In this document: in pieces, positions 1-64,000 of the stretch
Layout: every line of letters begins with the position of its first letter
Position numbering within the stretch: position 1 is the first letter of the stretch
NCBI GenBank assembly: GCA_020891255.1
Contig: BQFW01000011.1
Span: 1,798,001-1,862,000 of the forward strand
Length of the DNA stretch: 64,000 nucleotides
DNA from: Entomortierella parvispora E1425
Lineage: Eukaryota; Fungi; Mortierellomycota
Reading direction: 5' to 3'
Program-made: the position numbers and the translations under genes
The notes under the pieces: generated by a model
Database searches by the model: none
What the model saw: only the letters and a program-made list of their open reading frames with translations
Told to the model about the DNA's origin: nothing

Positions 1-2650
1 CTCCTCTGCACCTTCTTCGGCAGCGGTCCTGAGGGACCCTCCAGCAAAAACTTCCATATCTGCACCTGCTTGGAGAAGTACCCTAAGTATCTCTGTATGG
101 CCCTTCTGAGCGGCCATCTCGGCTGCATTCTCTCTGAACGCGTGAACATTGGCTCCATAATCCAACAGAAGTTGAACCATCCGAAGGTCATTCCCGAGGA
201 CTGCGTATCGGAGCGCTCTATCTTCGTCCTTTTGTACCAAAAGTCCACCTGCCAAGACGAGTTTGGCTCTTCGAGTGGCGGGGGTGGCGCTGTGAAAGAC
301 CGAGGATTCTTGCTCTAATTGCGCACCTCGATCCTGGGCATAGTCCAGTAAAGCTTTGACAGTGTCGTAATGTGATTGTGAATAGGCCACCTCAAAGGCC
401 TTGTTAAGTCCATATTCTGAGGGTACATAGTCCGGCTGTTGCAGTAACACAGTGGCGATTTCTAATCGCATTGTCGTATGACAATGTGCAAGGGAAAAAA
501 AGAGAGGTCAGGCCCAGCAAATACTTTGGACGTTGAATGTGATCACACCCTCATTGTTGCTTTGTTGACGTTGATCCCACGGTGTTGAAGTGTTTGCTAT
601 TCTTGGTCGATGACAGGCCCTAACCACATTGTGCAGCACATCAAGAAGGGAATCGTCCCGCTCTGTGCAACTCCAGAATGACAATGGCGCAATACCAGGA
701 TCCTGCTCAAAATGATTCAGCTCCAAAAAAAAAAAAAAAAAAAAGTCCGATGATCATTTTCGACATGCTTCCTTGTTCTCACGATTCTACTGCATGTCTG
801 TCCGCGTGCTTGCTGGACTCGGTTGATGGTTTTCGAGTCGAGCGTTGTGTGAAGGATGATGTCGGCCTTTCTTACCATAGCACCCGTTCTGAGCCGCTTC
901 CCGCAAGGACCAGTCATGATTGAGTTTGAGGTCCAGTCTTGGCTGACACTGGAGAATTTGGATCACCAGATCCTTGCATCCCTTTGCGCATGCCCACCGG
1001 AAGCTGTCGTGTGGTTAAGTTCAAATGAGAGGTAAGTAAGAGCAACAGAAGACATGCATGGCCAATGAAACCAACGATGGCTCAACAGCGATCCCCAAGA
1101 AGACGAATAACAACAACAGCTCCAATCCAATCCTAGCCTTGTCCATCCGCGTGCATGCTGTTATCGATTAAAAGACTAAAAAAAAAGGCCCAAGCTGACA
1201 AAGTGCCCATGTGCACAATGATGGTGGGGTTCCACTGGACTGGTCCTGATCGAATGCACGGCAGACACGTCTTTCTTATGCTTCTTTCTCAACCCGTTCT
1301 CTCTATTGTTGCTCTTCTTCCCCCCCTTCTTTGACGCCCAACGTCTTGCTTCCCCCTCCTCAAGGGACTGTGGGTAAATGACGGTAAAAAGAAAAAACAA
1401 AAGAAAAAAGCTAATTCTGACCGCAACAGGTCTGCTGCCTTGGTCGCAGCGTGTTTTTGCTCTCGCCTCTCTTTTCTCTTTTCTTCTGGTCCCTTTTGTT
1501 GATCGCCCTCTTTTTTTGCTTTTTGTTGTTTGTCCTGTTATCGCCTGCTTGATCTCTGTCCAACAGAATTCCACCGTTGGGCCATCCCCCTACTTTCACA
1601 GGCGGACCTTTGTGTGCTTGGTCATTTTGCTGCCACCCCTTGTCACTTTTGGGGAATAAAAGTTATAAAATGACCTTCTCTGTCACTTGTCACTCTCTTC
1701 TGATTGCCTTGGAATAGAACAAAGTCCAGTTGGTGCTCTGGCGTGGCCCAAGCTCCTTTTTTGTTAAACGATCCTTACCACTCGAGTGATCATCTTCATT
1801 AATTATTCCTCTCTTTTTCCTTCTTCCTTCCTCCCAACCCATTGCCTCACACGATCGAACTAAAAAAACAATATAGCAAAAAAATACGAGACAAACATGA
1901 AGGGACAGCATGAAGGGAAAGCATGATAACTTACATGAACTCTGTTGGGTCTCGGAATGAGGCCCCCTTCGCGATCAAGAACGAGACCACGTTGGCGTTG
2001 ATGATGGAGCTCGTCAGCTTGTGGCCCTCCACGGTCTTGCGCGTCAGCACTTGATCACCTCCATGGAATCCCCACAGGAACTGCGCCCGTAGAAACGGAG
2101 ATTGAGAGAGCCTGTGGATCTGTCGACAGCTCTGGATAAAGCTCTTGGGTCCACAGATCAGATGACAGAGAATCTGCTCCAGAATCTCGGTCGGGAGGTC
2201 CAGCAGGGTCACTGACTTGTTTTTTAGCTTTTCGTGGGCCATGGTTGTAGTTGATGTTGTGGCTGCATCTGCTGCTGGTGTCATCGTTGCGGTGGTTGTC
2301 GTGTGAGAAGGGGAGACAGGAAGAGGATGGGAGGGAGATATCGAGGCACATGGTTGTTCTTGTTCTTGTTCTTGTTGGGACAGACTCGGCGTCATGTTTG
2401 CGTCTGTTCCTGCTTGCTCCGTTACTGCTGTGTGCACTGTGCATTCTGGCAGGGTCAAAGGACACGCCGCTGTCGGTATCCTGCATGTTGACTCGGTTAT
2501 ACTTGTTGGGGCAGAGAAGCAGGACTGCTGCTCATCGCTGTTGCGATCGACAGTGTTGGATGAGAATGAAAAGAGAACGTCGGAAGAGTGTGTTACTGAG
2601 GAAGAAAAAGAAGAGAGTGGCGAGTTACAGTCTGCTGGCGGATTGGCCAT
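1..2650 (-). CDS. F-box plus ankyrin-repeat protein, 3' end outside window; exons 2650-1935, 1003-876, 461-327, 248-<1
   Basis: F-box motif LLDLPTEILEQILCHL in exon 1. GT-AG splicing keeps frame into ankyrin repeats: FRWACAKGCKDLVIQIL, LREAAQNGCYEIATVLL, ALRYAVLGNDLRMVQLLLDYGANVHA, AAQKGHTEILRVLLQAGAD. Start ATG uncertain (2650 or a downstream Met). Confidence 0.8.
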
Positions 2651-3482
2651 CGGTAGAACGTGGAGCGCAGGAAACGGGTGAAGGGGCGAGAAGAGGAAGA
2701 AACAAGAGAAAATGATGGCAGCAGAGAGACGAGTGAGGAGAGAGGCAGACGGCAGGAGAGATGAGTGAGTGTGGTGAGTGAGTAAGTGAGGTCTGTGTCG
2801 TGTGTGGGGGTGCCAGAGAGTCAGTGGCGTGAGAGTTGGAGAGTGAAGAGAGAAGAAAGAAGAGAGACACCTCGTTTTGTCCGTTGTGGAGTAAGTGGGG
2901 AAAGCTGCTGGGGAGAAACACCTTTTTTTTTTCTTTTTTACATCTTTCTCAAAGTGCTCTCTCTCTCTGACTGAATGACTTTATTTCGGTCTCTCACTCG
3001 CCCTTCGTGCTACCACCGTCGTCGCTCTTCAGAACGTCCGTTTCCGACTCGCTCTTGGTCACGACGGTCGGGTCAAGTCTGCGATTCCGCAGCGCGGGCG
3101 AGTCTCGACGTGGACGCCGGCGAGGCACGCTTTCTTACTACAAGATTCCACTCTCTTGTCTTTTGTGAAGTTTGGATCATTGCAATGAGATCGCCCAACT
3201 GTTTGTGTTCCCTGCTGGTGGTGAAGAATTCGAGTCGAGACAATCCTTCTCCCCTTATTCTGTTCGATTCCGAAGCTTGCGAGTTGAGGACCCTTTCCAG
3301 TGGGATTGACGTGCCTCTCTCGTTGTCTTCATATGTGTTTATCAGAGACGCGTTCAGCTGTACTTAAAACAATAGACCCTTTGCGTTATTGCCAAACGAT
3401 TGTAACGTTTGTCAAGGCCATATCCTGGGTGAGAGGTCAAAAATAGCCACAATGGCGCCTTCTGGCAGGGTGGCTTAGATAA

Positions 3483-3494
3483 AATCACGTGATT
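3483..3494. promoter_or_regulatory. Palindromic E-box AATCACGTGATT upstream of TRM61
   Basis: Perfect 12-bp palindrome with CACGTG core, about 60 bp before the ATG at 3557; bHLH-type site by consensus only. Confidence 0.35.
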
Positions 3495-3556
3495 CAGATC
3501 AAGGTTTTGGTGGCAACAGCGAAATCATCCTTCTGTTTTCTCCATTGCACTCGACC

Positions 3557-4939
3557 ATGGCATCGACCTCCGCTTCCTCGTCCTCTGCGATCGCACCCGC
3601 AGCAACAACCCACAGCTTTGCACGCTATAAAGCGAACAATATTGTGGAGGATGGCGATCTGGTTGTGCTCTACTTGGTACTTGCTTGACTCTTGCATCCT
3701 ATTTCATATCACGAACCCTCAGCTGGGTCCCATCTGCTGTTGCTGACCATGACATTTACTCCTCAAATACGATGCCAACTAGAGCAAGGAGAATGTCATC
3801 CTCATTCGGGTCGATGTTAATGAAACCTTTAACTGCAAATTTGGAAGCTATCGCCATGCGGATATGATCGGTCTTGAATACGGCACCAAACTCGGATCCA
3901 ACACTGGACGTGGATTCCTCTATCTCCTCTTTCCTACCCCAGAGCTTTGGACCTTGATCCTTCCTCACCGGACGCAGATCCTTTACGTGGCCGACATCTC
4001 GTTTATTATGAACTTCTTAAATCTCAAACCGGGCATGTCCATGATTGAATCCGGTACTGGATCTGGCTCTTTTTCTCACTCCATTGCGCGCACGCTGGCT
4101 CCTACAGGCCATTTGTATTCGTTTGAATATCATCAAGAACGCGTTAATGCCGCGACAAAGGAATTCGAAGATCATGGGCTCTCGGACATGATTACGCTGA
4201 GACGCAGAGATGTTTGCAAAGATGGCTTTGACCTCGTGGATCGGGTCGATGCAGGTAATTTTTATTTTCTTTTTTTGGTTCATTTTTGTTCTTTTCGTTT
4301 ATTACTGCTCCCATGCTGACAACACACACACTATTTTTTTTTTTTTTGCGATTTTTTTCTCTTTTAGTCTTTTTGGATCTTCCTGCCCCTTGGGAGGCGG
4401 TCGCCTCTGCGAAACGCGCCTTCAAGAAAAACAAGATTGGCAAGATTTGCACATTTAGTCCTTGCATCGAGCAGATTTCCAAAACTGTCACGGCCTTGAG
4501 TGAACACAAGTTTGTGGACATCCAGATGTATGAGTGCTTGATTCGGTTCCAAGAAGTTCGGATCTTGCCCATCTTGACCATCGAGGAGGCCATGGAGAAG
4601 GAGCGGATTCATGAGAGCAAGCGACAAAGAGCTCTGCCCCGTGTTCTTCGCGATTCGTACTTGAAAGCGACAGCAAAGGCGAACGAGGACGAAGAGCTAC
4701 CACCTGCGAAGCACATGAAGATTGAGAAGGGTCAGGAGGAAGAGAACAGCAACAAGGACAACGACGACACAAATAAGAAGGATCAGTCTTTGTCAGGGAC
4801 CCCTGCAGAGTTTGAGGCGAGTGGCAAGACTGTCACCATCACAAAACTTCCTGTGGAACAACGCGGCCACACGAGTTATCTTCTCTTTGCCACGTTACCG
4901 CCTTCCGTTGACTCTCTGCCTGTCGTCACGTTGGAGTAA
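3557..4939 (+). CDS. TRM61: tRNA (adenine58-N1)-methyltransferase catalytic subunit; exons 3557-3676, 3783-4254, 4368-4939
   Basis: Motifs LFPTPELWTLILPHRTQILY, MIESGTGSGSFSHSIARTLAPTGHLYSFEYH, VFLDLPAPW, CTFSPCIEQI and GHTSYLLFA; canonical GT-AG introns preserve the frame. Confidence 0.95.
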
Positions 4940-5171
4940 AGAGAAAAAAAATGAACAAATAGGGCGTAATGGGTCCAAAGGCGATTTGGCGACTGTCATC
5001 ATGATTGGAGTTTTTTTTTTTGTTTTTTTGTTTTTCCTTGCATGAATCTGTCTGTCCGTTCAAATGTTTTGTGTCCCTTGAGGCCGTCAGTTGTCAATTT
5101 TGCAATGGTTTGTTTCTATTAAGGTCTTCAATGGACTGGTCCTTCAAAGGGTGGGGTGTCTATTAAGGTCT

Positions 5172-7436
5172 CTAGTTGCTAGTCTTTTCGAGGATGCACC
5201 ACCAATTATCACGATCGTAGCCATTTTGGACAATAGTGGCCTTGTTGGTCTTTGTGATCAAATCCTCCAGCTCGCCCTTTTGGAAAAGATGGTAGTACCG
5301 ATTGTATACAGGGGCAGCGGCCTCTGGGGAAGATGTTGCAGACGAGGGCGATGCGCTGGACTCTTGTGGTTGCTGTTGTGCATTGGATGCAGGTGCGGAC
5401 GAGGACGACAAGGCAGTCGCTGCATCACCTGCAGGGGCCGAGCTTGATCCTCCCTCCTGTTCCTGCGGCATTTCAGCCTTATGGTCCTCCTTCTTGTCCA
5501 AAGATACATCTTGAAGGGCCTGGGCGAGAACCGCAGTCGTTTCAGTAGCAGTCGTCTCGTTGGCCTCTCCTTCCTTCTTTGCCTCCTCCTCTCCGTTCTC
5601 CTTCTCCTTGTCCCCTTCCTCTCCTCCCTTTGGATGCTTCTTTCTGTCCTTTTTCTTGACACCCTGCGGCCTAGATGGAGCCTTGACCTTGATTTTGGGT
5701 TCAGCCTTCTTGGGCATTGCCCAGGGGACAAACACGTCCTGAACATCCTTGTCAAAGTCACGCTTCCCTGTTTGCTCCAAAGCCCAGACAAAGATCAAAA
5801 CTCGACCGCCCAAACGCACCACCCTCAAGATTTCCTCGATCGCGGCTACCCGCCGCTCGGGTGAAATGAAATGATGGATTACTGCAATCGAGATGGCAAA
5901 GTCCTAATACAATAATAATAATAAAAAAAAGGGTAAAAAAAACCAAAATTTGCATGGCCGATCGACGGATGAGGAAGGGGGAAAGAAACAGGGCAGAAGG
6001 AGAAACAGAGGGGGAAAAAAAAGGTGTATGAGCGTGTGTGCGTGTGTGTATGTATATGTGAGCGATAGGTAGGGATAGGGAGAGAAAAGGTGCATGCATA
6101 GAAACGACAGGGTATCGGTTAGGTTCTCATTCATTCGTCTGCATTCAATCATGTTTTTTTTGTCTTCTTCTTGGTGTCTTTTTTCCTGTTATGTTGTCCG
6201 TTTCGCTCAACTGCATGATATTCTTTTTTGGCAACAAACAATTGCTTCACATCTGCAGATGCAATTTATCTCTCACTCGTTCTCTCTCCGTGCCCAGGGC
6301 CCCAATTGGTGGATGTTGATGTTGATGTTGAGGTTGTAGTTGCTGTTGCGTGTTGTTGTTTGTTGTTGTTTGTTGTGTGTCGCATTTTGCTTCCTATAGC
6401 TTTTCTATCCGTTCACCTCATCTTCATGCAGTCATCAGTCAAAACTTACAAAGAATTCGGGTCTATAAGGAAGCGAGAGTCCATCACAGACCATGGCCTC
6501 GTGTCCACGTTCACCACAGATGCTGATCAAATTAGAGCTCCTGTGATTTTCACATCGGCCCAAACGACCAAAAAGGAAAGGATGGGTGAATGGAAAGAGA
6601 AAGGGCACGAGAAGGGGAGTCAGTCAGCATGGGTCACAATTTCTTTTTCACGCGCCTCCAAGGATTGGAAATGAAGAAAAAAGACAAGAAAACAACAACA
6701 AACAGAAACAAAGGCCAGGCAGGCAGGCAGGCAGGCAAATCATTGCGTAGATGACATAGAAAAAGAGAGCAAAGGGGGGGAAAAAAAAAAGAGTATTTTA
6801 CCTATCGGATCCGACCATAAACAACTTTGGGTTGACGCCAATGTACTTTCCGTTCCCGCAGCCAACATCTGCCCCAACGTAGCCTGGGGGCATGGTGGTC
6901 AGAAACTCTTCGACCACAGGCCATGGCTGATTTGGAACAGAAAAGAGAAGAAGATATAAATTAATTAGTGTCCCCATGCACGGGTGGACAGAGACGGACA
7001 GACAGGAGGGCAGAGCGAGAAAAGATACGACCACGCCCAAGCCCAAGGGAAAGGGAAGAAAAAGGAATCGATTTTGATCCCGAGATCAGGGTGCGGAGCA
7101 AATAACGGAATTAATGAATGAGAGGATACACAGAGGGACAGGAAAGGCAAGTGTCCGCGGATCGAGTGGGGGAGGAGAGAGGGGGGGAAGGAAGGGAAGG
7201 GAAGGGGGACCAAGGGAAAAGAAAATGAGCCAAGGAAAAAAAAGAAAGAAAAAAAACGAGAAAATATAAATAAACACAACACACACCTTGTAGCGTGTGG
7301 CCGAGAAATGGGGAGCAATGACTTGGTAGACATCGTGAACGTATTGCTGCTCCTTCTGCTCGGGCGTCATGGCCGGCTCTTGGACACGGAAGGGCGAAGG
7401 CACATGGAGGGGGTTCTTTTGCGGGGGAGCAGCCAT
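5172..7436 (-). CDS. TRM9: tRNA wobble-uridine carboxymethyl methyltransferase (Trm9/ALKBH8 MTase domain); exons 7436-7287, 6926-6802, 6540-6450, 5903-5172
   Basis: [93 protein letters not shown]; splice phases are consistent. Confidence 0.93.
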
Positions 7437-8082
7437 TGGCGGACAGAGATGGATTGTCTATGGGGTGATTGCAATGGCAGAATAGAAAGGAGGAAAAGAG
7501 ACAAAGAGAGACAGACAGACGGACGGGCCAGAAACAGAACAGAATAATCGTGACAGCATTCAATGAAATTCAATGAAAGAAGGAAAGAAAGAAAGGAACA
7601 CCTCTTGCACGGCGAGAGAGAGACACCGAGAGACACTCACTCACTGCACGCACACACACCGTCTGTCGGTCTGCGTCTGTGTCTGTCTGTCTGTCTGGGT
7701 GCCTTTCTTTTCTTTCTTTCGTTCTTTCTTTCTTTCCTCCCTTCCACTTTCCCACTCTTTCCTTGTTCTCTCTTCTCTTTCTTCCTTCCTTCCTTCCTTC
7801 CTTTCTTCACCTTCACTTCACCTTCTTCCCTCCCTTCTTTTCCCCCTTCTCCTTCCTCCTCCTCCTCCTCACAGCCTCAGAACACGCGCGCACCCCCCCC
7901 GCCCCCCCGACCTGAATCGTCCTTCTCTTTCCCCTCTTTTGGACGTGCATTCTTCCCTCAATCTCAATCTCGGTCGCATCCCAACCCCCTCGCGTCATTG
8001 CAGCTAAAGCGACTCGACCCTCTCATCCCTTCATACCTCCTGGACACAGATCCTCCCAGGACTCACCACAGCGAATGTCCTC

Positions 8083-11000
8083 ATGTCCTTCAAAGAAAAG
8101 TACCTGAGATTGCGCGAGCGCTTCGACAGGGTCTCTGCGGTAAGGCACACCAGTTTGGCGTCGTCCGTGTTCGTTCTTTTCTCTGTTGGCCTCTGTCCTC
8201 TCTGCAGTTCTTTTTCTAACAGCCTTGCATAATGTTGTGGACAAACAATGACAGACCCAGCGTCAGTACACAACCGACCTCCAGTCTGCACGCAACAAGA
8301 CCCGAAGGCTCAAGGACGAGAACAAGTAAGTCTGACAGCCCTTCACTTTCCTTTCCCTCCCAATGAGGGGCGCGCCCTGGCTCGAGCGCGCTGCATCCTG
8401 GCTGCTCTTCTTCCTGGATTCCTTCCTCCCTTTCCGAACCATGCCAGGTGGCCATCACATCATCGCCTCCGCCACCACCGTGCAGCAACAGCTGCGACGG
8501 CATAGAACCCAAAACCCCTTGGCTGCCGTTGGGCCGATCCTTTTCGTTCCCTTTTATTTTATTCATTTTTCTCCATTTCGTACCCCTCCTCCCCCCTCGC
8601 TCTCCTGTGTCAGTTTTTTTGTGTCTTTCTACGGGTGCTCATAGGAACTTCTCTAATCTTTTCTAAAATGAACGCACTAGCCACCTCCTCGACCTTCTGA
8701 GCGATATCCAACAGATGACAGGCTCTGGGTAATTTGCCAACCCTCATTTATTGCAGGAGCCGCTGTCCTACGTGAGGCAAAGCAGGATGATCGTCATTTT
8801 CCTTCAGAGTTTCTAACGTTCAAGACTCCCACGTTACCCTTTTTTCATAATTAGACCAACAACTGATAGTGACACATCCATGGACGATCTCAGCGACGAC
8901 GACGACGAAGACGATGACGACGACAGTATGCGTCCCAGAACACAAACGGACGTTCGTACAACCACAACGAATCGTCCTACCACCACACCATCAGCCAGGA
9001 ATCGCAAAGGTGAATTTTCAACCATAACGACACAATAGGAACGGATGGGGTTTCGTGATCATATAATTCAACCCGTCATTCTGGAGCGGCGCGCGGCAGT
9101 GAACATTACCCACCCCTTCCTTCTTTCCAAATTACTGATCCTCTCTTTTAATCTCTAATTTATGGTTTGAACACGCGCGTTCTCCTTCCTATAGACAATA
9201 ACCAGACTGGATATGAAGGCAATGGCCATGCAGAGGCGGGGCGTGATAACGGACAAAGATCAAATCACAATGGAAACTATTCTCAGCAAGACCGTCATGA
9301 CATCCGTTTACAACAGGAGCCAATGCAGTACCAACCGCAGCAGCAACAACCACAACAGCAGCCGCAACAGCCGCAACAACAGCAAAGTAGCACTGCCTCC
9401 AGCACTGTCAACAATGGTTCGTCCAACATGAAACAGGAGAGGGCGGAGGGCGAGGCTCCACCGAAGCAGACACGAAGAGCAACGGCAAGTTGTTAACAAG
9501 TCAATACCAAATCCCAAAAAAAGAGAAAAAAAAAAAGAACAAGAAAAAGAAAAACACAAATCAATCTAGAAATAACCAAATAACAGGCGAGATGCTGGGG
9601 GACAAAGGGAGGGGAGAGAAGAGGGGGGATAAAATACACACACATACACACGAGCAGGATCGAGCAAAAGGTCAAGAGTCCATCGAAAGCTCATACCTGA
9701 TTTGTCTCTATTCATATAGAAACGAGCAGATCGCGGTCGACCCCGCGCCGTCGTCCCTCTCAAGACAAACCCTGACGGAACACTCAACTATCCTGTTGTT
9801 GTCGGCAGAGGAACGAATGAAGTCATTATCGAAAACATGGGTATGTATATACTCTTGTGTCCTCATATCCCCACGGTGGTTGAAGGTGGTTTGGGTATAT
9901 GAACGTGAGGGGGACCTGAGGACCCAAGATTGCAAATCGGATCTGGCGTAATCGTATTGCAAGGGTGAAAGTTGCGGACAGAAACAATAACATGAAAACG
10001 AACAAAAAAGATCCTACTTTTGGCTAACGCTTCCTGCGCGCTGGACGTCGTGGTAGGGCGAATCGTCTGGAACGGACGAGGATACCATAATCACCGGTAC
10101 ATCTTCCCGGTGGGATTCCGCAGCAAAAAACAATATACCTCGCTCTCGGACACATCCAAGAAGACCTATTTCATCAGCGAAATCCTGGACGGCGGAGAAC
10201 AGCCCATCGTACGCATCCTTCCTTCCACTCTCCCTCCCCTTTTTTTCTCTTCTTCCATTTTTTGAACCCGTCTTCGAACTTTACAGATTACTGCTGATCG
10301 TGGTGAAGTCATGCTGACGATATTCTTTTTGCCTCTATTTAATGTTCTTTGGCCTTTTGCCGGCAAAAAAGTTTCAAATCACGCTGGAGGATATGCCCGA
10401 AAAGGTCTTTCAGCACTCTTCTTCCAGTGGCGCATGGGAGTTGGCACTCAAGGGACTCATGGAGTTAGGCTTTAATGCAAAAACACACGCCTCTGGGCCT
10501 GACATGTACGGCCTGACGAACCTAGGTGTGATCAAATATATCCAAGAGATGCCCAACGCACATCGATGTCGGCGATACATGCCTCTGAAATGGATCGTGG
10601 AGGAAGACGATGACAATGCAGATTCATCTTCTCATGCTGGATCGGTTGGACCAGGAAGCAAATCCCCTGGCAGGAAGAAAAAGATCAATAACAGCCTCTA
10701 CGCCAGCAACCACGAAGTGCTCGTGTCGACGATGGAGGAGGCTCGCAACAAGGAGAGGGACAGGGATCTTTTGGCCTCAAAGCCATATCAAGTACGAAAA
10801 TACACGAAACGCAAGCCCAACCCGCCACCTGCCCCGCCTACCGATCCTTTTGTGGTATCCACCTCTTCATCCATGCAGGCGCAATCATCCCCCAGAGAAA
10901 GAATTGGATACAGAGAGGAGGAGCATCAAGGGCCTTGGATGAATGTTAAACAAGAGTCGACTATGGATACCGCCACCGCGTCGTCCTCTGCTTCATCATC

Positions 11001-11178
11001 GTCCAACATGGCTTATTCGGATCGTATGTACATGGAGCCTCAACGCGTTCCGTTACTCAGTCCAAGCCAAAAAGAGTCGGCACACCATCACCACCATCCT
11101 CATCATCATCATCAGGACCAGCACTATCGCCCACAGCATCGCGGCCATCCTCATGACAACTCTATTCACGAGCCTTGA
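8083..11178 (+). CDS. FYRN/FYRC-domain chromatin protein (TBRG1-like); exons 8083-8139, 8255-8325, 8681-8728, 8855-9009, 9195-9484, 9720-9840, 10057-10208, 10372-11178
   Basis: N-terminal coiled coil MSFKEKYLRLRERF; FYRN GRIVWNGRGYHNHRYIFPVGFRSKKQYTSL...SEILDGGEQP; FYRC SSSGAWELAL...SGPDMYGLTNLGVIKYIQEMPNAHRCRRY. One GC-AG intron is needed; the start codon is tentative. Confidence 0.8.
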
Positions 11179-11825
11179 TTTCGGCAAAAACAGGACCCTC
11201 TTTTCTTTTCTCTCTTTTTTTCCCCCCTCACTTGTGATATCAATCTTCTTTTCACCCATTTCTCACCTTCACCTTTGTCTTTTTATTCTTTCGAGTTTTT
11301 AAAAAAAGAGTGCGCCCCACTCTTTTTTTCTTTTCTCCTCCCCACCATTGTTCTTATACTCTCGTCGTAGAGAAATCCGTACATCATACTCCTTGTATAC
11401 ATAATCTTCTGCCCTGGAAATTGTGCAAGAAAACTGCTCCTGCTTCTTATGGCGACTTCATAGTTCTTCACCATAGTTCCTTGCTCCTTCCCCTCTTGTT
11501 TCAGTGTTTAGCTCTTCTTTACATACATATACCGTCCTGTCCATACGAGAACCCCAAAAAAGATGGTCTCTTCACTCTAGTCGGTCTAATTGGATGTGTG
11601 CCTCCTTTTGCGCCATTCAAGTCCAAATGTTGATGCGAGATTAAAACCGCCCTTGCTGGTAACTTTGCTGATATAGTCTCGCATGTCCTTGATCAATGAC
11701 TCCATGCTCTCAACTTTATCCATTGTACTCCTCGCTGCTGGGGGGTGCGGCCATTTTTGTTGTGTTGACATTTTTAATGAGGTTTCTGACTGGCTAGTTC
11801 CTGAATGAGTGTGGTGAGGTCTTCT

Positions 11826-12427
11826 CTAAACCTCGTGCTCAGCCAACAGCATGTTGGGGATACCATCACGGATAACATAGATGTGTTGGCAATTTGGGCA
11901 GACCATCTTTCCGGATCTGATGTGGGTCTAAAAGAATAAAGGGCGGAGACAATCCTGGGGTGTGAGTAACAGTAAAAGCTAAACCCTCGATTGCAAGTGC
12001 CAGTCATCCTTCTGTTGTTTACCTCAAGAATAACGCGGTGGAGGATCTGGAGGAACTCGTCGTTGTAGGCGGCATCCGCGGGCATTGTTGCTGGGAGATC
12101 GTTGATATCGAGCTGAATGGAAATTAATCGCGAAAAAACAAAGGGAGAATCATTAACACGATTGTTCTTCTCTCGGTAGCTTTTTGCGCCTTCTTGTTCA
12201 AGTGTTTTTGTCGATGGGGGGGAGGAAACGTCGAGCGTCCGTCATACCTTCAAGCAGGTGGCGACCAAGGCCTCGTATTCAATCTTTCCAAGCATGTTTC
12301 TCAAAAAGTCCTCGTTGAGCTCTGCCTCCTCCTGTTCCAGCACGACCTCCTGGAGCTGAAGGGGGAAGTTGTTGGCGTTGCATCCCTTGACGTGGCACTG
12401 GAGCATGTTGTGTGTGATAAGTCTCAT
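11826..12427 (-). CDS. TRM112: Multifunctional methyltransferase activator subunit; exons 12427-12248, 12112-12023, 11927-11826
   Basis: MRLITHNMLQCHVKGC...FPL, LHRVILETHIRSGKMVCPNCQHIYVIRDGIPNMLLAEHEV*: hallmark Trm112 termini. Confidence 0.97.
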
Positions 12428-12710
12428 GTTGGGATATATATGTATATGAAAGGGAGATGGATTAGATGAAGAGAAGGGCACAGTCTGTCGATGAAGTCCT
12501 TGTGAAGATGCAGTGGATGAATGAATGAACTGAGTCTTGAATGCAAGCGCAGGTAAAAGAAGAGAAAAAAAAAAAAAGAAAAAAAAAATTCAACAATACT
12601 AAGCCACGGGGATCCAGCTGGGCCGTTGAATTTCATTTTTTTTTTTTTTTTTTGTGCCCTCACTCTTGACCTTGCATTAGAGACACATCTCCATTCATTA
12701 CCTCTCCCTC
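12428..12710. promoter_or_regulatory. Putative bidirectional promoter between TRM112 and TRM11
   Basis: 283 bp between divergent ATGs; inverted 9-mer AAATTCAAC (12586-12594) / GTTGAATTT (12625-12633) flanked by a poly(A) tract on the left and a poly(T) tract on the right. Confidence 0.6.
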
Positions 12711-14953
12711 ATGCCGCACTTTCTCATTCAGTTTGCTCAGCAGCACGAGGAGGTACAGTCGGCGAGTCTGTTCGGTTTAGATATGCATGCAGCTCTGTAC
12801 TGGACGCTAATCAACGATCTTTCATAACAAATGCTAGTTCCGCCTTCCAGAGCTGGAGGCCCTCGCGACGATAGAAAATGTCCAGATGACCTATGAACCC
12901 AGCGACTACAGCCTTGAGGTACTTGTCCTGGGACCTTCACTCGCTGAAGGACAAACAAAGCGAAAAGACTGAAAAGACACTGGATCATGGGCAAGCACTC
13001 ATCGCGCTCTGTTTTTCTTTTTCGCGTATACAAAACCCATCTAGTCGCCTTTCTTGATTGTCGAGATCGAGTCTGCAGAGAAAGCCGCCTTGTTGCTGAA
13101 GAGAGCTATCCTGATCAGGTAAATAGGATTAGAAGTTTGGGGACAACTGGTCTGGGAGATCTTGCAGGATCTGGAATGCAGCCTCTAGTTGGATCTATAT
13201 GGAAACATCAATTGAAAGGCGACAGCTAACATCGATGGCTTCACCACTTTTAGGACTATCACTGAACTATGGGCAACGGGATCATCATGGGACGAGGTCA
13301 TTGAAAAAGTCAAGGAGCATCCTGAGCGCTGGGTAAATATTCGCATTTCTTGTTTTACAGGATCGCAGAATACGGAGGCGCAATGCCATTGTCGACGACC
13401 GCATTATTTTGACTCATACAACATACCATCTCTTTATTTTGTAGCCCCAGTACCTTCACTGCTCGTTCAAGTTTTCGGTGGTGACTTTTGGAGGCACGAT
13501 CGAGATGAAGGACAAGCCACCATTGATCAACAGATTCTCGTTCACTGGATTCCAGGGGAAGATTGATTTGAAGACCCCAGAGGAAGAGTTTTTGTTGATT
13601 GCCGACTATGGAATCGATCCCAACGTTCATGTCGCTCATACCTTTTACATGGGACGCCTGGTAAGGAAGAGAAAAAGTCTCCCAAGGTCGAAACACAGGG
13701 ACGGGACAACGGTTGTTTTTCAAATCGCTGACTCTGTATTTTTGTGTTGTCTCAATACAGGTTGGACATGGAAAGCGCGAGCTGATTGATAAGTTCAATG
13801 TGAAGAAGCGGAAATACATTGGAAACACGACTATGGACGCAGAACTTTCTTTGATCATGGCCAACCAAGCCCTCTGTGGACCCGGAAAGCTGGTCTACGA
13901 TCCATTTGTGGGAACTGGAAGTTTCTTGATGACTTGCGCTCATTTCGGAGCCATGACCGTCGGAAGCGATATCGATGGACGACAAATCCGAGGAAAGGGA
14001 AAGGCCAGCATTCAATCCAACTGCGAACAATACAACCTCAAAGGAAGAGTCCTGGACGCGCTCGTCTTTGATGTCTGCCACTCACCTTGGAGAACTTTCA
14101 AGGAGGGTTTGTTTGATGCCATTGTGACCGATCGTAAGTTTGGGCTTTATTCTTTTCATACTCTTTCTGGACCTATCGATGTCAGTTTTGCTTGGATTCT
14201 TACGGTGTACATTGTTCATTTACTGGATTCTAGCCCCATATGGAGTTCGCGCTGGAGCAAAAACCTTGGGACGCAAGGATCAGAGCAAACAAGCGACGGA
14301 GCCAAGAATGGCTGTAAATGAGGGTGTCCTCGCTCATCTGTATGTGGCCCTTTCTCACTCTTTGGGACGTACCTGCTCCTTTGTTGATCGTGTTTCTGAC
14401 ATGTTGCTTCCTATCTTTCAACTTTTCTATGACGTTTAGTCTCCCCGACTATGTACCACCCACCAAGCCCTATGAGATGACCGAGGTCGTTGCTGATCTT
14501 TTGATGTTTGCAGTCAAGAACTTGGTCCGAGGAGGACGTCTTGTTTACTGGTTGCCCACCGTGACCGAGGATTACAGTATTGACGACCTCCCTACTCACC
14601 CTTGCATGGAGCTGGTTGCAAACTGTGAGCAGGCTTTTGGACAGTGGTCCCGTCGTCTCATCACTATGGAGAAGGTCAAGGACTGGGATGGTCATGCCCC
14701 CTTGGGTGCTCCCTCTGGAGAGATGAACAAGTCCAAGACTGGTCCCAGTCAACAAGGCCACTTTGGTTTCCGTGATCGTTACTTTGCCTTCTCTGCTGTC
14801 GAGAACGCTCAAAGGAAAAAGGATCTGAAGGAGGCTTTCCAGGCAGGTGGCAAGGAGGCTGTGGCTGCTTACATGAGGCAGCTTGAAGATAAAAAGAACA
14901 AGGCCGCTGCTGCCGCCGCTGCCGCCGCTGCTGCTGCCTCACAAGAGAGCTGA
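12711..14953 (+). CDS. TRM11: tRNA (guanine10-N2)-methyltransferase; exons 12711-12752, 12838-12918, 13045-13118, 13254-13332, 13445-13660, 13761-14133, 14234-14339, 14440-14953
   Basis: MPHFLIQFAQQHEEFRLPELEAL, RKYIGNTTMDAELSLIMANQA, VYDPFVGTGS, GSDIDGR, FDAIVTDPPYGVRAG, GGRLVYWLP, WSRRLITMEK. Confidence 0.96.
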
Positions 14954-16496
14954 TTGACCTTGCAAAAAGTCACCCCCTCATCACCTTAATAAAATCAAAC
15001 GTGCCAATCAAACATTTCATTGCAGGGGCTGAGAGCGGGTGGTCTGAGCGCACTTGCAAAACTTTGGGCGAAGTCCGTCGTTGCCTGTTTCGGAAGGTGC
15101 CTGGAGGAACATGAATCTCGCGACTTCTTGAGGAATGTTCATTCTGAAGAAGAAATGCAATGCTCCTCGCCGGTGTCCTCATTTCTACATTTCAGCTTCA
15201 CATGGCGCGGGAAAATGCACTGAACTCACATCAACGTCGTTGCCAGCAGGGTATGTTCTATCCCTTGGGATCAACGAGTAGCTCATTGTTTTAACTACCT
15301 CTGTCTTTATTTCATTCGTGATTTCCATCTAGAGGTCTACTCTCAGTCCACCCCAGCTCTCCGATCAGAGAACTGAAGTTGTGCAGAATACGTCAACGAG
15401 CAGGCGGCAGACCATTTCGCATCCCAATAAAACTTGGTGACAACCATCATCATGAGGGAAACAAAAGGACTTGTCTTGTTCAGAAATGAAAAGGGCCCAA
15501 AAAAGCCCTTTTCCTTCCTGCTGGCAGGGTCGAAAGGGTCCAGCGCTCCTTAATTATCAGGCAGCGCGTCGCAGCAGCTGTCAACGGTGCCCACCATTAC
15601 CAATGCACAAAATCCCCATGGACATTACGTCCGTCGCATCGACGCAACAAGCCACATCGATGATTGACTGCCATTTTACATGCGATTCTTCTATTTTCTG
15701 GCCCATTGCGTGCTGGCACCATGCAACGGTTTTGTCAACAAACACCTCGATTGAAATCATTTTACCATTTTCACCTCTGGTACCGCAAAGGTCTGTTGTC
15801 CTCAAAATACCCATATATATAGGGCAGTTTTACATATACTATTGGTTGAATGAAGCATCAGCGGCAACTACTGCTTATCAGTGTTGGAGTCTACAGGGTC
15901 AGGCTACGGAATAGCCGTAGCGGCACTGGTGACGTTGCGACAGCCCTTTTGGTCCGCTCAGCAAGGACCACTTGTCTTTTTTTTTTTTTCCTCTGGGGGT
16001 CCCGACTGGTAACCATCTGTGCGCCTCCTCCGTCTTCGGAGAATGACACAGGCGTGCTCTCTGACTCTTTCTTTTTTGTCCTTTTGTTATTGACAACCAA
16101 CCACCAGCATGGTGTTATGCGAGCACATTCTCCTTCTTGGCACCCTCATGAGCAATGGCATCTTTCACGACCTTCCTTGACCTCGACACAACCAAGGGCA
16201 GTTGTTGTGTTGTCTCCCATGGTCTCCCATAGTGCCGTCCGCTCAACACTCTAAATGTCGCAAGTGAACTCAGCTTTGCCACCAATTCCGTTTCACACTG
16301 CCACACCACGCCACCAATCTCCACTCCACCACTCAAACTCTGAGCCCACCAATCCTGTGTGGCTGCCACTATGGTTGCAGTCCCTGTCTTCACCCTGACC
16401 GTCTCTGCACTGCAGTGCCATCCCGACAGTGCAACCGATGCGCCATTCAGGCAAATGCAAAGACATCAATATGTTTATTATTTTCATTGAGTTTTT

Positions 16497-18658
16497 TCAA
16501 ACTTCTAGCCTGGCAATGGCAGGCGGGTCCATTTCCCATGGGAACGTCAGGTCTGGGAGGATCCCGCCTGGGAGACAACCCATCGGACAGGGCCTCCAGG
16601 CCTCCTCTTCAAATAATGTCCACGCTCCAACAGCAGGAGTAGCAGGAGCAGCAGACGTGTCTTCAACTCCCTCCATTGCTTCCTCCTGTGGCACTGTCGT
16701 ATCCTCATCCTGCCGCTGTTCCTGCGGTGGCCGACCTGCAGCGAGGGCAGGCCCTTCTTGCCATACTCCTCCTCTGGCATCCGCTACAATCGGTGGGGTG
16801 GGTGTGGGTATCGTCGAGTTTGCAGCGGCGGCAGGGATAGAAGAGGTCGATCCCGATACAATCCTTTGATCGATCTGCTTCAAGAGGGGTCCGATCTTTT
16901 CTTTGATGTCTGCGTCTGCCTCAATCACAGTGTTGAGCACCGACCGAATCAATGGGCTCACATGAAGTCCACTGTTGGTGAGGCAAGCCTCCACAAGATC
17001 GAGAATATCATCCTGATCCAACATGACCGGCGGCTGATTGGCCAGAGTCTGCTCAGCGACCAGCTGGGCTGCCAGGGCCGCAACTGAGGGTCTCGTCGCG
17101 GATGATGTAGAGATTGTGGGCGAGTTGACAGAGAGTGAGCTTAGCGACGGGGAATTTGAACCGGAGGATGCCGAAGAGTGAGTCGCCCGTCCTCGAGCGC
17201 TCGCCTGCTGGTCATAATTCAGTTTGATCAAGTATTTGATCCACGCCACTAGATGATGTATCAATAATAAAAAAATGTCATGTCAGAACGTCTGCAATAA
17301 CCACGGAAAAGGAACCCTGACCACCCAAATACGTACAGATCGTGATGAGATAACTGCCAGTTTTGGCCGCCGCTTTCTCCTCGTCTGTTGCTCTGAACTG
17401 TGCAACCGCCAGGGCCGCATTGTTGGCTTCGATCAATTTGTCCAGCATATCGTTCAAAAGCCTAGCCCAGAATGAGACTGCCTCTCCATCCTTGCTACTC
17501 GTATTCCTGAGGTCGTGATGCAACTTGTTCATCAGCGGCATCCAGCACAGATCCACCATGCGTCCAAGGTTATGAAGGCTCAGATCCCGACCGGAAGCCC
17601 TTGACTTCTTGCTCTTAGGAACAAGCATGCCTGGCTCAAGCAAGACAGGGACAAGGGTCTCTAAGAGCTCATCTCCCGATCGACAGCGTTTGATCAGATC
17701 CCGCACTAGCCTTCCAACAATATGAGTCTCCGTCTTGGGTTGCGACAGGTTATTTTCTACAAGGAAAAGTAAAAGTAGGCCCTCTGTCTCAGTAAAAATG
17801 TGCAAGCAAGAAGTGAAATGGTTCCATCAACGAAGATCCAATGTAGAGACCAACCTTCAATTTGCTTCTCCTTGTTAATTTTGTATGCCTCGATGATCCG
17901 GCGAACGTCATCCGTCATAGCAGAAAGCATTTCTTCACTTGGCGTCTCATCAAGTCGTACTGGGACCAGTTGCTTATCCCAATAGTTTTCCTTGAGCCAT
18001 CCTATCGCCTAGGTAATATCGTTTCGGGTTAGCAACTTCATTGTGTGTACTAGTCCTGAATGATGGCTCCTGTAATCAAAGAGTTGCAGTTTGATCTCCT
18101 ACCTCGTTGGTCTCCCTCCGAAGAGACGTCAGACTTGGCAGATAGTCATGAGTAGCAGTGTGTCTCAGCTCCACAAATGAGATTGGCATGCCCACTTTTT
18201 CCACGGCCAAATAGGCGATTGATTTCGCCGATTTAGAAGACTGGAACCCATCCACGTAACCGTTCACGAATCGAATAAAGACCATCGAATACATGAGACG
18301 CAATTCCTGATCTGACAGAGTCCCTGTCCAATCCCTGATGACGACTTGCATAAACGAGGCGGTGGAATCGATCGCATGGGGTAGTTTTCCTCGTGCTTCC
18401 CATGCCTTCACCTACAAAAAGCGAGTTTCCGAGTGGTGTAAGTTCTCCACACAGTGGTATGATCAGATCGTATGGTAGTTTCATTTTCCAAATAGTCCGC
18501 TGAGGAGATGAGGATCTTACGCGTCGCAAAGCACATTCCTGAGATCGGATATCCGGCGCGCCATCCTCTGTGGGTTCGGGGTAAAACCAGTTGTAAACCT
18601 GAATGAATTCTGCAGGTGAATGCCAAGGCACAAGCTTTGGCAATTTGGGTGGAGGCAT
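16497..18658 (-). CDS. LAS1: Pre-rRNA processing endoribonuclease Las1; exons 18658-18521, 18411-18103, 18008-17855, 17756-17337, 17248-16497
   Basis: PKLVPWHS..EFIQVYNWFY, VKAWEARGKLPHAIDSTA, LRLMYSMVFIRFVNG, HEPN-type VELRHTATHDYLPSL, WLKENYW, C-terminal WRPCPMGCLPG. Confidence 0.93.
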
Positions 18659-19056
18659 TCGGAATGAGATTCTTTAATGTCTCCAAGCTTTGAGAAAAGT
18701 TGCCTTCTGGACTCCTGCTCTTGTGTGTCCTGATGTCCAAGGTCGGATGGAGGTTTCCTCTTGAAGACCATGCGCTCGACTTGTCCGCAAAAAAAAAAAA
18801 AAAAGAAAGAAAAAAAAGCCAAGCCACTTGCGGTTGCCACCAATATGACTATTTAAGGGTCTAACTCCTGCAGTTTTGGTCTTTGAGGGTGCGCAGGCGG
18901 ATGTTTGGTCGCTGATGCATCGCCGGGCGCCCTGCCTGTTGTTCTCCCGCTGAAGCAGAAACGTGGGAGCAGGAGTAAGCGTGGGCAAAATAGAAGAAGA
19001 TAGAAGAAGATAGAAGATAGAAGATGTATAACGACAGGAAGGATATTACTGCGCAG

Positions 19057-20168
19057 GAGTCATTTGTCCATGTTCTTCGAAGAGAAAGATCTAGGAGACG
19101 GGGGCACAGCAATGGGGCAAGATCATCAGTTGGCCACGTCGTTTACAAAAGACATGATGAAACACAACGCGTCGAGTCAGCTCCTCGGATGTGTTGTGTT
19201 TGTAGTAAAGGAGAAGGATCGCCACTTTGATTTCTAGGTGACTCAAGGATTTTTTTTTTTTTTGGACCCCTACACTTTCATGTGCCATTGAAATTGAGCT
19301 GTGGGTCAGAGAAAAAGAAAAAAACGTTTGTATTCGGAGAATTGTCGTTCGTCCTCTTTGAAGGCAAGAGATGATCAACGAAGGAGGGCTCAACCACAAC
19401 AATACACTTCTCGGACGAAAACACAAAAATAATCTATCATCATTCGAGGAAGGCAACTTTCATTTTCTGTCGAGTCATACACAAATTTTTGGCTGCAGAA
19501 ATCGAAAAAAGATCCATATCTGTGAGCCGTGTGGGCACAGCAAGAAAAAAAAAACGGTCAGGCAACGGCAACGAATGATCGTCCTTCAACACCCTCGTCC
19601 GACTCCCTGGAGCAATTGAAGGCAGCAGTTCTCCTACTCCGCCTTCGCATGGGCAAGAGGATTCCAAGTACGACAAGTACGAAAGAGGGAAACAGTGAGA
19701 CTCACGACCTCCCTCGGAGTTTTTATCTCCTGTGGCAAGATAACGAGAGGCGAAGCAAAATAATTTTCGAACAGTCAGCAGAGACAAGAAAATTGAGGGT
19801 GTCTCGCGGCGGAGTGAGGCCGCAGAACCTGGTGAATCGACCCATGACGGTGTCCTGCCTACTGATTGAGACTGGAGGAATGGCTGTCGAGCTGTGTGGG
19901 TGACCGGGCCTTTGTTTGCTACCAACCCGAGCGCTCTTGCTTCGGACAAACCCTTCGAGTCAGCGAAAAAAAATCCAATCGCAAAAAAACCAGGCACACT
20001 AAACAAAAAAAACATCGAGTCATCCAGTTCCTGGGTCTTATAAAAGGGTGCCCTTGTCCCCCTCCTCTTCCCTCCTCACTTTATCAACAACCACTATACC
20101 CCCACTCTCTCATCCCTATCCCTGATCGGCCTTCAACCAGTCCAACCAAACTCTCTAGAACTGACTCA
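19057..20168. promoter_or_regulatory. Cluster of seven TGACTC/GAGTCA (Gcn4/CpcA-type) sites upstream of the DAHP synthase
   Basis: Hexamers at 19057, 19174, 19239 (TGACTCA), 19472, 19957, 20017 and 20162 (TGACTCA). Confidence 0.6.
20039..20045 (+). promoter_or_regulatory. TATA box (TATAAAA) of the DAHP synthase gene
   Basis: Consensus TATAAAA 170 bp upstream of the ATG at 20209, followed by a pyrimidine-rich leader. Confidence 0.5.
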
Positions 20169-20208
20169 AACAAACGATCGTTTATAACCACCTCATATTA
20201 CACACAAC

Positions 20209-21441
<1,233 letters not shown>

Positions 21442-21698
21442 AAGATACTCTGTTCTGTACTCTTCACAATCCCTTTTGCATGAAACACCGTTGTATAATA
21501 TCATAATAAAAAAGTGTCGTTTTCATTTCCATTGATGTCGCTTGCGTGGAGGCTAGTCCACTGTATGTTGCCGCAATGAATGGGGGAAAAGTGTGATGAC
21601 CTGAAATATTAATCATTTTTATAGTTCTAATTGTTTGTCCACGATATTGCGGCTCGAGAATCAATACAGTATAAATGCTAGTGAATGCTGAGGTGCAT

Positions 21699-22671
21699 CT
21701 ACGAAAAGTCAATGACGGAAGCACCCCACTTCTCGACGAATTCTTGGGTTGGGAGTGCAATCTTCCAGTCGACATGTCCTGCACCAAGATAGAAAATAGC
21801 GGGCTATCATCGTAATTATAGCATGAAAAACAACTGTTAGCCAACCACGATCCACTGGCCATCCCTCAGACAGACTGCGCACATATCAATGAATGACACT
21901 CTTGACAGGAATACTTCAACTACATACCGAAAGCTCTGCAATCCTGCTGGAAATCAAGATGGGCAGATCCGTGGCCATACCTGGAGCAAAAGAAATGGTA
22001 TAGTTAGTTTCGAATATCACCAACAGGACACTCCATATATAGAAAATAGAAAACAAGTCCTACCGACTGGAGAGACGCCATTGTTGGTGAATCCTGTGAG
22101 CTCCAGAGACTTTTCAGCAGGGGCGATCCGAAGGTGCATTCCCTTTCTACTTGATCCTGTCCGTTCCCGAACGGCCTTCTCCAGCTTTGTGATATTGACG
22201 GATCCCTCGTACTGAACCAAGACACACCAGTACCGATCTGCATCAACAGGCTTAGACTCGTCCTGTTTCCACTTTGTGTTCTCGAAGACGAGCGATTTGC
22301 AGAGATGGAAGGTTGAGGGGCAGCCCATTACACGGGCCCTCTGATCGAGAGGCCAATCGTAATAGTCACTGGCAACGTGAAAGAACCGGCACTGGCTGGG
22401 CAGGCGCTTCTGAGCATCGTCGATGACCTAAAGGGAAGAGGCAGATATGTGGTATGACATTGATATTGTTTAGCGAAGCCAGTCAAGAGCTGAAGTCCAT
22501 TCGCCTTCGTCCTGAGGAATGAAGTGATGTCCGCTCTACCTTCTGAGTGGTGTCGGGTATGGTCTCTGGCAAAACATCGGTCTTTGCGCGTGCGAAAAAG
22601 TCCTCGAGAGATTCGACAGGCGCAGGGCTGGCATCGCTCATGAGCTGGAATCCTGTTGTTGGCTCTGGCAT
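21699..22671 (-). CDS. YbaK/aminoacyl-tRNA deacylase-like domain protein; five exons, last one ending PAIFYLGAGHVDWKIALPTQEFVEKWGASVIDFS*
   Basis: FFHVASDYYDWPLDQRA, HLCKSLVFENT, YWCVLVQY, LELTGFTNNGVSPVGM, FYLGAGHVDWKI resemble the eukaryotic YbaK-like family; introns are GT-AG. Confidence 0.7.
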
Positions 22672-23223
22672 GATGTCGTCGTTTCCTGTCGGTTGTTGGT
22701 GGCAAAGTGCAAGAGAGCAAAGAGGAATGCATGAGTGGGGGATTCTCAGTCAGGACCTGATCGGATCCCGTGACCTGGAGTCATGCAGCATTTGCGAGCA
22801 GATCACCTTCCCCGAGAGACAATGGACGGAGCCAGATCAGGACAAAGCCCCGAAAAATCTCACGTGATTTTTGTTTACACGCACATTCGCTCTCGGTGTT
22901 CTCCGTGTGTGCGAAGGGGGCCGGACAAACAGCACGCTCCCATCCACAGGCAGAGAGGGCACAGAAGGCCAGAAGAGACTGGCGAGCAATCCTCGTTGCA
23001 CGGCGCTAGTGCACCGAAAGCGTATTTGTTTCCCCATCCCGCTGCACTTTCCTTTTGCATCCATCATCCCTCTCCTTCTCCGCATTCCTCTCTTTGCTCT
23101 CTCCCCTTCTCTCTTTGCTCGCTCCCTGTCCTTGACCCTTTCCCCTGTTCTCGGCTGTCGACACTTGCTCTTCCCCCCTTCTCCTCTCTTTCAACACCAC
23201 TCCCCACTCCGCACTTTCACATC

Positions 23224-24906
23224 ATGTCCTTCTCTCTCGCTAAGCACACTGCCATCGGCCTCACGCGCCCCGTCCTGAAGCACAGCTTGCCTTCGGTAAA
23301 TCACTCGCGCCTTTGACGACACGCAATCGCAAACAATCGATCCATCGCAACTCGGAATCCGTTCCTTGATTGAATCCGAACATGATTGGCGTCCTTCGCG
23401 ATCCCCCTTTTTCTTGCTGCTCGGAGCTACGTCCTTTGTCCTGGAACACGTCATTTTAACACCTCTCCGGCTTGATTCATTTCTCGGATTGATTGTCATT
23501 TTCTTTAGGCTCCCGTTGCCGTCGCTCGCACCTTCGCCACTGAGGCCCCTGCCAAGAAGACCAAGACCTTCCAGATTTACAGATGGGTAAGTTTCCCATC
23601 CTCGGTCATTCTTCACGCGTGAATCTATTGGCCACTGCTGCTACATCATGATCTCGGCTCGACACCTCGTCCTGTGGGCAAAAACCGAAATGTCCGAGAC
23701 TACAAAAATATCAATTTTTTTCCGGACACAGGCTGCACCTCTTCCCTTTGCCCCCTGGCGCACGACCTTCGGCGTCACGAGCAAAGAGCCGGCTCTCTTT
23801 CTCTCTCTCGGTCTTCGCGCGCCATACCGTTGCTCCATTCTAATATCAATGGCTATTCTCCATTCATTATCACTAGAACCCCGATACTCCCGCTGAGAAG
23901 CCAAAGTTGCAGAAGTACGAGGTCGATATGAACAACTGCGGCCCCATGGTTCTTGATGCCCTTATCAAGATCAAGAACGAGATCGACCCCACCCTTACCT
24001 TCCGTCGCTCCTGCCGTGAGGGTATTTGCGGTTCCTGCGCCATGAACATCGGAGGCTCCAACACCTTGGCCTGTATTTGCAAAATCGAGGTCGACGGCAA
24101 GGACACCAAGATCTACCCTCTTCCCCACAGTAATGTGTCCTTTCTTGCTCCTTGTTGTGGTGCTCCCTGTTTCCTTGTTTCTCTTGAACATGTCAGACTC
24201 ATCCCTCTTACTTGCTCTGTCCATCATAGCCTACGTTATCAAGGATCTTATTCCCGATTTGACCGAGTTCTACTCCCAGTACAAGTCGATCGAGCCTTTC
24301 TTGAAGCAGAAGACACCCGAGCCCGAGCGTGAGAACTTGCAGACGATCGAGGATCGCAAGAAGCTTGACGGTCTCTACGAGTGCATTCTCTGCGCCTGCT
24401 GCTCCACATCTTGCCCCTCTTACTGGTGGAACTCGGATCAGTACCTCGGACCCGCCGTCTTGATGCAGGCTTACCGCTGGATGATTGACAGCAGAGATCA
24501 GTTCGGCGCTGAGCGTCGCCAGGCTCTCCAGAACCCCTTCTCTCTTTACCGCTGCCACACCATCATGAGTATGTTGTCAAACTCTGGACAAAGAATGCGG
24601 GACCCAGCTGTGGAGAAAAAAGCCAATATCCCGGATATCGTAATCTCAAGGAGCAAAGTTGACTAACCGCTCGACCTCTGCACTTTTTTTTTTTTCCTTT
24701 TCTTCATTGATAGACTGTGCCAAGACTTGCCCCAAGGGTCTCAACCCCGTACGTATCCTTGCCTGGGACTTTACCTGGAGATGAATTGCGGCAGACGATC
24801 CGTCAGTTTTGTATTTGTTTCCAGGCACTAACCTTTCACAATTCTATCAATTTTAACATAGGGTCTCGCCATTGCCAAGATCAAGAAGGATATGGCCTTG
24901 GAGTAA
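23224..24906 (+). CDS. SDH2: Succinate dehydrogenase iron-sulfur subunit, multi-exon
   Basis: Presequence-like N-terminus, then [90 protein letters not shown]. Confidence 0.98.
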
Positions 24907-25572
24907 ATTGCCGGTCAACTAGCTACACCAGGAAGAGTTGTATAGCCCTCTTCGCGTGAACATATTCGCGTCTACGTCCCCATCCCCACATCACCCGCAC
25001 ACACAACCACCTTCCTCCCCCCCGCTGTCCATATTACGCAGAATGCAAAGAGCTGCAAAAGGATAGTTCATAATAAATGCCTTCATTTTATTTTTTTTAT
25101 TCACTTTCAAGATCATTGGTGATGGTGATAGAGCATTTACTGAACGGCAGATCCGCTCGATATTCGTTGTCAATGAGGTTTGGAAAGGGCACGATTAAAG
25201 GGGTATCTCTCACCGTTGTCATGCCCTTTGGGGACCTTGGGAATCCGACCCAGGTTTTGGGGAAAGATAGCTAAGCCACCAGACGTTGAATGAATGAATT
25301 GGGCAATGGCCCGTCTTCGCGTCTTCGGACTGTCCTTGGAAACACCCTTCTCTGTTTCCTCCAGCCAAGTTCTCTCATTATTCGTCCCTCTGTCCCCCCT
25401 CCCCTCTCTTTCTCCTCCCTCTTACACTTTTTTTCATTCCCTCAACCAGTCAGGATCAGGAAACCAGAATCGTTTGAGAATCATCATCCAACTTTTCTCC
25501 ATTTCGACCATCTAAAAAAAAAAAAAAAAAAAAAAAAGAAGAAGAGGAACCACTTTCTGACCATTCCATGAC

Positions 25573-26337
25573 ATGACGGTCGTTCCAGTTTCCCAATCCA
25601 TTTTGGGATTCACAGGCGGGGTCCTGAGTTCAATGACGGCCTACTCTCTCGTGTCAGATCAGCTCCGGAATGACTCCCGGGCCATGGATAATTCGCTGCA
25701 GCGGTTCCGTAGGTCGATCGAATATGGTCTCCCGCTTTTTATCCGCGACGAGGTATTGTTTGTGAAGGAGAGAAAAGGAGTAGGGAGCTAAAGGGAAAAG
25801 GCTGGACTTTCTGGACCATGACCATGAATAGTCAAATGAGCAAGGACAAGTCTTTAGGACGCCTTCCACTTTTTCAGGAAAGGGGCAAAGAAGACATTGG
25901 AGGCGATAAATGAGCCGCTCAAGATCATTGGATCAAAGATGACAGAAAGCAAGCAAGGAAACGGATAGATGAGGATAGGCTCCCCCTCTTTCTCCTCCGC
26001 CGGGGCCTGTCGTTCATTTCGGGATCAGTTGGCCTGATATCTGGATATATTTGGAGCAATGGACCGCCAACCGTCCAGTGGCCCCCATGTCATATCCTAT
26101 TTTGTTAGTTTTCTTTTGAGGCGACATCTTATCTTTGATTGAATCTAACCCCCTGTTTATCGACTCTTTACTCTTTTTCAGGAGTTTCTGCAGGTCATGA
26201 ACGCGCTCGAGGTCACATCCAGGCGGCAGAAGCGGGAACAATCCCTTTGGCGTAAATTCAAAAGAGCAGGACAATGGAATTGGAACGCAGGATTGGCAGG
26301 TGCAGTCGGCTCATTCCACGAGTGGAAACAATCATAG
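25573..26337 (+). CDS. Small mitochondrial membrane protein, MICOS Mic12/Aim5-like; exons 25573-25752, 26182-26337
   Basis: N-terminal ILGFTGGVLSSMTAYSL hydrophobic segment and C-terminal K..GQWNWNAGL pattern fit Mic12; phase-0 GT-AG intron. Confidence 0.55.
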
Positions 26338-26637
26338 ACAAATAAAAAACTGTACAGTAAACCAGCAACGGGAGTAGTCTGCAAAAGGACACAGTCTTTT
26401 CGGGGGAATGAAGTAGCAATGCTAGAATATTCGCGATTTATTCATTAATCATCATCATAAGGCATGTCTCTTTCATGAATGGAGAAAAAAAAATATAAAA
26501 CGAGTCTATGAATTACAGAAGCAGGAATAGAACATGAGAAAGAACAGGCGATAAATGATGGTCAGGAATGCGGTATGTGATGTTAGAATTTGATGCTGGG
26601 TTGCCCGCAGTGAGATAGAGGGACTGGCAGTGAGAGA

Positions 26638-28167
26638 CTACTCGTCCAGTCCATAGCGTGCATGGTTTCGGCACCAAGCACTGACAGTTTCATAGACCAA
26701 GAAGGTGATGCAAGTGCCTGGCAAGACTCGGATTACATTAGGAGCCACGCCCTTGTAAAAGCCCAGAAGTCCCTCAGCCCTATTAGATCATGGATCATTG
26801 AATAAGGATGCGTTAGTAGGTAGATCCTCTTTCTCTACAACCTGGCATGCCCACTGTTGTGCGGAGTAAATACCTCCTGATCTTGCGAATGCAGTCCATG
26901 ACACCGGTGTAAACGACCCCGCTCTGAGGATTGCTCATCATTTGCAACCTGGATCTCAGAACCTGGTATGGGTATGTTGCAACTGTGGCTGTGACCTTGG
27001 ATGAAGCCGCCATGCACAAGTACTCGATGGTCGACAACGTCTCCCAGTCATGTTTCTTCTCCAGCAGCCTCGACTCCCTCAGCTTCTCAAATGTCTTGGG
27101 ATCCATGCTCACGCCCGTCACATCTGAAGGCCTTGCGGCGGCCGTTTCTTGGATTGGAACATTTGACATACCCCGGACCTCCTCCAAGAATTGTTTCTCC
27201 CAGCGCTTCTTCTTGACTTCTTGTCTCCAGTACTTGAGCTGCTCATAGGCCATAAACTGGATGGCTCCGTGACTGACTCCGAATAAGGCTGGTACAATAC
27301 CTCTATACAACCCTTGAACACCCTCTGCCCGGACCAAAGTAACCAATCCTTGAGCAAGGTTCTGATAAGCTCCTGGGGTCGACTTCTTGGTCGTGCACAT
27401 GCGAGTCTTGATGACCCAAAGTGGGTTGGTTACCACGGCTGTCAAGGCACCACCGAGAGTACTGGCTACCATATGTTGAGAAGGCCCCAAACGGCCGGTT
27501 GATGGATCCACGGGCATTTGAGCCTTGATCCCTGCATAGAGATAAAAGTAGAGCCCCCAAGAAACGGTCGCGCCTGCAAAGTTGGGAGTCAAGCCTCGGT
27601 AGAGTCCATTTCGGAAGCCCTCGCTTCTATAGATCTGTTGAAAACTGCGGAGGGTTCCTCCGATCCTGGGCGCTGCTTGGGACGCGTTTACTAAAGAATG
27701 GACAATCCAAAGATTAGGCTCCATACCGTACTTGCAACACTGATCCATCCACCATGCCCTGATTCTACTGATCTCGTCTTTGTTCACTCTCCTGAAAAAA
27801 AGTCTTTATTCTTACCTTGGAATCGAGTCTTGATTAGATCCAAGGGGTGAAGGAATATTGTGGAAACGGCACCGCCGGAGAAACCAGCCAATGCTTGGTC
27901 CTAAACGTAAAGACAAGACCGAGATAATAGAGGCTGGTCAGTACAAGAGTAGCACAGTGGTTGGTAGTGCTGCGGACCTCAATGTGCCAAACACCCAAAA
28001 CGACCCAAGAAGAGCTCGGTCTCCCAAACTACTCCAACGGTCAGGGTCCGTGATCACCCTGGTTCGATTCGCGTCCATTGTTTAGGTCAACGGGGTTGGC
28101 TGTTCCTGAATCCCTAAAAGGGGGGTTCAATTACCGTTGCAACGCTTCCTGTGTATGATTTCGGCAT
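26638..28167 (-). CDS. FLX1: Mitochondrial FAD/folate carrier (FLX1/SLC25A32 type); five exons
   Basis: [11 protein letters not shown]|[49 protein letters not shown] (three carrier signatures), [25 protein letters not shown]. Confidence 0.9.
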
Positions 28168-28863
28168 GTTGTGTTTGTTGATCCGAGTCAAAGTGGATTG
28201 AAGAATGAATGAAGAAAGCTCCGGGAAGTGCGTGCGGTATGAATGTACAAGTGCACAGTGGGCAAAGAGGGCTCAATTGTCGTAACGAAAATAACAAAGG
28301 GTAGTAATGGATCGAGAGAGGAAGGAGAGGGTGAATGGAGAGTGAGCGAGGGAGAAAGAGAAGCAGAGCAGAGCAGAGCAGTTGGCACGACGAACGTTGA
28401 AGAGGGAGCAAAGAATAGAAGGGGCGAAGAAGGGAAGGAGAGAGAGGGAGTGAGGTGTAAAAGGTCCACGGATGAGAAATTATGAGCACAGGAAGGGGGG
28501 CCAAGGTTTTTTTTTTTTTTTTTTTTTTTTGAATTCTTTACTCGGTGGACAGCAGCCCGATCTCTTTTTTTTTCTTTCTTGCTCTCTCTCCCAAGCGCCA
28601 GTTGGCTTACGAGACAGCCAATTACCCAGCTCAAGTCGCTTGACATGACACTTCGTTGGAGAGCGATCAATGGCCTGGGAGGCTCAATTGCACCCACCGT
28701 GGGGGAAGCTTCTGCCTCCTCCACGTCTCATCGACCAAACAAGGTTGCTTCGGGTGGAACAGGAACCATGGCCATGACCACGCACAGAGCACCACACGCG
28801 AGACTCCGTACATTTCCTGTTTCTTCATTCCTATTGACTGGTATCACTATTATACACATGGCT

Positions 28864-30540
28864 CTATGACGAAGAGTCATCGCTGTCCTCAGACGCCACA
28901 CCTGGGATTTTATCCGCTTGCTCCTTGACCATCATATCTGCCAAGAAACTTCTCTCCTTCAATCGACCTGTTACGAGCTCGATCTGCTGGATGTGGCCTC
29001 TCAATGCAGCGGCTGATGACAATCTCGCCTCTCGCGCCTTCTCCTCAACATCCGAAGGTGATTCGATCTTCATTTTCTCTTTTCCTTCGTTGTTCTCTGC
29101 ACCGCCCACAGCTGCATCCACGATTCGCTCCCGCAGAGTCCCAATCTCGGCCTCAAATTCCGTCAGTTTCCATAGTGCGGTCTGAATCTGACCTACGGTC
29201 GACTTGCGTTGATTCTCCATGTCGACAAGAAGCTGCAAGTTTTCCTTGTGAAATTCCTTTTGAATCTTGTTCCCACCGAGCTTTGACCACAAGAGTGCCA
29301 AAGTTTCGTCCTGAGCCTTGTTTTGCTCACGCCGCTCCATCGTAACAATATCATGAATCGAGGACAGGATCTGATCCATGGTGTCCAGGTTTTGAAGAAC
29401 ATCTTGAGTTTGCAAGATGAGGTCCCGCACATGAGTCCGAGCGTCTTCCATTGTACCTTGGTACAACTGCTGGATTTTTTGAGCTCCCGAAGCCATTGCC
29501 AGACCTACAAATGAAAATAGTATCCCCATGAGAAAAGTTAGCCTTGTCATTTCGTCAATGGACGGAATATCCATCTGAGTGCCATTTCCTTCACCTTGAT
29601 CATCTGAAAAATAACTCAATAGTCGTATCAACGCCCCACCATTCACTTTTTGCTCATTCCATGACCGCTGTTGTGCCTCGAGTCGATCCAGCTCGATTGT
29701 CAAGTATGTGTTCCTGATCACCAACCCATCCACACAGGCGTTTGCGCGTGCTTGCAAGAACTGAAGTTTGCGACTAAGAGCCTTGGCGCGTCCATGGAAA
29801 GACTGGAGATGTTCTACTAAAAGGTCCTTTGGCTCCTTGGGTAATGTTGAATGTTTGACCAACACTTTGAGATCAACCACCGCAATCTCGGCCCGTTTCA
29901 GAAGCATTGGCAGAGGAAGGTTGCCCTTGGTCGTGTGAATGATCAAACCATAAGGATCGTCAATGTTGTGATCTGATTTTTGTGGGTGACGTTGCTGCTG
30001 TTGCTGTTGCTGAGTCTGCTTCAACTGGTTCATGATCGAATCTGCTACAAATTCATAGGAGGCCGCCTGCTTATTCACCAAATCTGAAAAATCCGGGATG
30101 TTGAGCATGAACGAGTTTCTGGGATTTGGACATGTCAACAAGAGGCGAGCTCCCGGTACGCTGCAGAGGATTCTGGATTGAAATTCGGATCTGAAAAGTG
30201 TAATGCTCTTGGTCAGGCCACCCAAAAAGACTATGATCAGCAAGATCACCAGAAGGAAGGAAAAGAGTGGTTGAAGCATCAAGAGAGATCCATGGATAGT
30301 GCCCAACAAATAGTGTAGACAGCCAGCCAGAAATTGACCCAGATATTGAGCGGCAGGGATGTTGGCAGCGCCGTTTCGGCTCTGTTTACTGCTATTGCTA
30401 CCGCTGTAATCGCTCGGCTGTTGTGAAAAGGATGGTTGTGAAAAGGAACCCAAAGACGAGCCTGATGCATGAGAGGTAAGAGAGGATGGCTGGAATGAGA
30501 ATTCCCGCTGTCGCTTTCGTGGACCTTGGTCTCGGTCCAT
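28864..30540 (-). CDS. Uncharacterised membrane-anchored coiled-coil protein; probable 90-nt intron at 29505-29594
   Basis: Long open frame from MDRDQGPRK; Ser/Gln-rich N-terminus, hydrophobic LLMLQPLFSFLLVILLIIVFLGGL segment, then helical heptad-rich body with LWSKLGGN. Confidence 0.75.
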   Translation of the reverse strand: MDRDQGPRKRQREFSFQPSSLTSHASGSSLGSFSQPSFSQQPSDYSGSNSSKQSRNGAANIPAAQYLGQFLAGCLHYLLGTIHGSLLMLQPLFSFLLVILLIIVFLGGLTKSITLFRSEFQSRILCSVPGARLLLTCPNPRNSFMLNIPDFSDLVNKQAASYEFVADSIMNQLKQTQQQQQQQRHPQKSDHNIDDPYGLIIHTTKGNLPLPMLLKRAEIAVVDLKVLVKHSTLPKEPKDLLVEHLQSFHGRAKALSRKLQFLQARANACVDGLVIRNTYLTIELDRLEAQQRSWNEQKVNGGALIRLLSYFSDDQGEGNGTQMDIPSIDEMTRLTFLMGILFSFVGLAMASGAQKIQQLYQGTMEDARTHVRDLILQTQDVLQNLDTMDQILSSIHDIVTMERREQNKAQDETLALLWSKLGGNKIQKEFHKENLQLLVDMENQRKSTVGQIQTALWKLTEFEAEIGTLRERIVDAAVGGAENNEGKEKMKIESPSDVEEKAREARLSSAAALRGHIQQIELVTGRLKERSFLADMMVKEQADKIPGVASEDSDDSSS

Positions 30541-31904
30541 GGTGTACAACGGTGATTGCTGACTGGGTCGAGACCGTTCAAGGTTGGGAGCTGAATGAAT
30601 GCCGAGCAGTGAGGGAGGATGCACGGAAGAATGAAAGAATGAGAGATAAATCAGCACATGCCCTTTTCTGTGGCTTTTTTTTTTTTTTTTTTTTTTGGTG
30701 CTTCGCCTTGGAGATTTTTCATGCACCGCGTGATCCACGCGTTCTTGGTGCTGTTTGTTCGCAACGGATGCGCGCTTTTGTTTTTGTCTGGTCATTCTTT
30801 TTTCTATTCCTGCACATGGATTGTCAACATGACGCCCTGTCAACATGACGGCAAGCGTGTTGTGCAACGACGCATTCGCTACGAGGTGCAGTCAGAAGCA
30901 AGGAAAAGGGCACAATCGAGAAAGAGACAGGGAGAGAGGGAGATAGAGGGGGGAAATAGCAAGAGTCAACAGGAGAGGTGTCTTTTGTTGATGTTTTTTT
31001 ACCAGCTCCAACAAAAAGCTATGACCGAGAAGGAGGGGACCCAGCTTACTTACGGGAGGACTGTCCGAGCGGATGAATACAGTATGAATGAATGAAATGT
31101 GTGTGCTCAGCTCGTTTGAAGAAGAAAAGGTTCGCTCACTGGTTTTGTTGATGTTCATTTCTGTTCCACACATCCGCGCCCCCCCCTTGTTCGTTTGTAC
31201 GCCTGAACACGGCTCACAACTGCCTTGTCTTATGAATTCGATAATTACCCCTCTTTCTCAAGATGAAGCGATATGAAGGATATGAGCTTGGACATACCGA
31301 AAACCTCGTGAAGGTCAAGGAGGTAAGAGAGAGAGAGAAAGTTCTGACAAAGCGGACCCCGTTCAAGGAGCTGATAAGGCATAAAAGGAAAAGGATGATT
31401 CCGAAAGTGGGGTCAGAAATGCGGTCAAGGGCTGGTAACCAGAAAAGACAAGGACAAGAAAAGGAAAAGGAAAAAAGAGGGCCAAAGCGAGATAGGGTTA
31501 GCGCCAGATGCACGAGCGGAGCGAAGCGCAACACGCGAGAAAAATAGAACAATGAGACGCGGAGGGCGTGAGAAGGCACTGAGCGACGGACGGAGCAGAT
31601 GGACGGACTTTGCGCACGCGCACGCACTCGTTGCGCGAGCAGCGATCGAGGGGGTCATGCAGCGGTGAGGGGAATCGATACTGTGCCGTACTGAAATAAT
31701 CAGGATCGTCAGCGACGACAGGGGGACAAGGCGGCTGCAAGGTACAGGCCAGCAGCAGCAGCAGGCCAGCAGAGGGCAGCGAACGAACAAACGAACGAAC
31801 GAACGAACGAAAGAAAGAAAAAAAAAAAGAGGTCGCGCCCAATCAAAGATCCATCGAATCAGAGCCACAAAACCTTGCTTGTGTCTCGACCCGCTGTCTC
31901 TTCT

Positions 31905-31936
31905 TCTTCCTCTCTCTCTCTCTCTCTGTCTCTCTC
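31905..31936. repeat. (CT)n/(TC)n microsatellite
   Basis: Run of ctctctct with one interruption in the intergenic region upstream of the eIF4E-like gene. Confidence 0.75.
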
Positions 31937-32360
31937 CTTCAACTCTGTCTCCATCTTTTTCGTCCTTTCATTCACTCGTCCGTTCGCCCGTTCATTCATT
32001 CGTTCACTTGCTCATTTCTTCCTTTGGCCAGTCGTCATCCTCGTCCGTGTTGTCGTTGTGGTCATTGCCCTCATCATCACGCCATCATCCCTTTGCTGAA
32101 CAAGTCAAGACAAGATAGAACAAAGAGAAAAAAAAGAAAAAGAACCACTGGAGACTCACTATCCTTGCCATCCCAGCCATTGAACTCCCCTATCTCTCCG
32201 TCTTCTCTGTAAGCTGCCTGCCTAAACGAGTTGTAGATGAGGGCACATGAATAGCCTCATGGAATGCAATCGAGTCCAGAGAGACAGGAGCGGCGACCGT
32301 CTGTCATCTTTGCTTCCATCCCCTGCTTACTCATTGTCTCTCTCATTCCACTAGACCGCC

Positions 32361-35300
32361 ATGACTGACGACCCCACAAAGGAAGACTCGAGGGTTTCTA
32401 CTCCTTCCTCTGCTGTATCCTTTGCGCCGGCTCATGACCTGCATGCCTCGCCATCTAATGCAGCATCGGCAGCAGCAGCAGCCAAGGCAGCCATGCAGGC
32501 CAGACGAAGGTCGCGCGGTATGGGCGAAGGTCTTCGGCCCGACTTTGTGTTCCCTAAACCACAGCAACAGACGCAGACGCCCCCCTCGTTCCTGTCGGCA
32601 ACAACAGCAACAGCAGCAACAGCGGCAATAACAACAACAGCAGCAGCAGGAGCAGGAGCAGGAGCGGTCGTCAATGGATCGGCATCAGCCCCTCAGCAGC
32701 AGCATGTCAATGGCTCTTCCATCAGCGGTAGTAACGGCTCTGATCTGCTTGCGCCACCAAGACTGCAGCCACACCTCAAGACCCACTATCGCACTCACAG
32801 CCGCAACGGCTCCACGGTCACCGTGCAGGATCTGAAGCAGGCCATCGCTGCGGCCCCGACTGATCTTCAGGACCTGCCTGCCCACTTGGGCCTCTCCATC
32901 AGCTCTCAAACGCTTGCTCTCAAGGAAAACGTCGCTGCAGCTGCAGCTCTTCCAGCGCCAGCGTCTGTAAAGACCGTGGATGTTCCCGCAGCAAGAGCAA
33001 CCGCACCCTCACCGCCTCCCAGGGTCTCGACCTCCCTGCCCGAGATTGCCGTCCTCTCTGCAGCATCCACGCCTACGTCTTCACGACCCAGCTCCATGAT
33101 CCTCAGCCGGACTCCTCGCGACCGGTCCAATGCGTCGGTACCACCTTTCTTTGCCTATTCCATCCCACATGAGTTCCCCTCGCCATATACCTCTCCCCGC
33201 CTGAAGCTCTCTGGAACGGCTGGTCCGTCCTCGCTTCCCATTTCGCCTTTTGCGCGCAAGCGCAAGCACACCTCCCACTTTAGCGCTCCCGTATTTCCCT
33301 CTTCTACAATGACTATTAAGCTCACAGCCAAGGACCCGGCCATCGAGCTCCCCCACGGACTTGCAGGTGGAGACGTACCTGATGTTGAGCTCTTGGGGTA
33401 CGAGATGGATCAATTGGCTATCAGTGAGGAAGAGCATCTGGAGCAGGATGAGAGCCATTCAACGCCCGTCAAGAAGGAAGTTCCATCTTTGTCAAACCTT
33501 TCTGCGGCAGACAAACGTATGTCCTGGGCTTCCATGGTAACTCTGGATGAAGGTAATCTTGCCAAAGTGCCTGCACCTGCCACAACTGCACCGACCTCCC
33601 AGCCATACCGACCCCCTGGCAGCCGCTCTAGAGCTGCAGCCGAAAACAAGGCGGCCAGTTCAGCGAAAACTACGAATGGAACGAACAAGGCACCTGGACG
33701 AAGCTCGCCCACGTTGGCGACAGAGAACATTCCTACCAAGGTGGATAATCCCGAGCCTGCCACCAGTCCTGTCGGTCGCTCTAGAAAGGCCGCACCACCA
33801 CCTCTGAACCTCACTGGCAACAGCAACTTGGAGAGTAAATCGGCACCCGGATCACCTACCACGCCTACCACCTCCAGCCGTCGCCGTCGGTCCAGGAGTC
33901 GAAAGAACGCCAAGGACAAGTCATTGGATGGCTCTCAGCAGGATGAACCAGTTGATAAAGCTGATGACTTGCGTGCAAAGGAATCGTCTGAGGCCACTGA
34001 TTTACAGGATGCCACAGATAACCAGTCTGGGTCAACCTCTTCCACAGGGGCGTCAGACCAGCCCAAGAAGACTAGAACCCGCTCTAGATCCCGCTCACGC
34101 TCGCGTTCACGCAGCCGCGCCCATGCTGATAACGGATCTAGTCAGGGGTCATCCAACGAGTCCGTGCCTCCTGTTCCTCAGACGCCTTCCTGGGTGCCGG
34201 CCCATAACATGACGGTGGCAACAGGCGCACCACCTGCAGCTGCTCTATCGACTCTTCCTGCTCAGACACCCCTCAGTCCTATTACTGCATCACCCATCAC
34301 TAACGGAACTTTGGAGCCGCCAATGAGTCCCAACAAAACGACTGCGCCAAGGAGTCCTAATTCAGGCACCTTTGTTGATTCTGAACTAAAGCGCCGTGGA
34401 CCTCGACCTGCTCGGTTATTGAGCACGCGTTCTAGCCATAACCTTCAGCTTCAGACATTGACGGAGGGCGGCCAGGCAGCCTTTTCCCCAAGGAGCGCCA
34501 GAGAAGGAGGACCTTCAGACTACTTTTCCATGCGCCCTCAGCAACATCCTCCTCGTACACCTATGACCCCAGGAGGCGACTATGACGACGATGATGACTA
34601 CTATGGACGACTTCAGATGGTGACCACTCCCATGATCCAGAATGGATTCTTCCCTAACTGGGCCAAGGGAGACGCGCAGTTGGAGGAGTTGGAGCGTATC
34701 CGCTTATTCCTGTCAGCAAGACAATACCCAGATGAGATGCCTCTTTCTGATGAATGGTATGAGATCAATGGCTTATGTATATGATTTTTTATGATGCTTT
34801 GGATAAGTCATGGCGTTAAAGTTTAATCAAAACTACAACGACTCTCTTGGAATGCATTAGGACCCTCTTCTTCTCGGACACTTCGCGTGCAAAGGATAAG
34901 TCTCAGGTTCACGATGCCTACTCAAGTGCCATCACACCTCTGTTTACATGCCACACAGTGCCCCAGTTCGCCACTTCTTGGAAATACGTGAGAGAGCGCG
35001 TTCGCCCAGCGACAATGAAGGTCAACCAGAACTTGCATTGGTTCAAAAAGGGTATCAAGCCCATGTGGGAGGATCCTAAGAACAAGTATGGTGGTCGTTT
35101 GACCTTGTGCCCGCCTCGTGCTCTCTTGGACATTGTCTGGGAGACAGTTTTGATTCTCATGGCTGGAGATGTGCTAGACCATCACGGAGAGGGCACTGGA
35201 GCAGGTAAATCACCGGACTTGACTTTTTGCTTGGAAGATGAAGGACCTTTTATTGCTGAACTAACTGGTGTCTGCCTCTTTTTTTTTCTTCTTTTTTTTT

Positions 35301-35998
35301 TGTCCTGTATCGTAGTGTTTGCTCGAAGAGCTCGAGGTGATCGCGTGGAAGTTTGGCTCGGCTCCGATGATACTCCTGAAGCGTTAGCTCATATTCGTGG
35401 AGTTCTGATCCAGGAATTGACCGCCAGCGGTGCGGATGAATTGGTCAGGGCTGCAAAATACAAGAAGCATTTTGATGGCCGTAAGGAGGAAAGGCAGAAG
35501 CAGCAGCAATCGCACAAGGAGGCAAATGCCGCCTCCGTAGGATCTGCGACACCTGGGATAGGCGCTACCTCTGCATCGACAAACACCACATCCGGACCTT
35601 TGTCTGCGACACCAGTGGCTAACAATTTGGCTGGCCTTTCTAGTCCATTGTTGCCCACGACCCCTCGGTTGAATGGTGGGCCAAGCAGCTTCTCATCCCC
35701 TTCAATGGGCGATTTCCAGACCTTTGAGGCGTTCGCTCAGCATCAGCATCAACAGCAGCAGATACGGGAGCGGGAGCGGGAAAAGGACCGAGAGATCTCC
35801 AGAGAACAAGAACGGATCATGCAATTGGGTAGGGAACGGTTGGAGAAGGAAAGAGCCGAGAAGGATCGGTTGCGGGATGAGCGTGTCCGTGCTATGGCAG
35901 CCGCTGCCATCGCGGCTTCAGAGGCAAAACATCAACAACAACTCAAGGAACAGCGCGAGAGGGAAGAGCTCCAGCAGCAGCAACAACAGCATCAGTAA
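32361..35998 (+). CDS. Atypical eIF4E-family cap-binding protein with ~790-aa disordered N-terminus; exons 32361-34756, 34861-35204, 35316-35998
   Basis: MPLSDEW|TLFFSD, LHWFKKGIKPMWEDPKNKYGGRLT, LDIVWETVLILMAG, VFARRARGDRVEVWL; splice phases are consistent; RS repeat in the N-terminal region and Q/E/R-rich C-terminal tail. Confidence 0.88.
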
Positions 35999-37934
35999 CA
36001 AGCAACTTCCTTTCAAACTAACGTGTCGAATAGTAATAACTACCATGTAATGTCATTTTTTAAAGAAACCAAAATCTCATAAATCTACCAACACACTCTG
36101 CACACGTAAAACAAGCAAGCATGGCATGCACAGCGCTAAAGTGATCATATCGACCGTCTTGATTGAGAATGAGTCTTCACATGTTGTGAAGCCACGTTTT
36201 TTTTTATTCTTTTACACTCCGAATTAACATGTCAAAATGAGCATGTTCACTTCTCCGGAGGGGACGTAATGACATGCTTGCTCGTGCCAGACGTCGATCA
36301 GGATTTGCACGGCAAGCAAATGATACAACGTCTCTTTTCATTCCCTCGTTCACTTTGCTAGGCAGACAGCAAACAACTCCGTAGGTGCATGATGCAGGCA
36401 AGGCAATGTACTTTTGTACACAACGTGTCGATTGTTGAACCCCCAGGGTTAATGATCAAGCCGGTGTTAGAGAGTCAATGCTGTGAACGGCTCTGCTACT
36501 CTGCTTGTCGTACAAGGTCTACCCTGGAGCGCCAAGGTAGCAGGGAACAGTCTGGGTCCTCCCCAGTCCTCGAAGACCTCCCATGCATAGAGCGACAGAC
36601 CATCAACGACGGAGGAGGAGGATCAGGTGAATCTAGGCCATTGAATGAGGCGATGGAAACTAGATCGAAGCGTTGGTGAACACAGACGGGTTCGGGTTCA
36701 GGTTCCCAGCATTCTTGCTTTTTTTTTTCTTCTTCTCACGATGGGCATAGAAAGCACAGAGAGCACAACAGTCTTCCCTAATGAAAACACATTCCTTACG
36801 CCGATGCAAACCCCCCTCATCTTATCATTCAACAGTCCAACATGTGCGTGTGCACGCCCCACTTCCTTGAACAAACCTTTGTGTTTTTTTAGTCCCTGAC
36901 ACAAGACATGGTCCAAACGCACTGCCCCGACTCGGCATGTTTGTTTTTTTTCTGTCTGAGTTTTCTTTGTGTCCCGTCCTGTCACCGTTTCTCGGTGACT
37001 CTTGGGAGAGGGTCTGTTATCAGTAGGCAAAAAAAGACAGTGGCCTGGACCACATACTTGTACAAAGTACAGTACGTGCCACACGTTAGGAACTGTAGAA
37101 CAACATCGAACACCACTCTGCGGTTCCCCCGACCGAGAAGGGAAAGAACTGACGGCGTCATAGAAAAAAAAAACTCTATCAGAACAAAAGGACCGACAGA
37201 ACAAAGAGGAGGTCCAAAAGAAGAGAACATTTCGTAAGAAAAAAAAAACGCGTCCCTTTCCATCTTTTTTTTTTCGCTGACGTGGGGGGTGAATCAGCAA
37301 AGGTCCGCCAGAAACCGGACGTGACATAACATATGTCCGCAGTCGGAGTCCCAGTCAGTTTTTCCATCACCCCCTCCATCTACCCCGAACCCCTGCCTTT
37401 CTTCAGCAGAGAGATCTCGACTCGTGCAACTGGCGCGCTCCATCGCATCCACCCAGATCAGAGCCGTTTGCTCAATTTTCTTATTGCACATTGTCGAAGA
37501 GGAAAAGTGAGCCAAAGGCCAGAAGCAAAGTAGATGGGTTGAGGCATGGGCAACTGGAGAGAAAGAGGACCAGTCGTGCTCCCCATCGCTCTGAAATGAA
37601 ACCGGGATGGGCGAGGTGTGCGTATGTGTGGCGGTGAGCAAGCATTCAAACAGCAGAAAGAGCGTGCAAGAGCTTTTTTGCTCGTGAGATGAAATTTTCT
37701 CTTCACTTACGGACCAGATGGGGGGATGGACGGCCGGGAAAGGTGGACGGGTGAGGGGTGCGTGCATGCGTCTTTTCGGATGCATTAACTGTAATAAATT
37801 CAATTGAAAAAAAAAAAAAAATTGCTGAGCGATGAGTTCGATAGGGCTTTCCTGTGCACTGCCAATGTCCTCCTTCCTCCCACCCCTCCTCTTCCTATCC
37901 CACTCGCTCCCCCCGAACGGCAAATCACCCATGT

Positions 37935-37943
37935 CTCTCCTGC
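37935..37943 (+). repeat. Left 9-bp target-site duplication CTCTCCTGC
   Basis: Identical direct copy at 47186-47194, each directly abutting the element terminus. Confidence 0.9.
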
Positions 37944-38081
37944 GGAAGCGTCTATTTGTCGGCCCGTCCGACAAGATCTTATTTGTCGTCCCTGCTCTCA
38001 ATTGCTCTTATTTGTCGTCCGTTCCCCCTTATTTGTCGGCCATGTCCCTATCTGTCGGCCGCTGATTTTAAGTTAACTACA
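37944..38081 (+). repeat. Left terminal inverted repeat
   Basis: CTATTTGTCGGCCCGTCCGACAA (37952-37974) is the exact reverse complement of 47155-47177; further shared blocks ATTGCTCTTATTTGTCG, TCCCCCTTATTTGTCGGC, TTTAAGTTAA and TTAACTACA. Confidence 0.92.
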
Positions 38082-38565
38082 CTAGCATTCCCAAGCGCTT
38101 TGACGCCACAATACGAAACTGGCAAAGCAGCCTGCGTTCTCCCCTACGATCATGACCTTCATCCTACTTCAGTTGTAAATATCACGAAGAAGACTCCGGT
38201 CGTAGGGGCATCTCCATTCTGCTCTTTGAAGTCCTCTCACCCTCTTTTCCTGGTATCCATCCTTTCTGAAGCCTGCAGCTCAAAAAAGCACAACTTTTTT
38301 TTTCTTTTTTTTTTTTTTTTTTTTTTTGGGAGACATGGCTTCAATGATCATCTCTCCTACAATTGTCCGCTGCCTTCAATTGTCCGCTGCATGAAGACAG
38401 TAATACTCCACACTATTAATATAAGTTTATGTTCTTTTATTAGGAAAACAGGGCTTTACAAAAATTATCCATTACCACCTCTCAAGATTGGGATATTATT
38501 CTCCTCTTATTCTCCTCTTTCCTGCTCTAATTCTACACTATCTGCAGGCCGTTGTATGTAGATAT

Positions 38566-41067
38566 CTAGAAGTTGCCTTTGGACTTCTTGGAAGCCATGG
38601 ATAATTCTTGGCTGGACTTGATCCTTTTTGTTGGGACCTTCCCCTTGGGCGGTAAAACTATCGGGTCTTTTACGATCTGCAGGCCCGTCATTTCTTCAAT
38701 TACTTTTTTTCATCTGTGCCTCGGCTTTTTTCATCGCTTTAGCGTAAATAGCTGCCAGCTTTGGATGGTCTGCTCCCATTCGCACCAACTCCTTTGAATT
38801 GCCCTGCAACTCAGCAAAGCGGCTTCGCCGAGCCTGCTCTCTTCGTTCTACAGCGGGGATAGCACCGTACTCGGGGAATAGCTTCGAAGCAGATTCCATA
38901 TACGTCAAGCATGGAGTCCGAACGCGCTTTTCGGACAGAGAAGGATGTCGGGGACCTAGGAAGGCAAGGTCGGGTCCTCTTGTAACCGGAGAAACAGACA
39001 AGAAGGGCCGAGACGAAAGATTGAGGTTCTCGGTGTCTTGCCAGCGCTCTTGGAACCACCGCATGGGCACCAGTTGGATATGGTATCTAAAGGCATGATC
39101 TCTCCGCATCATGTAGAAAAAGTGTTTGCACACAATCCCCACATTCTGCAACTTGAGACATGTGCACAGATATCCTCCATCCCTGAAGAGAAGAACCCAC
39201 GATGCGTCGTTTTCTTCGAGATGAGAAACAAGGTGGATACTCTCAATCTCCGAGTCGCTCAGTTCACTTAGCAAGGCCCCCAATGTCGACAGGCGAACTT
39301 CTTGTCGAGTAGATAGACGTATCTGCCCCTCGTCCTCTGGGTCCCTAAAATATCGTCGCAACTTGGTCAGCCATTACAAAAAAAAAAAAAAGGTTAGATG
39401 GATTATAGTTGACAGGCGACCGTTCCCCAGCATTTACTCTACTTACTTCATCGTGCTCATGGAGTTCTGCTTCATAAGAAAAAGAAGAGGAGATTTCCTC
39501 TTTCATCTTGTTTTGACCGAATCGTCCTAGGAATCGCTCGTTTTCCGATATGACGGCTTGAAAGGTATCATATCCCTTATACCTCTCCTTGACACCGTCT
39601 TTGGAGTCGTCGAGGAAAGCGAGGTACCTATTTTGGATGCTCTCATCCGCGATCTTCTTTTGAATGACTTGGAAGAGTTCATCCAAGCCTGTGTTGCCGT
39701 TCGCCTTGAGTTTGATCAGATGGTGTGCTTTCTCAACTCGCTGTGAAGCCTGTATCCCAAGCGTGAGGAGTGTCCCCACCATGGCTTAGCCCAATAAGGG
39801 CTTCGACTGTAGATATACTGTAGCCTCTTGTCAAGTGGACTCCCGGGGACCAAATCAGGGAATGCAAAGTCCAGAGTTCTCTGCCACTCTTCTTCAAAAT
39901 TTCGCCGAGTTATAGTTCGCTGAGCAATCCAGAATCCGTTTTTGAACTTTTCGTACTCTTCCTTTCCGACCTGGCAGGAGATGTTCGAAAGATTCTTCGA
40001 AAAAGTGCCACAGACAGTTTACCATGTGAGTATTGGGGGACAACTTAATGAGCGCCGACTCAAATGCCTTGTCATCGTCGCTAACGACCACATGCGGATG
40101 CCGATTGCCGTTCGCCTTGAATAAATGGTAAAGAACAAATAAAAAATCTGATCTTGTCTCCTTGCTAAGAAGGGCGCATGCCACAACTCTGGTTGCACCC
40201 TCAGCATCGACAATCGTGGTGACGTTGAGGTGCATTTTGAAGCGGTTGGTGTTGTATGTTGTGTCGTTCATCACTACATCATGGTATCGTGAATAGAGAT
40301 CCCTTTGGAGTGGATCCATCCAAAAGACGCGTCTGATGACCGAATTGTTGTCCGTCTGAACTTTAGCATACCATCGCTCATCCTTCTTGCGGAAACCCGT
40401 CAACATTGCTACCAGACGCTGGGCGTTGTTCGCGCCGTGAGAGCCGGTAGTTCGTCTTGCCATTGCGTTCGACACTCTTCTCCCAGAGAAGTACCGCTCG
40501 GGGTTTCGCCTCTTGAGAACTTCCCTGATAACAGGCATGCTCGCCCCTGCTGCTGAAAGTTCTTGAGCACATTCCCTCATGGGTGTTGTTAACCTCTGTC
40601 TCGAGGGACTAAATATCTCGGCGTGAGCTATCATCTTGTGGTTGTGAGCCGCAGTGTCGTTCTTCCGATAAACGGTACAGTCCTTCCCGTCCTTGCTTGC
40701 TGCACGGAGTTGAATGTACCATTTGCAGTCGCAGCGAATCGAGGTCTTATTTCTTTCCAACTCAGGTACAGAGGTCTTCTTAGGACTATGCTTCCTCCCT
40801 TTTGTACATTCTAGAACCTCTGTAAAAAAGGGACTGCGTTAGTCGTTCGGCCTTGCCTCGCACACGCCAGCATTGCAAGGAAACGTACTCATCCACTCGC
40901 GTGATAGCTTTTTGCTTGAGGCGATTCGAATATCAAATCCACACGAAAGGGACCACTGTCGAACGGCATTTATGGCATCCGAGAAAGAATTGAAGATTTG
41001 AGAGTCCAGTTCCTCGGGCAAAGGAGTGTGTGGATTCTAGAAATGGCAGAACAACATCAGACACAGC

Positions 41068-41098
<31 letters not shown>

Positions 41099-42930
41099 GT
41101 GCAACGAACCTTCTCGATAGGAACGAAAACCCTTTCATGTTCTGTATCCTGGAAATTCTTGGAGTCCTGGTGGTCCTCACAATCAGATTCTTCTTCATAC
41201 CAGGGTTCGCGCTCATCTTCACGAGCATCAGCCTCCCCTCCACACGGGCTTTCATAGTTGGAATAGAGATTGCCCTCAAGATCCCGATCGTCGTAATCAT
41301 GGTCGTTGTCATCAAGGTCGTCATCATAATCCTCCGATGGACAATGAAAGCGATTATCGCTGAGGAGATATCGGTCGTAGTAGATATAAAGGTCTTCCCC
41401 ATCCTGAGCATCAAGGATGTCAGGGGTTCCCTCTCTTTTCTCCTTCTCCTTCTCTTCAATAACAGGGATGTCATGATCCCCGCCCTTCCCTTGAACAACC
41501 GGGATATCGGAAGCGATATTGACAACTCTGTCGGCAACTCTTTCATCGCGCCTTTTTATGGCGGTATTGTGAGTCACCTGAGTTATTCCGTGAGATTTTC
41601 TGATGATAAAAGGTGACTGTTGAGACTGGTCTGGAGGGGTGGGGTCCTCGATAAACAAGGAAGACACGCCCTGCAAGGACAATTGGACAGTATGTAAGTA
41701 ATTGGACTCAGTAGAAAGTGATCAACGGCAACATATACGTACTTTGTTCGTCCAGTCTTGTCCGGTCAGAACATACATATACCACAGCCGATGGTTCTTG
41801 CTAGTGGCCACCGTCCAGGCTTTTATGAGATGAAATGGCCGGCACTCGCTCTCAATAACATTAAGAGCAATGACACCACAGGAGCCTCCATCGATGCCTT
41901 GTTGGGGTACCTCCAATTCATGGACTTTCTTGAATGCCGTATATTCTGGCACCATGCAATGTTTCAACATCCTGGCAATGGTGCGACCAACCTCCTCACC
42001 TAATTTATCCGATTGTCCCCCATCCAGCGAGTGGCCGAAGGACGTTCGTTTGGCGGCAAAGTCGATGACCACAGGAGCCCAATGGCGTCCAATGTTGACA
42101 ATCGCAAATGCCTTCCTTTCGGCAATGGCGCAATGAAGGATGGCGGTCTTGATGTAGTCCCACTGCTTCTTTTGTTGCTCCCGCTCATGGACATTCAGAT
42201 TAATACGAAGGGCTGTCGAAGGAACGAAGATATCATCGCCGCTGGTTTGAGCTGCAAACTCTTTCATAACCGCGTCAATGACTTGTCCCGACAGCCACTC
42301 TTCGTGCCTAAGCTGGAGGAGGTCGGTGATACTGGTGACGGTACCATTGTAAGCCTTAAAGCCGTGTCTAAGGATAAAAACGGCCAGATTAGATGTGTTA
42401 AAAACAAACTGCCATGGCCAGGGATTATGGATGTACAGTATAACTCACCCCAAAATGTTGGGACTCTGAAGAAGAATGGACCTCATTTTCCGAACGACTT
42501 CCGCTCCGATCTTAACAGGGCCATTTAACCAAGTCAACATATCACGAAGCAAAGCTGACATATCCATTAGGTCATGGATTTGCTTCATGGCCTGAAGGGC
42601 GGGAAAGGAGACGAATCCCACCTTGCCAATAAGTACGACACCCGGTCGAGAATCGTTACTAATCAGTTCTATCGCGGCCGCGACTGATGCTGGGTGAGGG
42701 ATCGGCCTGTTGATACTCAGGTCAGATAGTGTCACTTGAAGCTCGTCGAAGTAGGTCGCAAGTCGCTCTTCGTTGGTGAAGAACGTGGGAGTGACTTTCG
42801 TAAGGACAGGTGGGAACTCCATATGGATTAACTCCCAGCCCGTGAGATGTCTCTGCCACCAGAATTCAAGAAGATCCGCGTCGTCGAGAAGCTCGAGCGA
42901 GCCGTTAACATGGCTTTCAGGGAGCGACAT
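38566..42930 (-). pseudogene. Spliced Ulp1-like protease / FAR1 / MULE transposase / SWIM fusion gene with three frameshifts; exons 42930-42449, 42367-41743, 41670-41110, 41036-40889, 40819-39447, 39361-38566
   Basis: Ulp1: LRHEEWLSGQVID, HWAPVVIDF, PQQGIDGGSCGVIAL. FAR1: FNSFSDAINAVRQW..GFDIRI...CTKG...RCDCKW...HNH. MULE: VMNDTTYNTN, VSDDDKAF, CLWH, QRVEKAH. SWIM: CTCLKLQNVGIVCKH. All five introns are GT-AG and in phase. Frameshifts at ~40000, ~39780 and ~38705. Confidence 0.85.
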
Positions 42931-43390
42931 GAGGTGAGGTTTCCAAGCAAAAGGGTATTTGGTGGTTAAGGGAGATAAGAGGTGGTGGTGGAGGTTCAGT
43001 TGGCCGCAAGGCCTTTTAGTGCCTTAAACGCGTAACGGCTGCCACAAAAAAAAACGTCAAGTACTGATTTTTGGCCGATTCTCACGGTGCTCACAAGAAA
43101 TTACCCCTGAGCCCCTGAACCTTCTTCTCGTTTTTGAGTCGAAGGTGCCTACTTTCGCACTTCACTCTTGAATTTATTTCTCGTGTTCAAGTTCTTGCCC
43201 AAAAAGAAACATTCCGCTGAGCAATAAATACGGCACATACTTTCGTCTTTTCTACTACTATTATCTGCACCTGCCTTACTTAGTTACAATCAACCCCATT
43301 ACTGTGAATCTTCAGGTGAGTTAAGTACACCTCTTGTCCGTGGAACTCACTCTCAATTGCTCTAACTTCCTTTTTTTTATTGGACAGTAG

Positions 43391-44431
43391 ATGGACGAGG
43401 ATCACCCTTTCTTTGCCGAGCTTAGCCGCCATGTTGCATTGGCCTACGACCTCCCTTTTGATGCTCCCTGGTTAGCTCTCTGCCCTGAAAAGACGTATCG
43501 GTTCACTTGGACTGAGCTCCTCCAGGTTGCCAATGCCTTGGCTCTTCCAATAACCTTAAAGTTGTCAAATGGAGCGATCGTTCCAAGACTGCAGGCGCTA
43601 TGCATGCTTTGCTTTCGATTGAGTTATCCTCATCTTATCAAGGATATGGCCGCTCTCTTTTCTCGTGATTCTCCTTTTGTGTCGCACGCAATCAAGACCA
43701 TTAACGAGTACATCCTTTCCGAATGGAAGCATCTTTTGGAGTTTGACCACACCCGCCTACGAGATGAATATCTGGAGGGTTTAGCAGCGCGAGTTCAGTT
43801 TATGAAAGGGAGGCTGACAAACTGCTGGGGATTTGTTTCCTGGACTCATATTGAGATCTGCCGACCTAAGGAAAGGCCAAACCTGACATATTCTACCCAG
43901 AAACAGATGCACTCAATGAAATATCAGTCGGTTTGCTGTCCAGATGGTATAATTGCCCATTTGAGCGGTCCTCATCCGGGAGCAGAAGCTGACACGGTCA
44001 CTTTGACCAAGTCTTGTCTTCCAATCATTTTGAATGCCCACTGTCATAACACTCTTGGCGCTCCGATGGTCATTTATGGTGATGGGAATTATCCTGATTG
44101 CTTTCAAGTTTGTCGTCCATATCGCGGTCCAGTCCTCAGCAAGTCCGAGATCCGCTTCAACTTATCCATGAGACGTCCCCTTCTTTGTGCTGACAAAGGA
44201 TTTGACTTCATTGACAATAACTGGAGCTGGTTGGCCCATAGTAACATTCTGAAAATGAGACAGACTAAGTACTACATCGTGTCTGCTCTGTTCGCCAATA
44301 TTCTCACTTGCATTCGTAGAGGGAACAGCGTCACCTCGTATTTCGGGATGGATCCGCCAACTCTTGAAAATTACCTTACTCCAAAACACCAGTGGATGCC
44401 AGAATCCCTTCCAAGTCAAGATTTATTGTAA
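43391..44431 (+). CDS. PIF/Harbinger-type (DDE_Tnp_4-like) transposase homologue with degenerate catalytic motif
   Basis: Intact 346-aa ORF: ALCMLCFRLSYP, NCWGFVSWT..ICRP, HSMKYQSVCCPDGIIAHLSGP, IYGDGNYP, FNLSM, GNSVTSYFGMDPPTLENYL. A 5'-UTR intron (GTGAGT 43316, CTAAC 43362, TAG 43390) precedes the ATG. Confidence 0.85.
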   Translation: MDEDHPFFAELSRHVALAYDLPFDAPWLALCPEKTYRFTWTELLQVANALALPITLKLSNGAIVPRLQALCMLCFRLSYPHLIKDMAALFSRDSPFVSHAIKTINEYILSEWKHLLEFDHTRLRDEYLEGLAARVQFMKGRLTNCWGFVSWTHIEICRPKERPNLTYSTQKQMHSMKYQSVCCPDGIIAHLSGPHPGAEADTVTLTKSCLPIILNAHCHNTLGAPMVIYGDGNYPDCFQVCRPYRGPVLSKSEIRFNLSMRRPLLCADKGFDFIDNNWSWLAHSNILKMRQTKYYIVSALFANILTCIRRGNSVTSYFGMDPPTLENYLTPKHQWMPESLPSQDLL

Positions 44432-44454
44432 TAAATTGTATCACTGCATGGTCG

Positions 44455-46075
44455 CTAGCTTTCTGGTCGCCGTGGTGCTGCGGCTGTGGCCAGAGATATA
44501 CTGGGTTGAAATGTTGTCTGAGGGCGCGCCAGCATTGGAGGCCATTGTATGGAGGTCGAGTGAGGCTGAGGCTGAGGTAGGCCAGAAGTCCTTGAGTAAG
44601 ATTTCCATACAATATCCTGTAAATCACGGATTTCATTTCTGAATGTGAGAAACGTTCCATGCATTTCTGACCTCAAATCCGACAGCACTGAAATGACAGC
44701 AACGGTATTCCTATTCAAATCGTCGATATTCCTATTCAAATCGTCGATACTCCTATTCAAATCGTCGATCTTGGATACTGTGTTCCTGCCGAGATCTTCA
44801 ATGATGGTTGTGTTGTCTGTCATGTTCCTTCTAAGTTCCTTAATTCTAGCGGTAGTCTCAATCGCTACGACCTGTCTTATTGACTGCACTTCGTCCGCTA
44901 TTCTCCTTTGCTCCTTCGCAAATCCCCGAGGCATCCGCATTGTCTTTTGTTGTTTTTGTGCTCCGAGGTGGTGTCACAGAGCGGTGTTTGGGCGAAGGTA
45001 CCATGGCTGACAACGTAGCTGGAGGGTAGAGTAGCTCTTGTTGCTGCTGATGAATGGGCAAAGCAACTCCACGATGACTTTTCGTATCGCCTGGGGCAGC
45101 TCGAACATGCGTGACGTCGGCCCTATTGGAGCTTCGTGTTTCGCTATCATATTGTTCGCCCGCTGAATGTCCATCCTCATCCTCATTCTCTTCTTCCTCG
45201 TCTTCCGGCTCATCGTCGTTGTCATCGTCTTCACTGCCGCGCGATACAGTATCATCAAATCTTAGTTTCTTGATTCTCCGTCTGCGATCCTCTGTGACAA
45301 GATTCTGTCGGGTTGCTGTTGCGGGAGATGCCACGCGCGCCCTCTCTTCCGCCGTGAGTTCCGATGTTTCCTGCTTGATCCTTAATAAAGTTCGGTCGTA
45401 ATCGCGCAAAAGACGACAGAGCTCCAACAACCGAGTTGAGAATGCGAGATCCACCCCAGTCGCGGAAGTGGCTAATTTCTCATAGGCGTTGTAGTCAGCA
45501 CAGAGTCTGCCAACAGCCGAATATAGGGCACCTGCTGTAACGCCTCTCAGACTCGGCTCGGCACGCTCTAGCTCTGTAGAAAGCTGGGTATACAATTCGC
45601 CGCCTCTCGTCAGACTCATGCCTCTCAGTTCATCCTGCGCACTAGCACAGAATTGTTGGAGTCGCTGAACAAGGAATTGGACGGCCAAGAATATCCTCCG
45701 TTGGTTTCCACCACTGGGAAGGGCTTTTAGTCCACAGTACCTCTTTGACCCAGTGGCAGGCATTTCAGTTGAGAGGTCAGCTAAATGAGGAAAAGGGTAG
45801 TTCAGTGAAATGCCAGGAGAGCAAAGGAATCTCAATTGACTCAATTAATTACCTTCCCGAATGCTGTCTTCCACTGAAAGAACCCTACCGGACTGGAGTG
45901 AATCGACATCTTCAGGATCCTCAAATATATTCCGGTAGTGCTTCAGATGGACAGTCTGTTCTCTCGAGAGCGTCGCAGAAGCAGGTTGTGGGGATGGATT
46001 TCGTTTTTGAGACATCTCGTTGTGAGTGATGGATTCGTAATAAAATGAAGCAATTGTTGTGTTGGAGGGCTGCAT
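44455..46075 (-). CDS. Putative Myb/SANT-like partner protein of the Harbinger-type module with acidic tract and C-terminal coiled coil; exons 46075(or 46015)-45853, 45780-45002, 44943-44455
   Basis: First intron has GTAATT donor and TTTAG acceptor in phase. Segment GELYTQLSTEL...VTAGALYSAVGRLCADY...ATSATGVD...LLELCRLL fits the helix pattern of Harbinger ORF2 proteins, with the usual Trp absent. Converges on the transposase-like ORF with a 23-bp gap. The second intron (58 nt, AAG acceptor) is weaker. Confidence 0.6.
44707..44769. repeat. 21-bp tandem repeat x3 encoding IDDLNR(S/N) heptads on the minus strand
   Basis: ATTCCTATTCAAATCGTCGAT x2 plus ACTCCTATTCAAATCGTCGAT. Confidence 0.9.
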
Positions 46076-47040
46076 CGCGTGGTCACGTGACTATAGTCGA
46101 AGATGCCCTGGTGGTGCAGCGGCCCCGAGCCGCCCCGTGCCTGGACCATGAGGAGGGAAAGACGGGCTAGCCGCTCCGAAGGCGCTCTCGTCGAGGTCGA
46201 GCCCTCTCTCTTTGTCGTTCGAACCTGGCGTGGTCATATTCGCAAATAGATGGTTTCTGTTTTTTTTTTTTTTGGTTCTCTTCCGGGTTTTCCTGAAGTT
46301 TTCTCGCCTGCTCGTATGGAACCAGTGTCCATGTAGCAGAAGCAGCAGCGAAGAAATAGTAGGAAAGAAGTATGTGACAAAGACAACTTTCCCCTATCTT
46401 TCTCCCATTGCACCCTTTTACACCAGGGTAGTGTTGGCTTAGAGGCAGATCCAAACAACCTTGGCTGTAGTTTTGCACCTTGTTCATCATACAAGTGTGC
46501 CTTCTGGGTCAATTGCAGATACTACGGCAGTAGTCAATGGATATGATATTAGTGAAGGACAATGGCATGGCTTTCAACAGCCTTCGCGTACTTTGAAAAT
46601 GAGAATTCGCTTCCCAAATCCCAAACGTCTAGAATGCAGTTTAGCAGTTCAAAGAAAACAAAGATGATGAGGAAGACACCTTCCCTACAAGAGATACCGT
46701 ATTGAGAATCCAAAGGTCTCTTTTTAGTGATAGACTGCATCATTTTTAGATGCTTCTTTTTGGTACTAACCGAGCTTCAACTGGCTAAAATGATGAACAA
46801 GCGAAAGAGCTGCAAATACGATGACCTTGTCAAAATCTCGCCACGCTCACATCCGTACTTGTCATGATTTTTCTTAGTTCGAGAGTGAAAACGTCTTTTC
46901 ATATTCGTCCAAAGCTGATGATCCCTTCTCTGAGGGCCTTGTAACTGGATCAGTACGCGTGTCCAGCTATTTAACATCAACCTCTTTTTGATTCCAACTT
47001 CTATCCAACTACACTTTCAACTTTTGTTCTCTAGAATATT

Positions 47041-47185
47041 TGTAGTTAAGTGGGGCTCAATTTAACTTAAATAAAGCGACCGACATATACGGGAGCAGCC
47101 GACAAATAAGGGGGAGCAGCCGACAAATAAGAGCAATGAGCCGACAAATAAGAATTGTCGGACGGGCCGACAAATAGTCTAGTCC
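47041..47185 (-). repeat. Right terminal inverted repeat
   Basis: Contains CGACAAATA at 47100, 47121, 47142 and 47168; inverted match to 37944-38081. Confidence 0.92.
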
Positions 47186-47194
47186 CTCTCCTGC
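47186..47194 (+). repeat. Right 9-bp target-site duplication CTCTCCTGC
   Basis: Identical to 37935-37943. Confidence 0.9.
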
Positions 47195-48474
47195 TGCATG
47201 GGTAGATGCATGGGCATCCCATTTTCTACCTCCGATCTGCAAAGGGGTGGATAAGGGAAGAGTAGCTACCATAGATAAAGGCAAATTAGGAGGTTGGAAT
47301 GCATCAACACACGGGAGAGGAGTCGACAGATTCAAACGGTCAACCAAGAAACAACAGCTTTTGTGTCTTTGTTGATTGTTGATTCCTGCCTCCCCAACCG
47401 CCGGAGTTCAGGAACGCGAATGGGTAGCGCCCACGATCAGACCCACATGTGCAATGTTGCGTGTAGTGGCAACAGTCAACAAAAGAGAGGAAAAGAATGG
47501 GTAACCGCTCCGACTTATCTCGTGTGAACGATTGGGTGGTGGCCAAGTCAAAAGAGAGAGAAAACAAAAATGACCGCAGCGCCGCATTCTTGGGACGGCT
47601 AGGGCCGTTGAACTAGAGTGAATAAGGAAAAACGGGCAGGGGCGTTTGGGTGCCAAGCAAAAGCAGCAGCAGCAGCAGCAGCCACGGCAGAAACCACAAA
47701 GCAAACAACAGCGACGGATCAAAAGGGCAGGGCTGGCTGAAGATGAAAAATAAAGAAGAGAAAAGAAGAAAAAATGAGAGCCTGAGGAAATGGATCGGGT
47801 TCTGCCTCTTTATCGCTTTGACACAGGGATAGAAGGAGGTTGATGAATAGAGTTAATGGATGGGGGCCAAAAGAGGAACAAATGAAAAGACGGACGGACG
47901 TCAGGGGTGCTGAGCCCGCTTCAGCGATGCTTTGTGGGTCAGGGGCAGGGGCACAGAGAAGAAAACCCGATCCTGATCAGTGGTCCGCTGCTACCCCGTC
48001 CGAACAGTCAGCAGAGAGCAGAGTGAGTGAGCATGGCAGAGGAAGGCATCTGCATTCAAGAGCGAGGATGGGGGTGAGGGAGAGTGTCAGAGAGTGAAGG
48101 AAGAGGGAGAGAGAAAGACATTGGCGTCCAGCCAAGCTCTTTGATCAGGACTCTGGAAACGGGCTGAACCCCTTGCTCTTTTTCGTCCTCTGAACCCTTT
48201 TGCCGCAGTTCAGGTACGGAAGAGTCAGAAGCAAGGGACGAGGAGAGGGTGGATGAGGAGAGGGTTGATGAGGATCAAGAGTGAACAACAGCAGCATCGA
48301 AATCGAATATCACAGAGCTGAATTATATTATTTACTATGGCAAATGAGAAGAAATATACTGTATCCCATGGTGAGTAACCATTGAGCAGTTGAATGGTGC
48401 ATGCTGGCAGGGGGGCAAGCAAGAGCAGCCGAGCTGAGATTCATCCAAATGGACCGGCCCCCTACTGCTCAGAG

Positions 48475-48481
48475 TATAAAA
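48475..48481 (+). promoter_or_regulatory. TATA box (TATAAAA) of the DPBB gene
   Basis: Consensus sequence 108 bp upstream of the ATG at 48583. Confidence 0.45.
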
Positions 48482-48582
48482 CGTTGACTCCTTCGGCAGT
48501 TCCCCCCAATTCTCACTCTCATCTTCCCGAAAGGATTCCTCTTACTACATTCCTCCATCTTAATATCGTACATAATACAGCC

Positions 48583-49855
48583 ATGGCTCCCATTCCTCGC
48601 TTCACATCATCACCTCTCTCCATCATCACCAGTGCTCTCTTCACTGCCTTTTCAGCTCCAGGCAGTTCCCCTCCCAGCAATGGATCTAATGCCACTGTTT
48701 GGGGCGCAGACTATACCGGAACCGCCTCGTACCTGAACGCCACTCTTCTTGTCACTCCCACTTCCCCTACTCCTTCCGCAACCTCAAGTCTCCCCACCCC
48801 TACCTCCACATCAACAGCCTCCTCCACCCCAACCTCATCACCGTCTTCGTCACCCGTCTCCTCTCCTACCATCGGCACCTCCAATTCTACTCTTGTTTAC
48901 TATAACACCAAAACCGACACTTACACCGGCTGCAACAATCAGACATTCTCACCCACCACCGACAATGTGGTGCTTATGAACCCCCTTCAATTCGGTGCCT
49001 TGTCCGCCAGCAACACAACATGTGGTCAATGGATTTCGATCCAAAACCGCGAGAACACCTTGCAGTCAGCGGTGGCCCAGGTTGTGGGTGTGTGTGATGA
49101 ATGTCCCTATGGATCGATCCAGATAGTCAACCTCGACACATTGCAAGAGTTGGCACCCAGCGTGCCTTTTGATGAGATCATGTTCGAGAGTGGCGCCAAC
49201 ACGACCTTGGCGGACATGATGGACCCGATCACGCCTCTGCTCCCCAACTCGACCGTTATCTCGCCCAACGATCTCATCAACATTGTGTGGACCCTCACAG
49301 ATGCCCCAGTTTCAACAAGCGTGTCGCCCTCATCAACAACGACAAGCACGCCTACGCCTACGAAAACCACCACGACGTCCACTGTTCCCTCTCCTACGCA
49401 ACCTGCTTCGCCCGAGTTTACCGGCCGTGGCACTTGGTACTCTGACACGAATGGCCAGTGCGGCCATTCATACTCCCAGTCTGACATGATTGTTGCCGTT
49501 AACCAAGGTAAACACAGTGATCATTTGCTGTGCAACATCTCCATGCAGCTCCTTGCACCTTTGTAACAAACAAACGCGTCTCAAAAAAAAAAAAAAGCTG
49601 TGGTCACTCATCTTTCTTTCGTCTCACCTTCACTTTTTTTTAGCTCAAATGGGCACTGGCACCAAGATCTGCGGCGAAAAGTTGGCGGTCACTGCCAAGG
49701 GATCGAGCGCAACGGTCATTGTCACGGTCGTCGACATGTGCCCAAGCCAGTACTGCAGCAAGGGCGACCTGGATCTGTCCCAGGCTGCGTTCAAGAAGCT
49801 GGCCAGCGGCGGTCTGAACGAGGGTGTCCTTGAAGTCGAGTGGAGCTTTGTATAG
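48583..49855 (+). CDS. RlpA-like double-psi beta-barrel (expansin/loosenin-like) protein with two DPBB domains and Ser/Thr/Pro linkers; exons 48583-49507, 49644-49855
   Basis: C-terminal domain FTGRGTWY...CG....SDMIVAVN...CGEKL...VTVVDMCP...CSKGDLDLSQAAFKKLA....GVLEVEW; divergent first domain GC...DNVVLMN....TCGQWISI...AQVVGVCDEC. Confidence 0.85.
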
Positions 49856-50407
49856 ACGACTTCAGGCGACCTTCTCTTTCCATTTATTCTTATCTATACC
49901 CTCTTCTCTCCTTTCCTTTCTCTATCTGTAAAACAAGACCTTCGGACACTCCCACTGCTACAACATCCCACACCACCTTCTGTTTTTTTCTTTTACATGC
50001 ATCTCCCCTCTCATTATCACATCTATTTCTAATCTTTTGCATCCTACATTCACACAAACCAAAAATAACAAAAGAAAAACCGCTCCGGGTCTTTCTCGGA
50101 GGGACCGTTGCAAACGGTCCATCTTTAGACTTGCATTTTTATCCATGCACAATGGGTATCTCTCACTGTCATCATGAATAATAATAAAAAGAACTCTCTC
50201 ACGACTCTTTACTCTTATTTTTACAAAGCTTTTGCGCATGCTTTGCTTTCCCGTTTGTTTTGTTTTGTTTGTTTGAAGGGGAGCGGAAAAAAAAAAAGAA
50301 AAAAAGTGTTGATGAAACGGGCCAGCCCGCCACCAACTTTCTCTATTTTTGAAAATGGGAAAAGAGCTTGCATGTGTTGGGGTTGCTTTTTGTTTGTATA
50401 TTTTTTT

Positions 50408-52198
50408 TTATTGCATGGTGGAAGAGCTTCGGGACCCACGATGTCCGTCCCAAAAGATCATGATCTCCTCTCCATCCCCTCTAGTAGTTGTGGATCGAGC
50501 GTCAATAGAGCTCAGGGTCGAGAGGGTGGAGTCTCGAGTGGTGGTATTCCCCATCGGACTCCCATTGAAGTGACCGCCCACGCCACCTCCACCGTGGATG
50601 GTCGTCCCTGAACCTGAAGAGGAAGGAACGAATCCATAGCCGAGAGGGGTCACGGGAGAAGGCCCTGCAGAGACTGGAGATGGCCCCGGCAACGACTTGA
50701 AAGAGTAGAATGAGGTGGAGGATGAAGATGATAGAGGGTGGACAGTCGAGGATGAAAACGTAAACATGGCTGGAGTGGGGCCGGTGGAGATCTTGGGTGG
50801 TAGGTTGGCGTTGCTGCTGTTGGGGTAATTAGATGCCGAGTTGCTCATGACGGCATTGGTGTTGTTATAGTTATTGTTGTCGTTGCTGTTCGACGTCGAG
50901 GCTAGTAAAGAGACGAGGGCCGTCGTAGGAGCGGAATGGCTTTCGACTACCGTTTCCATCCCGTTGGTAGAATATGGGGAAGAGGACGGAGGATTTTGCA
51001 AAGAGTTGGGAAGTGAAGGAGATTTGGTGGTTGCAGTCAGAGGGTATCCATGATCTGGGGTGCAACCAGGTTTGGGAATTGAATTGGAAGGTGCGTGTGA
51101 GGATGGGTGCTGGTAATAGTAGCCTATTGGGGTAGATCCTGAAGACGAGGACATGGACTGGAAAGGCCGTGATTCTAGGACCATACTCGGGACACTAGGG
51201 CCTGATCTCCTGCTGGCGCCCAGAGACATAGACTCTGTCGACTGTGCAGATGATCGGACCGAAGGACCCGTTACGATGACAGCGGGAGTGTACATGTACA
51301 CTGTTTCCCTTTCGGTATCACTGTCGCTGTAATAATTGCTGTTATTGCTGTCCCTGTTGTTCATAATGTAGCCAGTATTCATTTCCTTGTCCTGTCCATC
51401 CAGAAAAGATCCCAACGTGGACAGATCCTGCACAAACTCATCATGATCAATTGTCAACTCGAGTCTCCTGCTCATATCTTCCGAGGTCGTTGTTGGAGAG
51501 ATGGAAGCCATCCCGGCCGACATTGAACGCGACAATGCTTCCCCATCGCCGCTGCCGCCAATGGAATTGTTTTTGTTTCTGCCTCTGAGCCTGTTCTTGG
51601 TCAATTGGGAGAGTGTCCGTTTGATCGAGTTGGATGAATGGAGACTGTTGGAACGTTGGATCAGGGAGGCGTGGCTCTTCATGCTCTCCACTCGCATGAC
51701 CTGAGGACTCGCGTTCGTTCGTGTGATGCCCATGACCACAGCTTCGTTCAAAACACCTGTCGAAAGCGAACTAGAGTTGGACGCGACCGAAGAATGTTTG
51801 CTTTGATCTTGATCCATGAACGGGGCATGGGGTCGCCGCTCTTGATGGCGTGGTTGCTGAGCTGCTGTGGCTGATGTGGCTGCGAGGACGGGCAATTGGA
51901 TCAGATGGTTGTCATCGCTGAGGATGCTGGGGATGTAACCGATCTGAATAATATTGTCCTTGTCGCTATCGACCGTTCTTCTGGCTTCTATGCATGGCGA
52001 CTAGGGGAAGGGGAGGAGGTTTTTTTTGTTCATGCAGCAAGGCGTAACAGATGGTTAGAAAGTGAGCCAAGAAACACAGAAAGTAAGAAAAAAGATACAA
52101 AAAGGGTCTGCTCTCCTTGCATAGTGTTTCGAAACCACTGCATTAATTGCCGAGTTTCTGAAGTGGGATCCCGCAAAAGAGTACAGAGAGAGAGAGAG

Positions 52199-52235
<37 letters not shown>

Positions 52236-53339
52236 GAAGCGAGGTCGGGGCACTCGATGGATGGAAGAAGGATAGCAGGGGAAATGTATGACATGTAGGC
52301 AGCAATTGATAAATTGGTGATCACATATGAAGTTCGCGTGCCAACATGACAAAAAAATACAAATGTTTTTTTTTTTCCTTTCCTTTCCTTTTCAAGGAGA
52401 AGACGGGCGACTTTAGCACCCATCCAAGTCCATATTGAAAAGAGAGGAGAACACGGAGGGGGGTGGGGGGGAAAAGAGGAAGGGAAAAGACGAAATGAAG
52501 GGACGATATTCACCCTTGGACAGGGTCCCATGAGCGCAAAAAAGACAGTGGAAAATAATTCAGGGCAATTTATCAATGTGTGATAATTGCATTAAAGTCG
52601 AGTGCATCGCACGGGAGAGCTGTCCTATGTTTTTTAAGGACCCCACCATCCAGGCAACAAAGCCCCAATCGAGCGCGCTCGGGCACTTGGGCAAAGTCTG
52701 CTGGGGGGGAATCAAGGGGCTTTTCAAGAGAGAGCAATAGAATAGGAAAAGTGGAGAGCATTTTACCCCGTGCCAGTCCTGGTGGGTGCCATGGTGCGAA
52801 TGTGCATGGTCACTCTGGCCGAAGAAGGTATCATCATCCAGAAGTGCCTTTTCTTGCTGCTGTCGTTGTCTGGTCCTCTTCCAAACCAGCAGCAGACCGA
52901 TGATCACGAACATCAGACCTACAACGCCGCCGATGACGGGGCCAAGAAGGCTGTTCGTCGAACTGACGCCGTTGCTGTCATGATTTGTGCTACCGTTGGG
53001 TCCAAGAGTCGTAGAATTGGCCGATCCAGTACCAGTATTAAAGCCGACCTTGACACAGGTCGCAACCGGACATTGGCAGCTGGAGCTAACAACACTCAGT
53101 CGACAGACAAGATCAGGTTTACAAGGTGTTGGACATGTCGGTGGCGGACAATCGGTGACAGGAGTGCATGTAGGTGTTGTAGTGGATGTTGTTGTCGTTG
53201 AGGAGGGAGTGGTGGGACTGGAGGATAACGAGTCTGGATCTGGAGGGGGGGTTGAAGATATTGATGGTGCAGAAAAAAAAGTGGCGCTAACAACGACTGG
53301 CTGTCGAAAAGGGAAAGAGTGACCCGCGTCGGAGGACAT
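50408..53339 (-). CDS. OPY2: Opy2-like single-pass membrane signalling anchor; exons 53339-52767, 52000-50408
   Basis: Eight-Cys ectodomain CTPVTDCPPPTCPTPCKPDLVCRL...SSCQCPVATC, TM GPVIGGVVGLMFVIIGLLLVW followed by KR, and conserved cytoplasmic NIIQIGYIP; phase-0 intron. Confidence 0.75.
52186..52231. repeat. (GA)n microsatellite within the OPY2 intron
   Basis: Long agagagag run interrupted once by aaaa. Confidence 0.85.
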
Positions 53340-53869
53340 GACGAGGACTTTCTTCGGGACAGAGGATGGGACAGGGCAGGGAGACGAAGAGGAGTAGATG
53401 AGGAAAAGTGGAGACCAGTGTGTTTCGTGAGAGTGAACGAGATCGTAACCCTGCTCGCGAGCTCAAAGTTCTTTGTATGGATGGAGCGGTGGTGGAGGAG
53501 GTGGGAAGAAAAACGACAGTATGAGAGAGAGTGAGTGGACAGAGGAGAAAGAAGGACAAAACTCAAGGTAAAAAGAAAGGGCAACAGATCCGGAAAGGAG
53601 AAGTGACATGGCCCTTTTGGGTGGACCACAGACCTTGGGGTCCACAGCCATCGTATGGTCTGCACCGCAATGATGATTGAATGAGAAAAGAACGGGAGTG
53701 CAAAGAGGCAACAGACACACCGTTGGGTGTGTGTTTGGGGTGCAAGGTGGCAGTTAGTTTGTGTAGCTGCAGGCAGGCAGAGAGGACAGACAAGACAAAT
53801 AGGCGCAGGAAAAGGAGAGGGAGAGCCAGGACCCTTTCTTTCTCTGTCTTGTCTGGTCTTGTCTGCAGC

Positions 53870-53871
<2 letters not shown>

Positions 53872-53901
<30 letters not shown>
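53872..53901. repeat. (TCTG)n tetranucleotide microsatellite
   Basis: tgtctgtctgtc... run in the OPY2/DIP2 divergent intergenic region. Confidence 0.8.
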
Positions 53902-53902
<1 letters not shown>

Positions 53903-54365
53903 GTGTCTCTCTGTGTGTCTGTCCTAACGGAAGGCACGCACGGTCGGATATAAATAAGTCGCTGGGGATGAAGGACGATGCGACGCACGGCCAAAGGAAG
54001 GAAAGAGAGAAGGAAGGAAGGAAGGAAGGGAAGAGGAAACAAGTCGGCGTTTCTCTCTTTTTTTTCTCTTTTCGTGTCTCTTCGTGTTTGTGGTCCGTTT
54101 TCTCTCTCTTCTCGTTCCTCCTCTCACACCTCTCTCTCTCTCACACCTCTCTCTCACACCTCTCTCTCACACCTCACAGCCGCTCATTTCACACTTTGTC
54201 TTTGTTTCCCTTCCCCCAATCCGCCTTGACTTTGACTGACTTGCCCCTTCCTCTCTTCCTTCCTTCCTTTTCCTCATCCCCAACCCCCTTCTTTGTTCAA
54301 TCGCACCCTTCCTCAACGTTCCTCTGCAATCGATCCCTCCCTGTCCGAGGACTCCTTCCTCCCCC

Positions 54366-57300
54366 ATGGCATCCCTCTCCATCAATACCACCCCGCGCAA
54401 CCATGTCCGGTCCACGTCCGGAGAGATGCTTAGCATGCCTTCCAGCAACAGCAACCATCTCCACCACCACTACCAGATCCCGCGCGGGTCCACTAGCATG
54501 AACAACCTCAGAGACCACTCTCATGTCCCTCATCCAGCCCATCCCCTTCCACATCCACATTCACACCCACATCCGCATGCACATCCGCGCCCCGGTCTCG
54601 GTGGCTCCGCTCCAGGCGTGCCTGGCGGCCCTGTTCGACCAAGTAAGGACGACATGCATGTTATTTGTGGAATTCGTTTTTTTGGCGTCTTTTTTTTTAT
54701 TTGCTCCCATGGATGCCATGGCATCCAATGCATAGAGTGCATTTCTGCTCTGTTATTAATAGCCTTTTTGCATCGCGCCCGCCTTTATTGCATTCATTCA
54801 TTCATAGTGATGGACCGGTATGGACCACCGCCACCACCCCAAGCACCGGTGCAGCATGGTCCCTCGTACGACGACCTGTATCGACGGGCTCGACCCAAGA
54901 ACTTCCAGGCAGGTCCTATACCTCCACCAGGTACAGCAAACAGAACACAAGCTTACAGCATCCACTTTCACAAAAGGACAGCAGTGCAACAACAAAAGGA
55001 CCAACATGGAGTGGCATGATATCACCCAAACACAAACACACGCACACGCACGCACGCATAACACACACGTAAATGGACGTACAATAAGATCGTGTCCAGA
55101 ATGGGCGTCGAGGGAGGCGAGTCAATTGGGCGTGTACACAACAAAAAAAACAACCTTTGGACGGGAAAGAAAGTGCGCTGTTATCTCAGTGGAGGCTGTC
55201 CACCTCGGCGCCATTATGCGCGCGCTGCAAGGGAAGAAGCACAGAAGCAATGAAGGAAGGGAGCACACGTACAACAGAACCACCAGGAAATATCCTAACG
55301 CCCCCCCCCCCCCCTCCCCCGCGAGACACCACCCCCCAGCGGACGTTCCTCTCGAGCATGCAATCAAATCAAACTGCTGTATCGCGAGGGGGACAATGAT
55401 GGCTTATCTTATTTTTGTTGTTATGCCCCTCACGCACCCAATCCATCTTTCCAGTTGATTACAGGCTTATGAACTAACGCTTGATTATTTCCCCCAATTG
55501 TACCAATGGTTTCGTACATTATTAATCTCGAGTAGTTGCCAACGACATGCCTTGGCGACCCCAGAACAACCTGCCCAACATCGAACGGCCAGAGATCAAT
55601 GTCGAGGAGATGGCCGGCAAGCAGATGTTGCCTCTTGAACCTCGGTCAATCCTGGAGCAGGCTGTCGATGACGCGACCATGACTCCGATGAGCCGCTTCC
55701 TGAACATGATGGAGGTCCTGCGCTTCCGTGGTCTGTACATGTCCAACGCAAAGGCTTTCTCCGTAGTCGACATCAAAGGTCGAGAAACCGCGTCTTGGAC
55801 TTGGGAGAAACTTCATGGAAGGGCGGAAAAGATCAGCCAGACAATTTTGGAAAAGACTCAATTGCGTCGAGGCTCTCGCGTGGCATTGGTCTATCGAAAG
55901 TCCGAGATCATGGATTTTTTGGCAGCCTTCTATGGATGCATGATGGCGGGCATGACTGCAGTTCCAATTAACGTCATTGAGGAGTTTGCAGAAATGACCT
56001 ATATCCTCAATTACACAAAAGCAGAGCTGGCGCTGACGACAGAGTATAACCACAAGGCCCTCAGCAAGGACCTGGCTATGCACAAAGGCGTAGATTGGCC
56101 TCTGGGCGTCACCTGGTGGAAGACAGACACACTGGGAAGCTGGAACCCCAAAAAGAAGGACGGCTGGCCTGACATTGAGCTGCCTGATCTGGCCTACATC
56201 GAGTACAGCAAATCCCCCAATGGTGAACTCAAGGGTGTCGCTGTCAGTCACCGCACTATGCTCTCGCAATGTCATGCCATCAAGCAATCTCTTGGATCCA
56301 ACCCAAACAGAGCTTGTGCGGTACCCAGCTCACCCTCGCCACTTACGCCCAGAACCAACTCCTCATCAGGAGACCCAAAGACACCCTCGACTCCAACCTC
56401 TGCTGGTCCCTCACGGCGGTCCAGCACAACACTTTTGGAGGGCAAGAAGACCGATGTCGTTTTGAGCTGGCTTGAACCACGTCAACAGGTCGGCTTGGTC
56501 CTGGGTGGACTCCTCGGTGTGTATCGCGGAAGTCACACCATCTTTGTACACAGTGGAGTTACAGACACACCCGGTCTCTGGGCTCATTGTGCACAGCGTT
56601 ACAGAGTCAACTTGGCCCTGGGTGACTATGAGGGTGTCCGTGAGCTTCTGAGATTTAGACCAACGGATGGATTGAAACGCGAAGTACAGAGCCTGAGCTG
56701 TCTCGAGACGTTCTTGATTGATGCGGTCATGGTCAAACCAATGTTGGACCTCCAGTTTGCAAACGAATTCCTTGGAGACCTTGGCGTTCCATTGCCTGAA
56801 CAAGTTGTGGTACCCATGTCCAGTTTACCTGAGCATGGAGGCATGATCCTGAGCATGCGTGACAGTTTGGTCTTTCCACGAGGAGCCGACGTGATTGATT
56901 TCGGATTTGAATATGACTTGCCAAGAGGCCCTGTACCAGAACCGGGATCAAAGCGTCGACCCCAAGGATACTCACCAGCATCAAACACCATTTGTCATTA
57001 TCTCCTCGATCGTGGTGCGCTCAAGGCCAATATGATTCAAGTACTTGCAACCGGAGAGGAGGCGCTCTCACGAGCCTCTGAGAGAGGCGTGGTCTTGGTC
57101 GGTGCTTTTGGCTACGCTATGCCACGAGGTAACTTGCTCTTTTCCTTTTTTCTTTTCTTTTTCAGATGAACAACAACGGAAACGTCACCGTTATATAAGC
57201 TTCTAACTCTTTATTCGCTTAATGGTTGTAGCTACGCTTGCCATCGTCGATCCTGAAACCACGGCGCTGTGTCAGCCAAATCGTGTCGGAGAGCTTTGGA

Positions 57301-60300
57301 TTGACTCTCCTTCAATTGCATTTGGATTCTGGGAATTGCCTAAACATTCTCAATCAATCTTCCATGCGCTTCCATTGATTGTGCCCGTCGATACCATGAT
57401 ACCCGAAGTTTATGATCCAGTCCCAGCAGGATTTTTGAGAACGGGTCTGCTGGGAGGATTGATCGAAGGTCGCGTTGTAGTGTTTGGCTTGTACGAGGAT
57501 CGCATTCAACAGGAGATTGTCGACTTGGTCCATCCAGAGATCGTCGAGTTTGACTACCACTACACTGCCGATCTTTCCAACACTATCCTCGATCGGATTG
57601 TCGGATTTACTGCCTGGTAAGCGCTTTCTTGTGATATGAAGGAATGCAGAGCCAGAGTTTTGTTGATCACCGAAGGCTCCAAGTATCTAATCACAATCCA
57701 CTCTATCTTTTCCCCAGCATCTCTTTTGAAAGCTTCATCAACAATGAGCATTTGCCAGTGATTTGTGCAGAGACGCCAAGAAGTCAAAGGGTGGATCTTG
57801 TAAAACTAGCCGACTTCGCCAAGCAGGCCATGCTGGATTACCACGGATTGAGACTTTACTGCATTGCAATTGCACCTACAGGCAGTTTACCAAGGGCGTT
57901 CAAGAATGGAAAGAGAGTTTTGCACCCTGTTCTTTGCCGCAAGATGTTTGAGTTGGGTCGATTGCGATTGATGCATATTCATACCTCCGTGGATGACACT
58001 GTTTTCAACATCTCTTTTGGAGACGATACCTCCGGTGGTATTTGGGGAGTTGGTAAGAGACTGTTTTTTAACGTAGTTCTGATGGACCAAGGCAAAACTT
58101 CATTACTTCATTTTTTACTGATCATGTACCTTTGATTCTATTATCTGTTACAGAGGCACTGGCTGTGCGCGAGGCAGCTCTTCCACCTCATGCACGCATG
58201 GTTCAGTTTTCTTGCTGTGATTACCCCAAAGAGGTTCTGGATGAGAAGACCAAGATCAACCTGTCGCAGTTCAACAGTTTGGCAGAGGTCCTTGTCTGGC
58301 GAACGGTGGTGAACCAAGAGGAGATTGCCTTTGTCGGCGTTGACAGTCGAGGCAAGGACATGAAGGGACTCACATTCCGCAAGTTTGGTCTGAAGGTTGT
58401 TGCCATCGCCAACTACATCGAGAAGCGCGCAGGGTTTAGGACAGGAGACAAGGTCGTGCTGCTCTTCCCCAACTGTGTCGAGTTTGCGGCGACTGTCTAT
58501 GCTTGTTGGTTGCTGGGTCTTGTCCCCATTCCAGTTCAGTTGCCGGAGGCATCTCGTCTGCATGAAGACGTGACGCTACTCATGGGCCTGTTGAATGAGC
58601 TCAAGGTCTCCCAGATTATTGGAAACACGGCCGCCGAAGAGCTTATGAAACAAAAGACGACTCTGATGCATGTAAAAGCCTGCCTTGGACCCCGACATGA
58701 TGAGGCGATCCCCGCAGTCTTTAACGTATCCAAGGCACCCAAGATGAACAGGAACCTGGGCAAGGACTCGGGCTATATTGCGCCACCCAGTATTGCACTC
58801 GCAAAGAATGCACCCGCGATGGTCTTTGTGCACTATTCGACGGATATGAGACGAACGCTTGTAAAGGTCAGCCATTCTGCGCTCATGGCTCAATGTAGGG
58901 CGCAAAAAGTACAATGCCGTTTCAAGACTGGTCGACCCATCCTGTCCGCATGGAAGAACTTTGCAGGTATCGGATTGCTCTACTCTTGCGCCCTTGGAGT
59001 CTACGTGGGCGGACCTACCGTGATGATCCAATATTCCGACTTTTCGACCAGTCCACACATTTTCTTTGAGGCTCTCGAACGGCATGGCAGTAAGTGGACA
59101 ATAGGATGGATATTTATTGATATATGAATGAGAGACAGGAGGCATGGACCAAAAGAAACTAACTCTGCGGCAACATCTACCTCTCTTCACGATAGTTCGG
59201 GATGCCTTGCTCAACTACGCGATGCTGGAGCAGGCCACTAATGCTCCAGAACCGGTCTCACCCGCCACGTTCAACTTTACAGGCGTGAAGAACTTTTTGC
59301 TCAATACAGAGGGACGGCCACGGACAGAGGTCAACCAGGCGATCGAGCGCCGGTTTGCTCAATCGCGGTTGGAAAAGACTGTGATCAACACAATGTTTGG
59401 ACATATGATCAACCCCATGGTGACGACACGTTCTTATATGAATATCGAGCCAGTGCGGTTACACATCTCATTGAAGAGTTTGCGTCGCGGCACCGTGCAA
59501 ATCACAACGGAACAAGAGGACCCCACTGGAATCTGGGTCGAAGACTGTGGCATCGTAAGTTAATTGCTCTAAAGGATTTATGGGAGGTTTCTTTGGTGGT
59601 ACAAGGTCATCTAACATTTTTGCCCCTTCCTTCGGGTCTGTGTTTCTTCTCATAGCCGATCTGTGGTACAACAGTGGCGATCGTCAATCCCGAAACACGA
59701 GAGATTTGTCTCTCGCGCGAAATTGGAGAGATATGGGTTTCATCCGAAGCGAACGTGCAATCCTACCAGGGAGCGGCCCGCGAACACGGTGGTCGGTCGC
59801 TCTCGAACGCTTCTCCCTTGAGTGTCGAGGCCTCCAATCTCCCCAACGGTGCTGAAAAGTCGACGACAGAGCCGGTCTCGCCCTCGGACTTTAACAGTCG
59901 GTACAATGTGACGATTGCTGGAGGAGATGCCAGGATCAACTATGTACGGACAGGCGAGATTGGATTCCTGTGGAACTACTCTAAAGATACATTCAACGGA
60001 GGCAAGCCTACCAGTTTGCTGTTTGTGCTTGGATCCATTGGTGAGACTTTTGAGGTGAATGGTCTGATGCACTTCCCCAAGGATATCGAGACCACTGTCG
60101 AGAGGGCGCACCCCAATGTCGCCCCCAACGGAAGGTAGGGATAAATGAAAAGCTGTGTCTATTTGTCCTGCAAGGGGAAAAAAATCGAAGGAAGAGACGT
60201 GTTGACCTGATACAAATCTATTCGCTCCTCTCTTCATAGCATTGTATTCCAAGCGGATCAAGCTGTTGTGGTAGTAGTACAGGTTCGCCAACCCGACTTC

Positions 60301-61528
60301 ACTGTCGTGAACTTGACTCTTTCGGTGATGCATCAGGTTTTGGAGAAACACCAGTTCATGCCCGATGTCATTGCCGTGGTGAGTGAAGGTGTGTTAACCA
60401 AGAACCGCTTTGGAGAAAAACAGCGTGGCAAGATGCTCAGTCTCTTCATGAGCGCTAAAATGTAAGTGCATGATCGTCTTTTTTTATATGGTGGAGCACA
60501 CCAAGTGGAAGAGTCTGCTTTTTGTAATTTCAGAGATTAATTATTGTTTTCTTTATCATAGGCCATTGCTCTACATTCACTACCCACGAGGCAAGTTGCC
60601 ACAGTCGGTTCCCGAGCAAATGCAGCCCAGTGGACCTATGACGCCGGTGATGGGCCGATTGGGTACGAATGGATCTGGACATGGAATGTCTCAGGGCTCA
60701 GGAACGAGCAGCAACATCTCCCAGGGCGACAAGCCGAGCTCGATCCGTTCCAACCGGTCCACTACCTCGATGGCTTCGATGCGTTCTGTCAAGTCATTCA
60801 TTGGCACCATGTTCAACAACCTTAAAGGAGGTCCAGGAGGGGTCGGTCCTGGAGCTGGCTTTTCCCATTCCTCCCCAGGAAAGCATGGAAACGGAGGAAC
60901 TTACCCTACGGGATACAGTCATCATGCCCATGGCAGTACCAGCAGTATCGGAGGTACTTACCCTGGAAACTCCAGACCTGGATCTGGATCCTCTGTTGGA
61001 CTGGCGACGTCCTCTTTGGCAGGACCCTCAGTCTCCAACTTGTCTTATACCTCAGTCTCGCTGAATGGCTCCAACGTGTCTGCAGAGTACAATGCAACGA
61101 GTAGCGGTAGCAACAACAACAACAACAGCAATAGCAACCGGACGGCAAGTGTGAGCGCGAGCGCAGATTCTTCATCGCCTAGTTCAGCCACCACGTTGAC
61201 AACAGGACAATTGTCTGGGAACAGCAGTGGATCGACATTGATGCCTTCTGCCGTCCCGCTGGTGTCGAGCCCAACGGCATCTTCAAGATCGAGCCCTGTT
61301 CTCGACCGCGCAAGTGCCACATCTACATCGACGGCATCGAACCAGGACCAGCCCCCGGCCAAGTTTGTGATTCGAGCCCCTGGCACCCCTGGAGCATCGT
61401 CGCCAACGTCCGCAGTTGTATCTGGGGGTATAGTATCTCAGGGCTCCAATGGATCAGGAGCAGCACCCGTCGTGGTGGTCAACGTGGACAATGTGCCGTT
61501 CTCCGAGACGATGGACGGGTTCCCGTAA
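54366..61528 (+). CDS. DIP2: DIP2/CPS1 (yeast Cmr2-type) protein with two tandem FAAL-like AMP-binding domains; exons 54366-54642, 54808-54930, 55536-57128, 57232-57616, 57718-58052, 58154-59089, 59196-59554, 59656-60134, 60240-60461, 60562-61528
   Basis: Domain 1: AFSVVDIKGRETASWTWEKLHGRAEKI, AFYGCMMAGMTAVPI, LAYIEYSKSPNGELKGVAVSH, RVGELWIDSPS, FLRTGLLG. Domain 2: GLTFRKF, GLVPIP, NPMVTTRSYMNIEP, EIGEIWVSS, YVRTGEIGFL, GLMHFPKDIETTVERAHP. All introns are GT-AG and in phase. Confidence 0.92.
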
Positions 61529-62663
61529 AGAAGTAAAGAAGACGCGTATGCAAGAAGCAAACAGACAAGACAGACAGACAGACCAATCAGTTTGGACAAT
61601 AAAGGCCCCAAAAAAAAAAAAAAAAAAAAAAAAAAGGGAAAAAGAAGGATGGCTTGCATTTAGACAGTGTTTGCAATAAGAGGGGGCACGCACGCACAGG
61701 GCGGGACAAGAAAGGACTTTTCTGCCTCGGCCCCTTTTCTCCTTTTTCACGTCGCATGCTCTTTTTCTTTTCATTTTCTTCTCCTCTTTCCTCCCTCTCT
61801 TTTTCATTCTCGCCTGTTCCATTTGTTCCATTCGTCTCGCCATTGCGCTTTGCTCCTTGCCGCCATTTCCTCCGCTTGGCGTAGCTCATCGAAAGACGAA
61901 ATAGAAGCAAGAAAAAGACAGATAGAACCCTCCCTCCCTCCAGCATCCAGCACACCTCCCACACCGCAGGTACAGACAGAACCTAGTCGCCCAAACCCTG
62001 CCCTTGTCCTTCTTTCTTTCTTCCGCATGGTTGCCCTTCCCCCTCACCCCACCGTCTCTTCCCCTTTCCTTGCTCCATGGAGTGACCGAGTGGAGTGGGT
62101 GAAGGAAGGAAGGAAGGGTGGCTGCGTGAATGCATGCATGCATGAATGAATGACTGACTGTGGGAAGACAGCCATTGCAAGTGGCGCGAGTGGGAAGGGT
62201 TCAGTCGACGATTGCGCGTTCTGGGACAGAACCCTTTGAGCGCGGCACTTGCGCCTTGCCTGCATTGCATGGCATGGCGTGGCCTTGCCTTGCCCGTGAA
62301 GATACACGGCAGGGAAGGGAAGGGAAGGGAAAAGCGCGGTGCATTTGTCCCCTTTTGTTCATATCACTCTTGTCGACCTTTGCCTTCCTTCCTCCCTTGC
62401 TTTCCCATCCTGCCCATCCTGCCCATCCTGCCCATCCTTCCTTCGTTCCCTTCCCTGGTCTCGTCCCCTGCCCTTGCCTTCATTCCTGACTTTGTTGTCC
62501 ATCCGTCTGTCTATCTGTCTATCCGTCTGTCTGTCTGTCTGTGATCGACCATCATCCTCACTCTATACACATCAACTTCCTCTTTCTTCTTCTTCTCTCT
62601 CTCTCTTCCTCTTTCTCTTGCCTTTCTCTATCTCCTTCAAAGGAGAATAGCCATCGTCTCAAC

Positions 62664-64000
62664 ATGGACAGCCCTCAGCGTCATGTGCTTTCCTCCGGGG
62701 ACGACAATTCAGACTCGGACGGGGGCCTCTCTGGCTACGGTGATGCTGGATATGATGCTGATGACCAGCAAGCCTCCTCCGACTCTGAGCTCGTCTCCCA
62801 TCCCTCCGACAACGAGGGCCCCCTTCGCTCTCTCTCTGCCTCTCCCTCGCCCGTCCCATCGACCTCCTACCATCAACACAACATGCACTTGGCGGAAACC
62901 AGGTCCTTGCGCTATAGTCGCGACGATGATGAGGATACCGACAGCCAAGAGGACGAGGACGATGAGGAGGATGACGATGATACCCCGCTGCCGTCCTTCT
63001 CCTTGTCGCACCACGACCACGAACTGGAGCAGCTTGTCCCCGCCTCCCGCGACCTGGATGACTTCTGCCTCGTCTACTCTTCTGATCTCGACTCGCCCAG
63101 TCGCCCACAGAGTGCCTTGTCCCACCTTTCTGACCAGGACCACCCAGGCGGGCCAATGCAATTTATCTATCCGTCCATGGTCATATCGCCTTCGCCACCC
63201 CCCAGAAGCGCCCCTGTGAGACGCACGTCTGCATCCTCAAGGTCCGTGGCCTCGTCGTCGTCAGTGCAGCCACAGACACCAGAGGCAGCGTCGAGCCAGT
63301 CAGAAACACTTGCCTTCTTGTCCTCCGCAGACACAAGCTCGAGAACCGTTGCTAAACCATCTCCCCCACAAGGTTCTACTGGCCCCCTCGAGAGCTCTAC
63401 AGAGCCCCCGCACGAGCCTACGTTGGCGACCCATGACATCCCTCTGCCCAAGGTTGCACCTTCCCATCGGGTGACCTTGGAGACCACCCACACCGCGACA
63501 GCCGAGCCCGCACCATCGGCACCTGATCAGGAGACAAAGTCTGTAAAGAGCAGCAGTGCACTAGAGACTCATTCTGCTGGAGTGGACTCTGTGCCTGTGG
63601 TGAATGCAAAGAAGCAGACCAACACTTCCACGACGATCTCAACCATTTCAAGCCACAAAAGAACAATGCGAGCTGTGCCCGAGGCCCATCCCCATCAGGA
63701 AGAGCTTTCCCGAGTTAGTTCCGAGGACGAAAAAATCTGGGTCGCCTCTCCGATGCCGACCATCTCGGAAGCAGAGGCCTCCAGGCTTATCCCAAGAGTG
63801 TCTACGCCTCCAGTGCCTGCAACCAAACTAATCATTTCCGAATCACTACCTCCCGTTCTCGAGCCACCGTCGCGTAATAGAGTGCGAACTGTGGTCATTG
63901 GATTGGCAGGAATGGGCCTGTACGTCTTGGTGCTTTTTGCAGCATACTCTTATGGGGCATGGACGGCACGACCAGCACATGCAGAGATATCCCATATTCG
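62664..64000 (+). CDS. Low-complexity acidic/Ser-Pro-rich protein with a transmembrane segment; 3' end outside window
   Basis: Open frame from MDSPQRHVLSSGDD to the window end; hydrophobic VVIGLAGMGLYVLVLFAAYSY near 63890-63955. Confidence 0.75.
   Translation, partial: MDSPQRHVLSSGDDNSDSDGGLSGYGDAGYDADDQQASSDSELVSHPSDNEGPLRSLSASPSPVPSTSYHQHNMHLAETRSLRYSRDDDEDTDSQEDEDDEEDDDDTPLPSFSLSHHDHELEQLVPASRDLDDFCLVYSSDLDSPSRPQSALSHLSDQDHPGGPMQFIYPSMVISPSPPPRSAPVRRTSASSRSVASSSSVQPQTPEAASSQSETLAFLSSADTSSRTVAKPSPPQGSTGPLESSTEPPHEPTLATHDIPLPKVAPSHRVTLETTHTATAEPAPSAPDQETKSVKSSSALETHSAGVDSVPVVNAKKQTNTSTTISTISSHKRTMRAVPEAHPHQEELSRVSSEDEKIWVASPMPTISEAEASRLIPRVSTPPVPATKLIISESLPPVLEPPSRNRVRTVVIGLAGMGLYVLVLFAAYSYGAWTARPAHAEISHI

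What the first reader, a model, noticed from the sequence alone, without database searches (positions are those of the whole stretch)
37944..47185. Compound Mutator element carrying a SUMO-protease-fused transposase and a captured nuclease-dead Harbinger module
Seen: a perfect 9-bp TSD (CTCTCCTGC), GGA...TCC termini and ~135-bp TIRs enclose three intron-containing genes: a Ulp1-FAR1-MULE-SWIM fusion (minus), a Harbinger-type transposase homologue (plus) and a Myb/SANT-like coiled-coil gene (minus). The MULE D-D-E and CxxH residues are present, and I found no internal TIR pair for the Harbinger part, so it moves as cargo. Established: 9-bp TSDs typify MULEs; plant Kaonashi MULEs carry Ulp1-like genes; VANDAL MULEs carry the anti-silencing factor VANC; Harbinger-derived transposase/Myb pairs (ALP1/ALP2, HDP1/HDP2, HARBI1/NAIF1) have been co-opted as chromatin regulators. 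Inference: a fungal MULE family that has domesticated a second superfamily's gene pair, perhaps as an anti-silencing or targeting module alongside a deSUMOylase. This is the best candidate for an undescribed system in the window.
Basis: partly seen in the sequence, partly recalled or inferred. Interest (0 to 1): 0.9.

Follow-up and report, generated by a model that had tools for sequence, protein, structure and literature searches.

The report
Mutator transposon carrying dead Harbinger genes
A 9.2-kb jumping gene of the Mutator type in the soil fungus Entomortierella parvispora carries, besides its own protease-fused transposase, a gene pair taken from a different transposon family (Harbinger). 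The pair's cutting enzyme is inactivated but still conserved, so one transposon appears to have put another's proteins to its own use.

Summary
Window 37944-47185 is one copy of a 9.24-kb Mutator-like element (MULE) in Entomortierella parvispora E1425, on contig BQFW01000011. I recovered three more copies that are 99.8-99.9% identical. Two are full length with their own 9- and 10-bp target duplications. One is split by an LTR retrotransposon. All carry the Harbinger pair, so the composite moves as a unit. Illumina word depth suggests 5-6 copies.

Gene 1 splices into one 1,334-aa reading frame with the domain order Ulp1/C48, FAR1-like, MULE DDE, SWIM.

Gene 2 is a Harbinger-type DDE_Tnp_4 protein. 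It keeps 30 of 37 family-conserved positions, but its changes cluster in the catalytic motifs (D150S, R264L, E268D).

Gene 3 is the convergent partner gene. Its Myb/SANT identity is only a weak lead.

An old degraded relative (L005) shares the E-to-D change. Against it, both cargo genes give dN/dS of about 0.3, and 0.03 in the partner's core, so the cargo is not neutral.

I found no internal Harbinger TIRs. The anti-silencing function, SUMO specificity and expression are untested. Frameshifts in the window copy are probably Nanopore homopolymer errors.

First-stage notes of this scan describe other copies of this element in the same genome. My verdict is a new variant of a known kind (a multi-gene MULE).

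The parts
37935..37943 (.). Left target-site duplication, CTCTCCTGC
   Evidence: Identical to 47186-47194. Sister copies have different TSDs: GACACTCCC and ATCTTCTCT(C).
37944..38076 (+). Left terminal inverted repeat, starting GGAAGCG, with 4 subterminal TTATTTGTCGNCC motifs
   Evidence: 82.7% identity to the right TIR over 127 aligned positions.
38566..42930 (-). Gene 1: the Ulp1(C48)-acidic linker-FAR1-like-MULE DDE-SWIM fusion transposase. Predicted exons are 42930-42449, 42367-41743, 41670-41110, 41036-40866, 40817-39447 and 39361-38566. The window copy carries homopolymer indels at 40000, 39778 and 38704.
   Evidence: Five GT..AG introns (81, 72, 73, 48 and 85 nt) give one 1,334-aa ORF when sister-copy homopolymer lengths are used. 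A Fusarium MULE transposase aligns across exon junctions 3/4 and 4/5. Exons 3-4 have no Met upstream of the FAR1-like domain. Pfam MULE E=4e-19.
41743..42367 (-). Exon 2 of gene 1, holding the Ulp1-like C48 peptidase core. His, Gln and Cys are kept; the triad Asp is replaced by His.
   Evidence: Pfam PF02902 E=0.0017, below the gathering cut-off. Atlas feature score is 0.96, and 91 of 100 hits are Peptidase_C48. Alignment to SENP1.
39447..40817 (-). Exon 5 of gene 1, holding the C-terminal half of the FAR1-like domain and the MULE DDE core (D796, D858, E972 and the CxxH motif of the spliced protein)
42931..43390 (.). 460-bp divergent intergenic region between gene 1 and gene 2, a possible shared promoter. 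It includes a putative 5'-UTR intron of gene 2 at about 43316-43388.
   Evidence: Read from the sequence. No RNA data were available.
43391..44431 (+). Gene 2: a Harbinger/PIF-type DDE_Tnp_4 protein of 346 aa with an intact ORF and altered catalytic motifs (D150S, G151W, R264L, V267A, E268D)
   Evidence: Pfam E=1e-13. Alignments to 14 and to 123 homologues. The protein is identical in three copies and 99.7% identical in the fourth.
44455..46075 (-). Gene 3: the convergent Harbinger-partner-like gene. It has a helical N-terminal domain, an acidic stretch and a C-terminal coiled coil. Exon 1 runs 46075 (or 46016) to 45853, the intron 45852-45781, and exon 2 45780-44455. The extra T at 44945 in the window copy splits the frame.
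   Evidence: GenBank models P0158 and P0159. Illumina contigs and L004 lack the extra T. dN/dS is 0.34 overall and 0.03 in the core. Myb/SANT is only an Atlas lead at 0.80-0.84.
44703..44772 (-). Three tandem 21-nt units that encode IDDLNRN-type heptads in the coiled coil of gene 3
47062..47185 (-). Right terminal inverted repeat, ending ...TAGTCC, with 4 subterminal motifs
47186..47194 (.). Right target-site duplication, CTCTCCTGC

Best explanation
This is one copy of a young, probably still active, autonomous Mutator-like element of Entomortierella parvispora. About 5 near-identical copies exist.

Shown:
- The whole 9.24-kb unit transposes as one piece, leaving 9-10-bp target duplications.
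- It has 125-133-bp TIRs that each hold four 13-bp subterminal motifs.
- It carries three genes.
- Gene 2 is a Harbinger-type nuclease homologue. Its fold-defining residues are kept, but the first catalytic Asp and the R-x3-E motif are replaced.
- Gene 2 and its convergent partner gene have no termini of their own.
- Both genes have evolved under purifying selection since before the split from an older relative that already had the altered E motif.

Inferred:
- Transposition is carried out by gene 1, a 1,334-aa protein. Its FAR1-like domain binds the subterminal motifs and its MULE DDE core cuts and joins. An N-terminal Ulp1-like cysteine protease domain is fused to it.
- The pair came from a Harbinger that inserted into an ancestral MULE, lost its ends and its catalysis, and was kept.
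- The two proteins probably still form the transposase-partner complex typical of Harbingers. That complex would now act as a non-catalytic DNA- or chromatin-binding accessory factor that helps the MULE propagate, through regulation, targeting or resistance to silencing. Which of these applies is unknown.

My confidence is about 0.9 for the shown structural part and about 0.4 for the inferred accessory role. The figure given is for the whole statement.
For: Mobility as a unit:
- L004 and L008 are full-length copies, 99.8-99.9% identical, with different TSDs. L006 is the same element split by a 5.07-kb LTR retrotransposon.
- An Illumina contig spans the Ulp1-Harbinger junction. Word depth is even across the stretch laid (41700-45150: Ulp1 exon, gene 2, 3' part of gene 3) at 453-484, against 83 for the single divergent relative.

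MULE identity:
- TSD, TIRs and Pfam MULE E=4e-19.

Fusion gene:
- One 1,334-aa ORF with five canonical introns.
- A Fusarium MULE transposase aligns across exon junctions 3/4 and 4/5.
- There is no start codon between the Ulp1 exons and the FAR1-like domain.

Disabled nuclease:
- All 14 closest homologues, including P0001 at 57% identity, keep D, HD and VEW. The window protein has S, AD and ADK at those sites.
- It keeps 30 of 37 conserved columns, and its 7 changes cluster in the catalytic motifs.
- For the PIF/Harbinger element Ping, mutating one DDE residue drastically reduces transposition, as cited in PMC4671723.

Harbinger origin:
- The homologues' loci have the same convergent partner ORF 13-30 nt downstream.

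Selection:
- dN/dS is 0.32 for gene 2 (P=1.5e-4) and 0.34 for gene 3 (P=1.2e-6), with 0.03 in the core of gene 3.
- L005 shares the LCADKGF motif, so the E-to-D change predates the split.
Against: - No expression or splicing data could be obtained. No RNA run was listed, and GenBank does not annotate gene 2 in any copy.
- The partner's Myb/SANT identity is unproven.
- No relatives of the composite were found outside this genome, so long-term retention rests on one comparison, with L005.
- In L005 the nuclease homologue is truncated and frameshifted while the partner gene is intact. The pair is therefore not always kept together.
- D150S cannot be dated, because L005 lacks that part.
- Some of the measured constraint may date from before the capture, or reflect use in trans.
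- The window lineage has evolved faster than P0001: it is 5-9 identity points further from the outgroups.
- The triad Asp of the C48 domain is His.
- Homopolymer uncertainty means the intactness of any single copy is not established.
Confidence: 0.6

Rival explanations
1. Passive passenger. A Harbinger inserted into the MULE, lost its ends, and is simply carried along. The intact ORFs and dN/dS below 1 would reflect selection before the capture, or while its proteins still served autonomous Harbingers in trans, plus the youth of the current burst.
For: - The copies are nearly identical, so they form one recent lineage.
- The nuclease homologue decayed in L005.
- The window lineage evolved faster than P0001.
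- Gene 2 is unannotated in GenBank.
- No cross-species data are available.
Against: - L005 shares the degenerate E motif and adjoins sequence from the MULE left end. The comparison that gives dN/dS of about 0.3 is therefore between two post-capture, post-inactivation lineages.
- The changes in gene 2 cluster in catalytic motifs while the scaffold residues are kept.
- A protein with S at the first catalytic position and L and D in the R-x3-E motif cannot serve a Harbinger as its nuclease.
Confidence: 0.25
2. Host-beneficial genes that happen to sit in a transposon. The pair, or the partner gene alone, would already be a host chromatin factor, like ALP1/ALP2 or HDP1/HDP2. The MULE copies would merely duplicate it.
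For: In the degraded, immobile L005 fragment the partner gene (EMPS_03913) stays intact. Its indels are all multiples of 3 (27, 3, 3). The adjacent nuclease remnant has seven indels, none a multiple of 3.
Against: - The main-lineage genes exist only inside mobile copies at different loci.
- No fixed single-copy orthologue was found in other taxa.
Confidence: 0.08
3. An independently mobile Harbinger nested in a MULE, which by chance is present in this copy.
For: The convergent transposase-partner layout is that of autonomous relatives.
Against: - No TIR pair and no 3-bp TSD surround the module.
- All four copies have it at the same place.
- Illumina depth over the module equals that over the Ulp1 exon laid with it, so there are no solo copies.
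- The catalytic residues are lost.
Confidence: 0.02
4. Assembly chimera of two repeats in a Nanopore assembly.
For: The assembly is Nanopore-based and has residual homopolymer errors in this repeat (PMC8759367).
Against: - Three full-length copies on different contigs have clean, different TSDs.
- An independent Illumina contig crosses the junction (record 1, 41700-44067).
Confidence: 0.01

Closest known systems
Ulp1-bearing MULEs (plant Kaonashi/KI-MULEs, CUMULE; MuDR transposases with a Ulp1 domain in hydra and lancelet)
   Same: The MULE-encoded protein contains a C48/Ulp1-like domain. This is reported for Mutator elements of hydra, lancelet, Arabidopsis, maize, rice and melon (PMC2836005). 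The C48 protease is also used as a recognised accessory domain of fungal DNA transposons (PMC5751038).
   Different: Here the domain sits at the N-terminus of a FAR1-MULE-SWIM transposase in a Mortierellomycotina fungus. Its triad Asp is His. The element also carries a second-superfamily gene pair.
Multi-gene MULEs: MuDR (mudrA/mudrB), Mutyl (mutB), VANDAL21/Hiun (vanA/vanB/vanC)
   Same: These are autonomous MULEs with extra element-specific ORFs that serve the element. VANC is an anti-silencing factor and mutB binds DNA (PMC6446971).
   Different: Their accessory genes are orphan or host-derived, with no homology to transposases. Here the accessory genes are recognisably the two genes of a PIF/Harbinger element. 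No similarity to VANC or mudrB was sought or seen.
Domesticated Harbinger pairs: ALP1/ALP2 (PRC2), HDP1/HDP2 (IDM histone acetyltransferase complex), HARBI1/NAIF1, and the insect and vertebrate co-domestications
   Same: A transposase-derived protein and its partner are retained together. In ALP1 the DDE triad is lost (DGA). Selection is purifying after domestication (PMC4671723, PMC7282668, PMC5339849, PMC9710019, PMC9392472).
   Different: Those are fixed, immobile host genes. Here the pair is multi-copy and resides inside an active transposon of another superfamily, so the beneficiary is presumably the MULE. The partner's Myb/SANT domain is not demonstrated, and no chromatin partner is known.
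Autonomous PIF/Harbinger elements
   Same: DDE_Tnp_4 protein plus a convergent second ORF. The closest relatives are P0001 (57% identity) and P0002-P0007 (35-45% identity), all with an intact DDE.
   Different: No TIRs and no 3-bp TSD. D150S, R264L and E268D. It is not mobile on its own.
Pack-MULEs and other gene-capturing transposons (for example Fanzor genes carried by various eukaryotic TEs)
   Same: A MULE carries foreign coding sequence between its TIRs.
   Different: Pack-MULEs are non-autonomous and carry host gene fragments. Here two complete genes from another TE sit in an autonomous element and are under selection.

Membership tests
Mutator/MULE superfamily | 8-11-bp target-site duplication | tested here: met
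   TSDs of 9, 9 and 10 bp in three copies.
Mutator/MULE superfamily | Long terminal inverted repeats | tested here: met
   About 125-133 bp, 83% alike, with 4 subterminal motifs per end.
Mutator/MULE superfamily | Transposase with a MULE DDE domain and D, D, E and CxxH residues | tested here: met
   PF10551 E=4e-19. D796, D858, E972 and CLWH are present in the spliced protein. In the window copy the frame is broken by homopolymer indels that are probably assembly errors.
Mutator/MULE superfamily | SWIM or other zinc finger C-terminal of the DDE core | tested here: inconclusive
   A CxC...CxH motif can be read in the sequence, but Pfam gives no SWIM hit.
Ulp1/C48 peptidase (as in KI-MULEs) | C48 fold | tested here: met
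   Pfam E=0.0017, below the gathering cut-off. Atlas score 0.96, with 91 of 100 hits in C48. Alignment to SENP1.
Ulp1/C48 peptidase (as in KI-MULEs) | His-Asp-Cys triad plus oxyanion Gln | tested here: inconclusive
   His, Gln and Cys align with those of SENP1. The Asp position is His, with an Asp three residues later (weak alignment, E=0.07).
Ulp1/C48 peptidase (as in KI-MULEs) | SUMO-specific isopeptidase activity | not testable with these tools
   Needs a biochemical assay. C48 enzymes also act on NEDD8 and ubiquitin.
PIF/Harbinger transposon | DDE_Tnp_4 transposase homology | tested here: met
   PF13359 E=1e-13. 2,799 homologues found.
PIF/Harbinger transposon | Intact DDE catalytic residues | tested here: not met
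   D150S and E268D, and R264L in the R-x3-E motif.
PIF/Harbinger transposon | Own TIRs and a 3-bp (TWA) TSD | tested here: not met
   No flanking inverted repeat above chance level.
PIF/Harbinger transposon | Second ORF encoding a Myb/SANT-like DNA-binding protein | tested here: inconclusive
   A convergent partner ORF sits in the same position as in relatives. Atlas features point to Myb/SANT or MADF clusters at 0.80-0.84. There are no Pfam or PDB hits, and the AlphaFold pLDDT is 44.
Domesticated Harbinger pair (ALP1/ALP2, HDP1/HDP2, HARBI1/NAIF1) | Fixed, immobile host locus | tested here: not met
   All main-lineage copies lie inside a mobile MULE at different loci. Only the L005 partner gene looks immobilised.
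Domesticated Harbinger pair (ALP1/ALP2, HDP1/HDP2, HARBI1/NAIF1) | Purifying selection after loss of transposition function | tested here: met
   dN/dS of 0.32 and 0.34 against a relative that shares the altered E motif.
Domesticated Harbinger pair (ALP1/ALP2, HDP1/HDP2, HARBI1/NAIF1) | Physical interaction of the two proteins and association with a chromatin complex | not testable with these tools
   No multimer prediction or experiment was available.
VANDAL-type anti-silencing MULE | VANC-like sequence-specific anti-silencing protein | not tested
   No VANC sequence was compared. The analogy is functional only.

The most novel reading that the evidence does not exclude
One transposon has domesticated another. 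An active MULE keeps a catalytically disabled Harbinger nuclease and its partner as its own accessory complex, for targeting, regulation or escape from silencing. A spun-off copy of the partner gene (EMPS_03913 in L005) is being retained by the host after the rest of that copy decayed. That would capture TE-to-TE and TE-to-host domestication of the same module in a single genome.
Probability: 0.4. Interest if true: 0.8.

Novelty: new variant of a known kind. Interest (0 to 1): 0.62.

Why it matters
Harbinger transposase and partner pairs have been domesticated by hosts again and again as chromatin regulators (ALP1/2, HDP1/2, HARBI1/NAIF1). How a dead nuclease becomes useful is still unclear. 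Here the same kind of pair sits, under selection, inside a young and probably active transposon of another superfamily. The fungus has a small genome, and its sequencing data are public. This gives a tractable case for asking two questions: what a non-catalytic Harbinger complex does, and whether the first beneficiary of such modules can be another transposon rather than the host. It also adds to the picture of MULEs as carriers of accessory genes outside plants.

Tried and rejected
- Internal TIRs around the Harbinger module: only chance-level pairs.
As a result the two MULE frameshift sites and the flank depth could not be checked against reads.
- RNA runs: none was listed, so there is no splicing or expression evidence.
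- Word-based protein searches: one Harbinger relative outside the genome, only distant MULE relatives, and no outside relative of the partner.
- Contexts of the closest Harbinger homologues: all lie on contigs of 1.4-3.9 kb, too short to show whether they sit in MULEs.
- Two metagenome scans, one with the Harbinger alignment and one with the MULE exon: nothing found.
- Myb/SANT test of gene 3:
  - Pfam at E up to 10 found nothing.
  - The PDB profile search gave only noise, protein kinase hits at E above 0.6.
  - AlphaFold on a 2-sequence alignment gave pLDDT 44, too poor for a fold search.
- The C-terminal coiled coil compared with the partner ORF of L002: not significant.
- The subterminal motif TATTTGTCG is absent from the Harbinger relatives' contigs. 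This is uninformative, because their ends are not covered.
- The bacterial-type promoter scan is irrelevant to a eukaryote.
- The SAKe6BR hit to the C48 exon is a designed repeat protein and was treated as spurious.
- The 422-aa DDE_Tnp_4 ORF near L004 is unrelated at tblastn level.


Full report
**Observation**

The stretch 37944-47185 is bounded by a perfect 9-bp direct repeat, CTCTCCTGC, at 37935-37943 and 47186-47194. It starts GGAAGCG and ends TAGTCC. The ends are imperfect inverted repeats of about 125-133 bp, 83% alike over 127 aligned positions, and the innermost 23 nt are 100% complementary. Each end holds four copies of TTATTTGTCGNCC. The window has 8 matches, all in the TIRs, against 0.22 expected by chance.

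**Where it comes from and how many copies there are**

A protein search with the MULE exon returned a GenBank protein of Entomortierella parvispora. Its locus and three others fetched through the partner gene were compared with the window.

- L007 is the window itself (100% over 20 kb). The window is therefore contig BQFW01000011 of assembly GCA_020891255.1, strain E1425.
- L004 (contig 6) and L008 (contig 7) hold full-length copies, 99.8-99.9% identical. Identity stops exactly at 37944 and 47185. Their TSDs are GACACTCCC and ATCTTCTCT(C).
- L006 (contig 1) holds the same element split at 41047-41051 by a 5,067-bp LTR retrotransposon with a 5-bp duplication.

All four copies encode the Harbinger-like protein: it is identical in three and 99.7% identical in L006.

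Logan contigs of an Illumina run of the same strain include one contig running from the Ulp1 exon into the Harbinger gene (41700-44067). Word depth is even at 453-484 across the 41700-45150 stretch that was laid. A divergent variant has depth 83. The ratio is about 5.5, which fits the four copies found here plus one more that first-stage notes describe. The composite therefore transposes as a unit, and did so recently.

**Assembly quality**

Among the four copies there are about eight substitutions but more than ten length differences, all in homopolymer runs. The genome was assembled from Nanopore reads and polished with Nanopolish and Pilon (PMC8759367).

- At 44945 three of four assembled copies have T4. 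The only Illumina contig there (depth 453) and L004 have T3, which joins the two halves of gene 3 into one frame.
- At 43046 the Illumina contig disagrees with two of the copies.

I therefore read the frameshifts of the window copy at 40000, 39778, 38704 and 44945 as probable assembly errors.

**Gene 1**

I used the homopolymer lengths found in sister copies and five GT..AG introns of 81, 72, 73, 48 and 85 nt. With these the minus strand from 42930 to about 38566 gives one uninterrupted ORF of 1,334 aa. Its order is:

- an unassigned N-terminal part;
- a C48 domain (His256, Cys323);
- an acidic linker;
- a FAR1-like domain (about 571-670);
- the MULE core (D796, D858, CLWH at 881, E972);
- a CxC...CxH motif (1136-1150).

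A Fusarium MULE transposase aligns from residue 497 to 869, across the junctions of exons 3/4 and 4/5. Exons 3 and 4 contain no Met upstream of the FAR1-like domain, so translation has to start in the Ulp1 exons. Intron 2 is a 72-nt GTACGT...CAG intron that keeps the frame. The fusion is therefore well supported by sequence logic, but not by RNA.

The C48 assignment rests on three results: a sub-threshold Pfam hit, an Atlas feature score of 0.96 with 91 of 100 hits in that family, and an alignment to SENP1. In that alignment His, Gln and Cys match, but the triad Asp is His. Activity and substrate are open, and 'SUMO protease' is an assumption.

**Gene 2**

The 346-aa ORF is a clear PIF/Harbinger-type protein, with 2,799 homologues at E<=1e-3. 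The 14 closest relatives include a metagenomic protein 57% identical (P0001). All of them keep the DGT/DCT Asp, the HD motif and the R-x3-E Glu. The window protein has S, AD and L...AD at these places.

Against 123 homologues it keeps 30 of the 37 columns that are conserved in at least 85% of them. The seven changes are D150S, G151W, Q163P, G169T, R264L, V267A and E268D. P0001 keeps 35 of the 37. So the scaffold is kept and the catalytic motifs are hit. One DDE mutation is reported to cripple the Harbinger-type element Ping (cited in PMC4671723). 'Nuclease-dead' is thus a sound inference, though untested.

The window lineage is also 5-9 identity points further from every outgroup than P0001 is. 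That means faster evolution.

**Gene 3**

GenBank models P0159 and P0158 and my reading agree on two exons with a 72-nt intron. The protein has a helical N-terminal region, an acidic stretch and a C-terminal coiled coil that includes three 21-nt tandem units.

It lies tail to tail 23 nt from gene 2. The closest Harbinger homologues have the same convergent ORF 13-30 nt downstream. That layout, rather than any domain hit, is the evidence that it is the Harbinger ORF1-type partner.

The Myb/SANT label remains a lead:

- Pfam and PDB searches found nothing.
- AlphaFold gave pLDDT 44.
- The Atlas features point to Myb/SANT or MADF clusters only at 0.80-0.84, below the level at which such hits count.

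**Is the cargo neutral?**

L005 (contig 5) holds an old, degraded relative. It is 86% identical over 43871-46015, joined directly to a piece of the MULE left end (38086-38303, 69%) with remnants of the TIR motif. It has no right TIR. It thus descends from a composite.

- Its nuclease remnant shares LCADKGF, so the E-to-D state is older than the split. It now has seven indels, none a multiple of three.
- Its partner gene (EMPS_03913) is intact, with in-frame indels only.
- Against the window lineage, dN/dS is 0.34 for the partner (dS 0.17; 0.03 in the 70-codon core; P=1.2e-6). It is 0.32 for the 161 alignable codons of the nuclease homologue (dS 0.30; P=1.5e-4).
- The partner's intron is 78% identical against 92% for its exons.

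Both genes have therefore been under purifying selection after the E motif was lost. When D150S arose cannot be told, because L005 lacks that part.

**Mechanism**

These steps are shown: the unit moves as a MULE; the pair has no ends of its own; the nuclease homologue lacks canonical catalytic residues; and both cargo genes are constrained.

These steps are inferred:

- Gene 1 is the working transposase.
- The pair entered as a nested Harbinger.
- The pair still forms the complex that Harbinger transposases make with their partners.
- The complex now serves the MULE.

Genes 1 and 2 diverge from a 460-bp spacer, which would allow co-regulation. I cannot choose between targeting, regulation and anti-silencing. 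Nothing here supports anti-silencing specifically.

**Comparison with what is known**

- Ulp1 domains in Mutator transposases are known from hydra, lancelet and several plants (PMC2836005). C48 is a recognised accessory domain of fungal DNA transposons (PMC5751038).
- Extra ORFs in MULEs are known: mudrB, mutB, vanB and vanC (PMC6446971).
- Co-domesticated Harbinger pairs are known as host genes (PMC4671723, PMC7282668, PMC5339849, PMC9710019, PMC9392472).
- In seven literature searches I found no report of a MULE that carries a Harbinger-derived pair.

I therefore rate it a new variant of a known kind, the multi-gene MULE, and not a new category.

**Earlier notes**

First-stage notes of this scan describe the same composite on other pieces of this genome, at 9,241, 9,237, 9,227 and 14,331 letters. 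They also describe other multi-gene MULEs there. Three of those lengths match L008, L004 and L006. The notes were leads only. The copies used here were found independently through protein look-ups.

Noticed in passing
L005:9941-11543 (contig BQFW01000005): The partner gene of an old, degraded relative of the element (EMPS_03913, 488 aa) is intact, with in-frame indels only. The adjoining nuclease remnant is truncated and frameshifted, and the MULE parts are almost gone. It may be a partner gene on its way to host domestication.
   Followed up: partly
L006:14969-20035 (contig BQFW01000001), equal to window position 41047-41051: A 5,067-bp LTR retrotransposon (RVT_1, RNase H, integrase) with a 5-bp target duplication has inserted into one copy of the element, around intron 3 of gene 1.
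   Followed up: partly
window 38704, 39778, 40000, 40908, 43046, 44945, 46099, 46260, 46721: Homopolymer length differences between otherwise identical copies. At 44945 and 43046 the Illumina contigs contradict the assembled state. Residual Nanopore errors in repeats break GenBank gene models, which differ from copy to copy (341, 386, 579 and 580 aa for the same gene).
   Followed up: partly
window 43391-44431 and the same ORF in L004, L006, L008: The 346-aa Harbinger-like ORF is not annotated in any of the four copies in the GenBank record, although it is the longest uninterrupted ORF of the element.
   Followed up: no
L004:18512-19780 (minus strand): A separate 422-aa DDE_Tnp_4 ORF, unrelated at tblastn level to gene 2. 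GenBank merges it into a 776-aa model with an upstream Pro/Ala-rich, membrane-like segment. It may be another Harbinger-derived gene.
   Followed up: no
L008:510-8176 and 18810-19370: A cluster of repeated 178-186-aa genes with weak Inhibitor_I66 and RicinB-lectin hits flanks the copy on contig 7.
   Followed up: no
TSDs of three copies (window 37935-37943; L004; L008): All three target duplications are pyrimidine-rich on one strand (CTCTCCTGC, GACACTCCC, ATCTTCTCTC). This hints at a CT-rich target preference.
   Followed up: no
window 46084-46491 (minus strand), equal to L004:4050-4457: A 135-aa ATG ORF lies just upstream of gene 3 in the better-polished copy. It is low in complexity, and its status is unclear: an upstream exon, a uORF or noise.
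   Followed up: no

What the first reader, a model, noticed from the sequence alone, without database searches (positions are those of the whole stretch)
43391..46075. Intact but catalytically dead Harbinger-type transposase with a convergent Myb-like partner
The family motif GFIDGT reads GFVSWT (TCC for the first catalytic Asp, needing at least two changes from an Asp codon). YNGHKR reads YSTQKQ, and the R..VE..F glutamate region reads RPLLCADKGF; GD..Y is kept. Yet the 346-codon frame and structural motifs are undamaged and the partner gene retains its introns. Loss of catalysis with an intact frame is the signature of domesticated Harbinger proteins such as plant ALP1. Here it appears to have occurred inside another transposon rather than in the host (inference).
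Basis: partly seen in the sequence, partly recalled or inferred. Interest (0 to 1): 0.75.

Follow-up and report, generated by a model that had tools for sequence, protein, structure and literature searches.

The report
Dead Harbinger transposase inside a Mutator transposon
A recently active Mutator-type jumping gene of the soil fungus Entomortierella parvispora carries, as internal cargo, the two genes of a different (Harbinger) transposon whose cutting enzyme has lost its active site yet stayed intact, which suggests that one transposon has put another's proteins to its own use.

Summary
ORF 43391-44431 (+) is a PIF/Harbinger DDE_Tnp_4 homologue (Pfam E 9.6e-14). In a 30-sequence alignment only this protein lacks the first catalytic Asp (D150S, codon TCC). 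It also has E268D and seven more changes at near-invariant positions, while the HTH plus RNase-H-like fold is modelled confidently (pLDDT 90).

The convergent partner is the subfamily's cognate second gene. It has no Pfam hit, and its best fold match is the Myb-type DNA-binding domain of Sap1 (Z 9.4).

Both genes lie inside a 9.2-kb Mutator-like element (37944-47185) with long TIRs and a 9-bp TSD. Two further copies, 99.8% identical, carry the same ORF. An older deletion derivative (87% identical) already has the altered motifs.

Selection since that split is moderately supported: omega 0.49, LRT p 0.015; no frame breaks against seven in the derivative's remnant.

Caveats:
- The partner carries a +1 frameshift in all three young copies, cutting off its coiled coil.
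- The ORF is not annotated.
- When D150S arose is unknown.

My verdict is a nuclease-dead Harbinger pair kept as MULE cargo: a new variant of transposase domestication with unknown function. The scan already holds notes on this stretch and on likely sister copies.

The parts
43391..44431 (+). 346-codon Harbinger/PIF (DDE_Tnp_4) transposase homologue with an N-terminal HTH and an RNase-H-like core. It is not annotated in the public record.
   Evidence: ORF list. Pfam E 9.6e-14. 2799 relatives at E<=1e-3. Model pLDDT 90.3. Best folds are piggyBac, Tn5 and ISCth4 transposases, Z 9.1-8.0. No gene with this product is on record.
43838..43840 (+). Codon 150, TCC = Ser, at the position of the first catalytic Asp (the GFIDGT motif reads GFVSWT).
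   Evidence: Asp in 29/29 relatives. Codon read. It lies in predicted strand beta1, residues 145-155.
43889..43906 (+). The YSGHKR motif reads YSTQKQ (G169T, H170Q, R172Q).
   Evidence: The same reading is present in the older copy L005.
44081..44083 (+). Second catalytic Asp (D231, YGD motif), retained.
   Evidence: Invariant column in alignment A1. Codon GAT.
44180..44197 (+). Third catalytic region: R264L, V267A, E268D, W269K (RxxVEW reads LLCADK).
   Evidence: Shared by L005. It lies in predicted helix 251-277.
45853..46015 (-). Partner gene exon 1, counted from ATG 46015.
   Evidence: Matches database protein P0152 (EMPS_08304). Homology with L005 begins at 46017.
45781..45852 (-). 72-nt intron of the partner gene (GTAATT...TAG), containing an in-frame stop.
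   Evidence: Spliced out in P0152. Lower identity and a 4-nt indel against L005. A relative, L010, has the same two-part layout.
44858..45780 (-). Partner exon 2: a conserved helical domain of about 110 residues (Myb-type/Sap1-like by fold), an acidic linker, then a premature stop after the frameshift.
   Evidence: Homologous to the convergent partner of relative L003, E 3e-9. Model pLDDT 76. Sap1 DNA-binding domain 6ext_A at Z 9.4, rmsd 3.1, 102 of 105 residues.
44945..44955 (-). Site of a +1 frameshift, relative to paralogue L005, that truncates the partner. It lies in a short A-run.
   Evidence: DNA alignment. P0153 reads straight through. Present in all three young copies.
44455..44940 (-). 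161-codon ORF that is still open: the former C-terminal coiled coil of the partner, including three 21-nt repeats at 44703-44772. Its stop lies 23 nt from the transposase stop.
   Evidence: Omega against L005 is 0.37, p 0.003.
37944..47185 (.). The enclosing 9.2-kb Mutator-like element (MULE).
   Evidence: Two more copies at 99.8% identity are bounded exactly at these ends. Independent TSDs.
37944..38076 (+). Left TIR of the MULE, with repeated CTTATTTGTCGG motifs.
47062..47185 (-). Right TIR of the MULE.
37935..37943 (.). Target-site duplication CTCTCCTGC, left copy.
47186..47194 (.). Target-site duplication CTCTCCTGC, right copy.
38696..40760 (-). MULE transposase region, in three ORF pieces. 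Its integrity was not verified.
   Evidence: PF10551 MULE E 5.9e-19 and ZSWIM RNaseH-like E 3.9e-14. ORFs listed.
41722..42930 (-). Ulp1-like (Peptidase_C48) region of the MULE. The match is weak.
   Evidence: PF02902 E 0.0017, below the curated cut-off. Called as a gene in the sister loci.

Best explanation
Shown:
- The 346-codon ORF is a PIF/Harbinger transposase homologue that can no longer coordinate metal at the first catalytic position (D150S).
- It also has E268D and seven further changes at near-invariant, mostly active-site-proximal positions, yet keeps its HTH and RNase-H-like fold.
- It stands in the native tight convergent arrangement with its subfamily's second gene. That gene encodes a helical DNA-binding-type domain (Myb-type/Sap1-like by fold) followed by a coiled coil.
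- The pair has no Harbinger ends of its own. It is internal cargo of an autonomous-looking 9.2-kb MULE of Entomortierella parvispora that has transposed recently, giving three copies at 99.8% identity with different 9-bp TSDs.
- The pair has been inherited within that MULE lineage for a long time.

Inferred:
- A Harbinger element inserted into the MULE at the DNA level, since the intron and the gene spacing are kept, and then lost its termini.
- The pair has since been kept by selection for a non-catalytic role that serves the MULE. The most likely form is a DNA-binding and adaptor complex: the partner binds DNA and dimerises, and the dead transposase docks on it. This follows the canonical Harbinger division of labour.
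- The complex could help in end recognition or nuclear import, or counteract silencing as the host-domesticated ALP1/ALP2 and HDP1/HDP2 pairs do.

In the currently active copies the partner has recently been split by a frameshift, so the module may be partly decaying.
For: Identity and active site:
- Pfam DDE_Tnp_4 E 9.6e-14.
- The window departs at 9 of 39 columns that are at least 90% conserved (R82L, D150S, G151W, Q163P, G169T, H200A, R264L, V267A, E268D). Its 29 relatives depart at 0-5.
- The nearest relative P0001 (57% identity) keeps D, D and E.

Fold:
- pLDDT 90.3 and pTM 0.90. S150 lies on beta1, D231 after beta4, D268 on the following long helix.
- The best structural matches are DDE transposases and integrases, Z 9.1-7.

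Partner is cognate:
- Convergent partners lie 9-29 nt from the transposase stop in relatives L002, L003, L010 and L011.
- The L003 partner matches the window partner at E 3e-9.
- The Sap1 Myb-type DNA-binding domain matches at Z 9.4; the next hit is 6.5 (PMC6053445).

MULE context:
- TIRs and 9-bp TSDs.
- Copies L009 and L007 are 99.8% identical and carry the same ORF at 100% and 99.7% amino-acid identity.
- MULE domain E 5.9e-19.

Long association:
- L005 (87% nucleotide identity) joins the MULE left end to codon 161 of the same ORF and then the partner.
- L006 has related TIRs around a partner remnant.

Selection after the motif changes:
- L005 shares YSTQKQ, AEAD and LCADKGF.
- Window against L005 for codons 161-346: pN/pS 0.36; codon-model omega 0.49, LRT p 0.015.
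- 0 indels in the window against 7 in the L005 remnant.
- Polarised amino-acid changes: 4 on the window branch, 11 on the L005 branch.
- A neutral ORF would stay stop-free with probability 0.013-0.037 at 10-15% divergence.
Against: - All three young copies carry a +1 frameshift that removes the partner's coiled coil. By analogy with Sap1, the coiled coil would be needed for DNA binding.
- In the older copy L005 the transposase half was deleted and decayed while the partner stayed intact. So the two genes are not always kept together.
- The ORF was not called by an RNA-hinted AUGUSTUS annotation in any copy.
- The selection signal is moderate. It rests on 161 codons and one comparison, and high transition bias (kappa 6.8) weakens the simple count test.
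- The window branch is four times longer than that of P0001, 0.79 against 0.18. This fits relaxed constraint as well as a changed function.
- Codon 150 cannot be dated, because that region is deleted in L005.
- The assembly is Nanopore-based and polished with short reads (PMC8759367), so single-base indels inside repeats are not fully trustworthy.
Confidence: 0.5

Rival explanations
1. Functionless hitchhiker. A Harbinger element nested in a MULE, died, and is simply carried along. The open frame reflects purifying selection that ended not long ago, plus luck.
For: - The partner is frameshifted in all three young copies.
- The transposase half was lost without consequence in L005.
- There is no gene model and no record of the protein.
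- The window branch is long, 0.79 against 0.18.
- The three young copies are too similar (99.8%) to carry any selection signal of their own.
Against: - Omega is 0.49 with p 0.015 since a split at which the motif changes already existed.
- There are 0 frame-breaking indels against 7 in the neutral remnant.
- The probability of a stop-free frame under neutrality is 0.013-0.037 at 10-15% divergence.
- Nine departures cluster around the active site while the fold is modelled at pLDDT 90.
Confidence: 0.27
2. Competitor or repressor. The dead transposase, with or without the partner, acts as a dominant-negative that titrates partner proteins or the ends of active Harbinger elements in the same genome. 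This would benefit the MULE or the host.
For: - The HTH domain and overall fold are kept while catalysis is lost.
- Scan notes report other Harbinger loci in this genome, including one described as intact (unchecked).
Against: - No close active relative was found. The nearest known protein is 57% identical and comes from a metagenome.
- Nothing links the module to Harbinger ends.
Confidence: 0.1
3. Host-beneficial cargo. The pair is effectively a host gene pair, ALP1/HDP-like, that merely happens to lie in a mobile element.
For: - Loss of catalytic residues together with a kept frame and a kept partner mirrors host-domesticated pairs (PMC4671723, PMC5339849, PMC9710019).
- A solo partner-like gene survives at L006 between host genes.
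Against: - The pair is multi-copy and bounded by MULE TIRs and TSDs at three different loci.
- No single-copy syntenic orthologue is known.
- The partner is frameshifted.
Confidence: 0.06
4. The enzyme is still an active nuclease with a non-canonical site, with another residue compensating for Asp150.
For: Two acidic residues remain at the second and third positions (D231, D268).
Against: - Ser replaces an Asp that is invariant in 29/29 relatives.
- The neighbouring near-invariant residues G151, G169, H200 and R264 are also changed.
- No new acidic residue appears near position 150. E155 is also present in the catalytically canonical P0001.
- There are no Harbinger TIRs or a 3-bp TSD around the module.
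Confidence: 0.03

Closest known systems
Arabidopsis ALP1/ALP2 and HDP1/HDP2 (host-domesticated Harbinger transposase plus Myb-like pairs)
   Same: - A transposase-derived protein with substituted catalytic residues (ALP1 has DGA for DDE; PMC4671723).
- It is kept together with the derivative of the Myb-like second gene.
- The Harbinger ends are lost.
- There are signs of purifying selection.
   Different: - Those are single-copy host genes conserved across plants, acting in PRC2 or histone acetyltransferase complexes (PMC7282668, PMC5339849).
- Here the pair is multi-copy cargo of a mobile MULE in a fungus.
- Its function is unknown and its partner is currently frameshifted.
- There is no sequence relationship beyond the superfamily.
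Insect and vertebrate co-domesticated PIF pairs (DPLG7/DPM7, APLG/APM, HARBI1/NAIF1)
   Same: Both genes of one Harbinger insertion are retained side by side (PMC9710019).
   Different: [quoted passage not shown] Here there are at least three near-identical copies that move with a MULE.
Autonomous PIF/Harbinger elements (DDE_Tnp_4 transposase plus Myb-like ORF, short TIRs, 3-bp TSD)
   Same: - Transposase family, N-terminal HTH and the two-gene organisation.
- Free relatives (L002, L003, L010, L011) show the same tight convergent layout.
   Different: - The catalytic triad reads S-D-D instead of D-D-E.
- No Harbinger TIRs or 3-bp TSD are present.
- Mobility is provided by MULE ends with a 9-bp TSD.
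MULEs with extra genes (Pack-MULEs, Ulp1-bearing KI-MULEs, VANDAL elements with the VANC anti-silencing gene)
   Same: A Mutator-like element that carries genes other than its transposase. This one also has a weak Ulp1-like region.
   Different: - The cargo is the complete two-gene core of another DNA transposon superfamily, not host gene fragments.
- My literature searches found no report of this. They cover only the held library.
Fission yeast Sap1 (Myb-type four-helix DNA-binding domain plus coiled coil)
   Same: - It is the best structural match of the partner's conserved domain: Z 9.4, 102 of 105 residues.
- It has the same domain order of DNA-binding domain then coiled coil (PMC6053445).
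   Different: - No detectable sequence similarity.
- The model is of medium confidence (pLDDT 76).
- Z below about 13 is not decisive for helical bundles.

Membership tests
PIF/Harbinger transposase (Pfam DDE_Tnp_4) | Significant match to the family profile | tested here: met
   E 9.6e-14, 51.7 bits against a cut-off of 24.8. 1041 relatives at E<=1e-10.
PIF/Harbinger transposase (Pfam DDE_Tnp_4) | Intact D-D-E catalytic triad | tested here: not met
   The triad reads S150-D231-D268. The relatives have D 29/29, D 29/29 and E 28/28.
PIF/Harbinger transposase (Pfam DDE_Tnp_4) | HTH plus RNase-H-like fold | tested here: met
   pLDDT 90.3. Matches to piggyBac, Tn5, ISCth4 and integrases at Z 9.1-7. 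Residues 40-117 match sigma-region-4-type HTH domains at Z about 5.
Autonomous Harbinger element | Own TIRs and a 3-bp TSD flanking the two genes | tested here: not met
   Only chance-level inverted repeats lie around 42800-47100.
Autonomous Harbinger element | Second gene encoding a Myb/SANT-like DNA-binding protein | tested here: inconclusive
   No Pfam Myb hit and no sequence hit in PDB. The fold matches the Myb-type Sap1 DNA-binding domain at Z 9.4, GT-1 at 5.3 and NgTRF at 4.8. It is homologous to the convergent partners of catalytically canonical relatives.
Host-domesticated transposase (ALP1/HDP1/HARBI1 type) | Single-copy, immobile locus with syntenic orthologues in other species | tested here: not met
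   Three copies at different loci are bounded by MULE TIRs and TSDs. Synteny in other species could not be tested.
Host-domesticated transposase (ALP1/HDP1/HARBI1 type) | Purifying selection after loss of transposition function | tested here: met
   The signal is moderate: omega 0.49, p 0.015; indel asymmetry 0 against 7; neutral-ORF simulation.
Host-domesticated transposase (ALP1/HDP1/HARBI1 type) | Expression and a cellular function | not testable with these tools
There is no gene model.
Mutator-like element (the enclosing transposon) | Long TIRs, a 9-bp TSD, a MULE-domain transposase, and several copies with different TSDs | tested here: met
   TIRs of at least 125 bp. TSD CTCTCCTGC in the window and AGAGAAGAT in L009. 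PF10551 E 5.9e-19. Copies at 99.8% identity.

The most novel reading that the evidence does not exclude
A Mutator-like transposon has itself 'domesticated' the nuclease-dead transposase and Myb-type partner of a Harbinger element. It uses them as its own accessory module, for example for chromatin targeting or anti-silencing. Non-catalytic functions of Harbinger pairs would then arise first in the service of transposons. Host genes of the ALP1/ALP2 or HDP1/HDP2 kind could be later captures of such ready-made modules.
Probability: 0.3. Interest if true: 0.8.

Novelty: new variant of a known kind. Interest (0 to 1): 0.6.

Why it matters
Catalytically dead Harbinger transposases paired with their Myb-like partners are a recurrent source of host chromatin regulators in plants, insects and vertebrates. 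How and where the non-catalytic function first arises is not known.

This case has three useful properties:
- The pair has lost catalysis and its own ends.
- It has been inherited, apparently under constraint, as cargo of a different and still mobile transposon.
- There are young copies, an older deletion derivative and catalytically canonical free relatives to compare it with.

If the module helps the MULE, this would be transposon-level exaptation and a plausible intermediate on the way to host domestication. The idea is directly testable in a culturable fungus that already has public DNA and RNA reads. If the module does nothing, it is still a clean example of a compound DNA transposon, and a warning that intact 'transposase' frames in genomes need not be transposases.

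Tried and rejected
- **Word-based protein search.** The single protein found only one relative. The 30-sequence profile found only five, none named or from this species. Cluster look-up of the ten nearest relatives returned no organism names.
- **Sequence search against solved structures.** Nothing for the transposase or for the partner profile.
- **Foldseek against PDB.** Only weak rows for both models.
- **ESM Atlas.** The feature search and the shape search for the partner were uninformative.
- **Harbinger TIRs and 3-bp TSD.** The search around the module gave only chance-level repeats. Relatives' contigs were too short to show their ends.
- **Profile comparison with a distant partner.** The partner profile showed no similarity to the partner of the more distant relative L011.
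- **The search of earlier findings by sequence.** It was blank.
- **Simple synonymous/non-synonymous count test.** It gave p 1.5e-4. I downgraded it because it ignores the strong transition bias. The codon-model LRT (p 0.015) is the figure to trust.
- **ATG 46075 as the partner start.** Rejected in favour of 46015.
- **Exon joining.** Exons were searched by reference, and the spliced product was used only as the database protein P0152.
Full report
**What is there.** ORF 43391-44431 (+) has 346 codons. It matches Pfam DDE_Tnp_4, the PIF/Harbinger transposase domain, at E 9.6e-14, well above the curated cut-off. An exhaustive HMMER search found 2799 relatives at E<=0.001. The nearest are a 345-aa metagenome protein, P0001, at 57% identity and then proteins at 35-45% identity. 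The window is contig BQFW01000011.1 of Entomortierella parvispora E1425 (Mortierellomycota); locus L008 is 100% identical over 13 kb.

**Active site.** I aligned the ORF with 29 relatives (A1).
- The first catalytic Asp is present in all 29 relatives and is Ser in the window. The codon is TCC at 43838-43840, against GAT in P0001.
- The second Asp (D231) is kept.
- The third position is Asp instead of a Glu that is present in 28/28 relatives (E268D).
- Counting columns that are at least 90% conserved among the relatives, the window departs at 9 of 39: R82L, D150S, G151W, Q163P, G169T, H200A, R264L, V267A and E268D. Each relative, tested the same way, departs at 0-5.
- No new acidic residue appears near position 150. 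E155 is also present in the canonical P0001.

**Fold.** With A1 as input, AlphaFold2 gives pLDDT 90.3 and pTM 0.90. S150 lies on strand 145-155, D231 just after strand 227-229, and D268 on helix 251-277, which is the RNase-H-like layout.
- No Harbinger transposase structure exists in PDB by sequence.
- An all-against-representatives structural search gives piggyBac, Tn5 and ISCth4 transposases and retroviral integrases (Z 9.1 to about 6) for residues about 124-335.
- It gives sigma-region-4-type HTH domains (Z about 5) for residues 40-117.
- I had no access to model coordinates, so distances in the active site were not measured.

**The partner.** On the minus strand the public annotation has EMPS_08304 (P0152, 361 aa).
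- It has exon 1 at 46015-45853, a 72-nt intron at 45852-45781 (GTAATT...TAG), and exon 2 running to a stop at 44858.
- I searched the exons by reference and did not join them myself. The spliced product was used only as P0152.
- Pfam finds nothing.

The gene is nevertheless the cognate second gene of this Harbinger subfamily.
- Relatives with canonical triads have a convergent gene ending 9-29 nt from the transposase stop: L002, L003, L010 and L011.
- The L003 partner matches the window partner at E 3e-9 over its N-terminal domain.
- L010 shows the same two-part layout.
- A model of the conserved domain (5 sequences, pLDDT 76) has as its best solved match the DNA-binding domain of fission yeast Sap1: Z 9.4, rmsd 3.1, 102 of 105 residues. 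The next row is at 6.5, with plant GT-1 at 5.3 and NgTRF at 4.8.
- Sap1's domain is described as a Myb-type HTH with a fourth helix, followed by a coiled coil needed for DNA binding (PMC6053445).

So 'Myb-like' is plausible at the fold level only. For helical bundles the tool warns that Z below about 13 is not decisive.

**A break in the partner.** The paralogue EMPS_03913 (P0153, 488 aa, locus L005) reads straight from the linker into a C-terminal coiled coil. In the window one extra base in a short A-run near 44945-44955 shifts the frame. EMPS_08304 therefore ends at 44858, and the coiled coil survives as a separate open 161-codon ORF (44940-44455) ending 23 nt from the transposase stop. All three young copies share this. 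The assembly is Nanopore polished with Illumina (PMC8759367). Most differences between the copies are homopolymer-length indels, so this single base needs read-level confirmation.

**The enclosing element.**
- Inverted repeats 37944-38076 and 47062-47185 carry repeated CTTATTTGTCGG motifs.
- They are flanked by a perfect 9-bp direct repeat, CTCTCCTGC.
- Inside, on the minus strand, lie a MULE-domain transposase region (PF10551, E 5.9e-19) and a weak Ulp1-like region.
- Two other contigs hold the same 9.2-kb unit at 99.8% identity, bounded exactly at these ends. L009 has its own TSD, AGAGAAGAT. L007 is interrupted by an LTR retrotransposon.
- Both carry the 346-codon ORF, at 100% and 99.7% amino-acid identity.

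The Harbinger pair thus moves as cargo of a recently active MULE. No Harbinger TIRs or 3-bp TSD remain around it. The kept intron and the native gene spacing point to DNA-level nesting of a whole Harbinger followed by loss of its ends. That is an inference.

**Older derivatives.**
- L005 (87% nucleotide identity) joins the MULE left subterminal region directly to codon 161 of the same ORF, followed by the partner. It is an internal-deletion derivative of a MULE that already held the module.
- Its transposase remnant has seven frame-breaking indels and D231N, but it shares YSTQKQ, AEAD and LCADKGF with the window. So at least six of the active-site-proximal changes, E268D included, predate the split.
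- Codon 150 lies in the deleted part and cannot be dated.
- L006 has related TIRs around a decayed partner gene only, at 71% nucleotide identity.

**Selection.**
- Window against P0001: dN/dS is about 0.2, with dS saturated.
- In a quick ML tree the two are sisters (support 100), with end branches of 0.79 for the window and 0.18 for P0001. Protein evolution therefore sped up on the window lineage.
- Window against L005, codons 161-346: pN/pS is 0.36.
- A pairwise codon model with kappa 6.8 gives omega 0.49 and an LRT against omega = 1 of p 0.015. For partner exon 2 it gives 0.55 (p 0.03), and for the coiled-coil ORF 0.37 (p 0.003). One of the two branches is a pseudogene, so the functional lineage's omega should be lower.
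- Polarised by P0001, 4 amino-acid changes fall on the window branch and 11 on the L005 branch; 15 are unresolved.
- The window has no indel where the L005 remnant has seven.
- Simulated neutral substitution alone leaves the frame stop-free in 1.3-3.7% of trials at 10-15% divergence.

Together these give moderate, not overwhelming, support for maintenance of the frame after the active site had changed.

**Reading.** The best-supported picture is a nuclease-dead Harbinger transposase and its DNA-binding partner retained as an accessory module of a MULE.
- By the established Harbinger division of labour, the Myb-like protein binds DNA and brings the transposase into the nucleus (summarised in PMC9710019). 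By analogy with ALP1/ALP2 and HDP1/HDP2 (PMC4671723, PMC7282668, PMC5339849), a non-catalytic DNA-binding and adaptor role is most likely. That role is inferred and was not tested.
- Against it stand the partner frameshift in the active copies, the loss of the transposase half in L005, the missing gene model, and the absence of any expression data.
- The main rival is a hitchhiking relic whose constraint ended recently.

**Limits.**
- The whole genome could not be searched for further copies.
- All close relatives come from unnamed metagenome or Logan contigs.
- The literature searches found no report of a MULE carrying a Harbinger gene pair. They cover only the held library.
- Scan notes on this same stretch, and on what are probably the sister copies, exist. 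I used them as leads only.

Noticed in passing
L007:14968-20036 (equivalent to window 41047-41051): The third MULE copy is split by an insertion of about 5 kb that encodes RVT_1, RNase H and integrase, i.e. an LTR retrotransposon. The two BLAST pieces overlap by 5 nt, which looks like its 5-bp target duplication.
   Followed up: partly
L006:9841-11775: A unit of about 1.9 kb has TIRs related to the window's MULE. It encloses only a decayed partner-like gene (P0154, EMPS_02567) and lies between a PRP21-like gene and a chitin synthase gene. It is either a miniature derivative or a possible solo-partner locus.
   Followed up: partly
window 45320-45778 (-): The second gene of this Harbinger subfamily resembles fission yeast Sap1 in predicted fold and in domain order (Myb-type four-helix domain, then coiled coil). 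Whether Sap1 itself descends from a Harbinger partner gene is an open lead. There is no sequence similarity.
   Followed up: no
window 43871-46017 against L005:9998-12059: Substitutions between the young and old copies are strongly transition-biased: 135 transitions against 63 transversions, with codon-model kappa 4-7. This might reflect cytosine methylation or deamination of repeats.
   Followed up: no
window 39778 and other homopolymer sites (38282, 38704, 40908, 41072, 43046, 46260, 46721): Most differences between the three 99.8%-identical MULE copies are single-base length changes in homopolymers. One (an extra C at 39778 in L009) lies in the MULE transposase region. These may be Nanopore assembly errors, and they affect which copy looks intact.
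   Followed up: partly
window 44703-44772: Three tandem 21-nt repeats lie inside the coiled-coil ORF and encode repeated DDLNR(N/S)I heptads.
   Followed up: no
window 37952-37974 and 47155-47177: The outermost 23 nt of each TIR are themselves internally palindromic (TTGTCGG...CCGACAA), so each end holds a small hairpin-capable motif.
   Followed up: no
L009:510-8176 and 18810-19370: The second MULE copy sits in a cluster of tandem genes of about 184 aa with faint RicinB-lectin/Inhibitor_I66 hits.
   Followed up: no
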